From Moniliella sp. 'wahieum' (lineage: Eukaryota): a stretch of 64,000 nt of DNA. The notes below the pieces were generated by a model. That model was not told the DNA's origin. It saw nothing but the letters and a program-made list of their open reading frames with translations, and searched no databases. Below are positions 1 to 64,000 of the stretch, piece after piece. The first letter of the stretch is position 1. Each line of letters begins with the position of its first letter. Location: contig RSEE01000034.1 in assembly GCA_003971905.1 (NCBI GenBank), forward strand, positions 310,001 to 374,000. The letters are read 5' to 3'. A program made the position numbers and the translations under genes.

Positions 1-428
1 CGGTCGGGCGACAAGAAGCGCTGAAAAACAAGCTGCTCTTCCTCAAGAAGGACAAGGAGATTGAAAAGCTCAAAACCGAGTTGGCCAAGTTGCAAGGCCA
101 AGCGGGCGGGTCAGCCGAAGGATCAGCAGCGTCGGCGGCTTCGGCGCGCGGCGCCGGCCGTAGGCCGCCCCACGCCGGCCCGGGTGGGCGGGATGGCACG
201 CGGTGGTGGGTCGGTCGGGCTGCGTGGCCGCGGAGGCCGAGCGGGCGCGATGAGTGCCCATGCTGGTTCGTCAGCCGGAGCCGGCAAGCGCAAGGCCAGT
301 GAAGAAACGTCGGTTTCGAATGGCGATGGGGCCAAGAAGCCGCGGGGGGCGGTGCGATCCAAGTCAACCGTCCTACCATCCGTCGCCCCGGCCAGGCACA
401 ACACAACAACAACAACACCCAATCCTAG
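1..428 (+). CDS. 3' end of a coiled-coil protein running in from outside the window; possibly Mlp1/Tpr-like nuclear basket protein
   Basis: Frame 3 reads ...RQEALKNKLLFLKKDKEIEKLKTELAKLQGQ (coiled coil). After apparent indels it continues as a Gly/Arg-rich stretch, a bipartite NLS-like KRKASEE...AKKPR, then GGAIQVNRPTIRRP... to TAG 426-428. Family assignment rests on recalled architecture only. Confidence 0.4.
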
Positions 429-898
429 CCTCGCGTCCAGCCTGCGTCCGAGGCCAACCCAAATCCAGTCGAGCAACCCCCCACTTCCACTCGAACCACT
501 GCACACCGCCTTTCCCTTGATCTCCCGCCACCCGTCCCCCCCCTCTCCCCTCCCCCTCCCCCCGTTTTTCGTTATGAGTTTCAGATTCCGTCTGCTCAAT
601 AAGTAAAAGTCCATGTACAGTTTCCCTCTGGTAGAGGCGGTTCAATATTCAATCCGGATCCTGTAGGCTGTCTGGCCTGCCAATCTACTTAGGCGGGCAA
701 CCAATGTCTCATTTGCATCCTTGGCTCAGCCGATGTGTCCTAGGCTACCCACAGTGGGTCGGAGCAAACACACAGGGTAGAAGAAGCAAAGCCGGCAGAG
801 GCAGGTAGGTGTATTGTGTACAACAAAAAAAACAAGCGGGCGCGCAACGAGAAGGAAGCAGACCGGACTGGCAAGGGGTCTCTCAGGATTGACCAGAA

Positions 899-1711
899 TT
901 AAGCCAGTCGCTCGCCCAACTGGGCGCTGAGCTGCTGCTTGAGCCCCAGCATGGCCTCTTCGGCTTGGGGGAAGATGGGGGGAAGATGTGATGGCCTCGA
1001 CCGCCTGCAAGGCTCCTGTTAGCCACACTTGGCACCAAACAAACCACTCCCAGAAACACACAAGGAGGGGAGAGGGCAAAGGCCCGGGGGGAAGACTAGG
1101 CCCAACCAACGTACCTGGGACAAGTAGGTCAAGGTAGAATCAAAAGTGTGTTGGGTAGCCGCGGCCTCGGCCTGGGCGACGAGCAAAGCGTCGTGCTTGG
1201 CCCGATTCGTCCGTTCGAGCAGGTCGATATCGGCGCGCAGCTGGTCCAGGCGCCGTTCGTGCGCCGGGTTGGCCGCGGCAGAGAGGGCGGTGGTAAGGTC
1301 GAGGGTCGGGCGGTAGGTGTCCATTGGGGGGCGGGCGGTGCCGAGGCTGTGCGTGCCTCGTGCGACGCGGCGGCTCGCTGCTCGGCACGAAGCACGACCT
1401 GGTCCAGCTCGCGCAAGCGGTCGGGCATGTGAGCATCCTGGATGATCGCATCGTTGCTCATCTGGATGGCTGTCTGGAGCGCCTGGACAAAATCCTTCTG
1501 CAGCAGCTGCGCCCCGTCCGCGCCCAGCTGGGGGAAGGCGCCGCTAAAGTCCTCAGGCTGCAGGTCGAGCATGCTGAGGAAGAAGGCGAGCGCATCGCGC
1601 AGCTTGGTCTCGCGCTGGGCATCGGCCTGGTCCGTGTGGGCGTGGGGCGGGCGGCGAGGCGGTGCGCGCCGCAGTGTGCGACGCGCGGCGGCGGGTGTGC
1701 GGAGGCGGCAT
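899..1711 (-). CDS. NNF1: Nnf1/PMF1-like kinetochore (MIS12 complex) protein, with apparent frameshifts and one intron
   Basis: Peptides ETKLRDALAFFL...EDFSGAFPQL...IIQDAHMPDRLRELDQVVLRAEQR and YRPTLDLTTALSAAANPAHERRLDQLRADIDLLERTN match the recalled Nnf1 pattern. Frame switch at the G run near 1325; GTACGT donor at 1114 with a CTAAC...CAG acceptor. Confidence 0.6.
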
Positions 1712-2123
1712 GGTGGACGGCCGCCGCAACGCTCCGCCTGGACGAGCTGGCGTTCGTTGCCTGCCGCGCTTGTCCAGCCGCACGCGCTTCCAGTCACGTG
1801 ACTGCATCCAGTGCATCCCGCAACCCTACCGCCGCCCCCGCTGCGTTGGATGCATTTTTGAAATGTGCATGCCAGCCACGTCAGCGCGTCAGCGGCAGCC
1901 GCGCCACGTGGCCCCGGGCGACGTGGAGGCCGGAGGTGGAGGCGAGGGCAGGACAGCCCGCAGACGGTCTTGTCGATCCGGCCCAGACGAAGCACCGCGC
2001 CCAGAACTCCACTGAAGCGAGCACGCCGCACCGCTGCTCGCTCTGTCCTCGTCCCACCACGCTGGCTTGCTGCCCCCGTCCCCGCCCCCCTTTCTCCCCT
2101 CGCGTGCTCCGCCCAGGCTGGCC

Positions 2124-3424
2124 ATGCCCGTCGCTCGTTCGTTCCTGCACGCCGTGCTGGTTGCCGCGCTGGTGCTGCTGCTGTGTGCACATGTGGTAGC
2201 GGCCGCGCGCGACTTTTACAAGATCCTCGGAGTGGATCGCAGTGCGTCGGAGCGCGACGTGAAGCGTGCGTACCGCAAACTGGCACAGAAACTGCACCCC
2301 GACAAGAACCCCGACCAGCACGACAAGTTTATTGATGTGTCGGATGCGTACCAAGTGTTGACGGATGCCGAGCTGCGCAAGGTGTACGACCGGTACGGCG
2401 AAGATGGGGTCAAGAAGCATCAGAATGGGGAAGATGCGTCGGGCCGTCCGAAGGATCCGATGGATTTGTTTGCGTCTTGGTTTGGTGGGGGAGGAGCTGG
2501 TGGAGGAGCTGGTGGGGTGCGCAAAGGTCCCAGCAAACAATTTAATGTCCAAGTGTCCTTGGGCGATATCTATCTCGGCAAGACGCTTACCATTCGCCAC
2601 GATCGTCGTGTTGTCTGTTCCCACTGCGATGGCAGTGGCGCCGAGTCCAAGGGCGACATTCACCAGTGCGACGCATGTGGCGGACGCGGGGTACGGATCG
2701 TTCGGCAACAGATCATGCCTGGGTTCGTGACCAATGCGCAGATGACGTGTGACGTGTGCAGTGGTACGGGCACGGTAATTGCACACAAGTGTCATGTCTG
2801 CGGCGGCGCCAAGGTGGTGGTGGAGCCGCAGGTGGAAGTGGAGATTGATCTGTTGCCCGGGATGCCCGAAGGCACCATTCTCACCCTCGAGGGCGAAGCC
2901 GACGAGTCGCCAGATTATGAAGCGGGCGATCTCGTGATCCGCATGACCAGTGCGCGCCAGCCCGGCGATTTCCGTCGGCAAGGCCAACATTTGTACTTGG
3001 ACCATCCCATTTCGTTGGCGGATGCGCTGTTGGGCTTCTCCCACAACATTACTCACTACGACGGTCGGACCGTTGTCGTGGCCAGGCGTGGGGTGACCCA
3101 GCCTGGCTATACCCAAACCATCCAAGGCGAAGGCCTGCCGCTCTGGAGCGAAGAGATGAACACGCCCCTCATTTACCTCAAGAACGACAATGAGATCTCC
3201 CCTGCCGATTTTGGCAACCTCTACGTTCGCTACACGGTCGTTTTGCCGCAAACCATTACAAGTCATACCCGACAAGGTACGTGCTGCATGATCCTCCTTT
3301 TGTTTTTCTTTGCTTCCTCGGTCCGGATGCTCACCCTCCCTTGCCCTTCCTCTTGCCAGAGTTGGAGAAACTGTTTGGGGTCAAGTCGACTGCGCCGCCT
3401 CCAGAAGGCCATGGCGACCTTTGA
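2124..3424 (+). CDS. SCJ1: ER-lumenal type I DnaJ/Hsp40 (Scj1-like); intron 3277-3359
   Basis: Hydrophobic signal peptide, J-domain with HPD, four CxxCxGxG-type zinc repeats, C-terminal DnaJ domain. Splicing GTACGT(3277)..CAG(3359) gives ...ELEKLFGVKSTAPPPEGHGDL*, an HDEL-like end. Confidence 0.9.
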
Positions 3425-3702
3425 TATCTATATCACCTCTGTCAACCGCCTGTTTCTCTGGGGGATGTGTAGGCAAGCCAGGTACGTGGGCAAAGAGATT
3501 GCCGTGGGTTGGCAAGAGGAAAGAGAGGCAAAATGCAAATTTTGAATCATAAGAGAGCAGTCATGGATGGGCATGTGAGTGCCGTGCGCGGGAGCCCTCA
3601 GGCCTAAAGGTTTAGGCCTCAGGCTGCTGCCTCGGCTTTCCGGCCATTCCGGTCCCGCCCCGACCACTCTCCTACTTGAGTGCACCAACTGGGCAAAGGA
3701 CT

Positions 3703-4669
<967 letters not shown>

Positions 4670-5290
4670 TCAAACCCAGCGGCTGTGCTGGCGCCGCTAG
4701 GGTTGGCTGGGCCAGCCTGCGGCCTGCGGCTCCGGCAGGAGACCGGTGATCACGGATTAATGATGCATGATGAATGAACGTTTGAGTTGGAACCACAGTT
4801 CTACAACCCACACCCTCCCCTCTTCGGCACCGCAAGCCGAACAGGCCATACATAGTAGAGCCCGGTGCACACCACCATCGTGCGCCCCCACCGTCCACAT
4901 CCCGCCCTCCCGCAGCGTTCCTGTCACCTTCCCCATACGACCGGCAGCACCAGCCCTGGCCCCGGCCGCCCTCCTGCCCTTCGCGCCCAGCGTCCCCTCG
5001 TACCAGCTCGACAGCCCGCCCTTGATTGGCACAGCAGATGGCTCCGACATCCTTGCGCCCGCCATCTCTCCGCCCACCGACAACCACCGTGCGCCAGCTG
5101 TCCATACGGCCCGTGCTCTCTATGCTAGCAGTGTCCCCAACGACGTTCCTCTTAGATGAGAATGAGTATACGACATAGTATAAATCACAAGTTTGCGCCA
5201 GCAGGATGTCTATAGTTTCTTTTTACGGGACTGGGCCCTGCCCATCGCAGCACCAATTCCTCCGACCGTGAAGCAGATCGCCATAGACGG

Positions 5291-8125
5291 TCATGTCACC
5301 ACCTTGAGCTTGGCCGCGGTCAACTCGAGCACTTGCTGGATGGACCGATTGGGGTGGAGGGGGTCTTTGCTGATTGTCTGCCACACCTCGCCATGCCGCG
5401 GCTTGGCATGAAGCGTCCTCTGCAGTACAGCCTGCTGGGTGGCCTTGTTGCCCTGAGCAAGCTCAAACTTGTACCACCACGCCCACCCGTCGGCCCAGTC
5501 AGGCTCCTTATCCGCCGCGCGTTCAAACCAAGCACGCGCCTTGTCCAGGATCCGTTCGTTCCAGAACAGACGTGCGACGGTGGACAAGACACGCGCATCG
5601 TTGTCCGTCCTACGCAGGCCATCGGCCGCGGTGGTCCGTCGACGTGGTTTGGGCTCGGCCCAGACTGCCATCTCGGCCAAGAGACCACTCTTGGGACAAT
5701 CTTGAATCCCACGCGCAAGCAGTACTTTAGCCTGGTTGCCTGCTGATGCATCGCCTGCCGAGGCAGCACGTTGTTCCACCCCAATGCTCTCTGCCCACAG
5801 CCGGTCTTGGTGTGGGTTGGTCAAGCGTGCCTTGTCCAGCAACGCCCGAGCCCGAATGGACAGGCCCGCCTCTTCTTCCAACCGGGAGGAAGAGATCCAC
5901 AAGTTGATCCCGTCGGGCACGGCCTTGCGCCCTTTCTCCAGGGCCGACCGAGCGGCCCGAATCCCCTCGGGACCAGACGCAGCGGCGGCCCGTGCCAGTT
6001 GGGCATGCATGAGATGAAGTTTCTCGCTCCCGGGGTACTTGGTGAGAGCTTCTTGGACCAACGTGAGTGCATCTTGGGTATGACCTTCGGTGCGCTCAAA
6101 CACGACGCTGCTGACCCAAACCTTTTCTGTACCCACTTCCCGCCTTGCACGCTGCAAGAGCAACGCCGCGTTCTTCTTCCCGTCCGGTCCACCATGTTCC
6201 GACTCGAGCCGTGCAGCAGCGAGAGAAATGGCCTCGGAGCCCATGTTCTTGTTGAATGCGCGTGCGAGAATGTCCCGGGCGCCGCCCAAGTCATTGTCGT
6301 TCCACCTCTCCTGGGCATACAGCAGCCACAAGTCTTCGGCTCCTGGCACAGCCGTCACCGCCTGCTCTAACAAGGCAAACATGCGTTGGCGGCCTTCCGA
6401 ATCGGTAGAATGTTGGCGTTCCAATTCAACGGCCAGCATCCATACCCGTGCATTACGCGGGTATCGTTCCAAGGTGTACGCGTAAATGGTGCGGGCGGTA
6501 TGCACATTGCCCTTCTCTTCGGCCGCTTGGGCGTCGGCAGTCCACACGGCTTCTCGGTCTTCCTCCTCGAGGTCCTGGGTAATCGAAGCACGGAGGATGG
6601 CCGCACTGGTCAACGGGCTGGCATTCTCCTTCTCTGCCTTCTCCGCCTCACGCAACCACTCGTCCCGCGTCAGCACCGCCCCGTTCTTGCGCAGCGACTT
6701 GATCGCTTTCACCATCGCCGCGTCCAAATCCTTCTGTCCCGTCCCCTGCTCCTCCATCAAGCGAAGCGCGGCAATCCAGATCTCGTGACTGGTAGGAACC
6801 TTTTTTCGCGCCGAGTTGAGCACCTCGCGAGCCTGATCCGGGTCCGAAAGTCGGGCAAGCGTGAGCCAAAACTCAACACATTGAGGGATGGCATCCAACG
6901 CGCCCGCCAAGAGCGCCTTGGCACCTTGGGGTGTATCTTCGAGGTTGATCAACTCTTTCCACAGTTGCACGCTGGTGGGGATGAATTCAACGCTCTTCCT
7001 TAATACGTTCCGCTTGGCGTGCGGGTCAGACTCGAGCTCGGCCGCCTTGAGCCACACCTTGACGCTCTGGCTCAGGTGCTGCACTGCACGGGCCAAGAGG
7101 ACTTTGCCATTGTCCCTCGAATTGAGCCGGACCGCTTCCAGCCAGACCTCTTCACTTTTGGGACACATTTCGCACCCCTTGGCAATAATCTTGCGCGCCT
7201 GGACCCGCTTGTTGTCCATTTCCTCCAACCGCGCACGTGAGATCCACGCGCCCGATTGGGTCGGGTTGGCACGAAGCACGCTCTCGAGCAAGGTACGGGT
7301 GCGTTGGACGTCTCCGATTTGAGCATGGGTCGGGGGCAGGGAGCTATCGAGGGCGCTGCTGTACGCCTGCGGGTCGACCGTAGTAGCCAAGCCGCTCATG
7401 GCGGTTTGGCTGCCACTTGAAGCGACGTCCAAGTGGTGGGAAAACACCTTGTTCCGAGCCGAGCCAATGTCGACCAACGACGTCACGGCGCCACTGTCCG
7501 CTCCAGCCAGGGACGAGGACGGATCAATCGACGTGTCCATCGCGCCTCGGTCGCGATTCGAGAGAAGGACCGAGTCGGGCACAACAAAGTCGGACGTATT
7601 GCGCGACTCGCGCTTAGCAGCTGCCTTGCGACGCTTGCCCGTCAAATTGCTCGCTTCAGGGATGCTCTCCCACTGTTCTTCGGTCACCGCAGCCAGGCCG
7701 CGTTTCAAGTCAGCAAACTGAGACTGGATTTTGGGCCGTTCCTGACGAAGACGCAGCAATTCCTCTCGCTCCCGTTCTTCCCGACGCTTGCGCCGGCGCT
7801 CGTCCATGTGCCGGTCGACCAAGCCATACACGCGATCCGCATCTTCATCGTCCTTTTCGTACACCCCATTTGCAAACAGACCCGTATCTTCCTCGCCATC
7901 TTGGTACCGACCCTCGTCGTCCTCATCGCCCTGCTCTTGCTCCTCGACCACCTCGCCACGCCGTTCTTTGGCCGCTGCAACGGTCGCCTCTGACGGCCCC
8001 TCCCGCGCCGGGCCAATGTCGGAACGGGTAGTGAAGCCGCTGGCACCGCGCCCCAGGCCAGCAACGTACCCCTTAGGGGCCTCCATGGTGAGGAATGCCA
8101 GCTTGTTGTCTTTAAGCGCAGACAT
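5291..8125 (-). CDS. PRP6: Pre-mRNA splicing factor Prp6 (U5/tri-snRNP, HAT/TPR repeats)
   Basis: N-terminal FLTMEAPKGYVAGLGRGASGFTTRSDIGPARE and PKIQSQFADLKRGLAAVTEEQWESIPE, then many HAT repeats. Uninterrupted ORF; start taken at MSALKDNK (8125). Confidence 0.96.
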   Translation of the reverse strand: MSALKDNKLAFLTMEAPKGYVAGLGRGASGFTTRSDIGPAREGPSEATVAAAKERRGEVVEEQEQGDEDDEGRYQDGEEDTGLFANGVYEKDDEDADRVYGLVDRHMDERRRKRREEREREELLRLRQERPKIQSQFADLKRGLAAVTEEQWESIPEASNLTGKRRKAAAKRESRNTSDFVVPDSVLLSNRDRGAMDTSIDPSSSLAGADSGAVTSLVDIGSARNKVFSHHLDVASSGSQTAMSGLATTVDPQAYSSALDSSLPPTHAQIGDVQRTRTLLESVLRANPTQSGAWISRARLEEMDNKRVQARKIIAKGCEMCPKSEEVWLEAVRLNSRDNGKVLLARAVQHLSQSVKVWLKAAELESDPHAKRNVLRKSVEFIPTSVQLWKELINLEDTPQGAKALLAGALDAIPQCVEFWLTLARLSDPDQAREVLNSARKKVPTSHEIWIAALRLMEEQGTGQKDLDAAMVKAIKSLRKNGAVLTRDEWLREAEKAEKENASPLTSAAILRASITQDLEEEDREAVWTADAQAAEEKGNVHTARTIYAYTLERYPRNARVWMLAVELERQHSTDSEGRQRMFALLEQAVTAVPGAEDLWLLYAQERWNDNDLGGARDILARAFNKNMGSEAISLAAARLESEHGGPDGKKNAALLLQRARREVGTEKVWVSSVVFERTEGHTQDALTLVQEALTKYPGSEKLHLMHAQLARAAAASGPEGIRAARSALEKGRKAVPDGINLWISSSRLEEEAGLSIRARALLDKARLTNPHQDRLWAESIGVEQRAASAGDASAGNQAKVLLARGIQDCPKSGLLAEMAVWAEPKPRRRTTAADGLRRTDNDARVLSTVARLFWNERILDKARAWFERAADKEPDWADGWAWWYKFELAQGNKATQQAVLQRTLHAKPRHGEVWQTISKDPLHPNRSIQQVLELTAAKLKVVT

Positions 8126-8327
8126 GGTAGCCAGGCCGAAGCCGCAAACCAACAACAGGGGCGGAGGGAGCAAGTCAGTTGGTAGGCGAACGCCAAAACC
8201 GGTCGGCTGACTGCGTCCGCTGGGGCTGTCCGGCGGGAGTGAACGTTTCAGAAGGCCTGTCGTTTTTCGTTGGACTTCTCTCTGGTCGGGCTGATTTGGG
8301 CAGAGGCTCAGCAGCCCACCCGCTAGC

Positions 8328-8360
8328 CCACCACCACCACCACCACCACCACCACCACCA
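8328..8360 (+). repeat. (CCA)11 microsatellite between the PRP6 and PRP3 start codons
   Basis: Directly visible. Confidence 0.95.
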
Positions 8361-8374
8361 CCCGCTCCTTCGCC

Positions 8375-10196
8375 ATGCCGCCGCGCCGCGGAGCCTCGAC
8401 GCCCATTGACCGCCTCGAAACCGAGGTGCGCGGCACGGCGCACACCCAGCGCCCCGCGCCCACCCCCCCCAGCGCCCGCTCCCGCTGGCGGCAGCGCCGT
8501 GCACTCGCCCGCGTTCGCTGCGCAGATTGCAGCAGCCAGGGCCAAGGTGGCTGCGATTGCTGCTGCCAATCAAAAATCGGCTTCGGCTTCGGCTCTGTCT
8601 TCGTCTTCGTCTGTCTCTCGTGCGCCTGCTCCCGCCGCTCCGCATGTCCCATCGTCATCTCCTGCTCCCTCTGCTTCCGCGCCTCGTCCGCCCCCGGGCG
8701 CGGCACCGGCCCCTCCCGGCCAGCCGGCGCTCCCGGCTGACCTCGCAGCACGAATTGCTGCGGCGCAGAGCAAAGTGAATGCGCTGAGAGGCCAAAAAGG
8801 GATTTCACTCGCACCCCCTTCCTCCAAGGCTTCCGAACCGACCTCGGGTTCTCCTTCTACTCAACGCCCTCCCGCATCGTTACCATCGACCGCGCGGGCC
8901 GGCGCGAGCACCAGCAACGGGAAGCACGATTGGCGCAATGCACGCAAACCCAAGGCGCCCATGTTCTCCTCGGTTCGCGCCAACGCAGCTCCGTCCCCAC
9001 CCGCTCCGTCTGTGACCCAAGAGGAAGTGCCTGTTTCCAACCCGTACCTCTCCACCGAGGGGGACGCTGACCGGGCCGCGCCCAAACCTCGTTCTACCCG
9101 GGCCGCGCTCAAGTTCAGCCGTGCAGGGCGGTACATTGCGCAGGCCGAGACGTTGCGTCGGGAAGCTGCGATGGAAGATTTGAAAGCGCGGATTGCGGAG
9201 CGGACGCGCCAAGCGGGACTGACCGAGGCGGGCGAGGAACGGGTGGCCATGTTACGCAAACCGATGCCGCCGCCGGTCGAGTGGTGGGACGAAGCGTTGA
9301 CGAACGTTGGGCCTGATGGGAAGGGGGAGTATGGGGATGTGGCGCAGGCGCCGCTGGACAAGTTGGATGCCTATGTGCAGCATCCGATCCAGATTCCTCC
9401 CGTGGAGAAGGGCACGCCTCCCCCGCGCGGCGTGATGCTTACAACGAAAGAAGCTAAGAAACTACGCAAACAGCGTCGTGCCGCCGAGTTGTCCGATAAG
9501 CGGGATCGGATCAAGATGGGTCTCATGGCGCCGCCGCCCGATAAGGTCAAGTTGAGCAACTTGATGCGTGTGTTGGGCAATGCGGCCACGGCCGACCCAA
9601 CGCGGATTGAAGCGCGGGTACGAAGGGACATTGTGGCGCGGTACGAGCAGCACGTAGCGACGAACGAGGCGCGTAAGCTCACGCCTGAGCAGCGGCAGGC
9701 CAAGCGAGAACACAAGAAGGAACAAGAAGTCGAAGCGCGTGGACTGCACGAATCGCTCTACTCGATCGCCCCGGCCATGTCGCCCAAACATCGGTACAAG
9801 ATCTCTACCAATGCGCGCCAATTGGGTTTGACGGGTCGGGTGGTGTATGCGCCTGGGCAAACGGGCGTGTTGGTCCAAGGGGGTCCGAAGGTGCTGCGCA
9901 AGTTCAATGCGTTGATGACCCGGCGGATTGACTGGACCGATCCCGATCTGGGCCACCCGGTCGGCACGGATACCAAGCCTCTGCCCGAAGGCGAGTCGAA
10001 GGAGGAAGATTTCGCTCAGAACCAGTGTGTGTGCGTGTTTGAAGGCGCGGCGATCAGTCGGACGTGGGATAAGTTTAACATTTTCCATGTCGACTCGGTT
10101 GCCGCTCCGGCCCGGGAGGCCTTTGCGCCCCGTCCCGAACTGTGGGATCGAGTGAGGGCAGTGGTACGTCTGCAGGGCAAAGAGGATGATCTCTGA
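8375..10196 (+). CDS. PRP3: U4/U6 snRNP protein Prp3 (probable indel near the N-terminus)
   Basis: NPYL, LKFSRAGRYIAQAETLR, PPPVEWWD, YVQHPIQIPP, LTTKEAKKLRKQRR, PPPDKVKLSNLMRVLG, DPTRIEARVR, RRIDW. First ATG in good context is 8375, out of frame with the main ORF. Confidence 0.94.
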
Positions 10197-10484
10197 TCAT
10201 CTCTTACGCACCCCAAATGGGATGTTGATGCTACCGCCTACTGTGGTATGGTGGGGGCCGTTGTTCTATCAATCTGGATCCGGTGTACGATGTACATGTG
10301 ATTACGCCTTTCTACAGAGATACTTTTTAGGACATGCAACGGGAGGCAGACGACAGGATGTGCGCAAAACAGGAATAGGAGAGGAGAGAAACGAGAAGTG
10401 TAACGCGAAAGAGTGTCTATGAGGGGAGGGGGGTGGGGGGCGATGATGATCTGGAGGAAAAGAGTAGAAGCTAGTGGGCCCCTC

Positions 10485-13400
10485 TTATTCGGTGAATCGG
10501 ACCACCGAGAAGGATCCATCCGTCTGCTCAAATGCCCGATGGGCATCGGGGATCGACAAAAGCGTGCCGATGCGGGGCGAAAGGGTGCCTTCGACGACGG
10601 CTTGGCGGAGAGTTTCCAAGGCCAAATGGGCTGTGAGCGGGTTGATGTCAAGCAAGCTCCCGACGGTGGTGCAGGTCAGTTGCTTGCGCGACACGGTGGG
10701 GTTACGCAAGGTACGCCGCAAGGTGGCCATGTGTGTTTTGAGGCCAAACGAAGCGGATGTGGCGGTATCAAACGGGTCGTGCGAAACCAGCGTCCCACCC
10801 GGGAGGAGCACACGCCGAGCTGCCTGGACGACCTTGCTGCCCGAATCGAGGGAAGGGTCCAAGACCAAACTGAATTGGTTGGCCCTAAGAACGTTGGACA
10901 GGGCCCAACAGGCATCCCCCACCACCACCTCGTCCGCTCCATTGATTTTTCCCAAGAGCAGAGTCTCTTGCGAGGTGGAGGTGGATGGGCCACAATGTGC
11001 AACTGGCGCCTTGACTTTTCGCGGGCAAACGCTTGCAGCGTCAGCAACCCCAAGCCCTCGGTAGCGTGCAGAATCAAGACGTGGGATCCTGGTGCAAGCA
11101 CCTGTCCGAATTGCTCCCAAGTCTCTTGTGCAACAATGCCCGGACCCGCCAAGGCAGAAAGCGCGTCCATCGTGAGGGAACTGGTACTGGGTGCTTTGGC
11201 AAGGTAGAGGCGGTCTACCGTGACAAATCCTGCCGTATCGCCCGCCTACCGCAGGGGGAAAAAAACAACAAAATGTCAGCAACGAGAAGGGGAAGGGGAA
11301 GTGTGGATTGGCCAAGGGAGGGGCGAGGACAAACGCAACGTACCTGGTTGCCAGGCTCGATTAACCCAAACACGGCATCGCCCTTTACCATATCCCGTAC
11401 CTCGGACCCCACTCGGACCACATGACCTGAAAAGCTGCGCCCCACCGGGAGATGGGATGAACGGCTTTGTCTCTGTCTCTCAGCCAAAGCACGGTCCACA
11501 TCGTCAATCGACACGGCTTCCAATGCGACCAGCACCTGGTTGGCGGTCAAGGAAAGGAGGTCGGGAGGACATGGAGCCACCTGGATCTGGGTATGGACGT
11601 CACTTGCGCTTGTGGAAGGGGCCGCAACGCCCACTTGATCCGACCCCGTGGCGGGTTCAGGATCCGAGAGCTGGCGCTCACTACCCACTTCACCCACTTC
11701 ACCCGAGCACGTACTGGGCTCCAAAAGGGTTTGGTACACGCTTGCTGGCACCGCTAGCGACAAGGCGACGGACGCGCCCGAGGATGCAGACGAGGCGGAC
11801 GAAGTGGACGACGTCCGCGCAAGCATCGCAGGTGCCTCGGGCACGATGGCCGGATCGGTGGCCCGAGCTGCAGATGGAGTGTTCCTACCAACTGAGGAGG
11901 ACGCCGCCGAGGAAGCGTTCTTACCAAGAGAGGAAGACCACGCTTTCAAAGAAGGGAACACAACACGTGACGAGGAAGGGGAAGGGGCACCCACGCGATC
12001 GATCGCCGCACGCGACGACGCTGCGTCCTGCTCTGGGTTCATGCGTGGGTCGGAGCGCGCGGACTTGGACTCAAGGTCGCGGTGAGCTAGGTGGGTTTCG
12101 TGAGGCTGGGAAGGAGGGACCAACTTGGCCTTCTGAGTATTTAGCTGAGGTGGATCCAGGCCGGTCCATCGCATGCCGTCTGAAGATGCACACGGGCGAG
12201 CCTGAGACTGCGGGGCAAGAACGTTCGGAGGTGTAGGAGGGCGGGAACTGTCCGGGGTGGAGACGGTCCGACCCTCCTCTTCTTTCTCGAAACTCCCGGC
12301 GCCCGTCGAGGAGGACAACAAGTCATCCGGCGTCCTAGGTGAGAGAGGAGTGACGGTCCACAGGTGCCTGTACCGTGGGGATGGAAAGTCTCTTGATGGA
12401 AAGTGGCTTCGTACCGGGCGAAATAGACTGCACTCTTGTCCGCGTATTGTTTTCGGAAGAAGGCGGAGGTTGCGATCTGGAAGGCACATCCGCCCCGTGG
12501 ACGCGTGGGTGCACCAACGTGGCTGGCAAACTGCTCTTGCGATGACGTTGATGTGTCGCGTTTGCCGACCGGACCGCGCGAACCTCGGCTTCGGCGTTCG
12601 CTTCTGTGTCGAGTTCCTCACGGAGACGGGTGAGGGTGCGTTGCCGACGCGTCGTCCCCGTCGATGCTGACGGGAGATCGTGCTTGCTCTCGCTCCCACT
12701 TCCACTTCCACTTCCACTTCCACTCGCATTCCCACTCCCACTCCCGTGGGGACGAACCTCTGAAGCACCAGTCCAAGCCAACGCCGCTTGCCGAACAGGA
12801 GGCACGTGCTGGGCAACCGGCACGGCGGCGGTCGGGTGAGGGTCTTCCCATAACTTGGCAATGGGGGAGCCCGATGTTGATGCCAAGAATGCGTGCCATC
12901 CTTGGGCTTGTTTGGGGGAGTGAGACTGAGCCGAGAGGGAGGGGCGGCTGGGCGACTGTGAAATGCCAGCATTCGATATCCCATTCGATTTCGCCGAGTG
13001 GACCGAGTGGACCGAAGGAGCGTAGCGCGACCCAACAGAGCGCCTATTACGCGCTTGGCTGGGACTCGAGCGGGGTGGGGTTACGTCCAAACTTCCGCGT
13101 CTTGCAGGGGCAAGGGGGACAGGGACCGATTGGCTCTGTTGCTCGGCCCAGATGGCGGTAAAAGAGTGACGGGCCCGAGGGCGAGGAGACGAAAAGCCAC
13201 GGTCGTCCGATTGTCCAGAGGGAACTGAACCATTATAGCGACCGTATTGATCGCATTGATCCGATTGACCGTATTGACTGTATGGACCTGTGCTCGAGGG
13301 GGCGTACATTCCCAAGCGGGAATGGGAGACGGTTCGGGTCCGGGGTTGGGACGCACCCAGCTCCCAACAGCTCCTCGAGCTCGGCATGTGGCCTACCGAC

Positions 13401-13711
13401 TGGGACGCCTGCATGCCGGACGGGGGCGGCCTCTCCCCTGATGCGGAGGCGCCGTAGTGTCGGGTCGTAGCGGGCACCTCGGCTGGGCGCGGGGGAAGCA
13501 ACAGCTGGGGCCCACCGCTGATGGTCGCTGGGCGCCGGTGGGAGGGGACCAGGATACCTTGGCTGTTAGCGGTGAACAGAACTTGTGCCGCGGGGCGCAT
13601 TTGGAACGGCGGATGGGAGGGACCATCATGTTGATGGCGCTGCATGTTGTTGGCGGCATCCGTGTACGAGTACGAGGGTCGACTCAGGATGGAGTCGAGG
13701 AGGCGCGTCAT
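10485..13711 (-). CDS. Protein with long low-complexity N-terminus and C-terminal GroES-like/MDR oxidoreductase-like domain; intron ~11343-11238, several frameshifts
   Basis: NQVLVALEAVSIDDVD...PVGRSFSGHVVRVGSEVRDMVKGDAVFGL (GroES-like fold), then GSHVLILHATEG and IGTLLSIPDAHRAF. Pieces lie in different ORFs joined by indels and a GTACGT..TAG intron. Confidence 0.7.
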
Positions 13712-15278
13712 GCTGATGAGGGGTGGGGTGGATTAGAAGGAAGCAGTCCCAGTTGTCGGTGGTGGTATAGAGGGCAAAGGAGAGGAAGAAAAGGACGACG
13801 GATGAGAGGGACGCTCGGACCTCCTGGTTATGGTAGTACGATGGGAACGCTATGATACTGATAAAGGGTGAGGCAATGGATCCGTAAGCCAGCGTACGTG
13901 GGATGATGTCGCTGAAGCTGATGGTGCTCATGATGTTCTGTTGTTCTACTACGCTGTGCAGTAGTGCTAGATATACTCGGAGCCGCTGCTCAGACCTCAG
14001 CCTGTCCAGTGTGCTCAGTCAGGCTTCAGGCCTCAGGCCTGGTCAGGCTCAGACTGAGCTTTCACCGGGAACGCCTGTGAGAAGCCCTCTCAGATCTCAG
14101 GCCGGGCGTTTGCTGAGCCTCAGCCGCAGCGTGGCAGCGCACACCGGCATGCGCAGAAAGAAAAGGGGCTCAGCGTGACGCTGTTGCTCAGCATGGGTCT
14201 TTGGAATGGATGCCTGCGACGGGCGGACAGGGGATGGGCGGGGGCTGCTGAGGCAACAACACTGGGTGTCGTTCCATCTTGCCAGCTGGTCCCGCATGCG
14301 CAGGGCCAAGCTACGTCATTGTCTCCGTCACCCGGCGGCGCAGGCTACGTAGGTAAGAGCTGCCGCGTGGCTACGTCATAGCTACGTCATGCCTCGTGTA
14401 AGCCGCTTCCGGACAGCCACGTGGCAGCAACCACATCCATCCGACACCGATCTCTCCCATTGCAAGTTTCAATCTGCAGCCCCAGCCTCCTGCTTTCTCC
14501 ATCCCTTGACCAAGGTGAACATTTCACCGCCCCACCCTCCCCTGTACGTCCCCAGCCCTAATGAGGCCACCATCTCTCTGCGGCCTCCCCGTCTGTTCTC
14601 TGGTCTCCTCCACTCCACGTTGGGACGTGGTACCAACCTACGCGTTTTCGATGATCAATCAGATCGATGGGATGTGAGATGTGAGCGCCGAGCGCTGGGC
14701 ATGTGAGATGAACAGAGGGTACCGATGAGGCTGGCGTAGGCGGCCGCTAATGAAACCCATGTGACATTGGACGTCAGGCGGGTCAAGCCTGGCGTCCCTC
14801 GCTTAGGTGCCTAAGCTGGTCCGTATCCCTTCCTGCCAGGTACCATTCTCTCACCAAGCGGCGTGGACCATGTTACTGTGCGGTGGTTAGTGGCTGTGGT
14901 ACATGGTGATACATGTCAAAGAGCCATCTGTCTTCAACCCCCATGATACATTACCATCGACCTTCAACCATCGATCGACCAGCAAGTCTCGCTTCCTGGA
15001 AGGTCTACCTGTGTCTCCACCTGGGGACCTGCATGCTGCCAGAAGCACGTGAGCGGGAGGGGGGGGGAGATCAATGGGATCCATAAGAGGACGGATCTTT
15101 GGTTCAGACGATAGGATCGGGGGGGAGAGAAGGGAGAAGGGAGAAGGCAGGGAGGGAGGCACAAGAGACCTGGTATGGAGGCCTTCATTCCATTCGTTCC
15201 GGGCAGGACCAAGGTCGTAAACGGAAGGAATGTGGTAGGGGAGATGGGGCCACCAAAGGGGTGTGCGGGGGAGAGGGG

Positions 15279-15308
15279 AAAGGAAAGGAAAGGAAAGGAA
15301 AGGAAAGG
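15279..15308 (+). repeat. (AAAGG)6 microsatellite
   Basis: Directly visible. Confidence 0.9.
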
Positions 15309-15413
15309 TGTGGAGGAGGATACAAAGTATACATCATCATCCGAGACGTAGCGCTCTCGAGCCTCACAGACCCAGTCAGCAAGCACGAAAGCACGAGCAA
15401 CGAAATGAAACAG

Positions 15414-15467
15414 AGCACCAAGCACCAAGCACCAAGCACCAAGCACCAAGCACCAAGCACCAAGCAC
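15414..15467 (+). repeat. (AGCACCA)~7.7 tandem heptamer just 3' of the RRM gene stop
   Basis: Directly visible. Confidence 0.95.
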
Positions 15468-15487
15468 GATGTCCACCGTGCCCAACC

Positions 15488-16223
15488 TCAGGCCGTAGGC
15501 GGGGGGAACCTAAAAGATACAGAGAGGGAGAGGTGAGTCAGCCCGCTGCGACATAAGCAGCGAGAGGCAGCCAAAAGAAGAGGGGACGTACCCGTACTGG
15601 CCCGGGTAGCCAGTCTGCGTGGCGGGGTAAGCTCCTTGGGGTGCAAAAGCAGCTTGGGAAGGAGCGGTGAAGGCGCCTTGAGAAGCAAAGCTGGTCTGGG
15701 GCGATCCGTAGGGAGGGTTGGTAGGCGAGACAAAGCCCTGCGGCGCGCCAAATGCGCCCGGGGTCGGGTACCCCGCTGCGGCCGCAGCCGCAGCCGCAGT
15801 GGCCGGATCAGCAAATGCCGCCTGGCCCTGGTACGGGTTGGCCATGCCCGGAGCAAAGCCTTGGGCAGGCATACCAAACGAGGCGCCCGGCGGTGCATAG
15901 CCCGGCGCACCGTACGCGCCGTAGCCATTGAAGCCACCGGCAAAGCCAGCATTGTACCTGCCGTCGGTGCGAGCCGGGCGGGAGTTGGCCATGTTGACAC
16001 GGATCGTACGGCCGTCGAGCTGTTGCTCGTTCATGCCTTGGATCGCCGCATCGGCTTCCTCTTGGGTGGCGTAGGTCACAAACCCGAATCCACGGGAGCG
16101 GCCCGTTTCGCGGTCGCGCATCGTGACATAATCGACCAGTTGGCCGTAGGCGGAGAAGGCACGGGCAAGACCATCATCGGTCGTGTCCCACGACAGGTTA
16201 CCGACGTAGACTTTGGCAACCAT
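15488..16223 (-). CDS. Single-RRM glycine-rich RNA-binding protein; intron 15591-15510
   Basis: RNP2 VYVGNL, RNP1 RGFGFVTY, LDGRTIRVNMA, then a G/A/P/Y/Q-rich tail. Splicing GTACGT..CTGAC..TTTTAG gives the end GFPPPTA*. Confidence 0.92.
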
Positions 16224-17194
16224 CTTGGAAGGAAAGGTCAGATGGATTCAGGTCGGGAGGGAGGAGTCAAAGAGCCCAAAGGGGATGTGCGTACTGGAAA
16301 AAGCAGGGGAGAGAGAGGGGGGGCAAGCGGGAACTAGGGTGCGTGGGGCAGAGCAAGCAAGAACCAGGATCTGGGGCGGCGCGAAGAGGGAAGGTTAGCG
16401 GGACGTGGGGGCGTGCCCCACACGACGGCTGGGGCGACAGGGGGAAGACGGACCAGAACCAAACAAGAACGAGCACGCAACACCGAAGCGGACGAAACGG
16501 GCTGTGGGCGGGGGGCACAGAGAAGAAGACCAGTCAGCGCACGCGCGGCAGGCCTCGACGCAGCAAGCAGGACGAGGGGGAGGGAGGAGGAGGCGGCGGG
16601 CAGAGGGGACGGACAGGCTGAGGCGAGTCGAGGGGAGGCGCAGACAGGCGGTGGGGACGGCGGGGCGGAAGAAGGAGGACGCTGGGCGCGCCGACACGCC
16701 CAAGGCTGCGACGGGCGAACGTTGGACGTGGGCAGCGGCCACCGCCTGGGCGCGGCGCCGCTCTCAGCGGGTGGCCGGAGGAGCTGCCGGGGTGCTGCCG
16801 CCTGCGTCGCCGGCCTGCCTGCCCGCTGTGTCCCCGCAGGGGGCCGTGCGAGCCACACCGCCCCCGTGCTGCCGTCCGCGTGCCACGTAGGGCGCATGCC
16901 ACACTGGCGCCGTGCCGCGTCCTCCGCCATCGTCCCACGACGCATGACGCGTGATGCATGACGTGAGCATCGCCCACGCCACCTGGCTGCGGCTGGGCGG
17001 GTTGATTCATGGTTCGCCCATGGCCTGGGGGTCTCTTCTCTCTCTCCGCCCTGCCCTCCGTCCTTCTGCAGCCCATCCGCCAGCGCCTCCACCACCACCA
17101 CCATCGCCACCACCACCCCACCAAAGCAACCCCCTCCTGGGCCATCACCCATTGCGCAGTCGCCACGCGCTGCGAGTCACTTGTCACCGTCACC

Positions 17195-17434
17195 TGTTGG
17201 CCTAGGGAGCCGGACGGGCAGAAGGATGAGGAGAAGGTGATGGATTGGAGCCAGAGTTGGGTCTGGGTACAGAGGCATCTATATAGGAGGCTGGACTAGG
17301 CACAGGGACAGTGAGTCACACAGGAGAGAGTGCAGGGCACAGGGACAGTGACACGCAGGGACGTCAGCGTGGAAGCCGATGGAACCGAGGCGAACCTGGT
17401 CTACCGACTGGGAGCCAGAGGATCACAGTCAACA
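17195..17434 (-). mobile_element. 240-bp LTR-like sequence (left copy, pointing leftwards)
   Basis: Reverse complement of 18938-19177; TG...CA termini; G-tract immediately internal. Confidence 0.65.
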
Positions 17435-18937
17435 CCCCCGCTGGCCAGGGAACCCGGAGACATCGGTTGTGGGATGAGCTCCTGCCAGTGGATGTAGAGA
17501 GGGGAGGACTTGAGTGGCAACCGGGACGAATGGCCTGGAGTTGTGCATGGCCACACGACTGGCCTACACCCCCGCTGTCCAGGATGACACCTGAACGAGC
17601 CGAGCGCTTGTGGTTGGTGTATTGTGCGACCGCCAGATGCTTGTAGAAGTCTTAGAAGTAAAAGTAGTAGGGGTTGCGCCCCGAAGCGATTTGGTGGGCA
17701 AAAGTAAAAAGCACCAGTTATAGGTGTAGTGAAAGAAAATTGGAAACTTGGAGTAAATGCGGTCCAAGGTCGTTTGGCATCAAAATTGGATGCGTTTGGT
17801 AGTTGTTTGGTTCCGCATGCCTGGTGCCAGTGGGGTCCATTGGGCATGGGAAATGAACGGGCGCTATGCGTCAACCGTCTTGATCTGTTTGGGTTCTCTT
17901 TGTTGTTGAAAAAGAGGAGTGGAAGAAGTTGGGTGACCACCCCCCCCCATCCTTTCCCCAGGTGCCCCGGATGAATTGGCAATCCGGGGCGTGTAGCCGT
18001 GGGTGGGGCACTTGATGAGCAGCCACCCCCGCTTTCTGCGATTCGCCTGCGCCGTTTTGTCGTTGGAGGAATTTCGTCTCGTTGACGATACCCGACACGT
18101 TTTGTTCCGTCGTGTGTTGTCCCTAAAAATCATTGCCCCATCTGTGGGGGACGAGTGTGCCGATTGTGGCGGTAGTATGCCGATTGTGGCGGTAGTACTA
18201 CCGCCACAATCGGCACACTCGTCCCCCACAGATGGGGCAATGATTTTTAGGGACAACACACGACGGAACAAAACGTGTCGGGTATCGTCAACGAGACGAA
18301 ATTCCTCCAACGACAAAACGGCGCAGGCGAATCGCAGAAAGCGGGGGTGGCTGCTCATCAAGTGCCCCACCCACGGCTACACGCCCCGGATTGCCAATTC
18401 ATCCGGGGCACCTGGGGAAAGGATGGGGGGGGTGGTCACCCAACTTCTTCCACTCCTCTTTTTCAACAACAAAGAGAACCCAAACAGATCAAGACGGTTG
18501 ACGCATAGCGCCCGTTCATTTCCCATGCCCAATGGACCCCACTGGCACCAGGCATGCGGAACCAAACAACTACCAAACGCATCCAATTTTGATGCCAAAC
18601 GACCTTGGACCGCATTTACTCCAAGTTTCCAATTTTCTTTCACTACACCTATAACTGGTGCTTTTTACTTTTGCCCACCAAATCGCTTCGGGGCGCAACC
18701 CCTACTACTTTTACTTCTAAGACTTCTACAAGCATCTGGCGGTCGCACAATACACCAACCACAAGCGCTCGGCTCGTTCAGGTGTCATCCTGGACAGCGG
18801 GGGTGTAGGCCAGTCGTGTGGCCATGCACAACTCCAGGCCATTCGTCCCGGTTGCCACTCAAGTCCTCCCCTCTCTACATCCACTGGCAGGAGCTCATCC
18901 CACAACCGATGTCTCCGGGTTCCCTGGCCAGCGGGGG

Positions 18938-19177
18938 TGTTGACTGTGATCCTCTGGCTCCCAGTCGGTAGACCAGGTTCGCCTCGGTTCCATCGGCTTC
19001 CACGCTGACGTCCCTGCGTGTCACTGTCCCTGTGCCCTGCACTCTCTCCTGTGTGACTCACTGTCCCTGTGCCTAGTCCAGCCTCCTATATAGATGCCTC
19101 TGTACCCAGACCCAACTCTGGCTCCAATCCATCACCTTCTCCTCATCCTTCTGCCCGTCCGGCTCCCTAGGCCAACA
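18938..19177 (+). mobile_element. 240-bp LTR-like sequence (right copy) preceded by a PPT-like G tract
   Basis: CAGCGGGGG|TGTTGA...CCAACA with 5-bp terminal inverted repeat TGTTG/CAACA. Internal direct repeat TCACTGTCCCTGTGCC x2 lies upstream of TATATA (19087-19092), followed by a pyrimidine-rich tail. No gag/pol motifs recognised in the adjacent internal sequence. Confidence 0.65.
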
Positions 19178-19236
19178 CCCCCATCTCTCACCCCCCCCTG
19201 TTTTCCTTCTTGCCCTGGTCCCCGCCTTGCGCCCCG

Positions 19237-20646
19237 ATGCCCCCCACGCCTCCTGCCGCCTCCCTTCCCCCGTCCAGCCCATCCAGCCCATCCCGCCCAT
19301 CCCGCCCATCCTGCCCATCCTGCCCGTCCGGCCTTTCCAGCACGCCCGACCTGGCGGGGACCAAGAGCGACTCGCTGGCGCCCCGCGCGTCCAACTGGAA
19401 AGTGATTCGCACCGTGTGGCACGACCTGGGCTGGGTGGACCGGAGCTTACCGCTGCTGATTTTTGTCGCGATGGCGTTGGGCATTGTGATTGGGGAGTTT
19501 GCGCCAAATGCGCAAAGGGTGTTGAGCCGGGGCAACCTGCGCGGAGTGAGTGCGCCGTTGGTAGTCGGCATGTTGGTCATGATGTGGCCGATTTTGACTG
19601 CGGCTGAATTCGAACGGTTTCCCAGCTTGTTGCACCAACGAAGGTTGTGGACGCAGATTGGCTTGTCGCTCGTGCTCAATTGGGTCATCGGCCCGCTCCT
19701 GATGCTCGGGTTGGCCGAGGCGAGTTTGCCCGACTTGGCAGGCCAACGAGCGGGCGTGATCCTGGTCGGGGTGGCGCGGTGCATTGCGATGGTAATGATT
19801 TGGTGTTCGATCAGTCGGGCCGATACCAACTTTTGTGCCATGCTAGTGATTGTCAATGGGGCGTTGCAAATGGTCTTGTTTGCGCCGATGGGATTGCTGT
19901 TTATCAATGTGTTTGATCACCTGGGCCAGGCCGGGATTTCACTCAACTACTCGGATACCAGCATTGCCGTGGCGGTGTACCTCGGCATCCCGTTGGCCGC
20001 CGGGGTAGTTACGCGGTTTGGTATGATGGCGTTGCTGGGTCGCGAGAGGTTTGTGCACCGGTTCTTGCCCTCGTTTGGACACTTGTCCCTGATTGGGTTG
20101 CTGTATACGGTCCTCATCATTTTCTCGCAACAAGCACACGATGTGCTGCACAATCTAGGGGCAGTCTTCCGTACCATGGTCCCGCTTGCCCTCTACTTTT
20201 TGATCCAATTCAGCTTGACCTTTACCGGGTTTTACCTCTACTCGCGGCGCGTGGCACGGCAGGCGGAGCGGACCGGCGGCTCGGTGGCGCCGTGGTCGTA
20301 CGAGATGGCGGCCACACAGGCATTTACCTCGGCGTCGACCAACTTTGAATTGGCCATTGCCATCAGTACGTCCGTGTGGGGTGCGCAGGCGCCCCAGACG
20401 CTGGCTACGACGGTGGGCACGTTGGTCGAAGTTCCGGTCCTGCTATCGCTTAGCTTTGTCGCCATCTTTTTGCGTTCCCGTCTGTCGTGGCCCCGGTCCA
20501 CCCCACACCCAGCACGACCGCTCATGACACCTTCCTATCTCGTAGGGGAGGACAAGAATGATGACATCAGTTCCCCCGACTTGCCTGCCCCCTTGCCTCG
20601 AACCACTTCCCAAGACATTGAGCTAGCCCCGATCTCGACCAAGTAA
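19237..20646 (+). CDS. ACR3: Acr3-family arsenite/antimonite efflux transporter
   Basis: VSAPLVVGMLVMMWPIL, SLVLNWVIGPLLM, GVARCIAMVMIW (conserved Cys), VYLGIPLAAG, ASTNFELAIAI, VGTLVEVPVLL; ~10 hydrophobic segments; intact and intronless. Confidence 0.95.
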   Translation: MPPTPPAASLPPSSPSSPSRPSRPSCPSCPSGLSSTPDLAGTKSDSLAPRASNWKVIRTVWHDLGWVDRSLPLLIFVAMALGIVIGEFAPNAQRVLSRGNLRGVSAPLVVGMLVMMWPILTAAEFERFPSLLHQRRLWTQIGLSLVLNWVIGPLLMLGLAEASLPDLAGQRAGVILVGVARCIAMVMIWCSISRADTNFCAMLVIVNGALQMVLFAPMGLLFINVFDHLGQAGISLNYSDTSIAVAVYLGIPLAAGVVTRFGMMALLGRERFVHRFLPSFGHLSLIGLLYTVLIIFSQQAHDVLHNLGAVFRTMVPLALYFLIQFSLTFTGFYLYSRRVARQAERTGGSVAPWSYEMAATQAFTSASTNFELAIAISTSVWGAQAPQTLATTVGTLVEVPVLLSLSFVAIFLRSRLSWPRSTPHPARPLMTPSYLVGEDKNDDISSPDLPAPLPRTTSQDIELAPISTK

Positions 20647-21018
20647 CCCTGCAAAGCTGGCTCGCTTCAACCGCATCAACAACCGGGCTAGGAACTGGGA
20701 GCGTAGCCGTCCCTGGGAACCCCCCTAACCTCGATCGTCTGTCCAGTGGACGAGGACTCAGTGCTCCCATGGAGTAGCGCCACAGCGCGAGCTATGAATC
20801 GCCCAAGCTAGGGAACTGAAACGAACGTGTGCATGCGCGGTAGATACATCGGCCGTGCTGTTGATCGGCAGGCCCCCAGGAATCTCCTCCGGTCCCCCGT
20901 ATCCAATCAACAGCAAAGAGGCCGTCACAGTGGGGATGGAAGAGATCATATCAGCAGCGGCAAAAGATGGACAAAGCAAGTGAATACAAGCGAATCAGGT
21001 AGGAGCAGGTCCAGCTGG

Positions 21019-23423
21019 TCAAGACCTAGCAAGCCATGCCGAACGGAACCGGGCGAGACTGGAAAAACGGTTCGAGTTAGTAAATTACACCTTGGTCCCT
21101 CGTTCGTACAGGGCACGCTGTCCACCACCCCACCATAGCCATGTCGTAGCCGCGTCACAGTCACGTCGTAACCACGCCAAGGCCCATATCTACGCCATGG
21201 GCACGTCGTGGCCGAGAGGCGCTCTAACAAAGGAACAAAGAAGAACAACATACCAATCCAGCGCATCCGTCACGACATGTACGTTGGACATTAAATCATG
21301 ACCGGCCTCAACGAGGGTGACTTCGACCTGATCCAACGCTCGCACCATCCACTGCACGCCGGCCAAGCTCACTTTTTCGTCGCGATTGCCATACCAAATG
21401 TGAATGGGGAGGGTAACGTCGGTATAGCTGAACCCCCAAATTTCACGTTGCTCGCCCCGCGCCAAAATCGCAATCAGCTCGTCCCCCATCCCTTCGCACG
21501 ACTCAGCGTTGGAAGCTTTGATCAGCGCAGTACTCAGGTGCGGTAGGTCGAGGCTGGTGGTTTGGGAACGGGTGTGGGAGAGACTCTCGGCTCGGTGCAG
21601 ACCAGCAGGAGGGGGAACGGTTTTCGAGTAGGAGGGGGGGGTACCGAGCTGGACCACCTTGAGAACCTGACCCACCTGAACCTCCTGAACCGCCTGAACC
21701 TCCTGGGCCGGCCTGACTCGCTTGAGAAAGCGCATGGTCGGTACTCGAGGTGGCCGAGTGGGAAGGAAATGACGGGTGACGTGATCGCGGGGCCGGGCCG
21801 AGGAGCGCGGAGGGGAGCGAGGGCGGGAGGGAAAGTCATCCAGCGAGGGGGGGGAGGAAGGCAGTGCCAGTGGGTCGATATCGGGCAATTTGCCTACGCG
21901 CCACTGCTGCACTTTCGAGTCGGCAGCCTGGAAAGCGCGAATGAAGAGTTCGGGCACAAAACGGGTAAAGCCATAGTCCTTTTCGTGCAGCACATGTACC
22001 CACGGAGCCAACAAGACCACAGGGCCCAAGATCCGATCGGGGAAACGGTGGGCAGTGGCCATGGCGTAAGGTGCTCCGGCACTGTGGGCAAGCAGGCCAA
22101 AGGAACGAATGCCCAGTTGGTCCATCACGTCAGCTACCACAATGGGCCAGGTATGCACCCGGTCCCCACCGATGCGAGGGAAATCGCTGCGACCCATCCC
22201 CCAGCGGTCGATGCAGAGCAGACGAAGTCCCGACGCGCGCGCATAGTCATGATAAGATCCGAGAAGGTACCGCATGGCCCCCAAGCCAAGGAAGACGAGG
22301 ATGGGAAGACCTTGGGGATCACCGACATCAGCAAGGGATACCTTGAATCCCTTAAAAGGGGGTTGGGTGAGGGCAATGATACGAGTGAGCGCAGCACTGC
22401 GTACAAAGCGTAGCACGTCGAGTGTGGGATCAGCAGCATTGGTAGCATCAGAGACAGACTCGGAGTGGGCTCTACGACGAGGCCGGGCGGGCGTGTTGTA
22501 GGTGTACCAATCCATCCAGGGGTTTTGAGCTGCGTCCGAGGGGTCACTAGCGGGGTTGGAGGGAGACGCAAGAGGTATGTTCAACGAAGGGGGAGATCGC
22601 TCATCCCGAGAGGTGGGATCGCGGGGAATAATCAACGGATGTGGATCCCTGCTGTCGGCCGTTCGTGGGCGGGAGCGAGGGGGAGCTCTGGCACGAGGGG
22701 GATACTGCTTTGGTGGACGAGGATGAGGGGATCGTGTAGGGGCCGGATGCGAATCGGAGGAGGTACGCGGGGCGAGGGTAGTGGTAGTGGGAAGAGCTTG
22801 GGAATCCGAAGAGGAGCGGGGGTATTGGTGCTGAGCGACCTAAGCCGAGCAATTGTGATGGGGGTGGGTGGCGGGGGTTGCGGCCTGGTTGCGGCGGCGG
22901 GGAGGAGGTGAGTGGCGGTGGCGCGGGCGGGGGGGTGGGGGGCGGGGGGTGGGTTCGAGTGGCGGTGGTGTCGAGTGCAAGGAGGCGGGCGAGGAGCAAT
23001 TGGAAGTGACCTGGGCAAGAACCGCGTGAAGGTCGGGGTTGCGGGCGCGGATCTGCTGGAGTTTCTGCTGGTAGCGCAGCTCGGCCATCTTGTCCATGTC
23101 CCACTTTTCGTCGGTCGGGGTGGCTTGGGTAGGCTGGGAGTGGCGGCGGTCGAGGGTGAGGTTGCGCAGCGGTTGACGGGGGCAGGGCGACTGGGACGGG
23201 GGCGGGGGCGGAGGCTGGGGCTGGGGCTGGGGCTGGGAGACAGACGGGGTGGCGGCGTGGAGGAGCGGTGGCTGGTCGATGGCGGCTGGGGGCGGCGTGT
23301 GGGTAGGCATCGAAGTAGGGCGCGGGTGTGGGCCCGAGGACGGCGGAAGGGAGACACGGGGCGTGGTGGGCGCGGAAGAGAGCGGCCTGCTGGCGTGTTT
23401 TCGCCGGCGCGCTCGGCGTCCAT
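21019..23423 (-). CDS. Alpha/beta-hydrolase domain protein with Pro-rich N-terminus; last intron 21253-21059; N-terminal frameshifts
   Basis: KVSLADVGDPQGLPILVFLGLG, LRLLCIDRWGMGRS, nucleophile motif AHSAGA, IWYGNRDEKV, GHDLM. Splicing GTATGT..TACTAAC..CAG gives DALDCLARFRSAWLARS*. Start codon is tentative. Confidence 0.8.
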
Positions 23424-24778
23424 GGCGGAGAGGGAGGGGGGAGACGGAGGAAGAAGAAGGCGAGGCAGGGGGCGGGAAGGCAAGCGAGCAGGACAAGAGA
23501 AGACAGAAGACAGAAGACAGAAGTGCGCACACGACAGAAGTGAAGACGACGTGAACGTCCCAGTCGATTTGCCGTCGCCCGTCGGCTTGCGTCTGGGCGG
23601 ACAGCAGCGCTCAACCTGAACGAACCGTCGCCGCGCGCGCCTGGCCTGCTCTTTGAAACATTCACACCCGCCGCGGCACCATGTGCCCGTGGGGCAGCCG
23701 AGCGGAAGGCAGCAGCGTCGTCGGCCAGCATTCCGCCCACCCCCCCTTTGCCTTGGTATTTGAATCCTCTGGCAGAGGGCGCCCCCTACTCCCACCAAAA
23801 GACTCAAAGGACGTGAAAGAAACCAGGTCCAGCCCCCTTCGCAAGGAATCTGTCGGGATCAGACTCACTTGATCACGTTCGTCGTCACCAAGTTGTCTGC
23901 CCCCCTTGATTTATTCTAGACCCTATTTTCCCCCTTTGGATTGTGCTCCCTCTTTCCCTCCATGTGATTTAGCTCGTATGTTCTCTTCTTCTCCGAGCAT
24001 ATACCTCGCTTCCTTTCCATTCGATGAATTTGATCCTTTTCCTTTATCCCACCCCTCTCCATCTCCTGTCAGAATCTGTAAGCATCCTAACCCACTCATA
24101 TGGAGGACCTCCTTGAGTCCACGGGCATATATATTGTCCACAAGAAGAAAAAAAAGAGAGACGCAGAGGGGTCCACAGCTGGAGATACAAAAAAATGTCA
24201 GATCGATCGATCAGGAAGGCATAGTCGGATTAGAACAAGCCCATTATACGTGGAGAGCAAATCTAAGATGGAAGGATGGTGCTCTCAAATCTCATGCTCT
24301 CAGATCTCATCGCTATATAATCAGAGAGCTCACCAACGCAAACGTACAACAAGTTTTTCCCCTTTTTTCTTGGGCGTATAATGGAGAACGAACGATGGCT
24401 GGGTGGTTGGGGGGAGGGGTAAAAGGAGAGACAACAACGACGACCCAAAAGACATTGCGGGTATGTGTGCATCAAACAGTCTGCAGGCAACTCGGATCCG
24501 ACAGAGCCAAAAGGGGTCTCACGGGCACCATGGGGGCACCCAGCATGTGGTCGTGATGAGCAAGTGAGGGGTCAAGCAGGCCCGTGGTTTGTGGTGGCAG
24601 GGCATTCGCATTCGGTCCAGATACCATGCCGCAACCAATCTGGGAGTCGGCCAGTGGAACGGGGGGTGGTACCCCCCATGGATGAGAAGGGAACATCACG
24701 CCTCTTCTCTTTCAGGGTCCAATGGTCCCTAGGAGAAAAGAAGGCCAAGATCTCCATAGTGATGCTCTTCCTGCTCTT

Positions 24779-26102
24779 CTACACCCACATGGTCCCCGGT
24801 CGGCTGTCCCCGGAAAGCATACCGTCCCTCTTTTCCCCCGCCTTCTCCTTCCTCGTGAAAGAGGGGGGAAACTTCGTTCGCAGGTCCAGGCAGTGGTAGG
24901 GCCGATCCCAACGCGGACCCGATGGCGGTGCGCTCAGGGTAATTGACTGAATCCTTGCAGGTGATTCCCCCGGGCGGACGAAGTGTGACCAAGGAAATGC
25001 ATGGTCTCCGAGGGGGGAAGTAGGAGGCCCTCCTACGTGAGGAGAAGTGATAGGAAAGCGAGCCAGCGACGAAGAGAGGTATACACACACGTCCGTCCTC
25101 CCGCCGACAAAGAGAGCAGGGTTCCATCCTGGGGGCACTTGACCTTGCGTTTGCGGCACATCAATCACCCATTCCGAGTGCGCTTGTACTTGTGCTTTCG
25201 CCTTGTCTGCGTCTTTGCCCTCCTGTATTTCTGTGCTGAGGGAGATGAGAGAGGGGCAGGATCAAGCCGTACAATGGGAGGGGAAGGGGAGGGGAGAATA
25301 GGGCCATCCTTTCCCTGGCCGTTGGCAAAGAGGAGAATGATCCTGTATTAGCCCGTTCTCACCGGGAAGCACCGTGCTTCCCGACGCTCCACACGGAATG
25401 TGAGGTGAGGAGGCCCAGAATTCAATTGGGTTCGGGAGAGGTCTGAAACCGAAGGGGGGGGGGCATAGAGCCAAAGGTCTTACATTCGTCCAGGAGGGAA
25501 GCACGGTCCTCTTGTCGTGTTGACCAGAGTGGGAATGCAGGTGGCTCATTGCCAGCAGAGGATCATATCCGCAGACGAAGGCTCTGACGCAGGGAGAGCG
25601 GAGAAAGTGATAAAAGGCCTACATCTTCTTCGTATTCCGAGGGGTGCGAGGGCGAAGAGAGTGGAAAGGAGGGGGAGGCTGTACCTCCTCCCGTCGCTGA
25701 GTCTATCATCACTGGGATAGAGCTAGTGCGAAGTGTGTCCCAAGACTGTCGCACGTGGGTGCCCGAAAGCTCCCCAAGCCCTTCCTACCAGAGAAGAACG
25801 AGAAGGACCGAGAGATCAGCTTACTGGCTCATGGCCACCTTGTGCCGCGCTCTGGCTGAAGTGATGGGATGGGGAAAAGGGGGGGGGGAGAGAGATGGAA
25901 TAGTGATGGGAGACGCACCGTTGTGGCAATACCAGGGCGGCGACTGGCCCCATCTTGAAGTGGTACAGTGGGGAACATTGTTTGCTTAGACGAGGGGGCA
26001 GCGGGAGGGAGGTGCCCCATGGGTGCGTGGCTGGTGGCGTCAGGCGCAAGGACCAGGGAAGATGAGAAACGTGAATGGGGTGTGTGGCACGGCGAATTCA
26101 TG
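24779..26102 (-). pseudogene. Degenerate Zn2Cys6 (GAL4-type) transcription factor locus
   Basis: The minus strand at 25200-25080 reads KHKYKRTRNG*LMCRKRKVKCPQDG/PCSLCRRE/RTCVY, with TGA (25167-25165) at Cys1 and two indels. Upstream splice-like signals (GTAAGA ~25482, GCTAATACAG ~25343), a TATA box ~26185 and an ATG at 26102. Outer boundaries are tentative. Confidence 0.65.
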
Positions 26103-27314
26103 GTATGTGGACCCGATGATGAAGGGATGGGTGGCAGGAAGAAAGAGGGAGGGCGAGAAATGGGAGAAGAAGAATAAAAACTGATATATAGGCTCGCTGG
26201 TTCAGTGGGTGGGGAGGGAGGGGGGGGAGAGAAAATCGTAGGGGGAGCGTAGACGCACATGCATGGGCCGAGCGCACACAGGCGGGGGGCTATATACGCT
26301 GTATATCGACTTGTAGATGAATACAGGCGTCTTACATATACGCCAGAAGCTTCACAAAAGCTCTATACCATTTTGAGACAGTAGCAATGGGTGTGTACAG
26401 AATATAGCGGGTGGCCGGTGCAGACGTGAGAGGTCTGAGAGAACAGGCTGGATGTATATAGATAGGGTGCTCCCGGGCCATGTGGGGCTGTCGGGATCAC
26501 ACTTACCTATTACCTGGTTCCTGTCGTCGGGCCTCAAACCTCAGGGTGCCTGGGGTCCGACAGCTCATCGCCCATGCACAGAGCTCATCGATCGTCACAG
26601 CAGGGTATGTGCGTTATCGACACACCGTCATAGTATTTTGTTGCTACTTTGTATCCTACTGTCGTTCTTCACAATACTATATCTATCTCGCTTGAAGCTT
26701 CAAGCTTCAATCTGCTCCAGCTTTCGGTGTATACAAAGCGACAAGGGTCAACTCCAGAGCTTTGAGCGAAGCTGGGGTCTCTCGATGATATACTTTTTAT
26801 TGCTCACTGCGGATGCGCTCAACTCGGCGCTCATGCCTTCATGCAAAACCATGTTGCGGTACCGCCTTAGGGCGTCTGCATGGCGACGGGGAAAGCATGC
26901 CAGGGTTGTGGTCCCTACTATACAAGACTGCTGTCAGTGTCCAGCAGAGAGCGCTCAGTCTCAGTAGTACTGAGACTACACGCCCTCAGCTGCCCCACTG
27001 AACAAGGAAAGGGGAGAAGACAAGACAGGAGAATGGTGTACACAGAGCAACGGTGGTGGCGGTGGCGGTGGCGGCGGCGGTGGCGGCCGTGACGATGGAG
27101 GTGGCGGTGACTGCTGCGTCTAGCTGCTGGTTGTGGGCACACAGCTGCCATGACTCCTTGTTCGGAAACCGACCTGGCTCTCGATGTGGCAAAAAAGCGG
27201 GGGGAGGGGCTAAATTTGAATACGAATCTGAGATCTGTATGATCGGAGTTGTGCTGCGTTGGAACTGTGTCTGAACACGAAGGCGGCTTTGGTTTGAGTT
27301 TGACACCAACAACC

Positions 27315-27426
27315 CAACGTTCAAAGCCCAACGTGCAACGCCCAACGTCCAACGCCCAACATCCAGCGTCCAACATCTATAACGTCCAAAACGTTGTCCA
27401 ACGCCCAAATTCTAACGCCAAACGTC
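27315..27426 (+). repeat. Degenerate (CCAACGY)n heptamer array
   Basis: ccaacgt/ccaacgc/ccaacat units visible. Confidence 0.8.
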
Positions 27427-27851
27427 TGAGACATGTAAGATCTACTAACACACAACCCCGCTCCCTCCTCTCACCTTTCCCTGTGCGGAGCACAGCGTCA
27501 CTTACATAGACACACTGTGCCCCATCTCAGCAATCCCGAAACCATCATGCATTCCGCACTTGGTCGATGCTACCCTCTCTCTCCCGCAAGCCCGACAAAC
27601 GGAGGGACACCCTCTTCTCTTCCGCCCTCTATCAAAAGCCTATTGTATAAGAGGAGAATAACAGACGGAAAGCATCACGCTTGGGCGGTCCCGATTGAGT
27701 ATGAATATCGACGAGATGTATTTAACCTTGCAGCGGATGAGCCATGATCGATGAGATCTGAGTTCTGAGTTCTGAGAACGCTGAGCTACTGAGCCTCAGG
27801 CCTCAGTCAGGCTGAGCTCCTTCCATCGGCTCTCTGTTCCCGGCCTCTTGG

Positions 27852-27900
27852 GTCTCTCCCGTCTCTCCCGTCTCTCCTGTCTCTCCTGTCTCTCCCGTCT
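27852..27900 (+). repeat. (GTCTCTCCY)5 nonamer repeat
   Basis: Directly visible. Confidence 0.9.
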
Positions 27901-30410
27901 TACAATATATACTCACATGTCACATGCGACGCCTTCCCGAGCCGCACTCAGCCGCGGTATACGTATCCAAATGTAGCACGTTATACAACGAGAGAGGCAA
28001 CAGCTGTACACCAGTGTCCAATCAAATAAGGCGCAAAAGAGACAACTATAATAAGAGCGTGAACAGTATAGGGTTTATTAAACGGTAAACGTTACACGTC
28101 AAGAGCTTCAGTGTTGATAGTAAAGATCAGACGGAGCAGGGCTACTTAAACCACACAGGATGGCGACGACCGTCACCACCATGCAGCCGAATGAATTAAT
28201 GAGAGGAACTACACGGCATCTTTTGACGCTTGAACTCTGGAGCAGTGTTGGATATCTACCCTTCTTTCTGGTGGCACATACTGGGTCATTTGTCGGTTCC
28301 GCTTCGGTTCCGCCGTCCACACCGATGAACGGGGGTGACCGGTGAACGTTCGTTGAGCGTTGAACCTTTCCATGATAGCCACCATTGCATAACCTCGATG
28401 ACCGGCCATGACCTTGCCGTCCTCCATCAGAGGGCCCGCGCCAGTGACCGTCCAAAAACACTTCTGCGTGTGGGTTTTCGCCGCTGAATTAGGAGAGGAT
28501 TTGACGGAGAAAAATGGTTGGATACCAGTATACTCTCAGTACCTATAGTTCTGTGTATATATCTGCAGGGAAAAGAAAACGGCCAAAAGCTGTTGAACTT
28601 TTTTGTATAATTCTGGTTGGTGGTATGATGCGTGTGAGACTTCACATGGGGACGAGCATGTGCAAAAAAGTAGTTGGAAAAGAGACGGTAGGTGTCTAGG
28701 ACAGGAGCTGATCGATAAAAGTAATACGTGGAGTTCTCAGTGGTGCCCGAATACAACTCAAAAAAGTGGGGGGAAGTAAAGAGATGCAAAGTCTTCAAAC
28801 TTCAATGCCCACAGAGAGGACCTTTGTCCATTTAGTCTAAAGACAAAGCCAAATTTTGAGAGGAAGAGAGGGTGATGCAGTGTTAGTGACACCTACCGTG
28901 GGTTGGGGTAACCCGTAATGCATAATGGAGGCCCTGTCGTCTATCACATTTGGGCTGCGATATCTCCTTGGCCCCCGATCCCCCGAGTCTGGGGCAAGGT
29001 GCCACACAGCCATACGAAGACTATTAGTGTACGCCGAATTCTCTTACCGAGGCGAGTGAACGGAGCTGTCTGAGTAATATGCACCGGCCTCCACTTTCTC
29101 AAAAGGCGAGCAACTGAGCCGTAGACATCGGGTTTTGGATCCCTTCCACATCGGCATCAGCAATTGCAGGTACAGGATGGGACTACCGATAGAGCCTCAG
29201 TAGTTGTACAGTGTGCCTCTTCGCAATGGGAGGCAACCGGGTTTGGGGGGAGTGTCGTCCCAACCGTCTATGGTTCCGTTCTTCCAGCTATACTATGAGG
29301 GACGGTACATCCCTCTTGTCCCTTTTACCTTTACTACGCCGTACGGCGGCTCCTCTCTGCCACACTTTCCTCGAAACCGATTCTGCCGCCTCTGCACCTA
29401 CCGTCCAACTATAGCATGCCGTATCCGGGCTAATAATGAAAAAGAGACGGTGTGGTGTGTGGGCTGGCAGAACTGGGCAGATCTTTTGATTTGGAGTGCG
29501 GTTACAGGGAGTAACAGGAGGTGTACTGGATGAGAGGGCTTCGGTGGTACTAACAGCTAGCATGTCGAGAGTTATTGATATGGCGGAGCGGGGGTATGAT
29601 ATATGATGGCCAAGGGAACTTAACTATAGCCTGTGTACTATAGCCCTGCGGACGGTGCGTGCCCACCGCTTTTCCTTCCCCTCTCAATTGAAGTTGGTGC
29701 TCTGCCTCCCCACCATCCATCATCACTGTGTTGGGACCCGTGGTCCCGTACATACGTCAAAGCGCCCTATCATTGTTCGAACCCCTGTCTCTTCCAGGTA
29801 CACAAATTACTCGGCATCGACCTCCAGAGGTTCACCATCCCAATCCATGGGTTTTACCGGTCTTACACACTGTTCCGCTATCCACTTCCCTGATGTAATC
29901 TCTTGTTTCCCCGCTCACTGTGAGGCTGATCGACTGTCTCTCACCTCTCTTAGTAAACTGCATGGGGAGAGTGCCCAGCTCCATGGGACACAGCGCATTT
30001 CTGTGTCATGCCTATGGGAAACAAACTGGGAGATTGTAAAGCTCTAGATGAGAAGAGATGCATTGAAGAAAACATTCGAAGACTCGCAAGGGAAAAGACC
30101 GACAGAGATGTGTGCGTAAAAATAAAGCCATGCACTGGCAGAGAGACAAAATGTAGAAGACGGGTGCTCGCTATGTATACTAGTCGCTGGAGGCGTGGGA
30201 TACGCCGATCTGCGCCAGCCGTCCCAAAAGGGCCGAGTGCTGAACTATCTCCCGCAGTCGTTGTGTTGCACTGCAGCTTGCGTTGCCGTCAACAAGCAAG
30301 AAACAATGCACACAGGCGTACAGTCGCTTTTCGTCGTAACTTGGTCAAAAATAGTCGGAAGGAGGCGCTGTTTCCAACGAAATCTAAGGCCTTAGCCATA
30401 GGCCTGAGAG

Positions 30411-30456
30411 ACGCGTGACGCGTGAAGCTTGAAGCTTGAAGCTTGAAGCTTGAAGC
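30411..30456. repeat. Heptamer array (ACGCGTG)2(AAGCTTG)4
   Basis: Directly visible; longest example of the window-wide palindromic-heptamer pattern. Confidence 0.95.
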
Positions 30457-30788
30457 CTACAGAACCACGCCCCAGAAACAGAGACGCCACACTTTTCCTT
30501 TTGAGCGCTGGTTGAGAGAAAGCACCCCGTTGGAGATGGCACGTGACTTTACATTTCAACATTAGAAGTAGCTCCTACTTCAGGGTACAATAGGGTTGCG
30601 AATTTATGCCGCAGCGGAATAGTGGCTGTGTGCCCCTGTGCCTGGAGGGGGAAACAACCCCAAGCAATAGGCAGGGGGCGAGTCTTGCGCCCGCCGCCGC
30701 TGGCCCGCCTGCTTCCGACGGTCCCCTCCCAGCCTAAGCAACGGGTGCGCTCCGCTTTGTTCTGTCCACCACAGCAAGTCGAAACACC

Positions 30789-31247
30789 ATGGTCCGCAAC
30801 TCGTCCAACCCTGTGCACAAGGCCACCGTCGAGCGCTCCGGCCTCGCCTGGGGCATTGCCCGTGGCCACAAGACCGAGCGTCGTGTCGTCCCGCCCGCCC
30901 GGCCGCGATGAAGGGCCACACGTCGCAGCGCAACTTGATTGTCAAGTCGGTCATTCGCGAGGTGGCTGGCTTTGCGCCCTACGAGCGTCGCGCTATGGAG
31001 CTCCTGCGTAACTCGAAGGTACGTTTTTGCCTCGATGTCGTTCCCTCCACTCCACCCCCTCCCACTTTTACCCCTAAATGCTCTATCTTTTTTTCGTGGA
31101 TGCGGGAGTACTGACCTCGGTGTACTGGTGTAGGACAAGCGTGCGCGCAAGTTCATGAAGAAGCGTCTGGGCACCCTCAAGCGCGCCAAGGCTAAGGTTG
31201 AGGCATTGCAGAACGTGATTGCTGAACAGCGTCGTGCTGGCCACTAA
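30789..31247 (+). CDS. RPL36: 60S ribosomal protein L36 (eL36); intron 31019-31133; apparent frameshift ~30890-30907
   Basis: [13 protein letters not shown]...[48 protein letters not shown]. Confidence 0.96.
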
Positions 31248-31499
31248 ATGGTTTAAGCCATTTGGGGTCTGTATCTACTACGGAACCGCTTTAGTAGGCG
31301 CGCTGTGCCTCGTTATGCTCTTGTGCCTGTGCTCGCCATGTGCTCAAGCTCACCCAAAAACCTCATGGAATTCGATGAGGATCCCTGCCGTTTTGGTGCT
31401 GTAGGCTCTACGCCTCCATTTAGGCCGGCGGGAATAGAGGAAACTTCAAAGAGAACAACGCAAAGCGTTAAGTCTTGGCCAGGTTTTCGACAGTAGTAG

Positions 31500-32763
31500 T
31501 AGTGGTGTTACTAAGGGTGTTGGATGCGGGCTCGACAGGGGGCAGTGGGCTGGCAGGTTTGCCAGCGTTGCAGGTGGACATTTCAGGAGCGAGAAGCTAC
31601 GCCAGGGACAACAATCAGTGTTCATCCCCAAATCCATACAATTGATACACCAAGGAGTGGAAGAGGAACGTACTGTGGCAGAAGGAGATGGGATCGGCTT
31701 CGGCTTGAGTGACAGTCGTTGACTTGGGTCCGGCGAACCGATACTGTCAGGGTTCTCCTTCAACGGACTAGGATGGAACGGTGCAAGGGTAACGAGCTTT
31801 GTGCGCAGCGCTTCGTTCGCGTTCGGATTAGGTTGCAGAGGGAGACTTTGTGCCGCAAGGTCAGATTGGAATGCGGGACTAAGCGCGGTAGGAAGGGTAG
31901 TGCCCAACGCCGGCGCCCCAAGATGGGACGGTGGGGAGGTGACGGGATGGACTTGAACACACATAGTTAGATCTCCTCCCGTAGAAAGGGAAGTTGGCCT
32001 ACCTTTCTCTTGCGTGCTTGAGCTGTGCTGCCACTTCGCTTGGCTTTCATCAAATGACCATCTGGGGCACGTTTGCGCTTGCGCGTTTCGAGGGCGGATT
32101 GGACACGCGAGGTGTACACAAGAGGAGGGCGGGCTGCGCCAGCTGATGGCGACAGTGATTTCTGTTTCGATGAACAGGTCTCCTTTGCCGATGCGACAGT
32201 CCCATTCGATAGACCAAGGCACTTGGCCAAATGAACCGAATAGCGGTTACTACCCACTTGGCGGGAGCACACAACACATGCCAACAATGGTTTTGCGCAT
32301 ACACATCCGCTTTGCCAAGTGTGGTAGATGCATTGCTGTTGCTGTTGCTGTTGCTCGTGGTAGGGGCAGTGGGAATAGTGGTGCTACTGGGGTCCACACT
32401 AGTTGGGGACCTAAGTGTCTCTTCGCCGGAAAGTGATAGAGGAAGGGCTGGTTCCCCTGTACGCACACCAGAGGGGAGGGCGGCGACCGATCTGACTTGG
32501 CGGGTGCGATGGCAGTTGGGCCGGGGGGGTGGGCAGAGCGTAGGAGGAAGCGGCACATAGCTTGCCACATATGGGACAGCCGAATCCTGGAACCCCTTGC
32601 TCAGGGGTGGAGGAGACAGCAGAGATGGGAAGGGGTGTCTCCGCTTGGCGGTCAACCGCCATTGGACAAGAGTGTCTACAACCATGTCACGCACTAGGGC
32701 GGTATAAAGCCTGGTGGTGAGCGTTTTGAACGACTTATCGCGCTCCAGCTCCAGGTCGGACAT
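31500..32763 (-). CDS. SGF11: SAGA DUB-module subunit Sgf11-like zinc-finger protein; introns and 3' end uncertain
   Basis: N-terminal helix TLTTRLYTALVRDMVVD and, after an indel, the zinc finger CVVCSRQVGSNRYSVHLAKCLGL. Candidate donors near 32003 and 31673. Confidence 0.72.
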
Positions 32764-35700
32764 GATGAGCGACGAGGGGACAGGTACGAGTAGGTTCCCG
32801 GTAGAGGGGCAAAGTTGTTGGTGGCGAAGATGTTTGATCAGACTGTAGGCTGTCATGGAATCAGTCCTCAGGGAGATGGTATGGGGCGCGGCTGGTCTGC
32901 TTGTTTTTTGGTTGCGGTGGGGCAAGCAGGGAGGGTCTAGGACTAAGTGGCGTTCAAGGGGTTCAACGTTCAACGTTCAAGTGAACGCTGATTTCAACGT
33001 TCAACGTTGTATTAGCGCTTAGGCGCTTAGGATGGGTACATTACGTGCAGTCATGCTAATAGCATCAGTGTGTATTATGTCTTTCGCACTTTGCAGCAAA
33101 GCATTTCTCGGCCAAAACTTCTAATAGAACCTCCACAGATGAGAGAGCTTGCATATGAAAAGAAGCGATCAGCCTGCACCATAACAGAATTCTACAATCT
33201 TATCGGATGTCAGCACCATCCCGCAAAAGTGCCTGTGGTATACTGTTGACAAAACAGATCTCAATAACATCTTTTTCGAAACCGTAGTCTCAGCTGTTCG
33301 ACTCTCCACTAGAGGTGATGAAGAGATTCATCTCCTGCAATACTATCATATTCTCTCTCTTGAGGCCCGCCCCTTCGTGTATGGTTTTACGGGTATACAT
33401 GCCCCTGGACACGCCCAATCAGATTCGCGTACTACGGTATATATATATGTTCAATGACATCTGCTTCAAGCTGAGCTGTCAGGGCAAAACCAAGCAGATG
33501 TACAGATCAGACAAGGCCGAGATGACCCTCTGATTTGGGTGGCTGCCTGCTTTTAAAGTCTGCTCAGACTCTCTTCCGAGAAGGAGGTTAGGCCCTGCTT
33601 ATTATGTACCACGTGAAGAGAGCACAGGACGGGTATCAACTATAGAAAGAGGATTGTGAGTGAGTATATGTGAGAGTTTTCGCAAAGAGGTATATAACCA
33701 GTCAAGAGTAAAACTCAGCTCGTACTTTCATGGGCGCTATAATATGTGGTGCACAGTCCTGGATACCAGCAGGGCCTATATACGGCCCGTCTGATGGGGC
33801 TTCGCAAAAGCCTGTCCACGAGCTGATATGGCGACGGTACACAGTCATTGCTCTCCCCTGGTCCACCTGTCATGGACTCCTTATCCCGCTCGTTATCGTT
33901 CTATCGTCCACGCTGGCCACCGTTTCATGGTTCACAAGAGACCATCGCTCCCACGCACATTATAGGTTATTAGCGTTCCATCATTTTCCCCATGGCGTAC
34001 TACACTGTTCTGTAGTCATTAGTCGCAGGGAAGCATGAAGAGCTCATATGCCACCCAGAGGATCTGGGAGAGGGAGGCCGGGAGGAGTGATATATATGGG
34101 TGGTTTGCATCGTGGGCGGCCGCGGAGAACACACGAACACCTTGTAATTATCCTTCCTCGGCAGTCTTGAACCCACATTTTCTGGGCAGAATACGCGAGG
34201 TTGCCTGCTTCGCTTGCCCTCCTGACCCACCCGGAAGCCCTCGCTCGGAGCTTCGCCGTCGCCACGCCACAACGCTGAGCATCTTTCAGCCATCCCTCAA
34301 CTCATCATGGCTGTCACCACCGCCACGCCTTTTTTCGACAGTCACACTTTGTTGGTCTTCCGTAACGACTTGCCCCAGGCCGCATTCTGCTCTTCTTCCT
34401 TTTTCCAGATACAGAGGGTGCCAAGGGGGGACGTACGACATGCCACCCACATATGTTCACAGAAGCACGAAGCACTTCTCTTCATCCTGTTTTGGCTTAG
34501 CGCTGACATGAGCGCTGATGTGAGCTCTGAGAGTGGCGCATCTCTCACTGTTTCTATCCAGAGAGCTTGACCCCGCGTGTGGCGTTTATTTAAAAAGCCT
34601 GTAATAAGACAGCTCTCCGAATGTCTGATGATCGATGAAGCTTGACGAGAAAGAAGCATGTGAGACGTGTTGATTTGCTGGCTGCGCACTGGGGCTGCGG
34701 TCGGAGATTTTAGATGCGAGAATACTGTTACGATGAAACGAGACAGAACCAATGAATGAAGGGATGCCGGTGATGCATGATACGTGTTCCTACTATATAG
34801 TAGGGTGGTGCAACTACTACATAAAGGTCATGCAGTTCTGGCCGGGACTGCGCAAATACTGAGGGCCACTGAGGGCGGCGTGGGGTGTGGGGCCGACATT
34901 GATCGACGCGTGTTTGGATCAACACAAGAACCCACAACGAACGTTACCCCCACCAAAAGCCTCGATGCGTGACTGTCAGTGTAAACAAATGTCAACTGTG
35001 ATGCTGTGAGGAAAGAAACACACGGCGGAACGCGGAACAACTCTTGTGGCCAAAAAACTTATCCGTGAAGCTGAACGACTTGCACACATGCACGACATTT
35101 TGGTCATTCTCCCTCCCAATGTCGGACGAGAAGAAAAGGGAGGCAGGTTACCGGTTACCGGTTACTAGCTTTACTCGCTTTGGACCTGCCAGGTCGCTCG
35201 TGGCTTTGTGATTTCTTCGTGGCCAGGCTGCTCTCATGCATGATGCATGATGATCATGCTGTTAAAATTTCCGGCGGCAGTGCGCCCATGCAGGCTGCTG
35301 CAATGATTTCGATAGATCGATGATTGGTGATCGATGATCGATGAGGCGCAGGCGATGCGGACAGTCGCTTGGTGCTGCCGGGGCATCACACATCGCTGGT
35401 CGCTGCCTGTGGCTCTGCGCAGATGGGCCCAGAATGCACACTGCGCTTGGCTGGGCAGTCGGCCTAGCCAGGCAGCGGCCTCCTGCCTGGCCAGTCTGGC
35501 GCCAGAATCAGATGCTCGATCGCCCACATCAGTCACCCGCATCACACATCCCCATCACACGCCACACCAGCATATGGCCAGTCACGCGTCACGCGTCAGT
35601 GGTACTGCTCGCTGCCTCCAGCGATCTGCGTGGTAAGGCCGGTGAGGCCGGTGAGGTGAGGCTCATCGCTGAGCCTGAGCCAACACTCAGCCTCGGGCTG

Positions 35701-35871
35701 GGCCGCAGGTGTGGATGGTTGGTTGTTAGCAAAAGGTATATAAACAGACGCCAGTACCGTCGCCTCGTTCCTTTCTCCCTACTTCCTGTCGCCGCCACAA
35801 CACCACCACTACCACTACCACCCGCTTCCATCAGCACGTGCGACGACCCCTCCTTTCTCTCGGCCCCCATC

Positions 35872-37635
35872 ATGTACGTCTCTCCATTCTCGCCGAACCC
35901 TGGACTTGGTTAACTATCATCTCTAGTATTGCTCTCATACTGACCATTCCTCACCCTACAGGCACCTGTGTACGCATTTTCCTATGACGCCCGTCCCTTC
36001 TCCCCAGACTTTGCTTTTGATACTAATACCCAGCGCAATTATCTCCTTTGACCCTCATCTCGTTCGCTCGCACAGACGGAGCGATTGTGTTCAACCAAGA
36101 AAAAACCACCTCACGGGTCCCCTTTGGCTGCATGGGATCTGAATCCTTTGGCTGGCTACGGCGGCAACAGATGCAAGATCAATGTCGTCGTTGCCAGGTA
36201 CGTACTTTCCCCCCTTGATTTATTTCTTCGCTTTCGAACGTGCGGAGGCTAACTGGGTTTACCCCTCCCCAACACGTATGATAGGAACTTGCTGAGGAAA
36301 CCAATGCCAATGACCAAGTCCACATTGAAGCGGACGAGTTCGTGGCTCTCTCGTCCGGTCGACCTGTGGAAGATGAGCTGTGCGGGGTGATCCTGACCGA
36401 CCACGAGTACCCGCGCGAGGTAGCAGTGGCGGTGCTGGACAAGATACTGGAAGAGATGGCGGTGCGGGTGCCCAAGGCACGGTACCAAGGTCTGATCGCG
36501 CAGTTGGAGGCCCAGCATCCTCTCCACTTTGTTCCTCCTCGCCACCCATCCTCTCCAAGACAAGAAGAGGAGGAAGAAATTGGCGAGCAGGATAACCAAG
36601 ATTCGGTCCGAGTGGAGTTGAATCGCCGCCAAGCCTATGGTCAGGGGGTGGGCATCACCGAACCCATCCTGGTTGCCGCGTTGGAATTTCCTTCGGCGCA
36701 ACAGTATCTGACTCGGTACCAGGACCTGGAACGTGCGCGGGCACTTGCTCGTGAGCAGCGCGAGTCGCGTACGACGGGTGGGCGGGCGTTGGGCGTAGCG
36801 GTAGCATCCAAGCGGTCGCCCAACAAGACCGCCTTCCTCCCTCATGCCAACGTGCAAACTGCTTCCCACGACGAAGCACGCTCTCTGGGCCCTCGCTTGC
36901 GCCGCCTGTGCTCATGCCGTCTGATGCGACATTGCGGGCACGAAGTGCGACCGTAGCGTTGGGCGGGCCGAACCCTTCCTCGACATTGGGCTTGGCGTTG
37001 CAGCCCGCGCCGGCTGTGCCAGAGGAAACAGAGGGACGAAGCAGTGTGAAAGCAAGTTTGAGCACTCTGCGTTCGATGGGCAGTGCTACCCCCGTGACGC
37101 CTCGGTCCGAGTCAGCTACGACAATCGAAACGGAGGAAGATCATGAACTGCGTACGCCCACACCCCTTACCGCCAATTTGGGAGCGGTCCGTGCGGCCCT
37201 GGCCACCTCCTCCCCCAGCGTTCATCTCGGCTTCAACGGATGCAAGCCAAAGCCTTAGATCCCATGCCGCAGTTGGAGGAGCCTGCGGCTATGATCCTAG
37301 AACGTCGGATGCCCGTCGGGCCGGCTGAGGACGAGGAAGAAGAGGAAGAAGAAGGAGAACTCCAAGGAGCTAGCAACCCTTCTGTGGGACGGAGCAATAA
37401 GTACTATCCTGATCACCCCACCAGCACTCAAGATTCATCGGCACCGGTTGCCCCTTCAATCACACTGCGGCCAGAGCGCCGCTCAGCTCACTTCTCCACC
37501 CCTCCCACGACCTACAGCAAGGAGCTGCAAAAAGCCCGTCAAGGTCATCGTGGGGTTGGCAACTCGCTGCGGATGGTGGTGCCTGGGCGCAAACGCGGGG
37601 TGGCTGAGGGGGAGGAGAATTGTGTGGTCATGTAA
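35872..37635 (+). CDS. Divergent Ykt6-like longin-domain protein with C-terminal CaaX; introns 35874-35961, 35970-36075, 36198-36284; several indels
   Basis: Spliced start MHLYGAIVF; AWDL.SFGWL; ELCGVILTDHEYPREVAVAVLDKILEE; FPSAQQYLTRYQD; ends GEENCVVM*. Confidence 0.72.
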
Positions 37636-38748
37636 TCCCCCACACTATTACCCCATTTCGTTCGTCTGTGCCTGAGCGTTCCAGTCCAGCCAGCAGAAGA
37701 TATACCCTTCACGATCAAGGACCATGTGAGGAATACCCTCTCTCGAGGGATCTTCACGTCCACACATAATGATATGTTACCCTTTCCTTCTCTTTGCAGT
37801 TTGACTATCCATGCACTCTACTATACTATGTCTCGTCACTCTAAAGTACTGGACTTGTTGTCTCATTGTCTGCATATCCACACATGTAACCTCAGTCTGC
37901 GATACGCTCTTTGCCCTGCACCATAGCATCTGTCAGTGCCATTTTATCCCCCCTTCCCTGCGCCCCTGCCCATGCTCTCCGCCTCCGTCTCATCGTTTCG
38001 CTGTTGTGTTGTTCGTTCGCGAATGAGATTGGTTTGAAACTACAATGTGGTTGATATATATGGTTTCGTACAGCACGATGTGAGGCCAAGGGCTATGGGA
38101 AAATGACCTCTAAGTAGATGAAGTGTATAGGGCATGTACACCTTACTTTGCTGTTCCAGGCAAGTATTTCGTCCAAGGCGCCGTTCCACGCTGGAGAATA
38201 GGGTGGGTCGAGAGTAGGGTTAGGCCTATCTACGCTGTGCTGAACAGAAGGTGACAACAGATGGATGAAGCCGTTGAAATTTGAAGAGGCGAAAGGGCGG
38301 AACCCGACGGACCGGGCACGGAATCCGGGCGGAATAGCCAGGAACCCGTGCGCGTCCGCACAAGCATCTGGCACGGATTGGGAGCGGGCAGGTATTGTTC
38401 AACAGCGGTCTGTCTGAGGCCTCCTGAGGACCGCTCTGGCAGTCCAACAGGGCTATACGAGCTTGCTGGCAAAAGAGCGGGTCGAACATGCAATGGATAA
38501 TCCCCGCATCCCCACAGTAGTCCCCTTCTCCATCCCCTCACCAAACAACTTGCCTTCACTCAATGCTCCACTGCGCACGGACCTCACCCGGGTTACGCGG
38601 TTACGAGAAGAGCGCTTGCTGGGGGTACGTGTGTACCTATATATACCCTCGGGGTTTTAATGTACGCATCGTTCTAACAACGCCATCATTGGTCTTACCC
38701 TTCACAGCCCACCCCCTATCTTTCGCCCCCCCGTCCAAATTTGCAACG

Positions 38749-39892
38749 ATGAGCAGTACTGTCAACAACCTCTGCTGAGCGGGCTGTGGGCCGCGAACGA
38801 CGATCTCCAATGCTTTGCCATTTTCGACGAGGTGACCGGAGCCCATGCACGGACGCTTCTCTTCCAATTGGGTCTCCTTACTCCCGAAGCAGCCTTCCCG
38901 GCGCGAGTCGCGCTCGGGGCAGGGCCTTGGATGCGTCCCAATCCCTGGGCGATGCGCAAGATGAGCCAATCGTTTCCAGCGCACAGGGGTCCCTCAAGAT
39001 TCTCGACAATGCTTGTGGGAACGGGGCCGTCACCATTCAACTTCACCAGGCACTCCCTCCCGCTCTTCGGGCGCGCACGGTAGCCTACACGTGCTCCGAC
39101 GTGGATGCAGCAATGGTTCAACGCTGCCGGGAGAAGATGGCCGAGCGGGGATGGAAGGACGTCATGGTGCAGAAAGAGGATGCTATGGTACGTGAGCGAG
39201 ATGGATGGGAGAAACGGCGGAGGAGACGCACTGACGTTTTGGAGCACTTTTAATTCATTCTAATGATTCTAATAGGCCACTTCCTTTGCCCCCAACTCTT
39301 TCGACTTTCATCTCACCAACTTTGGGTACTTCGCCTTTCCTCGTCCTTTGGACGCTCTCAAAGGTACGTGCCCACCTTTCCTGATCACGTCCCACTCCCC
39401 CACTCTGACGCTGCGTTCCAATCAGATGCTTACCGCATCCTTGTCCCGGGAGGGACCATCGGTCACACGTGCTGGGTAACTAGTGGCTGGATTGAAGACC
39501 TGGGAGAAGCCATGGCCCGCATGGGCGCCTCCCGCATCACCACGAGTACAGCTTGGACTCGTCGTGGTCAGGGGGAACAGTGGGATGATCCGGACTGGGT
39601 CAAGGCCACCATGGTCCAAGCTGGTTTTGACCGGATGAGGGTCACACCGTACGAGGGGGAGATGGTCTGGCCAGACGCCGACGCGCTCGTGCGGTGGATG
39701 GCATGGGCGGGGATGCTCAAATTTGCCGCATCCTTGGCCGGTTGGGATGCTCTTCCAGCCAAGGAACAGGAGGAAAAGTCGTTGGAGCAATTGCACCAAC
39801 TTACGCTCGTGGTCAAGGAGCGGGCGGTGCTGGGAAAGGTGACGTATCGGATGAGCAACTTGGTAGTAACCGCTCAAAAACCCAAGGCATAA
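38749..39892 (+). CDS. Class I SAM-dependent methyltransferase; introns 39188-39275 and 39364-39425; N-terminal indels
   Basis: Motif I KILDNACGNGAV, motif II CSDVDAAMV, then SFDFHLTNFG and AYRILVPGG. Confidence 0.85.
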
Positions 39893-40793
39893 CTTGCCCT
39901 CTCTTCACTCGGTCGTGCTGCTCGAAGGCTCCTCCGGCCCATCGATGCACAGATGAAATGATGGGAGGGACTGGTGCAGCCCATGCGCTCCGTGGAATAG
40001 CGTAGTATCAAACCATGTGGCGGCAAAATCTCTCGTTTTCGAGCAGAGAGAATGGTATATCAGACCAGAGCTAAAGTATACTCTAGTAGGCAAAATGAAG
40101 ATCATCTTGTCACTGGTTAATAAGATGAAATGGAGGCGAGAAACGATCCAATGAAAAAATGTGCTTCGCCAACCACAAGAGGTTGGCCCATCCAGCGCCG
40201 GCTGTTAGCTCTTGTCTCAACCCAAACTGAAGCCAGTGGTGTCGCTTGCAGGTCAGGACCCTCTGGCTCCCGCCATTCGCTTCTAAACCTACTATGTAGC
40301 GCGAGTGGATACGAATGAGGTGCTTGGTATTCAAGCGAACGATGGACCATCTCGAATGGGACACTTCCTCCCAAGTTCTTTCAAGTGGATAAACACCTTT
40401 TAGTTAGTGGCTCTTTTGGTGGCATCAGTACCCGCGTGCTGTCATGGCCAGAGGGAAGAAGACATGTCTTAAGTACACCCCCCTTCGTACTGGTATGACA
40501 TGCTACTCTCTCCATAGCCCTTGCTTCAGTGGCATCGTTACGAAACAAAGAGCACTGATCCCTCCGAGTTCCCTGTCACATGTCCAGCCCCTTCTTCGGA
40601 GGATGTGTGAGCGCGCATGTGAACCGGCGTGGAACACGATCGGGTTCATCTCTTTGATCGTACCCGTCTTTTCACCACCTTTCTACAACGAATTCCCCCC
40701 TTGTTAGCACAAGGAATAATAAGATTTTAGATCTTTAGTAGAACAACGTGAGGAATAACTGAGATAGCAAAAAGGGGGCCGATTCACACGCAA

Positions 40794-43565
40794 TTAGTTC
40801 GTCTCAAGTGCGGAAGCGCGGGCGCCAAGAATATCAACGAGGCGCTTGAGGCCGTACCACCAGGCGCTCTTTCCCGTACGCAGCTTCATATCAGCCTCTC
40901 GCGCCATTTCATGAGCAGGGGTCATCTGGATCGACGAGCCATGGATCGTGATGATCGCAGCCGAGTCCGGGTCGTACGGCTGCTTGGCCTTGGCTTGTTG
41001 TTGGAGGTAGATTTCATCCACCACCTCTGGGTCCGAGTCGTCCTCCTCAATTTCGCGGGCGGCTTCGAGCGCAGGAGCAGTCATCGACTTCTCTTGCACC
41101 AGGTCAGGCCGAGCTTTGCCCTCGAGCCATTGGCACGTGCGGAGGGCAAGGCGGGAAGCCGGCACCGGTCGAGAGGGGAGGGGGTGCCACCCTGGAGCGT
41201 GTGCCCAAGAGACGCCGAACGCGCATCAAAGTAAGGGTGGCCCTCTTGTCTGAAGATGTTAGTGAGAACCTCGGTAGTGTATACCTTGCTCGAGTGGTCG
41301 TTACGGATGATAAGCCGGCCCTCGGACTTGCCCGGCTGGTCGAGACTGTAACGTTTCTTGAGCCACTCCACGTCCTTGAGCAAGTGGCTGAGGCTCATCC
41401 CCATCTCAGGGATATAGGTGATGGAAGCGCCGGTAGCCAGACCACCCATGACGGCCAAATAGCCACTGTTGCCACCTTGTCTCAACCACGAACACACGGT
41501 TCCGACTGGCCCGGCCGACTGCTTGATAGCGTCGCAGGCGTTCATCAAGGCGTTGAGTGAAGTGTCTGACCCAATCGAGAAGTCGTTCATAGGAACATTG
41601 TTGCTCAGCGTGGCAGGAATGGCGGCGAGCGGGATACGGAAAGCAGGGTACTGGCCACGTGCGTCGTCCATAAGTTTAACAGCATGGAACGATTCGAACC
41701 CACCAATGAGCATGAGACCGTCCAGAGCATGAAGCTGGATCTTGCTCGCAATGGCCCCATAGTCGATTGACGGCAGGACACGGTTCGTACCCAATTCGGA
41801 GCCACCTCGGATGCCCCATGTGTCGACACGCAGCCAGTCGACATCCTGAACATTGTCCTCCAGCAGACCAGGGAAGCCATTGGAGATCAAGAGAGGGGTA
41901 TGTCCACGGGCAAGCAGGTAGCGCACCATCGTTCGCGTTGCCGCGTTCATTCCACCCGCGGGGGCACCAATGTGCATGATGCCCACGCGCAGACGGTGTT
42001 GCTCTTCCAAAAGCGTATCAGGGCTAATCTGGGAAATAAACTTCCATGCGTTCAGATCCTCCGCAAAGGCCGGTCCGCGACCGGCCATGGCGTCCGAGAA
42101 CCGCTTCTCCTCAATCGCCTGCGCCACACCCTTCGTCTGCTCAATTGCCTCCTTGAGAGGCACGCGAATAATTTTGTTCTCCTGCGTGCCAATCACGTAG
42201 GAGGGAGTGTCAGGCGTGGACTGTAGGAGAGCCTTGACGGCCTCAACGGCCTGCAAGGTAGCCAGAATGCGGTCATTGGCGTCGGGCGTACCGCCGCGCT
42301 GAGTGTGTCCCAGGGTGGTGACACGCGTGTCAAGCCCCAACTTATCCGACAGGACGTGGGCTACATCGCTGGCCTTGATTGGGTTGAGGTTCTTATCGAT
42401 CGCGCCTTCCGCAATGATGACGATGGTCTTACGCTTGCCCGCCTCACGGTGTTTCTGGAGAACGCGGCACATCTCTTCCGCCCATCCACCTTCGCCCTCC
42501 TCGCCTCCCGCGGCATCAGCAACATTGCACAGAGGTGGCTGCTCTGGGATGAAAATGTAGTCGGCACCTGTTGCGATAGCACACTGGAGCGCAATCCAAC
42601 CGCAATGCCGCCCCATGACCTCGACCACAAATGCACGAGAGTGAGAGGCGGCAGTAGAGGAGATCGAATCCACAGCCTCGCACGCCCGAGCGAGGGCTGT
42701 GGAGCAGCCAATGGTCATGTCGGTCGTAGCAAGGTCATTGTCGATGGACCCGACTAGGCCAACGATGCGAAGGTGCTTAAATTTGTCGTATTGCTCTTGG
42801 CTGATCCTCCCTTCGCTCAGGAGCGCACTCACGTGCTCTGGCCACTCGTGACGCAGCACATCGGCACCGGTCAAACTGCCATCGCCTCCGCAGACGGCGA
42901 GACAGTCGATCCCATGGGAGATGAGATTAAACGCGGCTTCCCGCCGGCCCTCCGGCTGGCGGAATTCGGCGCAGCGAGCAGTACCAATCAATGTACCACC
43001 CTGTGTTGGGTTAGCGCTTAGCCTCGAGCTCATACAAAAGAAGCAAGAAAGGGCCACGTACCTGCTCCATCCAACCGCGAACATCGTCCCAACCGACGCG
43101 GATGATGTAGCGGCCCTTCAGGCCAGTGTCGGCAGCTCCCCCAACACCCTCACGGAGCAGCTCGCCGTCGCCATAGGTGGCAACAAAGCGCTGGCGGCGG
43201 GTGTAGGGCTTTTCCCACGGATAGCGGTCGGCCGAGTCGCCCGCAAGGCTCAGCCCAGGCACATTATCCAGCGAGGGCTTGCCCCTGAGGAGGGGGCTGT
43301 TGACGACGGAATGAGGATGGGGCGCGGAGGCGGTAGGCGGGGTAGCGAGTTCGGCATGGGTGTTTCCCTGGACTAGACCCGAGAGGCCCTCGCGAATGAC
43401 GTACGTCTCGCAGCCCTTGTAAAGAGCAAACTTGACAACGGCGCGGACGGCGGCGTTCATGCCGGCAGCGTCGCCGCCGGACGTCATGACGGCAACACGG
43501 GTCTTGGGCCGGCCCTCGGCAGCGCCTGCCAGAGCGAGGCTGGAGAGACTAGACTTGTGCGGCAT
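40794..43565 (-). CDS. PFK1: ATP-dependent 6-phosphofructokinase; intron ~43061-43002; apparent indels near 41510, 41480 and 41160
   Basis: [94 protein letters not shown]. Confidence 0.97.
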
Positions 43566-45262
43566 AGGCAGGTGGTGGTGAGGAGGGAAATGGAGACGAA
43601 GGCAACGGCGAACCGATCGCTGGCGGTGCAGGCAGGGCAGGTTAATCCGGTTAATGGACGGATGGCCTCAAGAAGACCGACTGGGCTGCTGCCGCTCCGC
43701 GGCGGCCGAGTGTGTATGTGCGCACGGATCCGGACACCGAGGCAGAAGGGGGGCATGCCGCACACTGGCGCTGTGCAGGTGAATGCGAATTAAACCCGCC
43801 AGGCGGAACACTGCCCCTGCGCCTCTCGCTGGCTCAGTCTGCGACGGGGGGAGAGACTACAGCAGAGGGGCAGAGCCCGGCACTCAGGCATGCAGGCTCA
43901 GCATCCGCCACGGGGCCAGTGTGGTGCGGCGTGATGCATGATCGCTGGTCGCTGGTCGATGGTCGGTGGATTCGATGACGCCCAGCAGGCCTGGTGAAAT
44001 TTGAAACCAGCCGACTCCTGTACAGTACTGCTTGTGCTCAGCACTGGGGCTACTTTTAGCAGATTTTGTTCCAGTTATTATCGCAGAACACCTGACCGTG
44101 TCTGTGCCTAGCTAGGTGAGCACACCGCACCACACAAACTGTCGCAACAGCTCCACCACGCATCTTCTGCACCGTCGAATACGGATCGAGGATCATGCAC
44201 ATGGATCTCATCTTAACTAACCTGTCACAGTTCACATGCGGCGAATCGCACATCAAATGGTCGCAAGCCTCCTGATCTTAGGCCAGTCCTCCTGTTCCTA
44301 AAAACACTCGCCATCTGTCCATCGGACAAGATCACCACAACAGCCATATAGCCACACACCCTTGAAGGGAATTGAGGAAGGTGCGATCTTGACTTCGCCT
44401 TAGCGCTTAGCACCTTAGCTCAGAACCATATTCGTCTAATTAAACACAACGTGCGGCTTTCGCTGAAACGTGTTGGCCATGCTATATATGTGGCCATTTG
44501 GGGGGATGAGGGGCTGGGCGGGGGGTAAGCGGTAAGTGGTAAGCGCTAAGCGAAGTTGATGAAGCTTGAAGCTCTTGAAGCCGAGAGGAAATAACAATGA
44601 CATACTTCGATCAGGGCTCGGGGAGTTGTGGACAGAAGGTTTGACTCAAACCAACGGTGTATACACTGCCCTGTGCCACCTGTCCATGCCACATGTCAAA
44701 AAGGTCTTCTATAGGGTAACACGCCACAGTAACTTTTGATCGTTATTTGAAGCTAAAAGCGGACTAGTCACTCTCGAGTGCCACACTTACACGTCCCACT
44801 GAAGAGATTATACGCCCAAACCCGTCGGAAGGTTATACGCGGTTCACTTATGCCTGCCCTACGCATGTCATTCGCGCTACTGCACTTTTGGTACTCAGTG
44901 CAGTGCATAATATGTATATGCCCCAGCGCAGATCCCGCAGCCTTGGATATAACAACGTCGCCCACCGACTGTAGAGATGCCGAGGCTGCTGCCGCATATG
45001 GTGGGGCTCAGACAGAGGTTGTTTGGGCGGTTTAGGGAGGTGTGGAAGACGGCTAACTAAACATTGTGGACAAAAACTATATGGCCGCTATCGACTATCA
45101 GATAGCCAGAAGCCATCGTACTGATGTTTGCAACGGAATGTTTTTGGTTGTGTCAGCCAAAGCGAAACTGACTGCAGACAGACGTAAGATACAAAGGCGG
45201 TGTGAGACGAGGGTTTAGGTTTGAAGAGTGATGAGGCCTGAGGCCGAGGGAGAGCGCACTGG

Positions 45263-46445
45263 TTAGCCCAGGGCCGCACGCACGGCCGACCGTTGCGCAG
45301 GGGTTAAACGGTCGGGCACTTGGAGTTCCCAGTTGATTACCAGGTCGCCCTTGCGGGTACCCTTGGTTTTGGAGATGGGCATCCCCTCGTTCGGAACGCG
45401 GGTGGTACGGTGGCCTTGGATCGTAGTCTGACCAAGCCGAGGCTGGGGGAGGGGAACCGAAATGGAGCGCCCATCAAGCGTGGTGAGCGTCTTCGACCCC
45501 GACTTGGGGGGGTCAAGCGCATCGACCAGGGGGAGGGGAAGTTTGGCAATCAGGTCGTCCGATTCACGCGTGAATGTATGGTTTGGCTTCTCGCTGATGA
45601 CGAAAACCAGGTCTTGGGATTTGCCGGGAGCCACCTCGTTTCCAGCGCCAGCAAAGCGGATCTTGGTCCCTTTCTTCCACCCGGGCTTGACGTCGATCGA
45701 GAGGATCTTTTCCTCAGACCCGCCACTGAGCAGACGCTTGCTGACCTTCAGCTTTTTGGTGGTACCTTTGTACAGGTCCTCAAGTGAGACAGGCAGTTGC
45801 TTAACCGACTCGGTTGGTTCCTCCTCCTCGGGCTCCATGCCACCCATCCCGCCCATACCACCCATACCACCCATTCCATTGAATAGGTTGTGCATCCCCG
45901 CTCCGCCACCGGCCTTGCGTCGGCTACCACCCCCTCCCATACCGCCCATACCGCCCATACCACCCATGCCCCCCATACCACCCATACCACCCATGCCGCC
46001 GCCAAAGAGATGTGCAAAGATGTCGTTGGGGTCTGATGGAGTGAATCCGCCAGGGCCTCCCGAGGTAAATGTGAACGTCGAACCACCCGGGCCACCAGCG
46101 CCGGCGAAGGGGTTGCCGCCAGCAGAGAAGCCTTCTGCGCCGCCCGGTGGTGGTGGCCCTGCCTTCAGTCCTTCTTCCCCATACTGGTCGAATATGGCGC
46201 GCTTGTCCTTATCCGAAAGGACCTCAAAGGCCTCGCTCAAATCTTGGAACTTGGCCTTGGCTTTAGGGTCGTCCTTGTTGCTGAAGCAATGGAAGTCAGT
46301 ACTGGCGACAGATGGGCTGGCAGAGGAGAATGAAAACGTACCGGTCGGGGTGAAGCTTCAGAGCCTGCTTCTTGTATTGCCTCCGGATCTCAGCCTCGTC
46401 TGCATCCTTAGATACACCGAGGATCTTGTAGTAGTCTTTTCCCAT
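45263..46445 (-). CDS. SIS1: Type II cytosolic Hsp40 (Sis1-like); intron 46341-46282
   Basis: [11 protein letters not shown]...LHPDR|NKDD J-domain, G/F region, GGM repeats, [37 protein letters not shown]. Confidence 0.94.
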
Positions 46446-48587
46446 GGTGTGTACGCAACGAACGGGAAGAGAAGGTGCTGGTGAGAGGGGTGCAGATGCT
46501 GGAGCGGGGTGATACCGCGCACGGGCTCCCTTAAGGTCCTTGGGTGTTACCGGTTACCGAGCTGAAGGCGTAACTAGAACAGAACAGACTGGACTGGTGG
46601 CGAATCCCGAATACAGGCCTGCTACCCTGAAGACTGCCCCCCTGCGCGCACATATGACATCAACCCATCCACGTTGCAAGTTCTCCTGCCTTCCAGTGCC
46701 TTCGGTTGTGTTCGACGCGAACCTAATATTTCAAGAAATGTCAGGTGCCCATTATAAGCTCCTTGCTGCGTGTCTCTCGCTGTTGGGCACCTCGGGGAGA
46801 AGTGGAGAGGTATCCTCAGGCGTCAATGTGAAGGGGCAGGTATCCACGCGACTCGTTCCTTCCACCATTTTCTCTCTTCGCCCCTGCACCCCATGAAGCA
46901 TCCCCTTGGCACCTGTCAACAGTTACACTAGGGGGTTTTGCGGGTTGAAGGGGTGCCTCACTACACGATGAGAGGCTCTGATGATCTGCGGTTGTGAAGT
47001 TGGGCATGTCTGTTGACGGTCGTTGATGACGGAATACGAATGTGTTGCATTCGGTTATTGGCATGTGGTTGTCGTTTCGGAGACTGAGAACGCGATTGAT
47101 GTGGCCATATACTGGAACAGAATCCTATGAAGATGTCATGCATGTCACGGCTCATTAATGTTGGGAGTGCATACGTGATGCCCTCTCCGGCACCCCGGAT
47201 GCCATGCAAATACGATAGCTCCTGGTATATACTCTCTTTCGGGAAGCACTCTGCCTCTTACCCTGTTCACCTCCTGTAATAAACACACTTGACCTCTTGA
47301 TTTATGCCTATGTACCCTACGAGAAGTGTCATTGACTGCTCCAGAAGCATGGGGGAGTTGGTGTGAACATGACAGCGAGCAAGAACATCTACCCCGGAAA
47401 GCATTCTTAGTCTGACGTGGGGAGCCAAAGCAATATTGAAGCCAGTTACCCTCCGCACACTCGCACCTTCGATTACAGATTCTTCGGTGTCCACACATTA
47501 GTTCCCACAACGTACAGTTTATGCTGTGGATGCCCCACCACCTTGTTCCCGCCCGCTCAGGAGTTTGTATGACAGGAGCTATTGAGTTTAGTCATCGACA
47601 TTGAGAGAGTCTGGGAGGAAATAACAGAGTAGTAAGAACTGCTGGAGAGAGGGGTGTTGCCCGGTGTTGCATGTTGGCGTGATGGGTGAGAACGAGTAAT
47701 ACACAGAGTGGGTGGCCTCGATCGTCGGTTATGAGGTCCAGGGGCCATATTTCACTGGGCGGTGAGGGTTATGAGGTCCATACCAAACGGTCTCAGCTGG
47801 GTGGGCCCAGCCTGCGACGGGAGCAGGGGGCAGTTGTGAGCGCAGATGAGGAAGTAGTGATCACCGTCACCAGGCTCAGCAGTTCAGCAGTTCAGCATAA
47901 GCTGAGGAAGCATGGTACACTGGCGAACGAACACGACGCCTGGGCAGCACGGGCAGCTACCTGAGAGAACTGTGATCTTTCGATCGTTCGGCAGCCAAGT
48001 GAAGTGACCCCCACCTGGGAGAGGCAAGCGCGTCAAACCGTCGAGGCCAACAGGAGGCGTGGTTGGACGGTGGGTGGTGGTGTTTGGCCGGCGGCGGCGG
48101 GAGCAAGTGGGATGATGTGACGGATGAGCGGTGCGGCCACCGCTGACGGCGGAGGCGAGCATGCCCAGGCGGGGTCTGGCGGCGCCAACCACGAGCAGCA
48201 GCCGCCGCAGACGCAGACGCAGACGTAGAGCAGAACATTTGAAGTCGGCGGGTGAAAAGCACACACACCCGCCGTGCGCGGCAGCAAGTCAGGCGAGCGC
48301 CGGTCCGAAACTGGCCGGATGCGCCAGCCCAGCCCGACGCACGCCCCGCACGGCGCCAGTCGTCGGCGCCCCTTCCGCCCACGCCCGCTCCCAGCCAGTG
48401 GGCGGCGGACGATGCGGCTGAGGTTCTCTTCTGCTTCTCAGCTGCTGTGCTCTGCCGCCCCGCCCTCCTGCCCGGCTGTCCCCGGTCCGTGCACTCCTCC
48501 GCCCTCGCCCGCTATATAACACCTCCCCGTCCCCGCTGCCCCCCGCTCGGCTCCCCCCCCACCCCCTCATCTCCCCATCTTCCCGCC

Positions 48588-49838
48588 ATGTCTCTCTCGA
48601 CCAAGACCTCCATCACCGACGTCGACCTCGCCGGCAAGCGTGTCCTGATCCGCGTCGACTTCAACGTGCCCCTCGACGGCGACAAGATCACCAACCCCCA
48701 GCGCATCGTTGCTGCTCTGCCCACCATCAAGTATGCGCTCGAGCACAAGCCCAAGGCCGTCATTCTCATGAGCCACCTCGGCCGCCCCAACGGCCAGCCC
48801 AACCCCAAGTACTCGCTCAAGCCGGTTGCTGCCGAGCTCGAGAAGCTGTTGGGCAAGCCTGTCACTTTCCTGCCCGACTCGGTTGGTCCCGAGGTGGAGA
48901 AGGCTGTCGACGCTGGCAAGGACGGCCAGGTGTTCCTGCTGGAGAACCTCCGCTTCCACATTGAGGAGGAGGGCAAGGGCGTCAACGCTGCCGGTGAGAA
49001 GGTCAAGGCGGACCCCGCCAAGGTGGCTGAGTTCCGCAAGGGTCTCACTGCTCTGGGTGACGTGTACATCAACGACGCTTTCGGTACTGCTCACCGTGCC
49101 CACTCGTCGATGGTGGGCGTCGAGCTTCCGGTGCGTGCCTCGGGCTTCCTCATGAAGAAGGAGCTCGACTACTTTGCCAAGGCCCTTGAGCACCCCGAGC
49201 GCCCTTTCCTTGCCATCCTTGGTGGTGCCAAGGTCAGCGACAAGATTCAGCTGATCAACAACATGCTCGACAAGGTTGACAAGCTCATCATTGGCGGTGG
49301 TATGGCCTTCACCTTCAAGAAGGTGGTTGAGGGCATGGCCATTGGCAACTCGCTCTTTGACGAGGAGGGTGGCAAGCAGGCCAAAGCCCTTCTCGAGAAG
49401 GCCAAGGCCAACAACGTTGAGGTTGTGCTCCCCGTTGACTTCATCACGGCCGACAAGTTTGCCAAGGACGCGGCTACCGGCACTGCCACTGACAAGGATG
49501 GCATTCCCGACGGCTGGATGGGTCTGGACGCTGGGCCCGAGTCGCGCAAGCTGTTTGCCAAGACCATCTCTGAGGCCAAGACCATCCTGTGGAACGGCCC
49601 TCCCGGTGTGTTTGAGTTTGACGCCTTTGCCAACGGCTCTAAGGCCATGCTCGAGGCTACGGTTGCTGCTGTCAAGGCGGGCGCGACGGTCATTGTCGGC
49701 GGTGGTGACACGGCCACTGTGGCTGTCAAGTTTGGCGGTGCCGACGAGCTGTCGCACGTTTCGACGGGCGGTGGTGCGTCGCTTGAGCTGCTCGAGGGCA
49801 AGACGCTGCCCGGTGTGGCTGCGCTGTCCAGCAAGTAA
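48588..49838 (+). CDS. PGK1: Phosphoglycerate kinase
   Basis: [80 protein letters not shown]; intact, strong codon bias. Confidence 0.99.
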
Positions 49839-51042
49839 GCAGCAGCCCCTGGATCTGTACCATCAATACCACACTGCTAGCATGACGAAATATGACGAGA
49901 TGCTTTCTCTGCTCGCCCTGTAGCGAGGGCAAGGCAGCGAAATAGCCAAGTAGAAGGTGAAGCTTGAAGGCTCTCAAAACGAGGGGCATGGTTCCGCTTG
50001 GTTGCTAGAGGGATGCTACAGAGCTCTTCAGTGTAGTCACAGTGACTAATAGAAACAACTGATGGTAAGCTTGAGACTTGAGATCAGCGATCAAGCTCAA
50101 GCTTAACAAGCTGGCTTAACAGCTTTAAACGCGTAACGCGTGTCGTGCTCGCACGTGGCGGTTACCGGTTAAGCTTCAACACAATGAGCGTCACACGTTC
50201 CGGTTACCGGTTGCCCCCAGGTCGGGAAAATCTGCGAGCTACGCCCCATTACGCCCTGCAAACGCCCCCCATACGCCGCTTGCATTAGCCTCAAAGCCCA
50301 GGGCCTCGCCCCCCTGATCGACATGGATCTTCCAAAGCCTGGGCTGTTGGTTATAACCCAGAGATGGGCGTCACACCGCGCTTGATCAGCGCGGGTGCCG
50401 CAATAGAGAACCTCCTGAGTGCCTTGGCAGAAAAGGTCTAGAGTCTAGAGGCTAAGCAGATCACATGAGCTGATCATTTCGGCCGGGGCAGAGGGCAGGA
50501 GTGCCCACACGCAGGGCAATGCAACTCTGGCGCCAACCAGGGGATCTGGCCACAGCAGACACCATCTGCTCCCCCGTCGGGGGGAGTGGGGGGCGAGGAA
50601 GGGACGGTGGGGGAGGGGCGGAGGCGGCGGCCCCGCAGGCGTCCCTGCGGCGGCGAGGCGGAGGCTGCCTGCCGGCTCGGGCCGGCTGGAGAAAAGCCGA
50701 AGCGGGCCGGGACAGTGGCGTGCTGCATGCGGGGGAGCAGCCGCGGGGCCACTGTGCCCCTGGTGGGCGCGGTGGGCAATGGGCGCTGGACAGCGGCACA
50801 GGGGCAGTGTCCGGCGGCAGCCGCGGCCAACCCCAGGTTTTTGTGGGCCGTCGGGAGCAGCAGGCTGGTGCAGTGCAGTGCCGTGCCAGGCAGCCCAGCC
50901 GGCTGGCGGCCTGGCTTCGCGCGGGTGCGATGCGTGTTGCCACCGCCAGCCCATCCCCAGCCCCATCCCCAGCCCCATCCCCAGCCCCACCATCCCGCCC
51001 GCCCCCCCCCCTCCTGCTGGCCTCGGCCGCCGCGACGGTACG

Positions 51043-54000
51043 ATGCTGCAGCCCCCGCACGACCCCCTCCTCATCCTCTCCAACACCCAGCTCCAGCGCC
51101 TCAGCGACACCGATCCCGACAGCATTGCTGACTTGTGGCAGGGTACGCTCTGTTCGCTTGCGTGGGCTGCCCAGCGCTGCCTCGCGCCGTCTGCCCATCC
51201 GCTGACCCCCTCTCCCCCCCCCCCAGTCTTCTCCAAGGTCTCCGCCGCCCTCCGCAATGGCCCCCGCCTCGAGAATCTCTCGTGGCGCATGTGGTACCGC
51301 GAGGCCCACATCCTGCCTCCCGAAATGGGCGTTGCTGACCTGCTCACGCCCAGTCCCACCCTCTTGAGCCTCAACAACTCGCCTCTCAATCGCAGCCGCG
51401 CCGGCTCCAAGGCGCCCACACCTGCCTCTTCCCTTGCTCCACCTCGCTTGCCCTCCCCGCCCTCTGCCCCTTTCGACCGCGTTTGGCTCTCACGCACGCG
51501 TCAAACAGCGCAACCGCGCACTCTGGGCTCAGACCAGCGAGGGCATTCAGTTCCCCTCGACGGAACCAGACTCTGACCCCACTCCGGCTTCGCAGCACGC
51601 AGCGCCACCTCCGGAACATGCGGCGTGCATGTCGCACCAGCAGCACGAGTTTGAGCAACAACGCAGGCGTCCCCTCAGCTTCCAGGCTGTCATTGAATCG
51701 CTCGATTTGGACCCCCAGTCCGACCCCGGACCCGGCCGGGCTGCTGTGTTCAACGAGTTGCGCAGACCTTTACCAGACTCTCTCTCCCGCCCCCGAGCAG
51801 GGAGCACTGTGTCATGGAATCCCCCCGCCCGCCGGCCCGTGCTCATCAGCAACCGCTCGGCCAGCGCTGTGATCCAGACATCTCCTACCGCTTCTCTTCC
51901 TCAGTCTACTGCGTTGCCAAGAAACACGTCTAATGCAGACGAGGATGAATGGGAGGACGATGAGGAAACCTCTTCTGTGAAGCCAACTGAACGTGCTACT
52001 TTGACCGGGGCGACTCCTGCACCCCCTTCTCTTGAGGCAAAGCAGGATGCGGATGAATGGGAGGACGAGGAGTGGGTGGAGAAGACACCTGCTTCCAATC
52101 CAGTGGCCCAGAACAAGATCACACCTGTTGTCCCTGAAGAACCTGTGCAGGCAGTGAAGTCTGAGGCGACACCGCCTCCTGTCGTCGCAAACTCCAGCCT
52201 TGAGGAGGAAGAGTGGGAAGAGGAACCTGTTCTGCCTGCCCCGAGCAACAGAAAGGGGAAAGGGAAAAAGGAGAAGAAGAGCAAGTCCAAGTCAGTAAAG
52301 GGGGAGAAGATGCGCTCTGTCCCCAGCATTACAGCCCAGCCCAAACCCACTCCAAAGCCCGCCGCCCAACCTTCTGGTGAGCATGAACCTGCTCTCTCTC
52401 TCTCCCGCCCGCTCCTGAGCCCCACCTTTCCACTGCTTCCTCCCCAGCTCCATCTGCACCGCCAGCACCGTCTGCCCTGCCTGTCCTACTCCCTTCTTCT
52501 GTCGAACCTCCCACTGTCGAGGAGGGATGGGAAGATGAAGAGCTTCCCGCACAAACCCCCGCACTTCCTCCCAAAGTCCAAGTCAAGAAGCCAGCACCCA
52601 TACCCCAGGCTCAGGAGTCGCCCGTGGCCAAGGCAACCCCGCCTAATTCTGTCCTTCCCAGTAAAGACGGGTGGTCGACAAGACGACGAGGAGGATGGCT
52701 GGGAGGAGGAGGAGGCCCCTTCCCGCACAGTGGGCAACAGGAGAGCGGGACGAGACAAGGCCAAGGCCAAGTCTGCTAAGGCATCTCTCGCGCCTGCGGA
52801 ACTTCCCAAAGCCACTAAGGGGAAGGAGGAGGCCGAGGAGGGTTGGGAAGAAGAGCCAGTTCAGTCGAAGCGGACCCACGTGATGAATAAGAAATCTCAC
52901 CTGCGCCAGGCCAAGAAACAAGCTCACCTTAAATCCAAAGCTGCTGTGGAACCGATCGCATCTGCGGATGAATGGGAAGAAGAGGCAGCCCCAGTACCTT
53001 CTGGAAAGTCCACTGTGTCGCCCAATGTGAAGGTATGCACCCCCGCGGTCCCTACCGCTTCGACAGTCCCACCTGAGCCAGAGGGGGAATGGGAAGAAGA
53101 ACCGATACCTAATCCCATCCGGACTACAAAGAAGGGTAAACGTCCTTCACCCGCTTCCCGACCCGGTCGTTCCCAACGTCCCGACCAGACACGGCATGTC
53201 CCCCCTTCAACTACAAATGAAGACGAGTGGGAGGAGGAACCGGATACTTCTGTGACGCATGCGGAGAAGAAAGCCCCCGTATCTCAGCACTCCGTCGAGC
53301 CTACGCAGCTGCACACCAAAGTGTTGCCCAAGGAACATTTGCCTGCTCAGGAGCTTTCGCCTCCGAAAGCTGCTTCTACTGCCTCGGTCGTGGCCGCGGC
53401 GCCACCCCCTACCGCGCCAGTTGCAGCCAAGACGGAGACCAAGACCACCCATGTGGAGCCCAAGGTTGACGTCAAGCCCAATCCCCCGCGAAGGGGTAGC
53501 AGTGGTCACTTGCGCAAGTCGGGACTTACCATGACACCCCATGTCGGACGCAAGTCGGCAACATCCCTAGCCAACAATGGGGGGGCAGCACACAATCCTC
53601 CTGCTCCCCTGGGCGGTGCCGGCGGGCATGTGCCTCATAACCGCAAGTCGGCCACGAACCTGGCCCGGATCAAGTCACAGTTGTCCATGATGCCGCATCA
53701 CCCACCTCAGGCGGCAAAGAAGTCCAAGTCTGCCTCCAAGCCTGTCACCTTCGCTGTTGGCGACGAGGAGTCAGAGTCAGAAGGATCTGATGAGTGGGAT
53801 GAAGAGGCGAAGCCGACCGAGTCTCTGCCGAAACCCAAGTCCAAGCCTAAATCCAAGCCCAATCCCAATCCTAAGCCCATGCCCCCAAGCCCCCAGCCTG
53901 TGCCAACCGCTGCACAAGGTGACGACGGCGGTTGGTCCGAAGAAGAAGCACCTGTGGCCAAGCCTAAGGCCAAGAAAGGGAAGGGGAAGAAGGGGAATAC

Positions 54001-55424
54001 CAAAGCCAAGGCCAAGGTGGAAGATGAGTGGGACGATGAAGGGGCCTGGGCCAGTGATGCGACGACCGAGTCCGTCAAGCGGGAGCGTCGGGTGGCCGCC
54101 TACCGTGCGGCGCGCAAGGCAAGAGAGGATGAGCTGTTCCGAAAGGTGCCCGTGGCAGCTTTGCCCCGTTCGAAATCGGTGGCAGATGTGAGCCGACTGC
54201 CATCACCACCGCCGGCCCAGGTAGGAGGACTATCGACCATCTTCCATGCCAACCATGATCCGGATCCGGCTCCCATCCCGGTACGCACGACGATACCCAA
54301 GCTATCGCACAAGTCGGCTACAGACCTGCGGTCGCTTCTTGGCTCAGGCCTGCGCATGTCCCGTCCTGCCCCGGCACCAGTGGCGCCCAAGGTGTTCTCC
54401 CCGCCCAAGAGGGAGGGAACCCTGCGGCCGAGCAAGTCTGGATTGGCGCTTCCTATGCTCAATGTAGAGGAGTCACAGCGTTCCAAACCCAATTTGGCGG
54501 ACGAATCAGCTTCTTCTCCGGCCTCTCCCCCGCCTTCCCGATTTGTGGCGTCCTCCTTACCGCGTGTGCCGCTTCTAAGGCAACTCCGCTCCTCTTCGGC
54601 GTTACCAACGTTGGCCGCCCCGGCAGGTAACATACCCGCGAGTTCGCCTAACGATCATCCCAGTCGTGCAATGGTCCTGCTGGAAAATCTAGCTACTACT
54701 CGCATGTGCCCCCCCGTCGGCCGCCAGCCGTAAGAGCGAAAAGCTTTGTCCATTCTCCTGCGCCGGCAGAACCCAAGCACTCGCCCGAGGAGCCGTCAGA
54801 GTATGTGGCGCGCTGGCAGGCTCAATTGCAACCAGCCGCCAAATATGCCAAGCGAACTAGCTTGCCCCCCGCCCCGCCCGTGATACTTCCAGTCGCTCGC
54901 CTCCGTCGTCCGACTTGTCGGCGTCAGTGCCGCGCCCGAGCGAGACCGTCCTGAGCCCAGGTGCTATGGACCATGCTGAAGGAACCGAGGCCCAGACTGG
55001 CCCATCCTCCCTCCAACGTACGGCCCGCACCCGCGCAGCTGGCATGGACCCGGCTGCGCGTCCCTCGGCTCCCGGTCTGGACCACAGCGCTACGCGGCGC
55101 ACGGAGACGACGCATCACCGGCCCCCGTCGATGCTGGGAATGGGCTCGGCGCTGCGGCCTTTGACCTCGGTCCGTCGCCCCCCCGGTCTGGGCATGACCA
55201 CTCTCTCGCAAGAGCGCCCTGCGCCCTCGGACGGCCCAAGCACCCGTCTGGCTCAGCGCCCCTCGGCACCCAACCTGTTGCTCAACCGTGCGCCTTCCGC
55301 GGCAAGCCAGTACGGTGGCCTGGCTTCGTCGGACTCGTCCGAATCGGAGGACGAAGCGCCGTTGCCGCGCCGGAGCTTGAGTCGGGCCAACTTGACCGCC
55401 GGGTACCACATGACAGGCTGGTGA
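51043..55424 (+). CDS. DUF1752-domain protein, Mks1-like (DUF3295-like C-terminus); intron 51143-51226; several indels
   Basis: SIADLWQ|VFSKVSAALRNGPRLENLSWRMWYRE (DUF1752 signature); later ELFRKVP..LPRSKS and the terminus GYHMTGW*. Mks1-like assignment is from recalled domain architecture. Confidence 0.75.
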
Positions 55425-56262
55425 TCCGTCAACTAGGTGAACTAGTGACCCGGCTGGGTGGCTCACATACCCCCTACTCCCCCTACCTCATACACCACCA
55501 ATCATGTACTTTATCGCTGTTATTGCATCTAGTGGTCGGTGCTAGGGCCGTAGGCAATGGGCCCGGGCAGGGCAGACGATTGAAGTGCCTCGTGGCCAAT
55601 GGCCATGAGGAAGCACAGTGATTAATGAAGAGATGACTACGAAAGGATGCATCGAGCATTGGAGCATCCTTCAAGTCGGCTGTGGCGTGTTCGTAGCAAG
55701 GCAACTGGCTTCAGTATGTACTCAGTATTACTCAGAGGAGAACAATGCGCCAGGCATCTCGTGCATCATATCTAAATCTCAGATATGCGAGCATCGTGGC
55801 GACGGGGCTTGATCGGTCCGGCCATGGTGACGGTAGTGCATAATGCACCACACGACCGGTGAAGCTGAAGCTTCACTTGAAGCTTCACGTCAGTCTCTGT
55901 CTTTGGCAACAGCATCGAGCATCTTATTAGCATCCTAATAGCATCCATGCTCGGGTCAGAGTTCGGTACGCAGACGCAGAATTCAAATATTCCGATGTCG
56001 GATCGATCAGATCGTCAGACACTCAGACTCTCAGATGGCAGAGCAGCAGCCGCCTGGGGCCTGGTCGCTGGCTCTGTCCCAGTCTGCCCCTTGGTTGCCA
56101 TGCCCACAGCAACAGTGGCTGGCCACAAAAGGGTCTCGCAAGGCTCGGTCACACCCACAACCACTCTTACCTCCGTGCGAGGCAGTGCCGCCCGCACATG
56201 GGACGAGAGGGCGGCTGGCGATGATCGATGGATAGGGGGCGTCACGCGTGACCCCAAGCGTC

Positions 56263-56293
56263 ATGCATCATGCATCATGCATCATGCATCATG
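56263..56293. repeat. (ATGCATC)4 heptamer array
   Basis: Directly visible. Confidence 0.95.
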
Positions 56294-59200
56294 CCTCGCT
56301 CCCTCAGGCTGAGGCGCCCTGGCAAGCTACAAATAAATGAGACAACCGTGCGAGGGCCTCATGTCTCAGGTGGGGACAAGCCTCTCCCCTCCGGTCGTAC
56401 TGACGTCCTGAGGCCTGACCGCGTTCCGACGTGTCAGGCTGTTTGTATGTTGTAACGAACGGCACGAGGCCCAGGCCAGGTAGCCCCTACCGGCTACCAC
56501 AGCCAACGCATGGCAATACCGATCCATGGTCACCGGTCACCGGTCACCGCCCTCTATAAGCGCCAAGCTACCAGCGCTGTGTAGTAAAGCGACGGGTACT
56601 AGTACAAGTGTCTTTTTTCCTCGGTGCTTCCCTCGGTGCTGAGGCTCAGCACTCCCACCCCCACCTCCTACAGCCCACACTCTATGCCTGCGTACCTGAG
56701 ACCTCAGCCTGAGGCACGATGCCCGAGGGTTCCAGACTTGGGATGATCGATGATGCATGAGCTGTTGTGCGTTGCCCGCCCTCGCTTCCATTTTCAGTAG
56801 ATCTCAGATCTCACCATGTATAGGTTCACACACGCCCTAGCTCTCCACGTCCACTTCTCGTCTTCTCCGCTTCGTGCGTCCCCCTCCTTGAGTTGGAGTG
56901 TGGTATAATATGGCACCACCTGGCGTGATGGCTTGATCGGCCATGTCGCTGGCAACCGGAACTAGCTACAGAGTTCCGCGAGACTCGCGCACTCCGGATT
57001 AGTTACCGTTGCGCCTCGTTCCCCTACTTCTCAGTTCAACGTTCACGAACAACCACCGGCCTGGGCCCTCATTGGTGTAACCGATTTATCGCGCTTATTA
57101 TACCCATTGATCGCCAACGTGTAGTGCTTCGCCCTAACCCCCATTCTTTCATCAACGTGTCGCGCCAAGCCTGTGTGCAAGCAGCCCATGTTTCTCTCTC
57201 TGACCCTGAAATCCGAAATAAGGTATTCAGAGTTCGGAAAAGCCTGGTATGGAGCACGACGACAGTGTGGAAATTCTCAACGCACTGCAGTAAAACAGCA
57301 CCGCACTCCTCTATCCCCCTGGACCATCTTCTACGCGTCCGCCACCTGCGTCCAAATCCTGCTTGGCGACTAATACCGAGAGAAGGAAACCGACCACGTC
57401 AATGACGTGTGGCTGTCTTTGCAGTTTCCTCTGTGCGATGTTGGCCACGGTGACCCGAAATCGTTCGATCATCCGTTGCCGCGTATTTTGAGATCAACAG
57501 AGAGTATTGACGCTGGTGTTACTAGTTGCGTCCTGATTCTGTACGAGCAAAAAGATAACCGGTAACCTCCCTGATTGGTGTTTTATTGTTGTTGCTAGTA
57601 GTATGCAGATGTTTGGGGGCTGTGCGGGTGTTGTCGGTTTAATTGGTATCGCCCAGGTACAGAGGGGGGGTGATACACAAGGGGAATACGCCGAAATACG
57701 CGAAGGGGCAAAGTACAGTGTACGTGGATATGCAGAAAGATATGTACATACACCGCCTAACGCACCATTGTTATGTATTTGAGATCTGAGACCTAATATT
57801 TATGCACCGGTACGGGAGGGCGACGGTGTTTGCAGAGTGAACGGTGAAGCTGGCGAGTGAAGCTTGAAGAGAGGGAAGCACAGTATATATTACGGGGCCA
57901 CAATGATTAATGAACAGAGAACAGAGCTCTGGCCTACTTGCATCATGACCATGAGAGTGAGTGTAGCGACGTCCTGGTCCACTCGGCTATAGGGAGACCG
58001 CCACTGATGCTGAAGCGTTTATAGTACAGTAGTAGCGTAGGCGATCGATTGCGGGCGAGAGATATAGGCGTTGGTGGTAGGAAGCAAAACAAGGGCTACA
58101 GGAGGCGGCTACTAGTCGTTGGCTTACGCTGGTACGCGCTCATCAGCAGTCCTCGGAGCCCGCAGAGCCTTGGGGCTAATGAGGCCTGAGGCCGGAAGTG
58201 CACCGCGATCGATGAAGCCAGTCACTGTCGCAGCAAGAGGACCTGATCGATCAGAGAATTAGGAAGCACATCAAATACTGCATCCTCGGCCACCGTTGTC
58301 GCATCTCTCTTAGAGCTTAGGGCGGTTTTCTCTTGGTACATAATGTTACACGCACGTCTGTTATAAGACCACTTTCTTGATTAGTCACGCGTCACGCTTG
58401 GAAAGATGCCGAGAAAAACACTGCTATACCGGTGCCTTCTTCGTCATAGTAGTAGGCATGTATAACCGCAAAAGAGATGAGAGGCTCATCCCTCACACGT
58501 ATGCAAGAGTCCCTGTTCTCCAGAAAACTGGTGCGATCCTGTAATTGGTACACACCGCATTGAGACTACATATACTAGCTGCATATAAACCTCCACTGTC
58601 GAAATGTTTTAAGTCGAGGAAATGTGGACCCCCGAATAGGAATAGGGAGACGAAGATCATTTCTCGGCACAATGTTCACATGTTTCATTCAACAGAGGAG
58701 AGTCTATATATACACCTTGAGCTAAGGAGATGCGGCTGTGCTCACTGTACTCGTGTGTATATCACATCCAGTAACTTCGTACGGTTACACGTATCCACAC
58801 ACGCTTCCTCGGGTATGGGAACAGATGGCGTGCACCAGAGGGTCCTGGTCTCTTGGCGATTCCCCTGATTAATCACCTGTGATAATGATAAGAAACTGGA
58901 TCACATATCTCTGTGGCGCGTGATCATCGATGGCTGCGTCGGAGTTGGGCCATGCATGTTATGCACGGCCTTGTTCCTTAAAGTTCTTGAGGCTTGAAGC
59001 TTGAAGCTTGAAGCCTGAAGCATTGCATACCATGTACCAGGCCGTACCTGACATGGTTTGGCTAATTTCGCTCCCATTTCCAATTTCCTCGTCTCGAGCG
59101 TCTCGCTCCTTCCCTGTTTCTTCCACTTCTCGCACCATGTCCTCTGCTCTTGTTTCTTTCCCACGAATGATTGCTACACCCCTTGGCCTACTCCCGATTC

Positions 59201-59724
59201 TGGTCTCCCTCGCCTTAGCTTCGATTGTGACAATACCACAGATCATCAATTACCCCCAAGGTCTACTGAGAAGATCAGTAGTTCATCGTTCATCAGGCCT
59301 CGGGAGTTCAGGCTCAGCTTGGCGAGTTGAGGGGGGGCGAGACTGTGTGCCAGAAGAAGGTCGGGATAATGGTAGCGCTGAAGCGCGCGGTTGGACGAGA
59401 CGGTATAACTCTGTGGGCACAGAAACAAGTTTGCACCGCTTCGAGAGAGGTAGTCCCCCCAGTCCCCCCATTCCCTCCAGTCGTGCGTGTGGTAAAACAC
59501 GTCTCAAAAACATAAGTAAAACAAACGTAATTTGGCTCTCTTATTTGTTGCAAAGCGGAGACTGGGAGAGCTGCTGTGGGATGCCGCTGTGGCAGAGCGT
59601 ATACGGAGGACGACGACCCCTGTAACTTTTTGCACTTACACTGTGGTGTGGTTACTAGGTTACTCTGTTACATAAATTAAGTTACTGAGTATACGGAGTC
59701 TCACATTTTAGTAGTAAATATTGA

Positions 59725-59966
59725 CTAGTAAGACGAGGAGGACCACCGGGCCTACGGCCCGGTCGGCTGGGGCTTCGCCCCAGCTTGGTGCTGCGTCGCC
59801 ACCTTAGCCACCGTAGCCACCATTCCACGCTGGAAGCCATCCACGCTGGAAAACATATCACCGATACGCGCTGGCTGGCGTGGCTAGCTGCGCTCCCGGT
59901 GGCTTACGCGATGCTGATGTAAAGAGTGGTGCACACCCCGTTTTGAATTTCTGTATGGAGTAGAGA
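59725..59966 (-). mobile_element. Non-autonomous Helitron-like element (242 bp)
   Basis: Minus strand: A|TCTCTACT... at the 5' end; GC-rich hairpins GCTGGGGC-GAA-GCCCCAGC and ACCGGGCC-GTA-GGCCCGGT, then 16 nt, then CTAG|T; no target-site duplication. Confidence 0.7.
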
Positions 59967-62115
59967 TGTGAGAGCACTGGCACCGAAGACGCTTACTGAG
60001 TACGGATTAATGATTACCGGTTGCCGGTTACCAGTTACCGATTATCGATTACTGTGATCCTTCTCTTCTTGTAAGCTTGCTGTGGCCTCCTGTAGCATAT
60101 ACAAAAGCTCCCAAATCCCAACGTCCTATTAACTTCGTGCGCCCCGGTGGTCAGTGGTACGGCATCGGGCAACACACAAGGACACGTGTGTTCCTCTACA
60201 CGTTCAGGGGCCACGGCTCAACCGCTCAGCCTGTGAGAGCGCTGTGCCTCAGCACCGAAGAGCATTCTCCATCAAATAGCGGCCGAAAGCCCTAAGCCGA
60301 TAGCGGAACAATCATCCTGTGGGCTATATTCCTGCGATTCCCTGCTATGTTCTACTTGCTATTCCAGGCTATTGTCTGATGCACTGGCCGGTAGGCGGTG
60401 TTGGGCCCTGTGCTTGAGCGGGTGCCTGACTTGGCCGGTGTGGATGGCACAGCGCCAGCCATGGAGGCGGCACATAAATGGTATCCGACACCATCTGTTT
60501 AATGGTGAGATCTAAGAGTATTGGGAATTGAATTCATTTACTCTCCGTCCTCAGTACCTCAGTGCGACGTACTCAGCGTGCTCAGCATGAGTAGGATGAG
60601 GACGATGATCGATGAGGCCCTGAGGCCTGCCACTGAGTTATCGATTATCCGTGCCCATGCTGCCTGCGGCCTGCAGTCGCTCAGTCGCTCAGATCTCAGA
60701 TGTCAGACAACTCTCTCGGCGGCACCAGGCGGCACCACGCGGTGAATCGCATCTGCACTGCGACAACTACTAGACCCTATAGGCCCTAGCAAGGAGGCGA
60801 GAGAGTCGGACGGTGCCCTTCTGTGCCTGGAGTGCTGATATGTGACATGCACTGACAGAGGACCCGTGCGCGTGACGCGTGACTTCTGGATCTGAGGTCT
60901 GGATCTGAATATCTGACGTGTGACTTCTGACGAGGTCACACGTGGCGTGTGATGTATGTGTGCGTGAATACTATGTACCGAGCACGACTCGGAGTACGTA
61001 CTGAGCACCAGTACTTAGTACTTAGTCCTTACCGGTTACTGAGTACTGATTACCGGATGCAGCCCGCTACCCCAAGCTACACCCTGTTGCAGTGTACCAG
61101 TTACCACGTACTAGCTGCCAGTACAGCTGGCTAATAATAGTGGCTAGGGAAGCTAGTAACTAGTAGCTAGTAGCTATTAGTAATTAGTACCTTGTTTAGC
61201 TGCTCTACTAGCAGCACTACTCCGTACTCCTAAGTGACCCGACTGTGTCAACTACCTAGGTCCTTGCTATTCCTAGCTGCCGGGGAAGAGAGTATTGATT
61301 CGATGATTGCTGATGCACTGACGTATCGATCATCGAATTAAGCAATCTCATCGATCATCGAGATAATCAATCATCAATCATCGAAACCATCATCGATTAG
61401 TGCCTGAAAAGAGCCTTCGGATTAATGGTGCTGTAACGTGTAAATACGGGTCCCAGTCTCCCATTTTCGACTTTTCCACCATTGTCCCACCTTCGCCGCG
61501 TCCTCTTCCTCCCCTGTCTGCTTCTTCCCCGGGTCCTTCAGCGTGCTGCCACGCCGGATTGCCTTGTTCCGTCGACGTGTCAACGTTCAGCGTTCAACCC
61601 TTTCTTTGGACCCCTTTCGCTCCAAGTTTCCCGATCTTCTTCGCCTCTCCCGGGCCTCACCGACTCACCCGGCATCTCTCGCTGCGGGTGTACTCAGGTA
61701 CCCATCCACCAAAGTCGCCTGACGTTGACATTGTCCTATTCGGCTCCGCCACGTTCAACAGCCATCCGGTTCCTGTGACAGCCCAGAAGCCACCTTCATC
61801 TGGCTCGATTCACGCACTTATCTTCTCGTCATCCTCGACTCGTGTTAAGTTCATTATTACCGCAGCCTCGTTCCATCTATCTGTGTCTCTTCTCAGCACT
61901 GTGTCGACTGGCTTCATATCCCGACATCATCGATCATCCCCATACTATCTGCTCGAGACCGGCTACCCTCCCTGCCTCTCCCTTCTCCCTCCCCCCTTCC
62001 CCGCGGCCTCCTCGATCATTGCGAACGAATTAGATGCCAATCCCAGTGTCGGAGCCCGGCCACACTGTCAACCGCTCTTACCAACTTACCGCTTCCCTAC
62101 GCCCGCCTGCGCACC

Positions 62116-63584
62116 ATGACCTCCTATTCGCCCACCGACTCTCACAGGGACGTGACTGTAAGTGGGATTCCTTTCCATCTCCTCGGCCCCCAGAGATGCA
62201 TGATGAATGATGCATTACTGATGCATGATCATGCATGCCTCATCTGCATCAGAACAAATGGCTAACTTGAGCGGTGGACTATGCCCATCCAGATCCCCAG
62301 CAATTTACCGCCAAGGTCATTTGCCACGCCCTCTTGGGACCATTCGCGCGATCCTTCTCAACCGGCTCCAACATATTACGCGGCTCTGGCATTTCATCGG
62401 TACGTTGGTAATGCAATCGATTTTGGAACGCCCCCTGTATGGCGGCGATGGAGATGATTGATGGGCCGCGGCTGGCGTGGGCGAGATACCTGGGCTTACG
62501 ATGCATTGCGCCCATGCGTGTGTTTCAGGCTGTATGTCGGTGCATCGCAGCTCAGGCCGGAGGTGTGTTTGCGGCGCTCGTGTCTCGCTCACGCCGCCGG
62601 GGCGTGCGCTGGGGATTCGATCTTGGAAAGCTGCCGGTGCCCTTTTTCACGCGTGTCTGCTGACTCTCCGACTACGTATGATTCACACACATATTATTTC
62701 TGGCTGCTTTCAACACTCCATCCATTCTTCGGGTGTGGCTGCCCGACACGTATACGGGTGCACTTGTTGCTTGCTTGTCCTTTCAGTCAATCCACATGCT
62801 GCCGCGCGAGACGGATGGAGAGTGGAGTACATCTACTCCCCGTACCCATGGGTTTGCCAACCCCCCGGCCCCCACCACAACCGCTCCCTCGGTACCCGGC
62901 CCAACCGCCACGGCTTCCTCCCCTTTCTTCCCGGCCGACTCGATGCCTGCACCTCCGCCGCCGGCCCCGTTGAGCCACGGAGGCATGTACTATCCACCTC
63001 CTCTTGATTATCCTGCGCCCCCTGGCCGGTCAGCCGAACGTGCGGAGGGCGGCCTGGTGGGCTATGCCCACTACCCTGACTTGTCTGCCCCCCATGGGTA
63101 TGCGTCCCCTGGTCTGGGGGGGGGGAGCGGATGCGGGATTCTTACTTGCCTCCGGCCCGGCTCCCAGATCCTCCTTTCTTCGAAGGAGGCTCGTCAATGG
63201 TGCCTGCGCTGCCTGGCCCCAAAGCGGCCCAAAGCCAAGATTGATGGGGCGGCACGCAAGCGAATTTGCCAGTACGCTGAGCTGCACCCGGACATGCGCC
63301 AAGCCGATGTGGCAGCTGTGTTTAATGTCGAGCGCTCGACGGTTAGCAAGATTGTGAAGCAAAAGCACAAGTGGTTGGCCATCCCAGACGATGGTCCTGA
63401 GCTCCGCTCCCCCTCTTTGCCCGTTCGTGGCAAGCGAGCTTCGCCGCCCGGATCCAGGAGCTCCACCACCTCCTCGCTTGCCTCGCCTCAGACTCGCACT
63501 TCCCTCGAGACCACCCTCTACCCGGATCCGCGCGGCTTGCCAGGCTCCGCCTTAGGTCTCTCCTTGGCGCCGGCGCCAGAGTGA
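62116..63584 (+). CDS. CENP-B N-terminal (psq-type) HTH DNA-binding protein; exon structure and both ends uncertain
   Basis: PKAKIDGAARKRICQYAELHPDMRQADVAAVFNVERSTVSKIVKQKHKWL (63226-63377). A candidate first exon 62116-62157 (GTAAGT donor) splices in frame to the acceptor at 62786. A possible further donor lies at 63581. Confidence 0.72.
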
Positions 63585-64000
63585 GGCATGCCTTCCTCTT
63601 TCCCTTTTCCCGTCCTCTTCCCGTTCTCCTTCTCCACCCCCCCCCCTTCACGCTTCACTCTGCTTTCCCTTTCTGTTTTGTCTCGTCTTTGGCCCTTGTG
63701 TTTTCCTTGGCCCTGGCCCTTGCTTTCTGCCTTGGCTTTTATTTGTTTACCGTCCAGCCACCGTCCCAGGCCTCAGCGTCCTCCGGTCTCGATGTCCAGT
63801 CCACTTGGTCCCCCGCCTATCCTCGCTGTCGCGCTTCTTTTTGAACCCGCTTATTGCAAGTTGTTCCAGCGCACGCGCTGGGCGTAGCTTGTACACGTTA
63901 TGGCATTCAATTATTGTATACTTGGTGCAACTGCCGGTGTGAGATGCAGACTGGGCCACGATGCGTTACCCTGTCCGTTCACCCCATTCACTCCGTCTCG

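Follow-up and report, generated by a model that had tools for sequence, protein, structure and literature searches.

A near-perfect 2-kb palindrome with LTR-like ends beside a fungal arsenite efflux gene: a candidate inverted dimer of a retroelement 3′ end

How does a chromosome come to carry a nearly perfect palindrome of about 2 kb whose symmetry stops, to the base, at what look like the ends of an LTR? The question is posed by positions 17195-19177 of a 64-kb stretch of fungal DNA (the whole stretch that was analysed, hereafter the window), in which two arms meet head to head between a gene for a glycine-rich RRM protein and a gene of the ACR3 arsenite efflux family. Instability in vivo is to be expected of a long perfect palindrome. 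Here we analyse the architecture, the outer units, the coding content and the surroundings of this structure. The reading that we prefer, with a probability of about 0.5, is that two inverted copies of an LTR retroelement's 3′ end, already joined as a dimer in a single molecule, were inserted into the promoter shared by the RRM and ACR3 genes. Such a putative palindromic LTR-end dimer is an unusual form for an integrated retroelement sequence, and it is described here from the assembled sequence of a single locus. At the level of abstracts, we found no description in the literature of an integrated palindromic or inverted LTR-end dimer, or of the insertion of a self-primed fold-back cDNA.

Architecture of the palindrome

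Global alignment of the 1983 nt with their own reverse complement, made on the assembled contig, gives a near-perfect palindrome with only two differences (Table 1). The limits of symmetry are exactly TGTTGG... on the left and ...CCAACA on the right, and outside them the first 60 nt on the left and the first 60 nt on the right are not complementary to each other. When BLASTed against the whole 64-kb window, the arm returned itself and its mirror (two of two matches) and no other copy; of the three pairs of inverted repeats in the 64 kb, the palindrome is the only long one. Self-alignment and window BLAST thus agree with a preliminary description of this DNA that had reported a palindrome of ~2 kb with exact symmetry limits and unique flanks. 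Its further description of the palindrome as spacerless, with two arms of ~981 bp, has to be amended, as the symmetry is not strict: the centre carries an asymmetry of 20 nt, and the arms measure 1002 nt on the left and 981 nt on the right.

This asymmetry is the first of the two differences. Immediately to the left of the centre, 20 nt are duplicated in tandem (18154-18173 and 18174-18193); the two copies are 95% alike, with one mismatch. The other difference, and the sole one away from the centre, is one of homopolymer length (C9 at 17940-17948 against a mirror G8 at 18425-18432). Outside the central duplication and the C9/G8 run, the arms contain no substitution at all. The letters that meet at the symmetry point are ...GGCGGTAGT on the left and ACTACCGCC... 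on the right. An equally valid parse of the same letters has arms of 982 and 981 nt and, between them, a spacer of 20 nt that repeats the neighbouring 20 nt. In a fold prediction for single-stranded DNA, the central 180 nt pair almost completely (-115 kcal/mol, versus -26 for shuffles).

Table 1 Features of the palindrome and its two neighbouring genes (window coordinates; arm and LTR strands follow the preferred orientation)
Feature	Position	Strand	Remarks
Glycine-rich RRM-protein gene	15510..16223	-	Left neighbour, transcribed away; ATG at 16223, 971 nt from the left end of the palindrome
Left arm	17195..18196	-	Reverse complement of putative internal non-coding 3′ region, polypurine tract and LTR; extra 20-nt repeat at inner end
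Left 240-nt LTR-like unit	17195..17434	-	TGTTG...CAACA ends
Short repeat array in LTR-like unit	17301..17362	.	Period 18, 3.5 copies; mirror 19021-19073
Palindrome centre	18154..18196	.	20-nt tandem duplication with 1 mismatch, then symmetry point 18196/18197 inside the hexamer AGTACT
Right arm	18197..19177	+	Internal non-coding region 18197-18928, G-run 18929-18937, LTR-like unit 18938-19177
Second copy of CAGCGGGGGTGT	18795..18806	+	134 nt upstream, inside the 18-nt repeat CCTGGNCAGCGGGGGTGT; mirror copy 17566-17577
Polypurine-tract-like run CAGCGGGGG	18929..18937	+	Adjoins the TG of the right LTR-like unit; mirror copy 17435-17443
Right 240-nt LTR-like unit	18938..19177	+	TGTTGA...GGCCAACA; TATA at position 150 of 240; ~90 nt left for a putative R-U5
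TATATA	19087..19092	+	In right LTR-like unit, 150 nt upstream of the ACR3 ATG; mirror copy 17280-17285
ACR3-family arsenite efflux gene	19237..20646	+	Right neighbour; TIGR00832, 306.5 bits versus a cut-off of 282.8

The outer 240-nt unit and its signals

Each arm is closed on the outside by a unit of 240 nt whose termini, TGTTG and CAACA, are reverse complements of each other over 5 nt and give it TG...CA ends. A TGTNR end pattern is given for the LTRs of Gypsy elements and for Ginger transposons by Bao et al. (PMC2836005), and the TGTTG of the unit fits it. Just inside the outer 240 nt of each arm sits a run of CCCCC or GGGGG. Read along the plus strand, the right arm presents in order CAGCGGGGG, the LTR start TGTTGA, an array of 18-nt repeats, TATATA at position 150 and the end GGCCAACA, a layout that, as far as the letters go, matches a 3′ LTR with a polypurine tract in front of it. 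As a polypurine tract, CAGCGGGGG is short (8 nt) and is interrupted by one C.

Within the unit, exact 16-mers recur at a spacing of 37 nt (17299-17314 and 17336-17351, with a mirror pair at 19021 and 19058). The 12-mer CAGCGGGGGTGT has four matches in the window, two per arm, against 0.00 expected by chance. Its recurrence in each arm resembles the second polypurine tract of some LTR elements; Ty1, for example, has a second, central polypurine tract, PPT2 (PMC11372161). All the features that had previously been listed for the outer 240 bp (TGTTG/CAACA ends, G-tract, 16-mers and TATATA) are present in the sequence, and so is the second copy of the G-tract that had been placed further in, at 18795; the spacing is 134 nt.

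We prefer the orientation in which the tract precedes the LTR, by about two to one, because the G-run abuts the TG and because of the position of the TATA box. In this orientation both LTR promoters would point outward. The signals concerned are weak: the tract is short, and we recognised no primer-binding site. The plus strand of the left arm is purine-rich (160 purines of 240 nt in the LTR-like unit), which could argue for the opposite orientation. A search by eye for a tRNA primer-binding site gave no convincing candidate; in the opposite reading a TGG stands 7 nt after CAACA, and the bases that follow it are unlike a tRNA 3′ end. Two LTR copies in direct orientation are not present: the copies are inverted, and the internal region is mirrored with them.

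Recurrence of the unit in a wastewater metagenome

The only sequencing run that we found to share words with the region is a wastewater metagenome (share 0.05); no RNA run was found. Five records from this metagenome were placed on positions 16200-20200, and two of the five are at least 99% alike to the window. One of the two covers 17194-17324 with a single other letter and then continues for 20 letters that are unlike the window flank. The other matches 17322-17434 letter for letter and has no continuation into 17435. Jointly the two records span the 240-nt unit at 99-100% identity and break at both of its edges, 17195 and 17434. Because the match ends at both edges and the outer flank differs, the unit is a repeat in its own right that has at least one other genomic context. 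The new outer flank has no match in the window at up to 3 mismatches. The outer edge of the unit is set by the end of the palindrome and the inner edge by the metagenome, and 5-mers that are reverse complements of each other would occur at two such fixed positions by chance about 1 time in 1024. The outer 240 nt are therefore a discrete, dispersed unit, and they look like a true LTR. The preliminary description had read the unit as LTR-like and expected to see it elsewhere in a retroelement context: the unit does recur with another flank and breaks at both proposed boundaries, and neither a primer-binding site, nor a target-site duplication (TSD), nor a full element accompanies it in the metagenome.

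The record that covers the inner half forms a cyclic path of 113 nt, in which the inner end of the LTR at 17434 is followed by 17322 and not by 17435. From this junction it would follow that in some copy in the sample either the first 113 nt of the LTR are repeated in tandem or an end of the LTR has been joined into that same LTR. A junction between 17434 and 17322 lies outside the predictions of the inverted-dimer model. A degenerate repeat of 113, 127 or 134 nt within the LTR of the window was considered and rejected, its alignments being no better than those of shuffles (z 1.0-1.8). The remaining three of the five records were set aside as coming from other organisms (34-43 nt with 4-5 other letters, less than 95% alike; 16792-16825, 19669-19704 and 19751-19793). 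The inner arm, the centre and the unique flanks have no coverage in this metagenome, which weighs neither for nor against the structure. Exact-pattern scans for the LTR end gave no match in metagenome, genome and viral contig collections, and those for the junction between polypurine tract and LTR gave none in metagenome contigs.

Coding content, RNA families and target site

The inner ~740 nt of the arm are non-coding in either sense. In the right arm, stops close two frames; the one open frame (P0001, 258 aa) extends into the LTR and has no relative among the searched proteins of 141-450 residues at E values up to 0.001. The arms have no Pfam match, and in the opposite sense there is no long open reading frame (ORF). 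The window holds 165 ORFs of at least 130 aa, and the scan covered those that do not lie over, or antisense to, genes already identified. Among the 89 ORFs of one Pfam scan and the 20 of another, none belongs to a retroelement family (reverse transcriptase, RNase H, integrase or gag); nor was a tyrosine recombinase found in the window ORFs scanned. A parent element was likewise not seen in any of the sequences compared. An ORF on the minus strand beside the left end of the palindrome (16334-17152) is of low complexity, has no Pfam match and was taken as spurious.

At gathering scores, Rfam gave nothing over the whole window, and no tRNA gene was found in it. A lax Rfam scan of 17100-19300 (E up to 1) returned eight matches, of which six are sub-threshold microRNA hairpins at the centre and two are RsmY (E 0.15), all taken as generic hairpin or chance matches; no hammerhead ribozyme was matched in the same interval at that limit. 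The flanks were compared for TSDs of 2 to 10 nt. The TCACC on the left and the CCCCC on the right agree at three of five positions, and only CC/CC matches fully. A three-of-five match is at chance level because the DNA there is C-rich, so that the absence of a clean TSD, as noted before, is borne out.

The proposed insertion site

The palindrome lies in the divergent intergenic region between the RRM gene and ACR3, which without it would measure ~1.03 kb. From the last base of the palindrome it is 59 nt to the first in-frame ATG of ACR3. The plus strand is C-rich on both sides, with a C content of 0.41-0.50 over 400 nt on the left and of 0.58-0.50 over 200 nt on the right. A C-rich tract that runs across the insertion point fits promoter-proximal DNA that was once continuous and was split by the insertion. 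In the preferred orientation, transcription of ACR3 probably starts in the right LTR, since a TATA stands 150 nt before the ATG and the insertion separates ACR3 from its former upstream DNA.

Origin of the palindrome

In the reading that we prefer, each of the two copies would comprise a complete LTR of 240 nt, preceded by a polypurine-like run and a non-coding internal tail of ~740 nt, and the copies would be joined head to head so that both outer ends are CA. The dimer would have formed outside the chromosome, most simply if reverse transcription or synthesis of the second strand had folded back and copied what it had just made, at ~1 kb from the 3′ end, and the product would be a self-complementary DNA with two identical LTR ends. 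This DNA would then have been inserted as one molecule, either by integrase acting on the two CA-3′ ends or by end-joining capture at a chromosome break. Integrase accepts two like ends in vitro. We consider the two routes about equally probable; the lack of a TSD speaks for end-joining capture, and the exact CA ends are compatible with both. The central 20-nt duplication would be the scar of a hairpin that was opened ~20 nt off its tip, filled in and rejoined. Alternatively, it may be a native 20-nt repeat of the element, with one arm reaching one unit further than the other.

Insertion of a free, self-complementary DNA in one piece is the simplest account because the symmetry ends, to the base, where a mobile unit ends, and because the flanks are unique. 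An origin by fold-back of the chromosome or by a chimeric read is disfavoured, since either would mirror the flanks or break at arbitrary points. That the insertion occurred as one unit with integrase-type ends, as had been proposed earlier, is something we infer from one feature, the coincidence of the symmetry ends with the LTR termini. In a fuller version, an aberrant, self-templated product of reverse transcription carrying two identical LTR ends of the U5 type would have entered the chromosome whole and would now act as an outward promoter in both directions, its right LTR driving the arsenite efflux gene; we regard this version as doubtful.

Three other origins compete with the inverted dimer, and the symmetry limits bear on each of them. 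In the one that we consider unlikely, the palindrome is an artefact or a collapse of the assembly: the real locus would hold one arm, or two full inverted elements with a unique middle, or would be two unlinked loci that end in the element, and a fold-back chimeric read would have turned the assembler round inside the repeat. Fragility in vivo is to be expected of perfect arms of ~1 kb with a spacer of at most 20 nt, and such an error is the more probable a priori for it; the only off-centre difference between the arms is of the kind, homopolymer length, that is the usual consensus error of long reads. A chimeric read would not, however, leave the flanks unmirrored and end the symmetry exactly at the element termini. 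The left junction, from flank to inverted LTR end, must itself be supported by reads, the C-rich promoter tract is continuous across the insertion point, and the structure stands mid-window between intact genes rather than at a contig end. The same breakpoints weigh against a palindrome made in place, in which break repair, or template switching during replication, later turned an ordinary insertion or two opposed insertions into a local inverted duplication. Here the central 20-nt duplication would find a ready explanation, being the kind of scar that hairpin processing or template switching may leave. Such an event would require that, on the left, the break fall on precisely the outermost base of an inverted LTR and that the arms be equal within one 20-nt unit; moreover, fold-back repair normally duplicates the flanks too, whereas the flanks here are unique. 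We hold this origin to be very unlikely.

The third is a non-autonomous DNA transposon with terminal inverted repeats (TIRs) of ~1 kb and no middle, foldback-like or Ginger/TDD-like, whose LTR look would reflect a shared integrase-type end motif or coincidence. Foldback (FB) elements have long inverted arms with little or no middle, the arms being arrays of short subrepeats. The palindrome as a whole is indeed an inverted repeat with exact ends, and its arms are non-coding; the arms are, however, without the tandem subrepeats of classical foldback elements, only two short arrays being present instead of the subrepeat arrays that make up FB arms. No TSD of 2-10 nt beyond CC is found. The match to the metagenome breaks at 17434, the inner edge of the LTR, which a continuous 1-kb TIR would not predict and which therefore weakens the long-TIR foldback reading. 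Ginger1 and Ginger2/TDD come closer in their ends, with inverted terminal repeats and TGTNR termini like those of Gypsy LTRs, and in the Ginger/TDD enzyme, which is integrase-related; a Ginger2 relic has been reported in a fungus (PMC2836005). As characterised in that work, their TIRs are 40-270 bp long and surround a transposase gene, their TSDs are 4 bp (5 bp in TDD) and they show a site preference, whereas the arms here measure 981-1002 nt with nothing between them (PMC2836005). On balance, we judge a DNA transposon to be quite unlikely.

Two further retroelement types were considered. In Penelope inverted dimers, head-to-head copies have their 3′ ends outward, and the terminal repeats carry hammerhead ribozymes; such a dimer is without support here, there being no hammerhead match at E up to 1. 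DIRS-like elements have inverted terminal repeats, an internal complementary region, a tyrosine recombinase and no TSD. The absent TSD fits such an element; an interior mirrored over its whole length and an LTR with TG...CA ends do not point to DIRS.

Relation to known systems

With the 3′ end or solo LTR of a Ty3/Gypsy element, the outer unit shares TGTNR-type ends, a TATA box, a G-run at the 5′ TG with a second copy of it, and recurrence with another flank. It departs from a Ty3/Gypsy LTR element in that the LTRs are inverted and the internal part is mirrored, and in that gag-pol, a recognised primer-binding site and a TSD of 4-6 bp are lacking.

A precedent for the capture step is provided by yeast, in which replication intermediates of Ty1 cDNA are described as being captured at breaks by end joining, without integrase or a TSD, and with the 3′ LTR region as a hotspot (PMC11372161). 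The captures described there differ from the palindrome in being single fragments and not self-complementary dimers with two complete LTR ends. A precedent for the final shape is maize Mu killer, described as a naturally occurring inverted duplication of a transposon's terminal part with two copies of the terminal repeat (PMC3440606). Mu killer derives from the DNA transposon MuDR and includes coding sequence, and its silencing activity was shown by genetics; the present structure is retroelement-like and its arms are non-coding.

Possible consequences

Should the palindrome be transcribed by read-through, the transcript would fold into a hairpin RNA of ~1 kb directed against the element family. 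Mu killer is proposed to act in the same way, with read-through from a flanking gene yielding a long hairpin RNA and thereby silencing of the family (PMC3440606).

If the structure is real, fold-back products that are dead ends of retroelement replication could enter the genome in one piece, and the palindrome would be a natural example of a fold-back cDNA that was fixed by retroelement machinery or by end joining. It would add a route to long palindromes, and hence to fragile sites and to sources of hairpin RNA. The insertion 59 nt before the ACR3 start codon may also have rewired a metal-resistance gene. If it is an artefact, it would serve as a warning about fold-backs at repeat ends in assemblies. 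A real palindrome would further be a natural test case for the tolerance of fungi to a palindrome with 1-kb arms, which the 20-nt central asymmetry may stabilise.

The fungal nature of the window follows from its phosphoglycerate kinase, which in full-length matches is 74-79% identical to those of many distant fungi; these belong to many classes, and it is closer to none of them among the 120 matches listed, so that the collection compared contains no close relative. The window has a GC content of 58%, and its genes, which are mostly long uninterrupted ORFs, include those for PRP1/PRP6, PRP3, phosphofructokinase, phosphoglycerate kinase, DnaJ proteins and an AreA-type GATA protein.

The LTR-like unit and the ACR3 gene

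The right LTR of the palindrome, the 240-nt LTR-like unit at its outer edge, lies next to the arsenite-efflux gene ACR3, whose first in-frame ATG lies 150 nt downstream of the TATATA of this LTR and 59 nt beyond the palindrome end. Because both lie so close to the ATG, the promoter of ACR3 may have been replaced by insertion of the palindrome. The Pro/Ser-rich N-terminal extension of ACR3 is encoded by a set of CCCATCC-type repeats with a 9-nt period; a second set is found inside a minus-strand gene of the DnaJ family.

Among the contigs matching the LTR-like unit in a wastewater metagenome run, record 3 is cyclic and 113 nt long, with the inner end of the LTR (17434) rejoined to 17322. This junction implies a copy in which the LTR's first 113 nt are tandemly repeated, or one whose LTR end is fused into its own LTR.

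Other features of the window

The phosphoglycerate kinase is 74–79% identical to its best matches (full-length hits, 120 matches listed), which, among those listed, are scattered through Ascomycota and Basidiomycota. A close relative of the source fungus thus seems to be absent from the protein collection searched with this enzyme. An uninterrupted ORF of 1,121 aa returned no family in a Pfam scan. A perfect (AGCACCA)n microsatellite lies just downstream of the coding sequence for the RRM protein, and two distant (TGAAGCT)n-type tracts (7-nt repeat) are 79% alike across 53 nt.

Positions of the features described, in window coordinates
Feature	Position	Strand
(AGCACCA)n microsatellite	15414–15467	
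Segment in cyclic contig	17322–17434	
LTR TATATA to ACR3 ATG	19087–19237	
CCCATCC-type repeats, ACR3	19261–19339	
(TGAAGCT)n-type tract	30409–30489	
CCCATCC-type repeats, DnaJ-family gene	45826–46006	
Phosphoglycerate kinase	48612–49835	
1,121-aa ORF	51368–54733	+
(TGAAGCT)n-type tract	58988–59040
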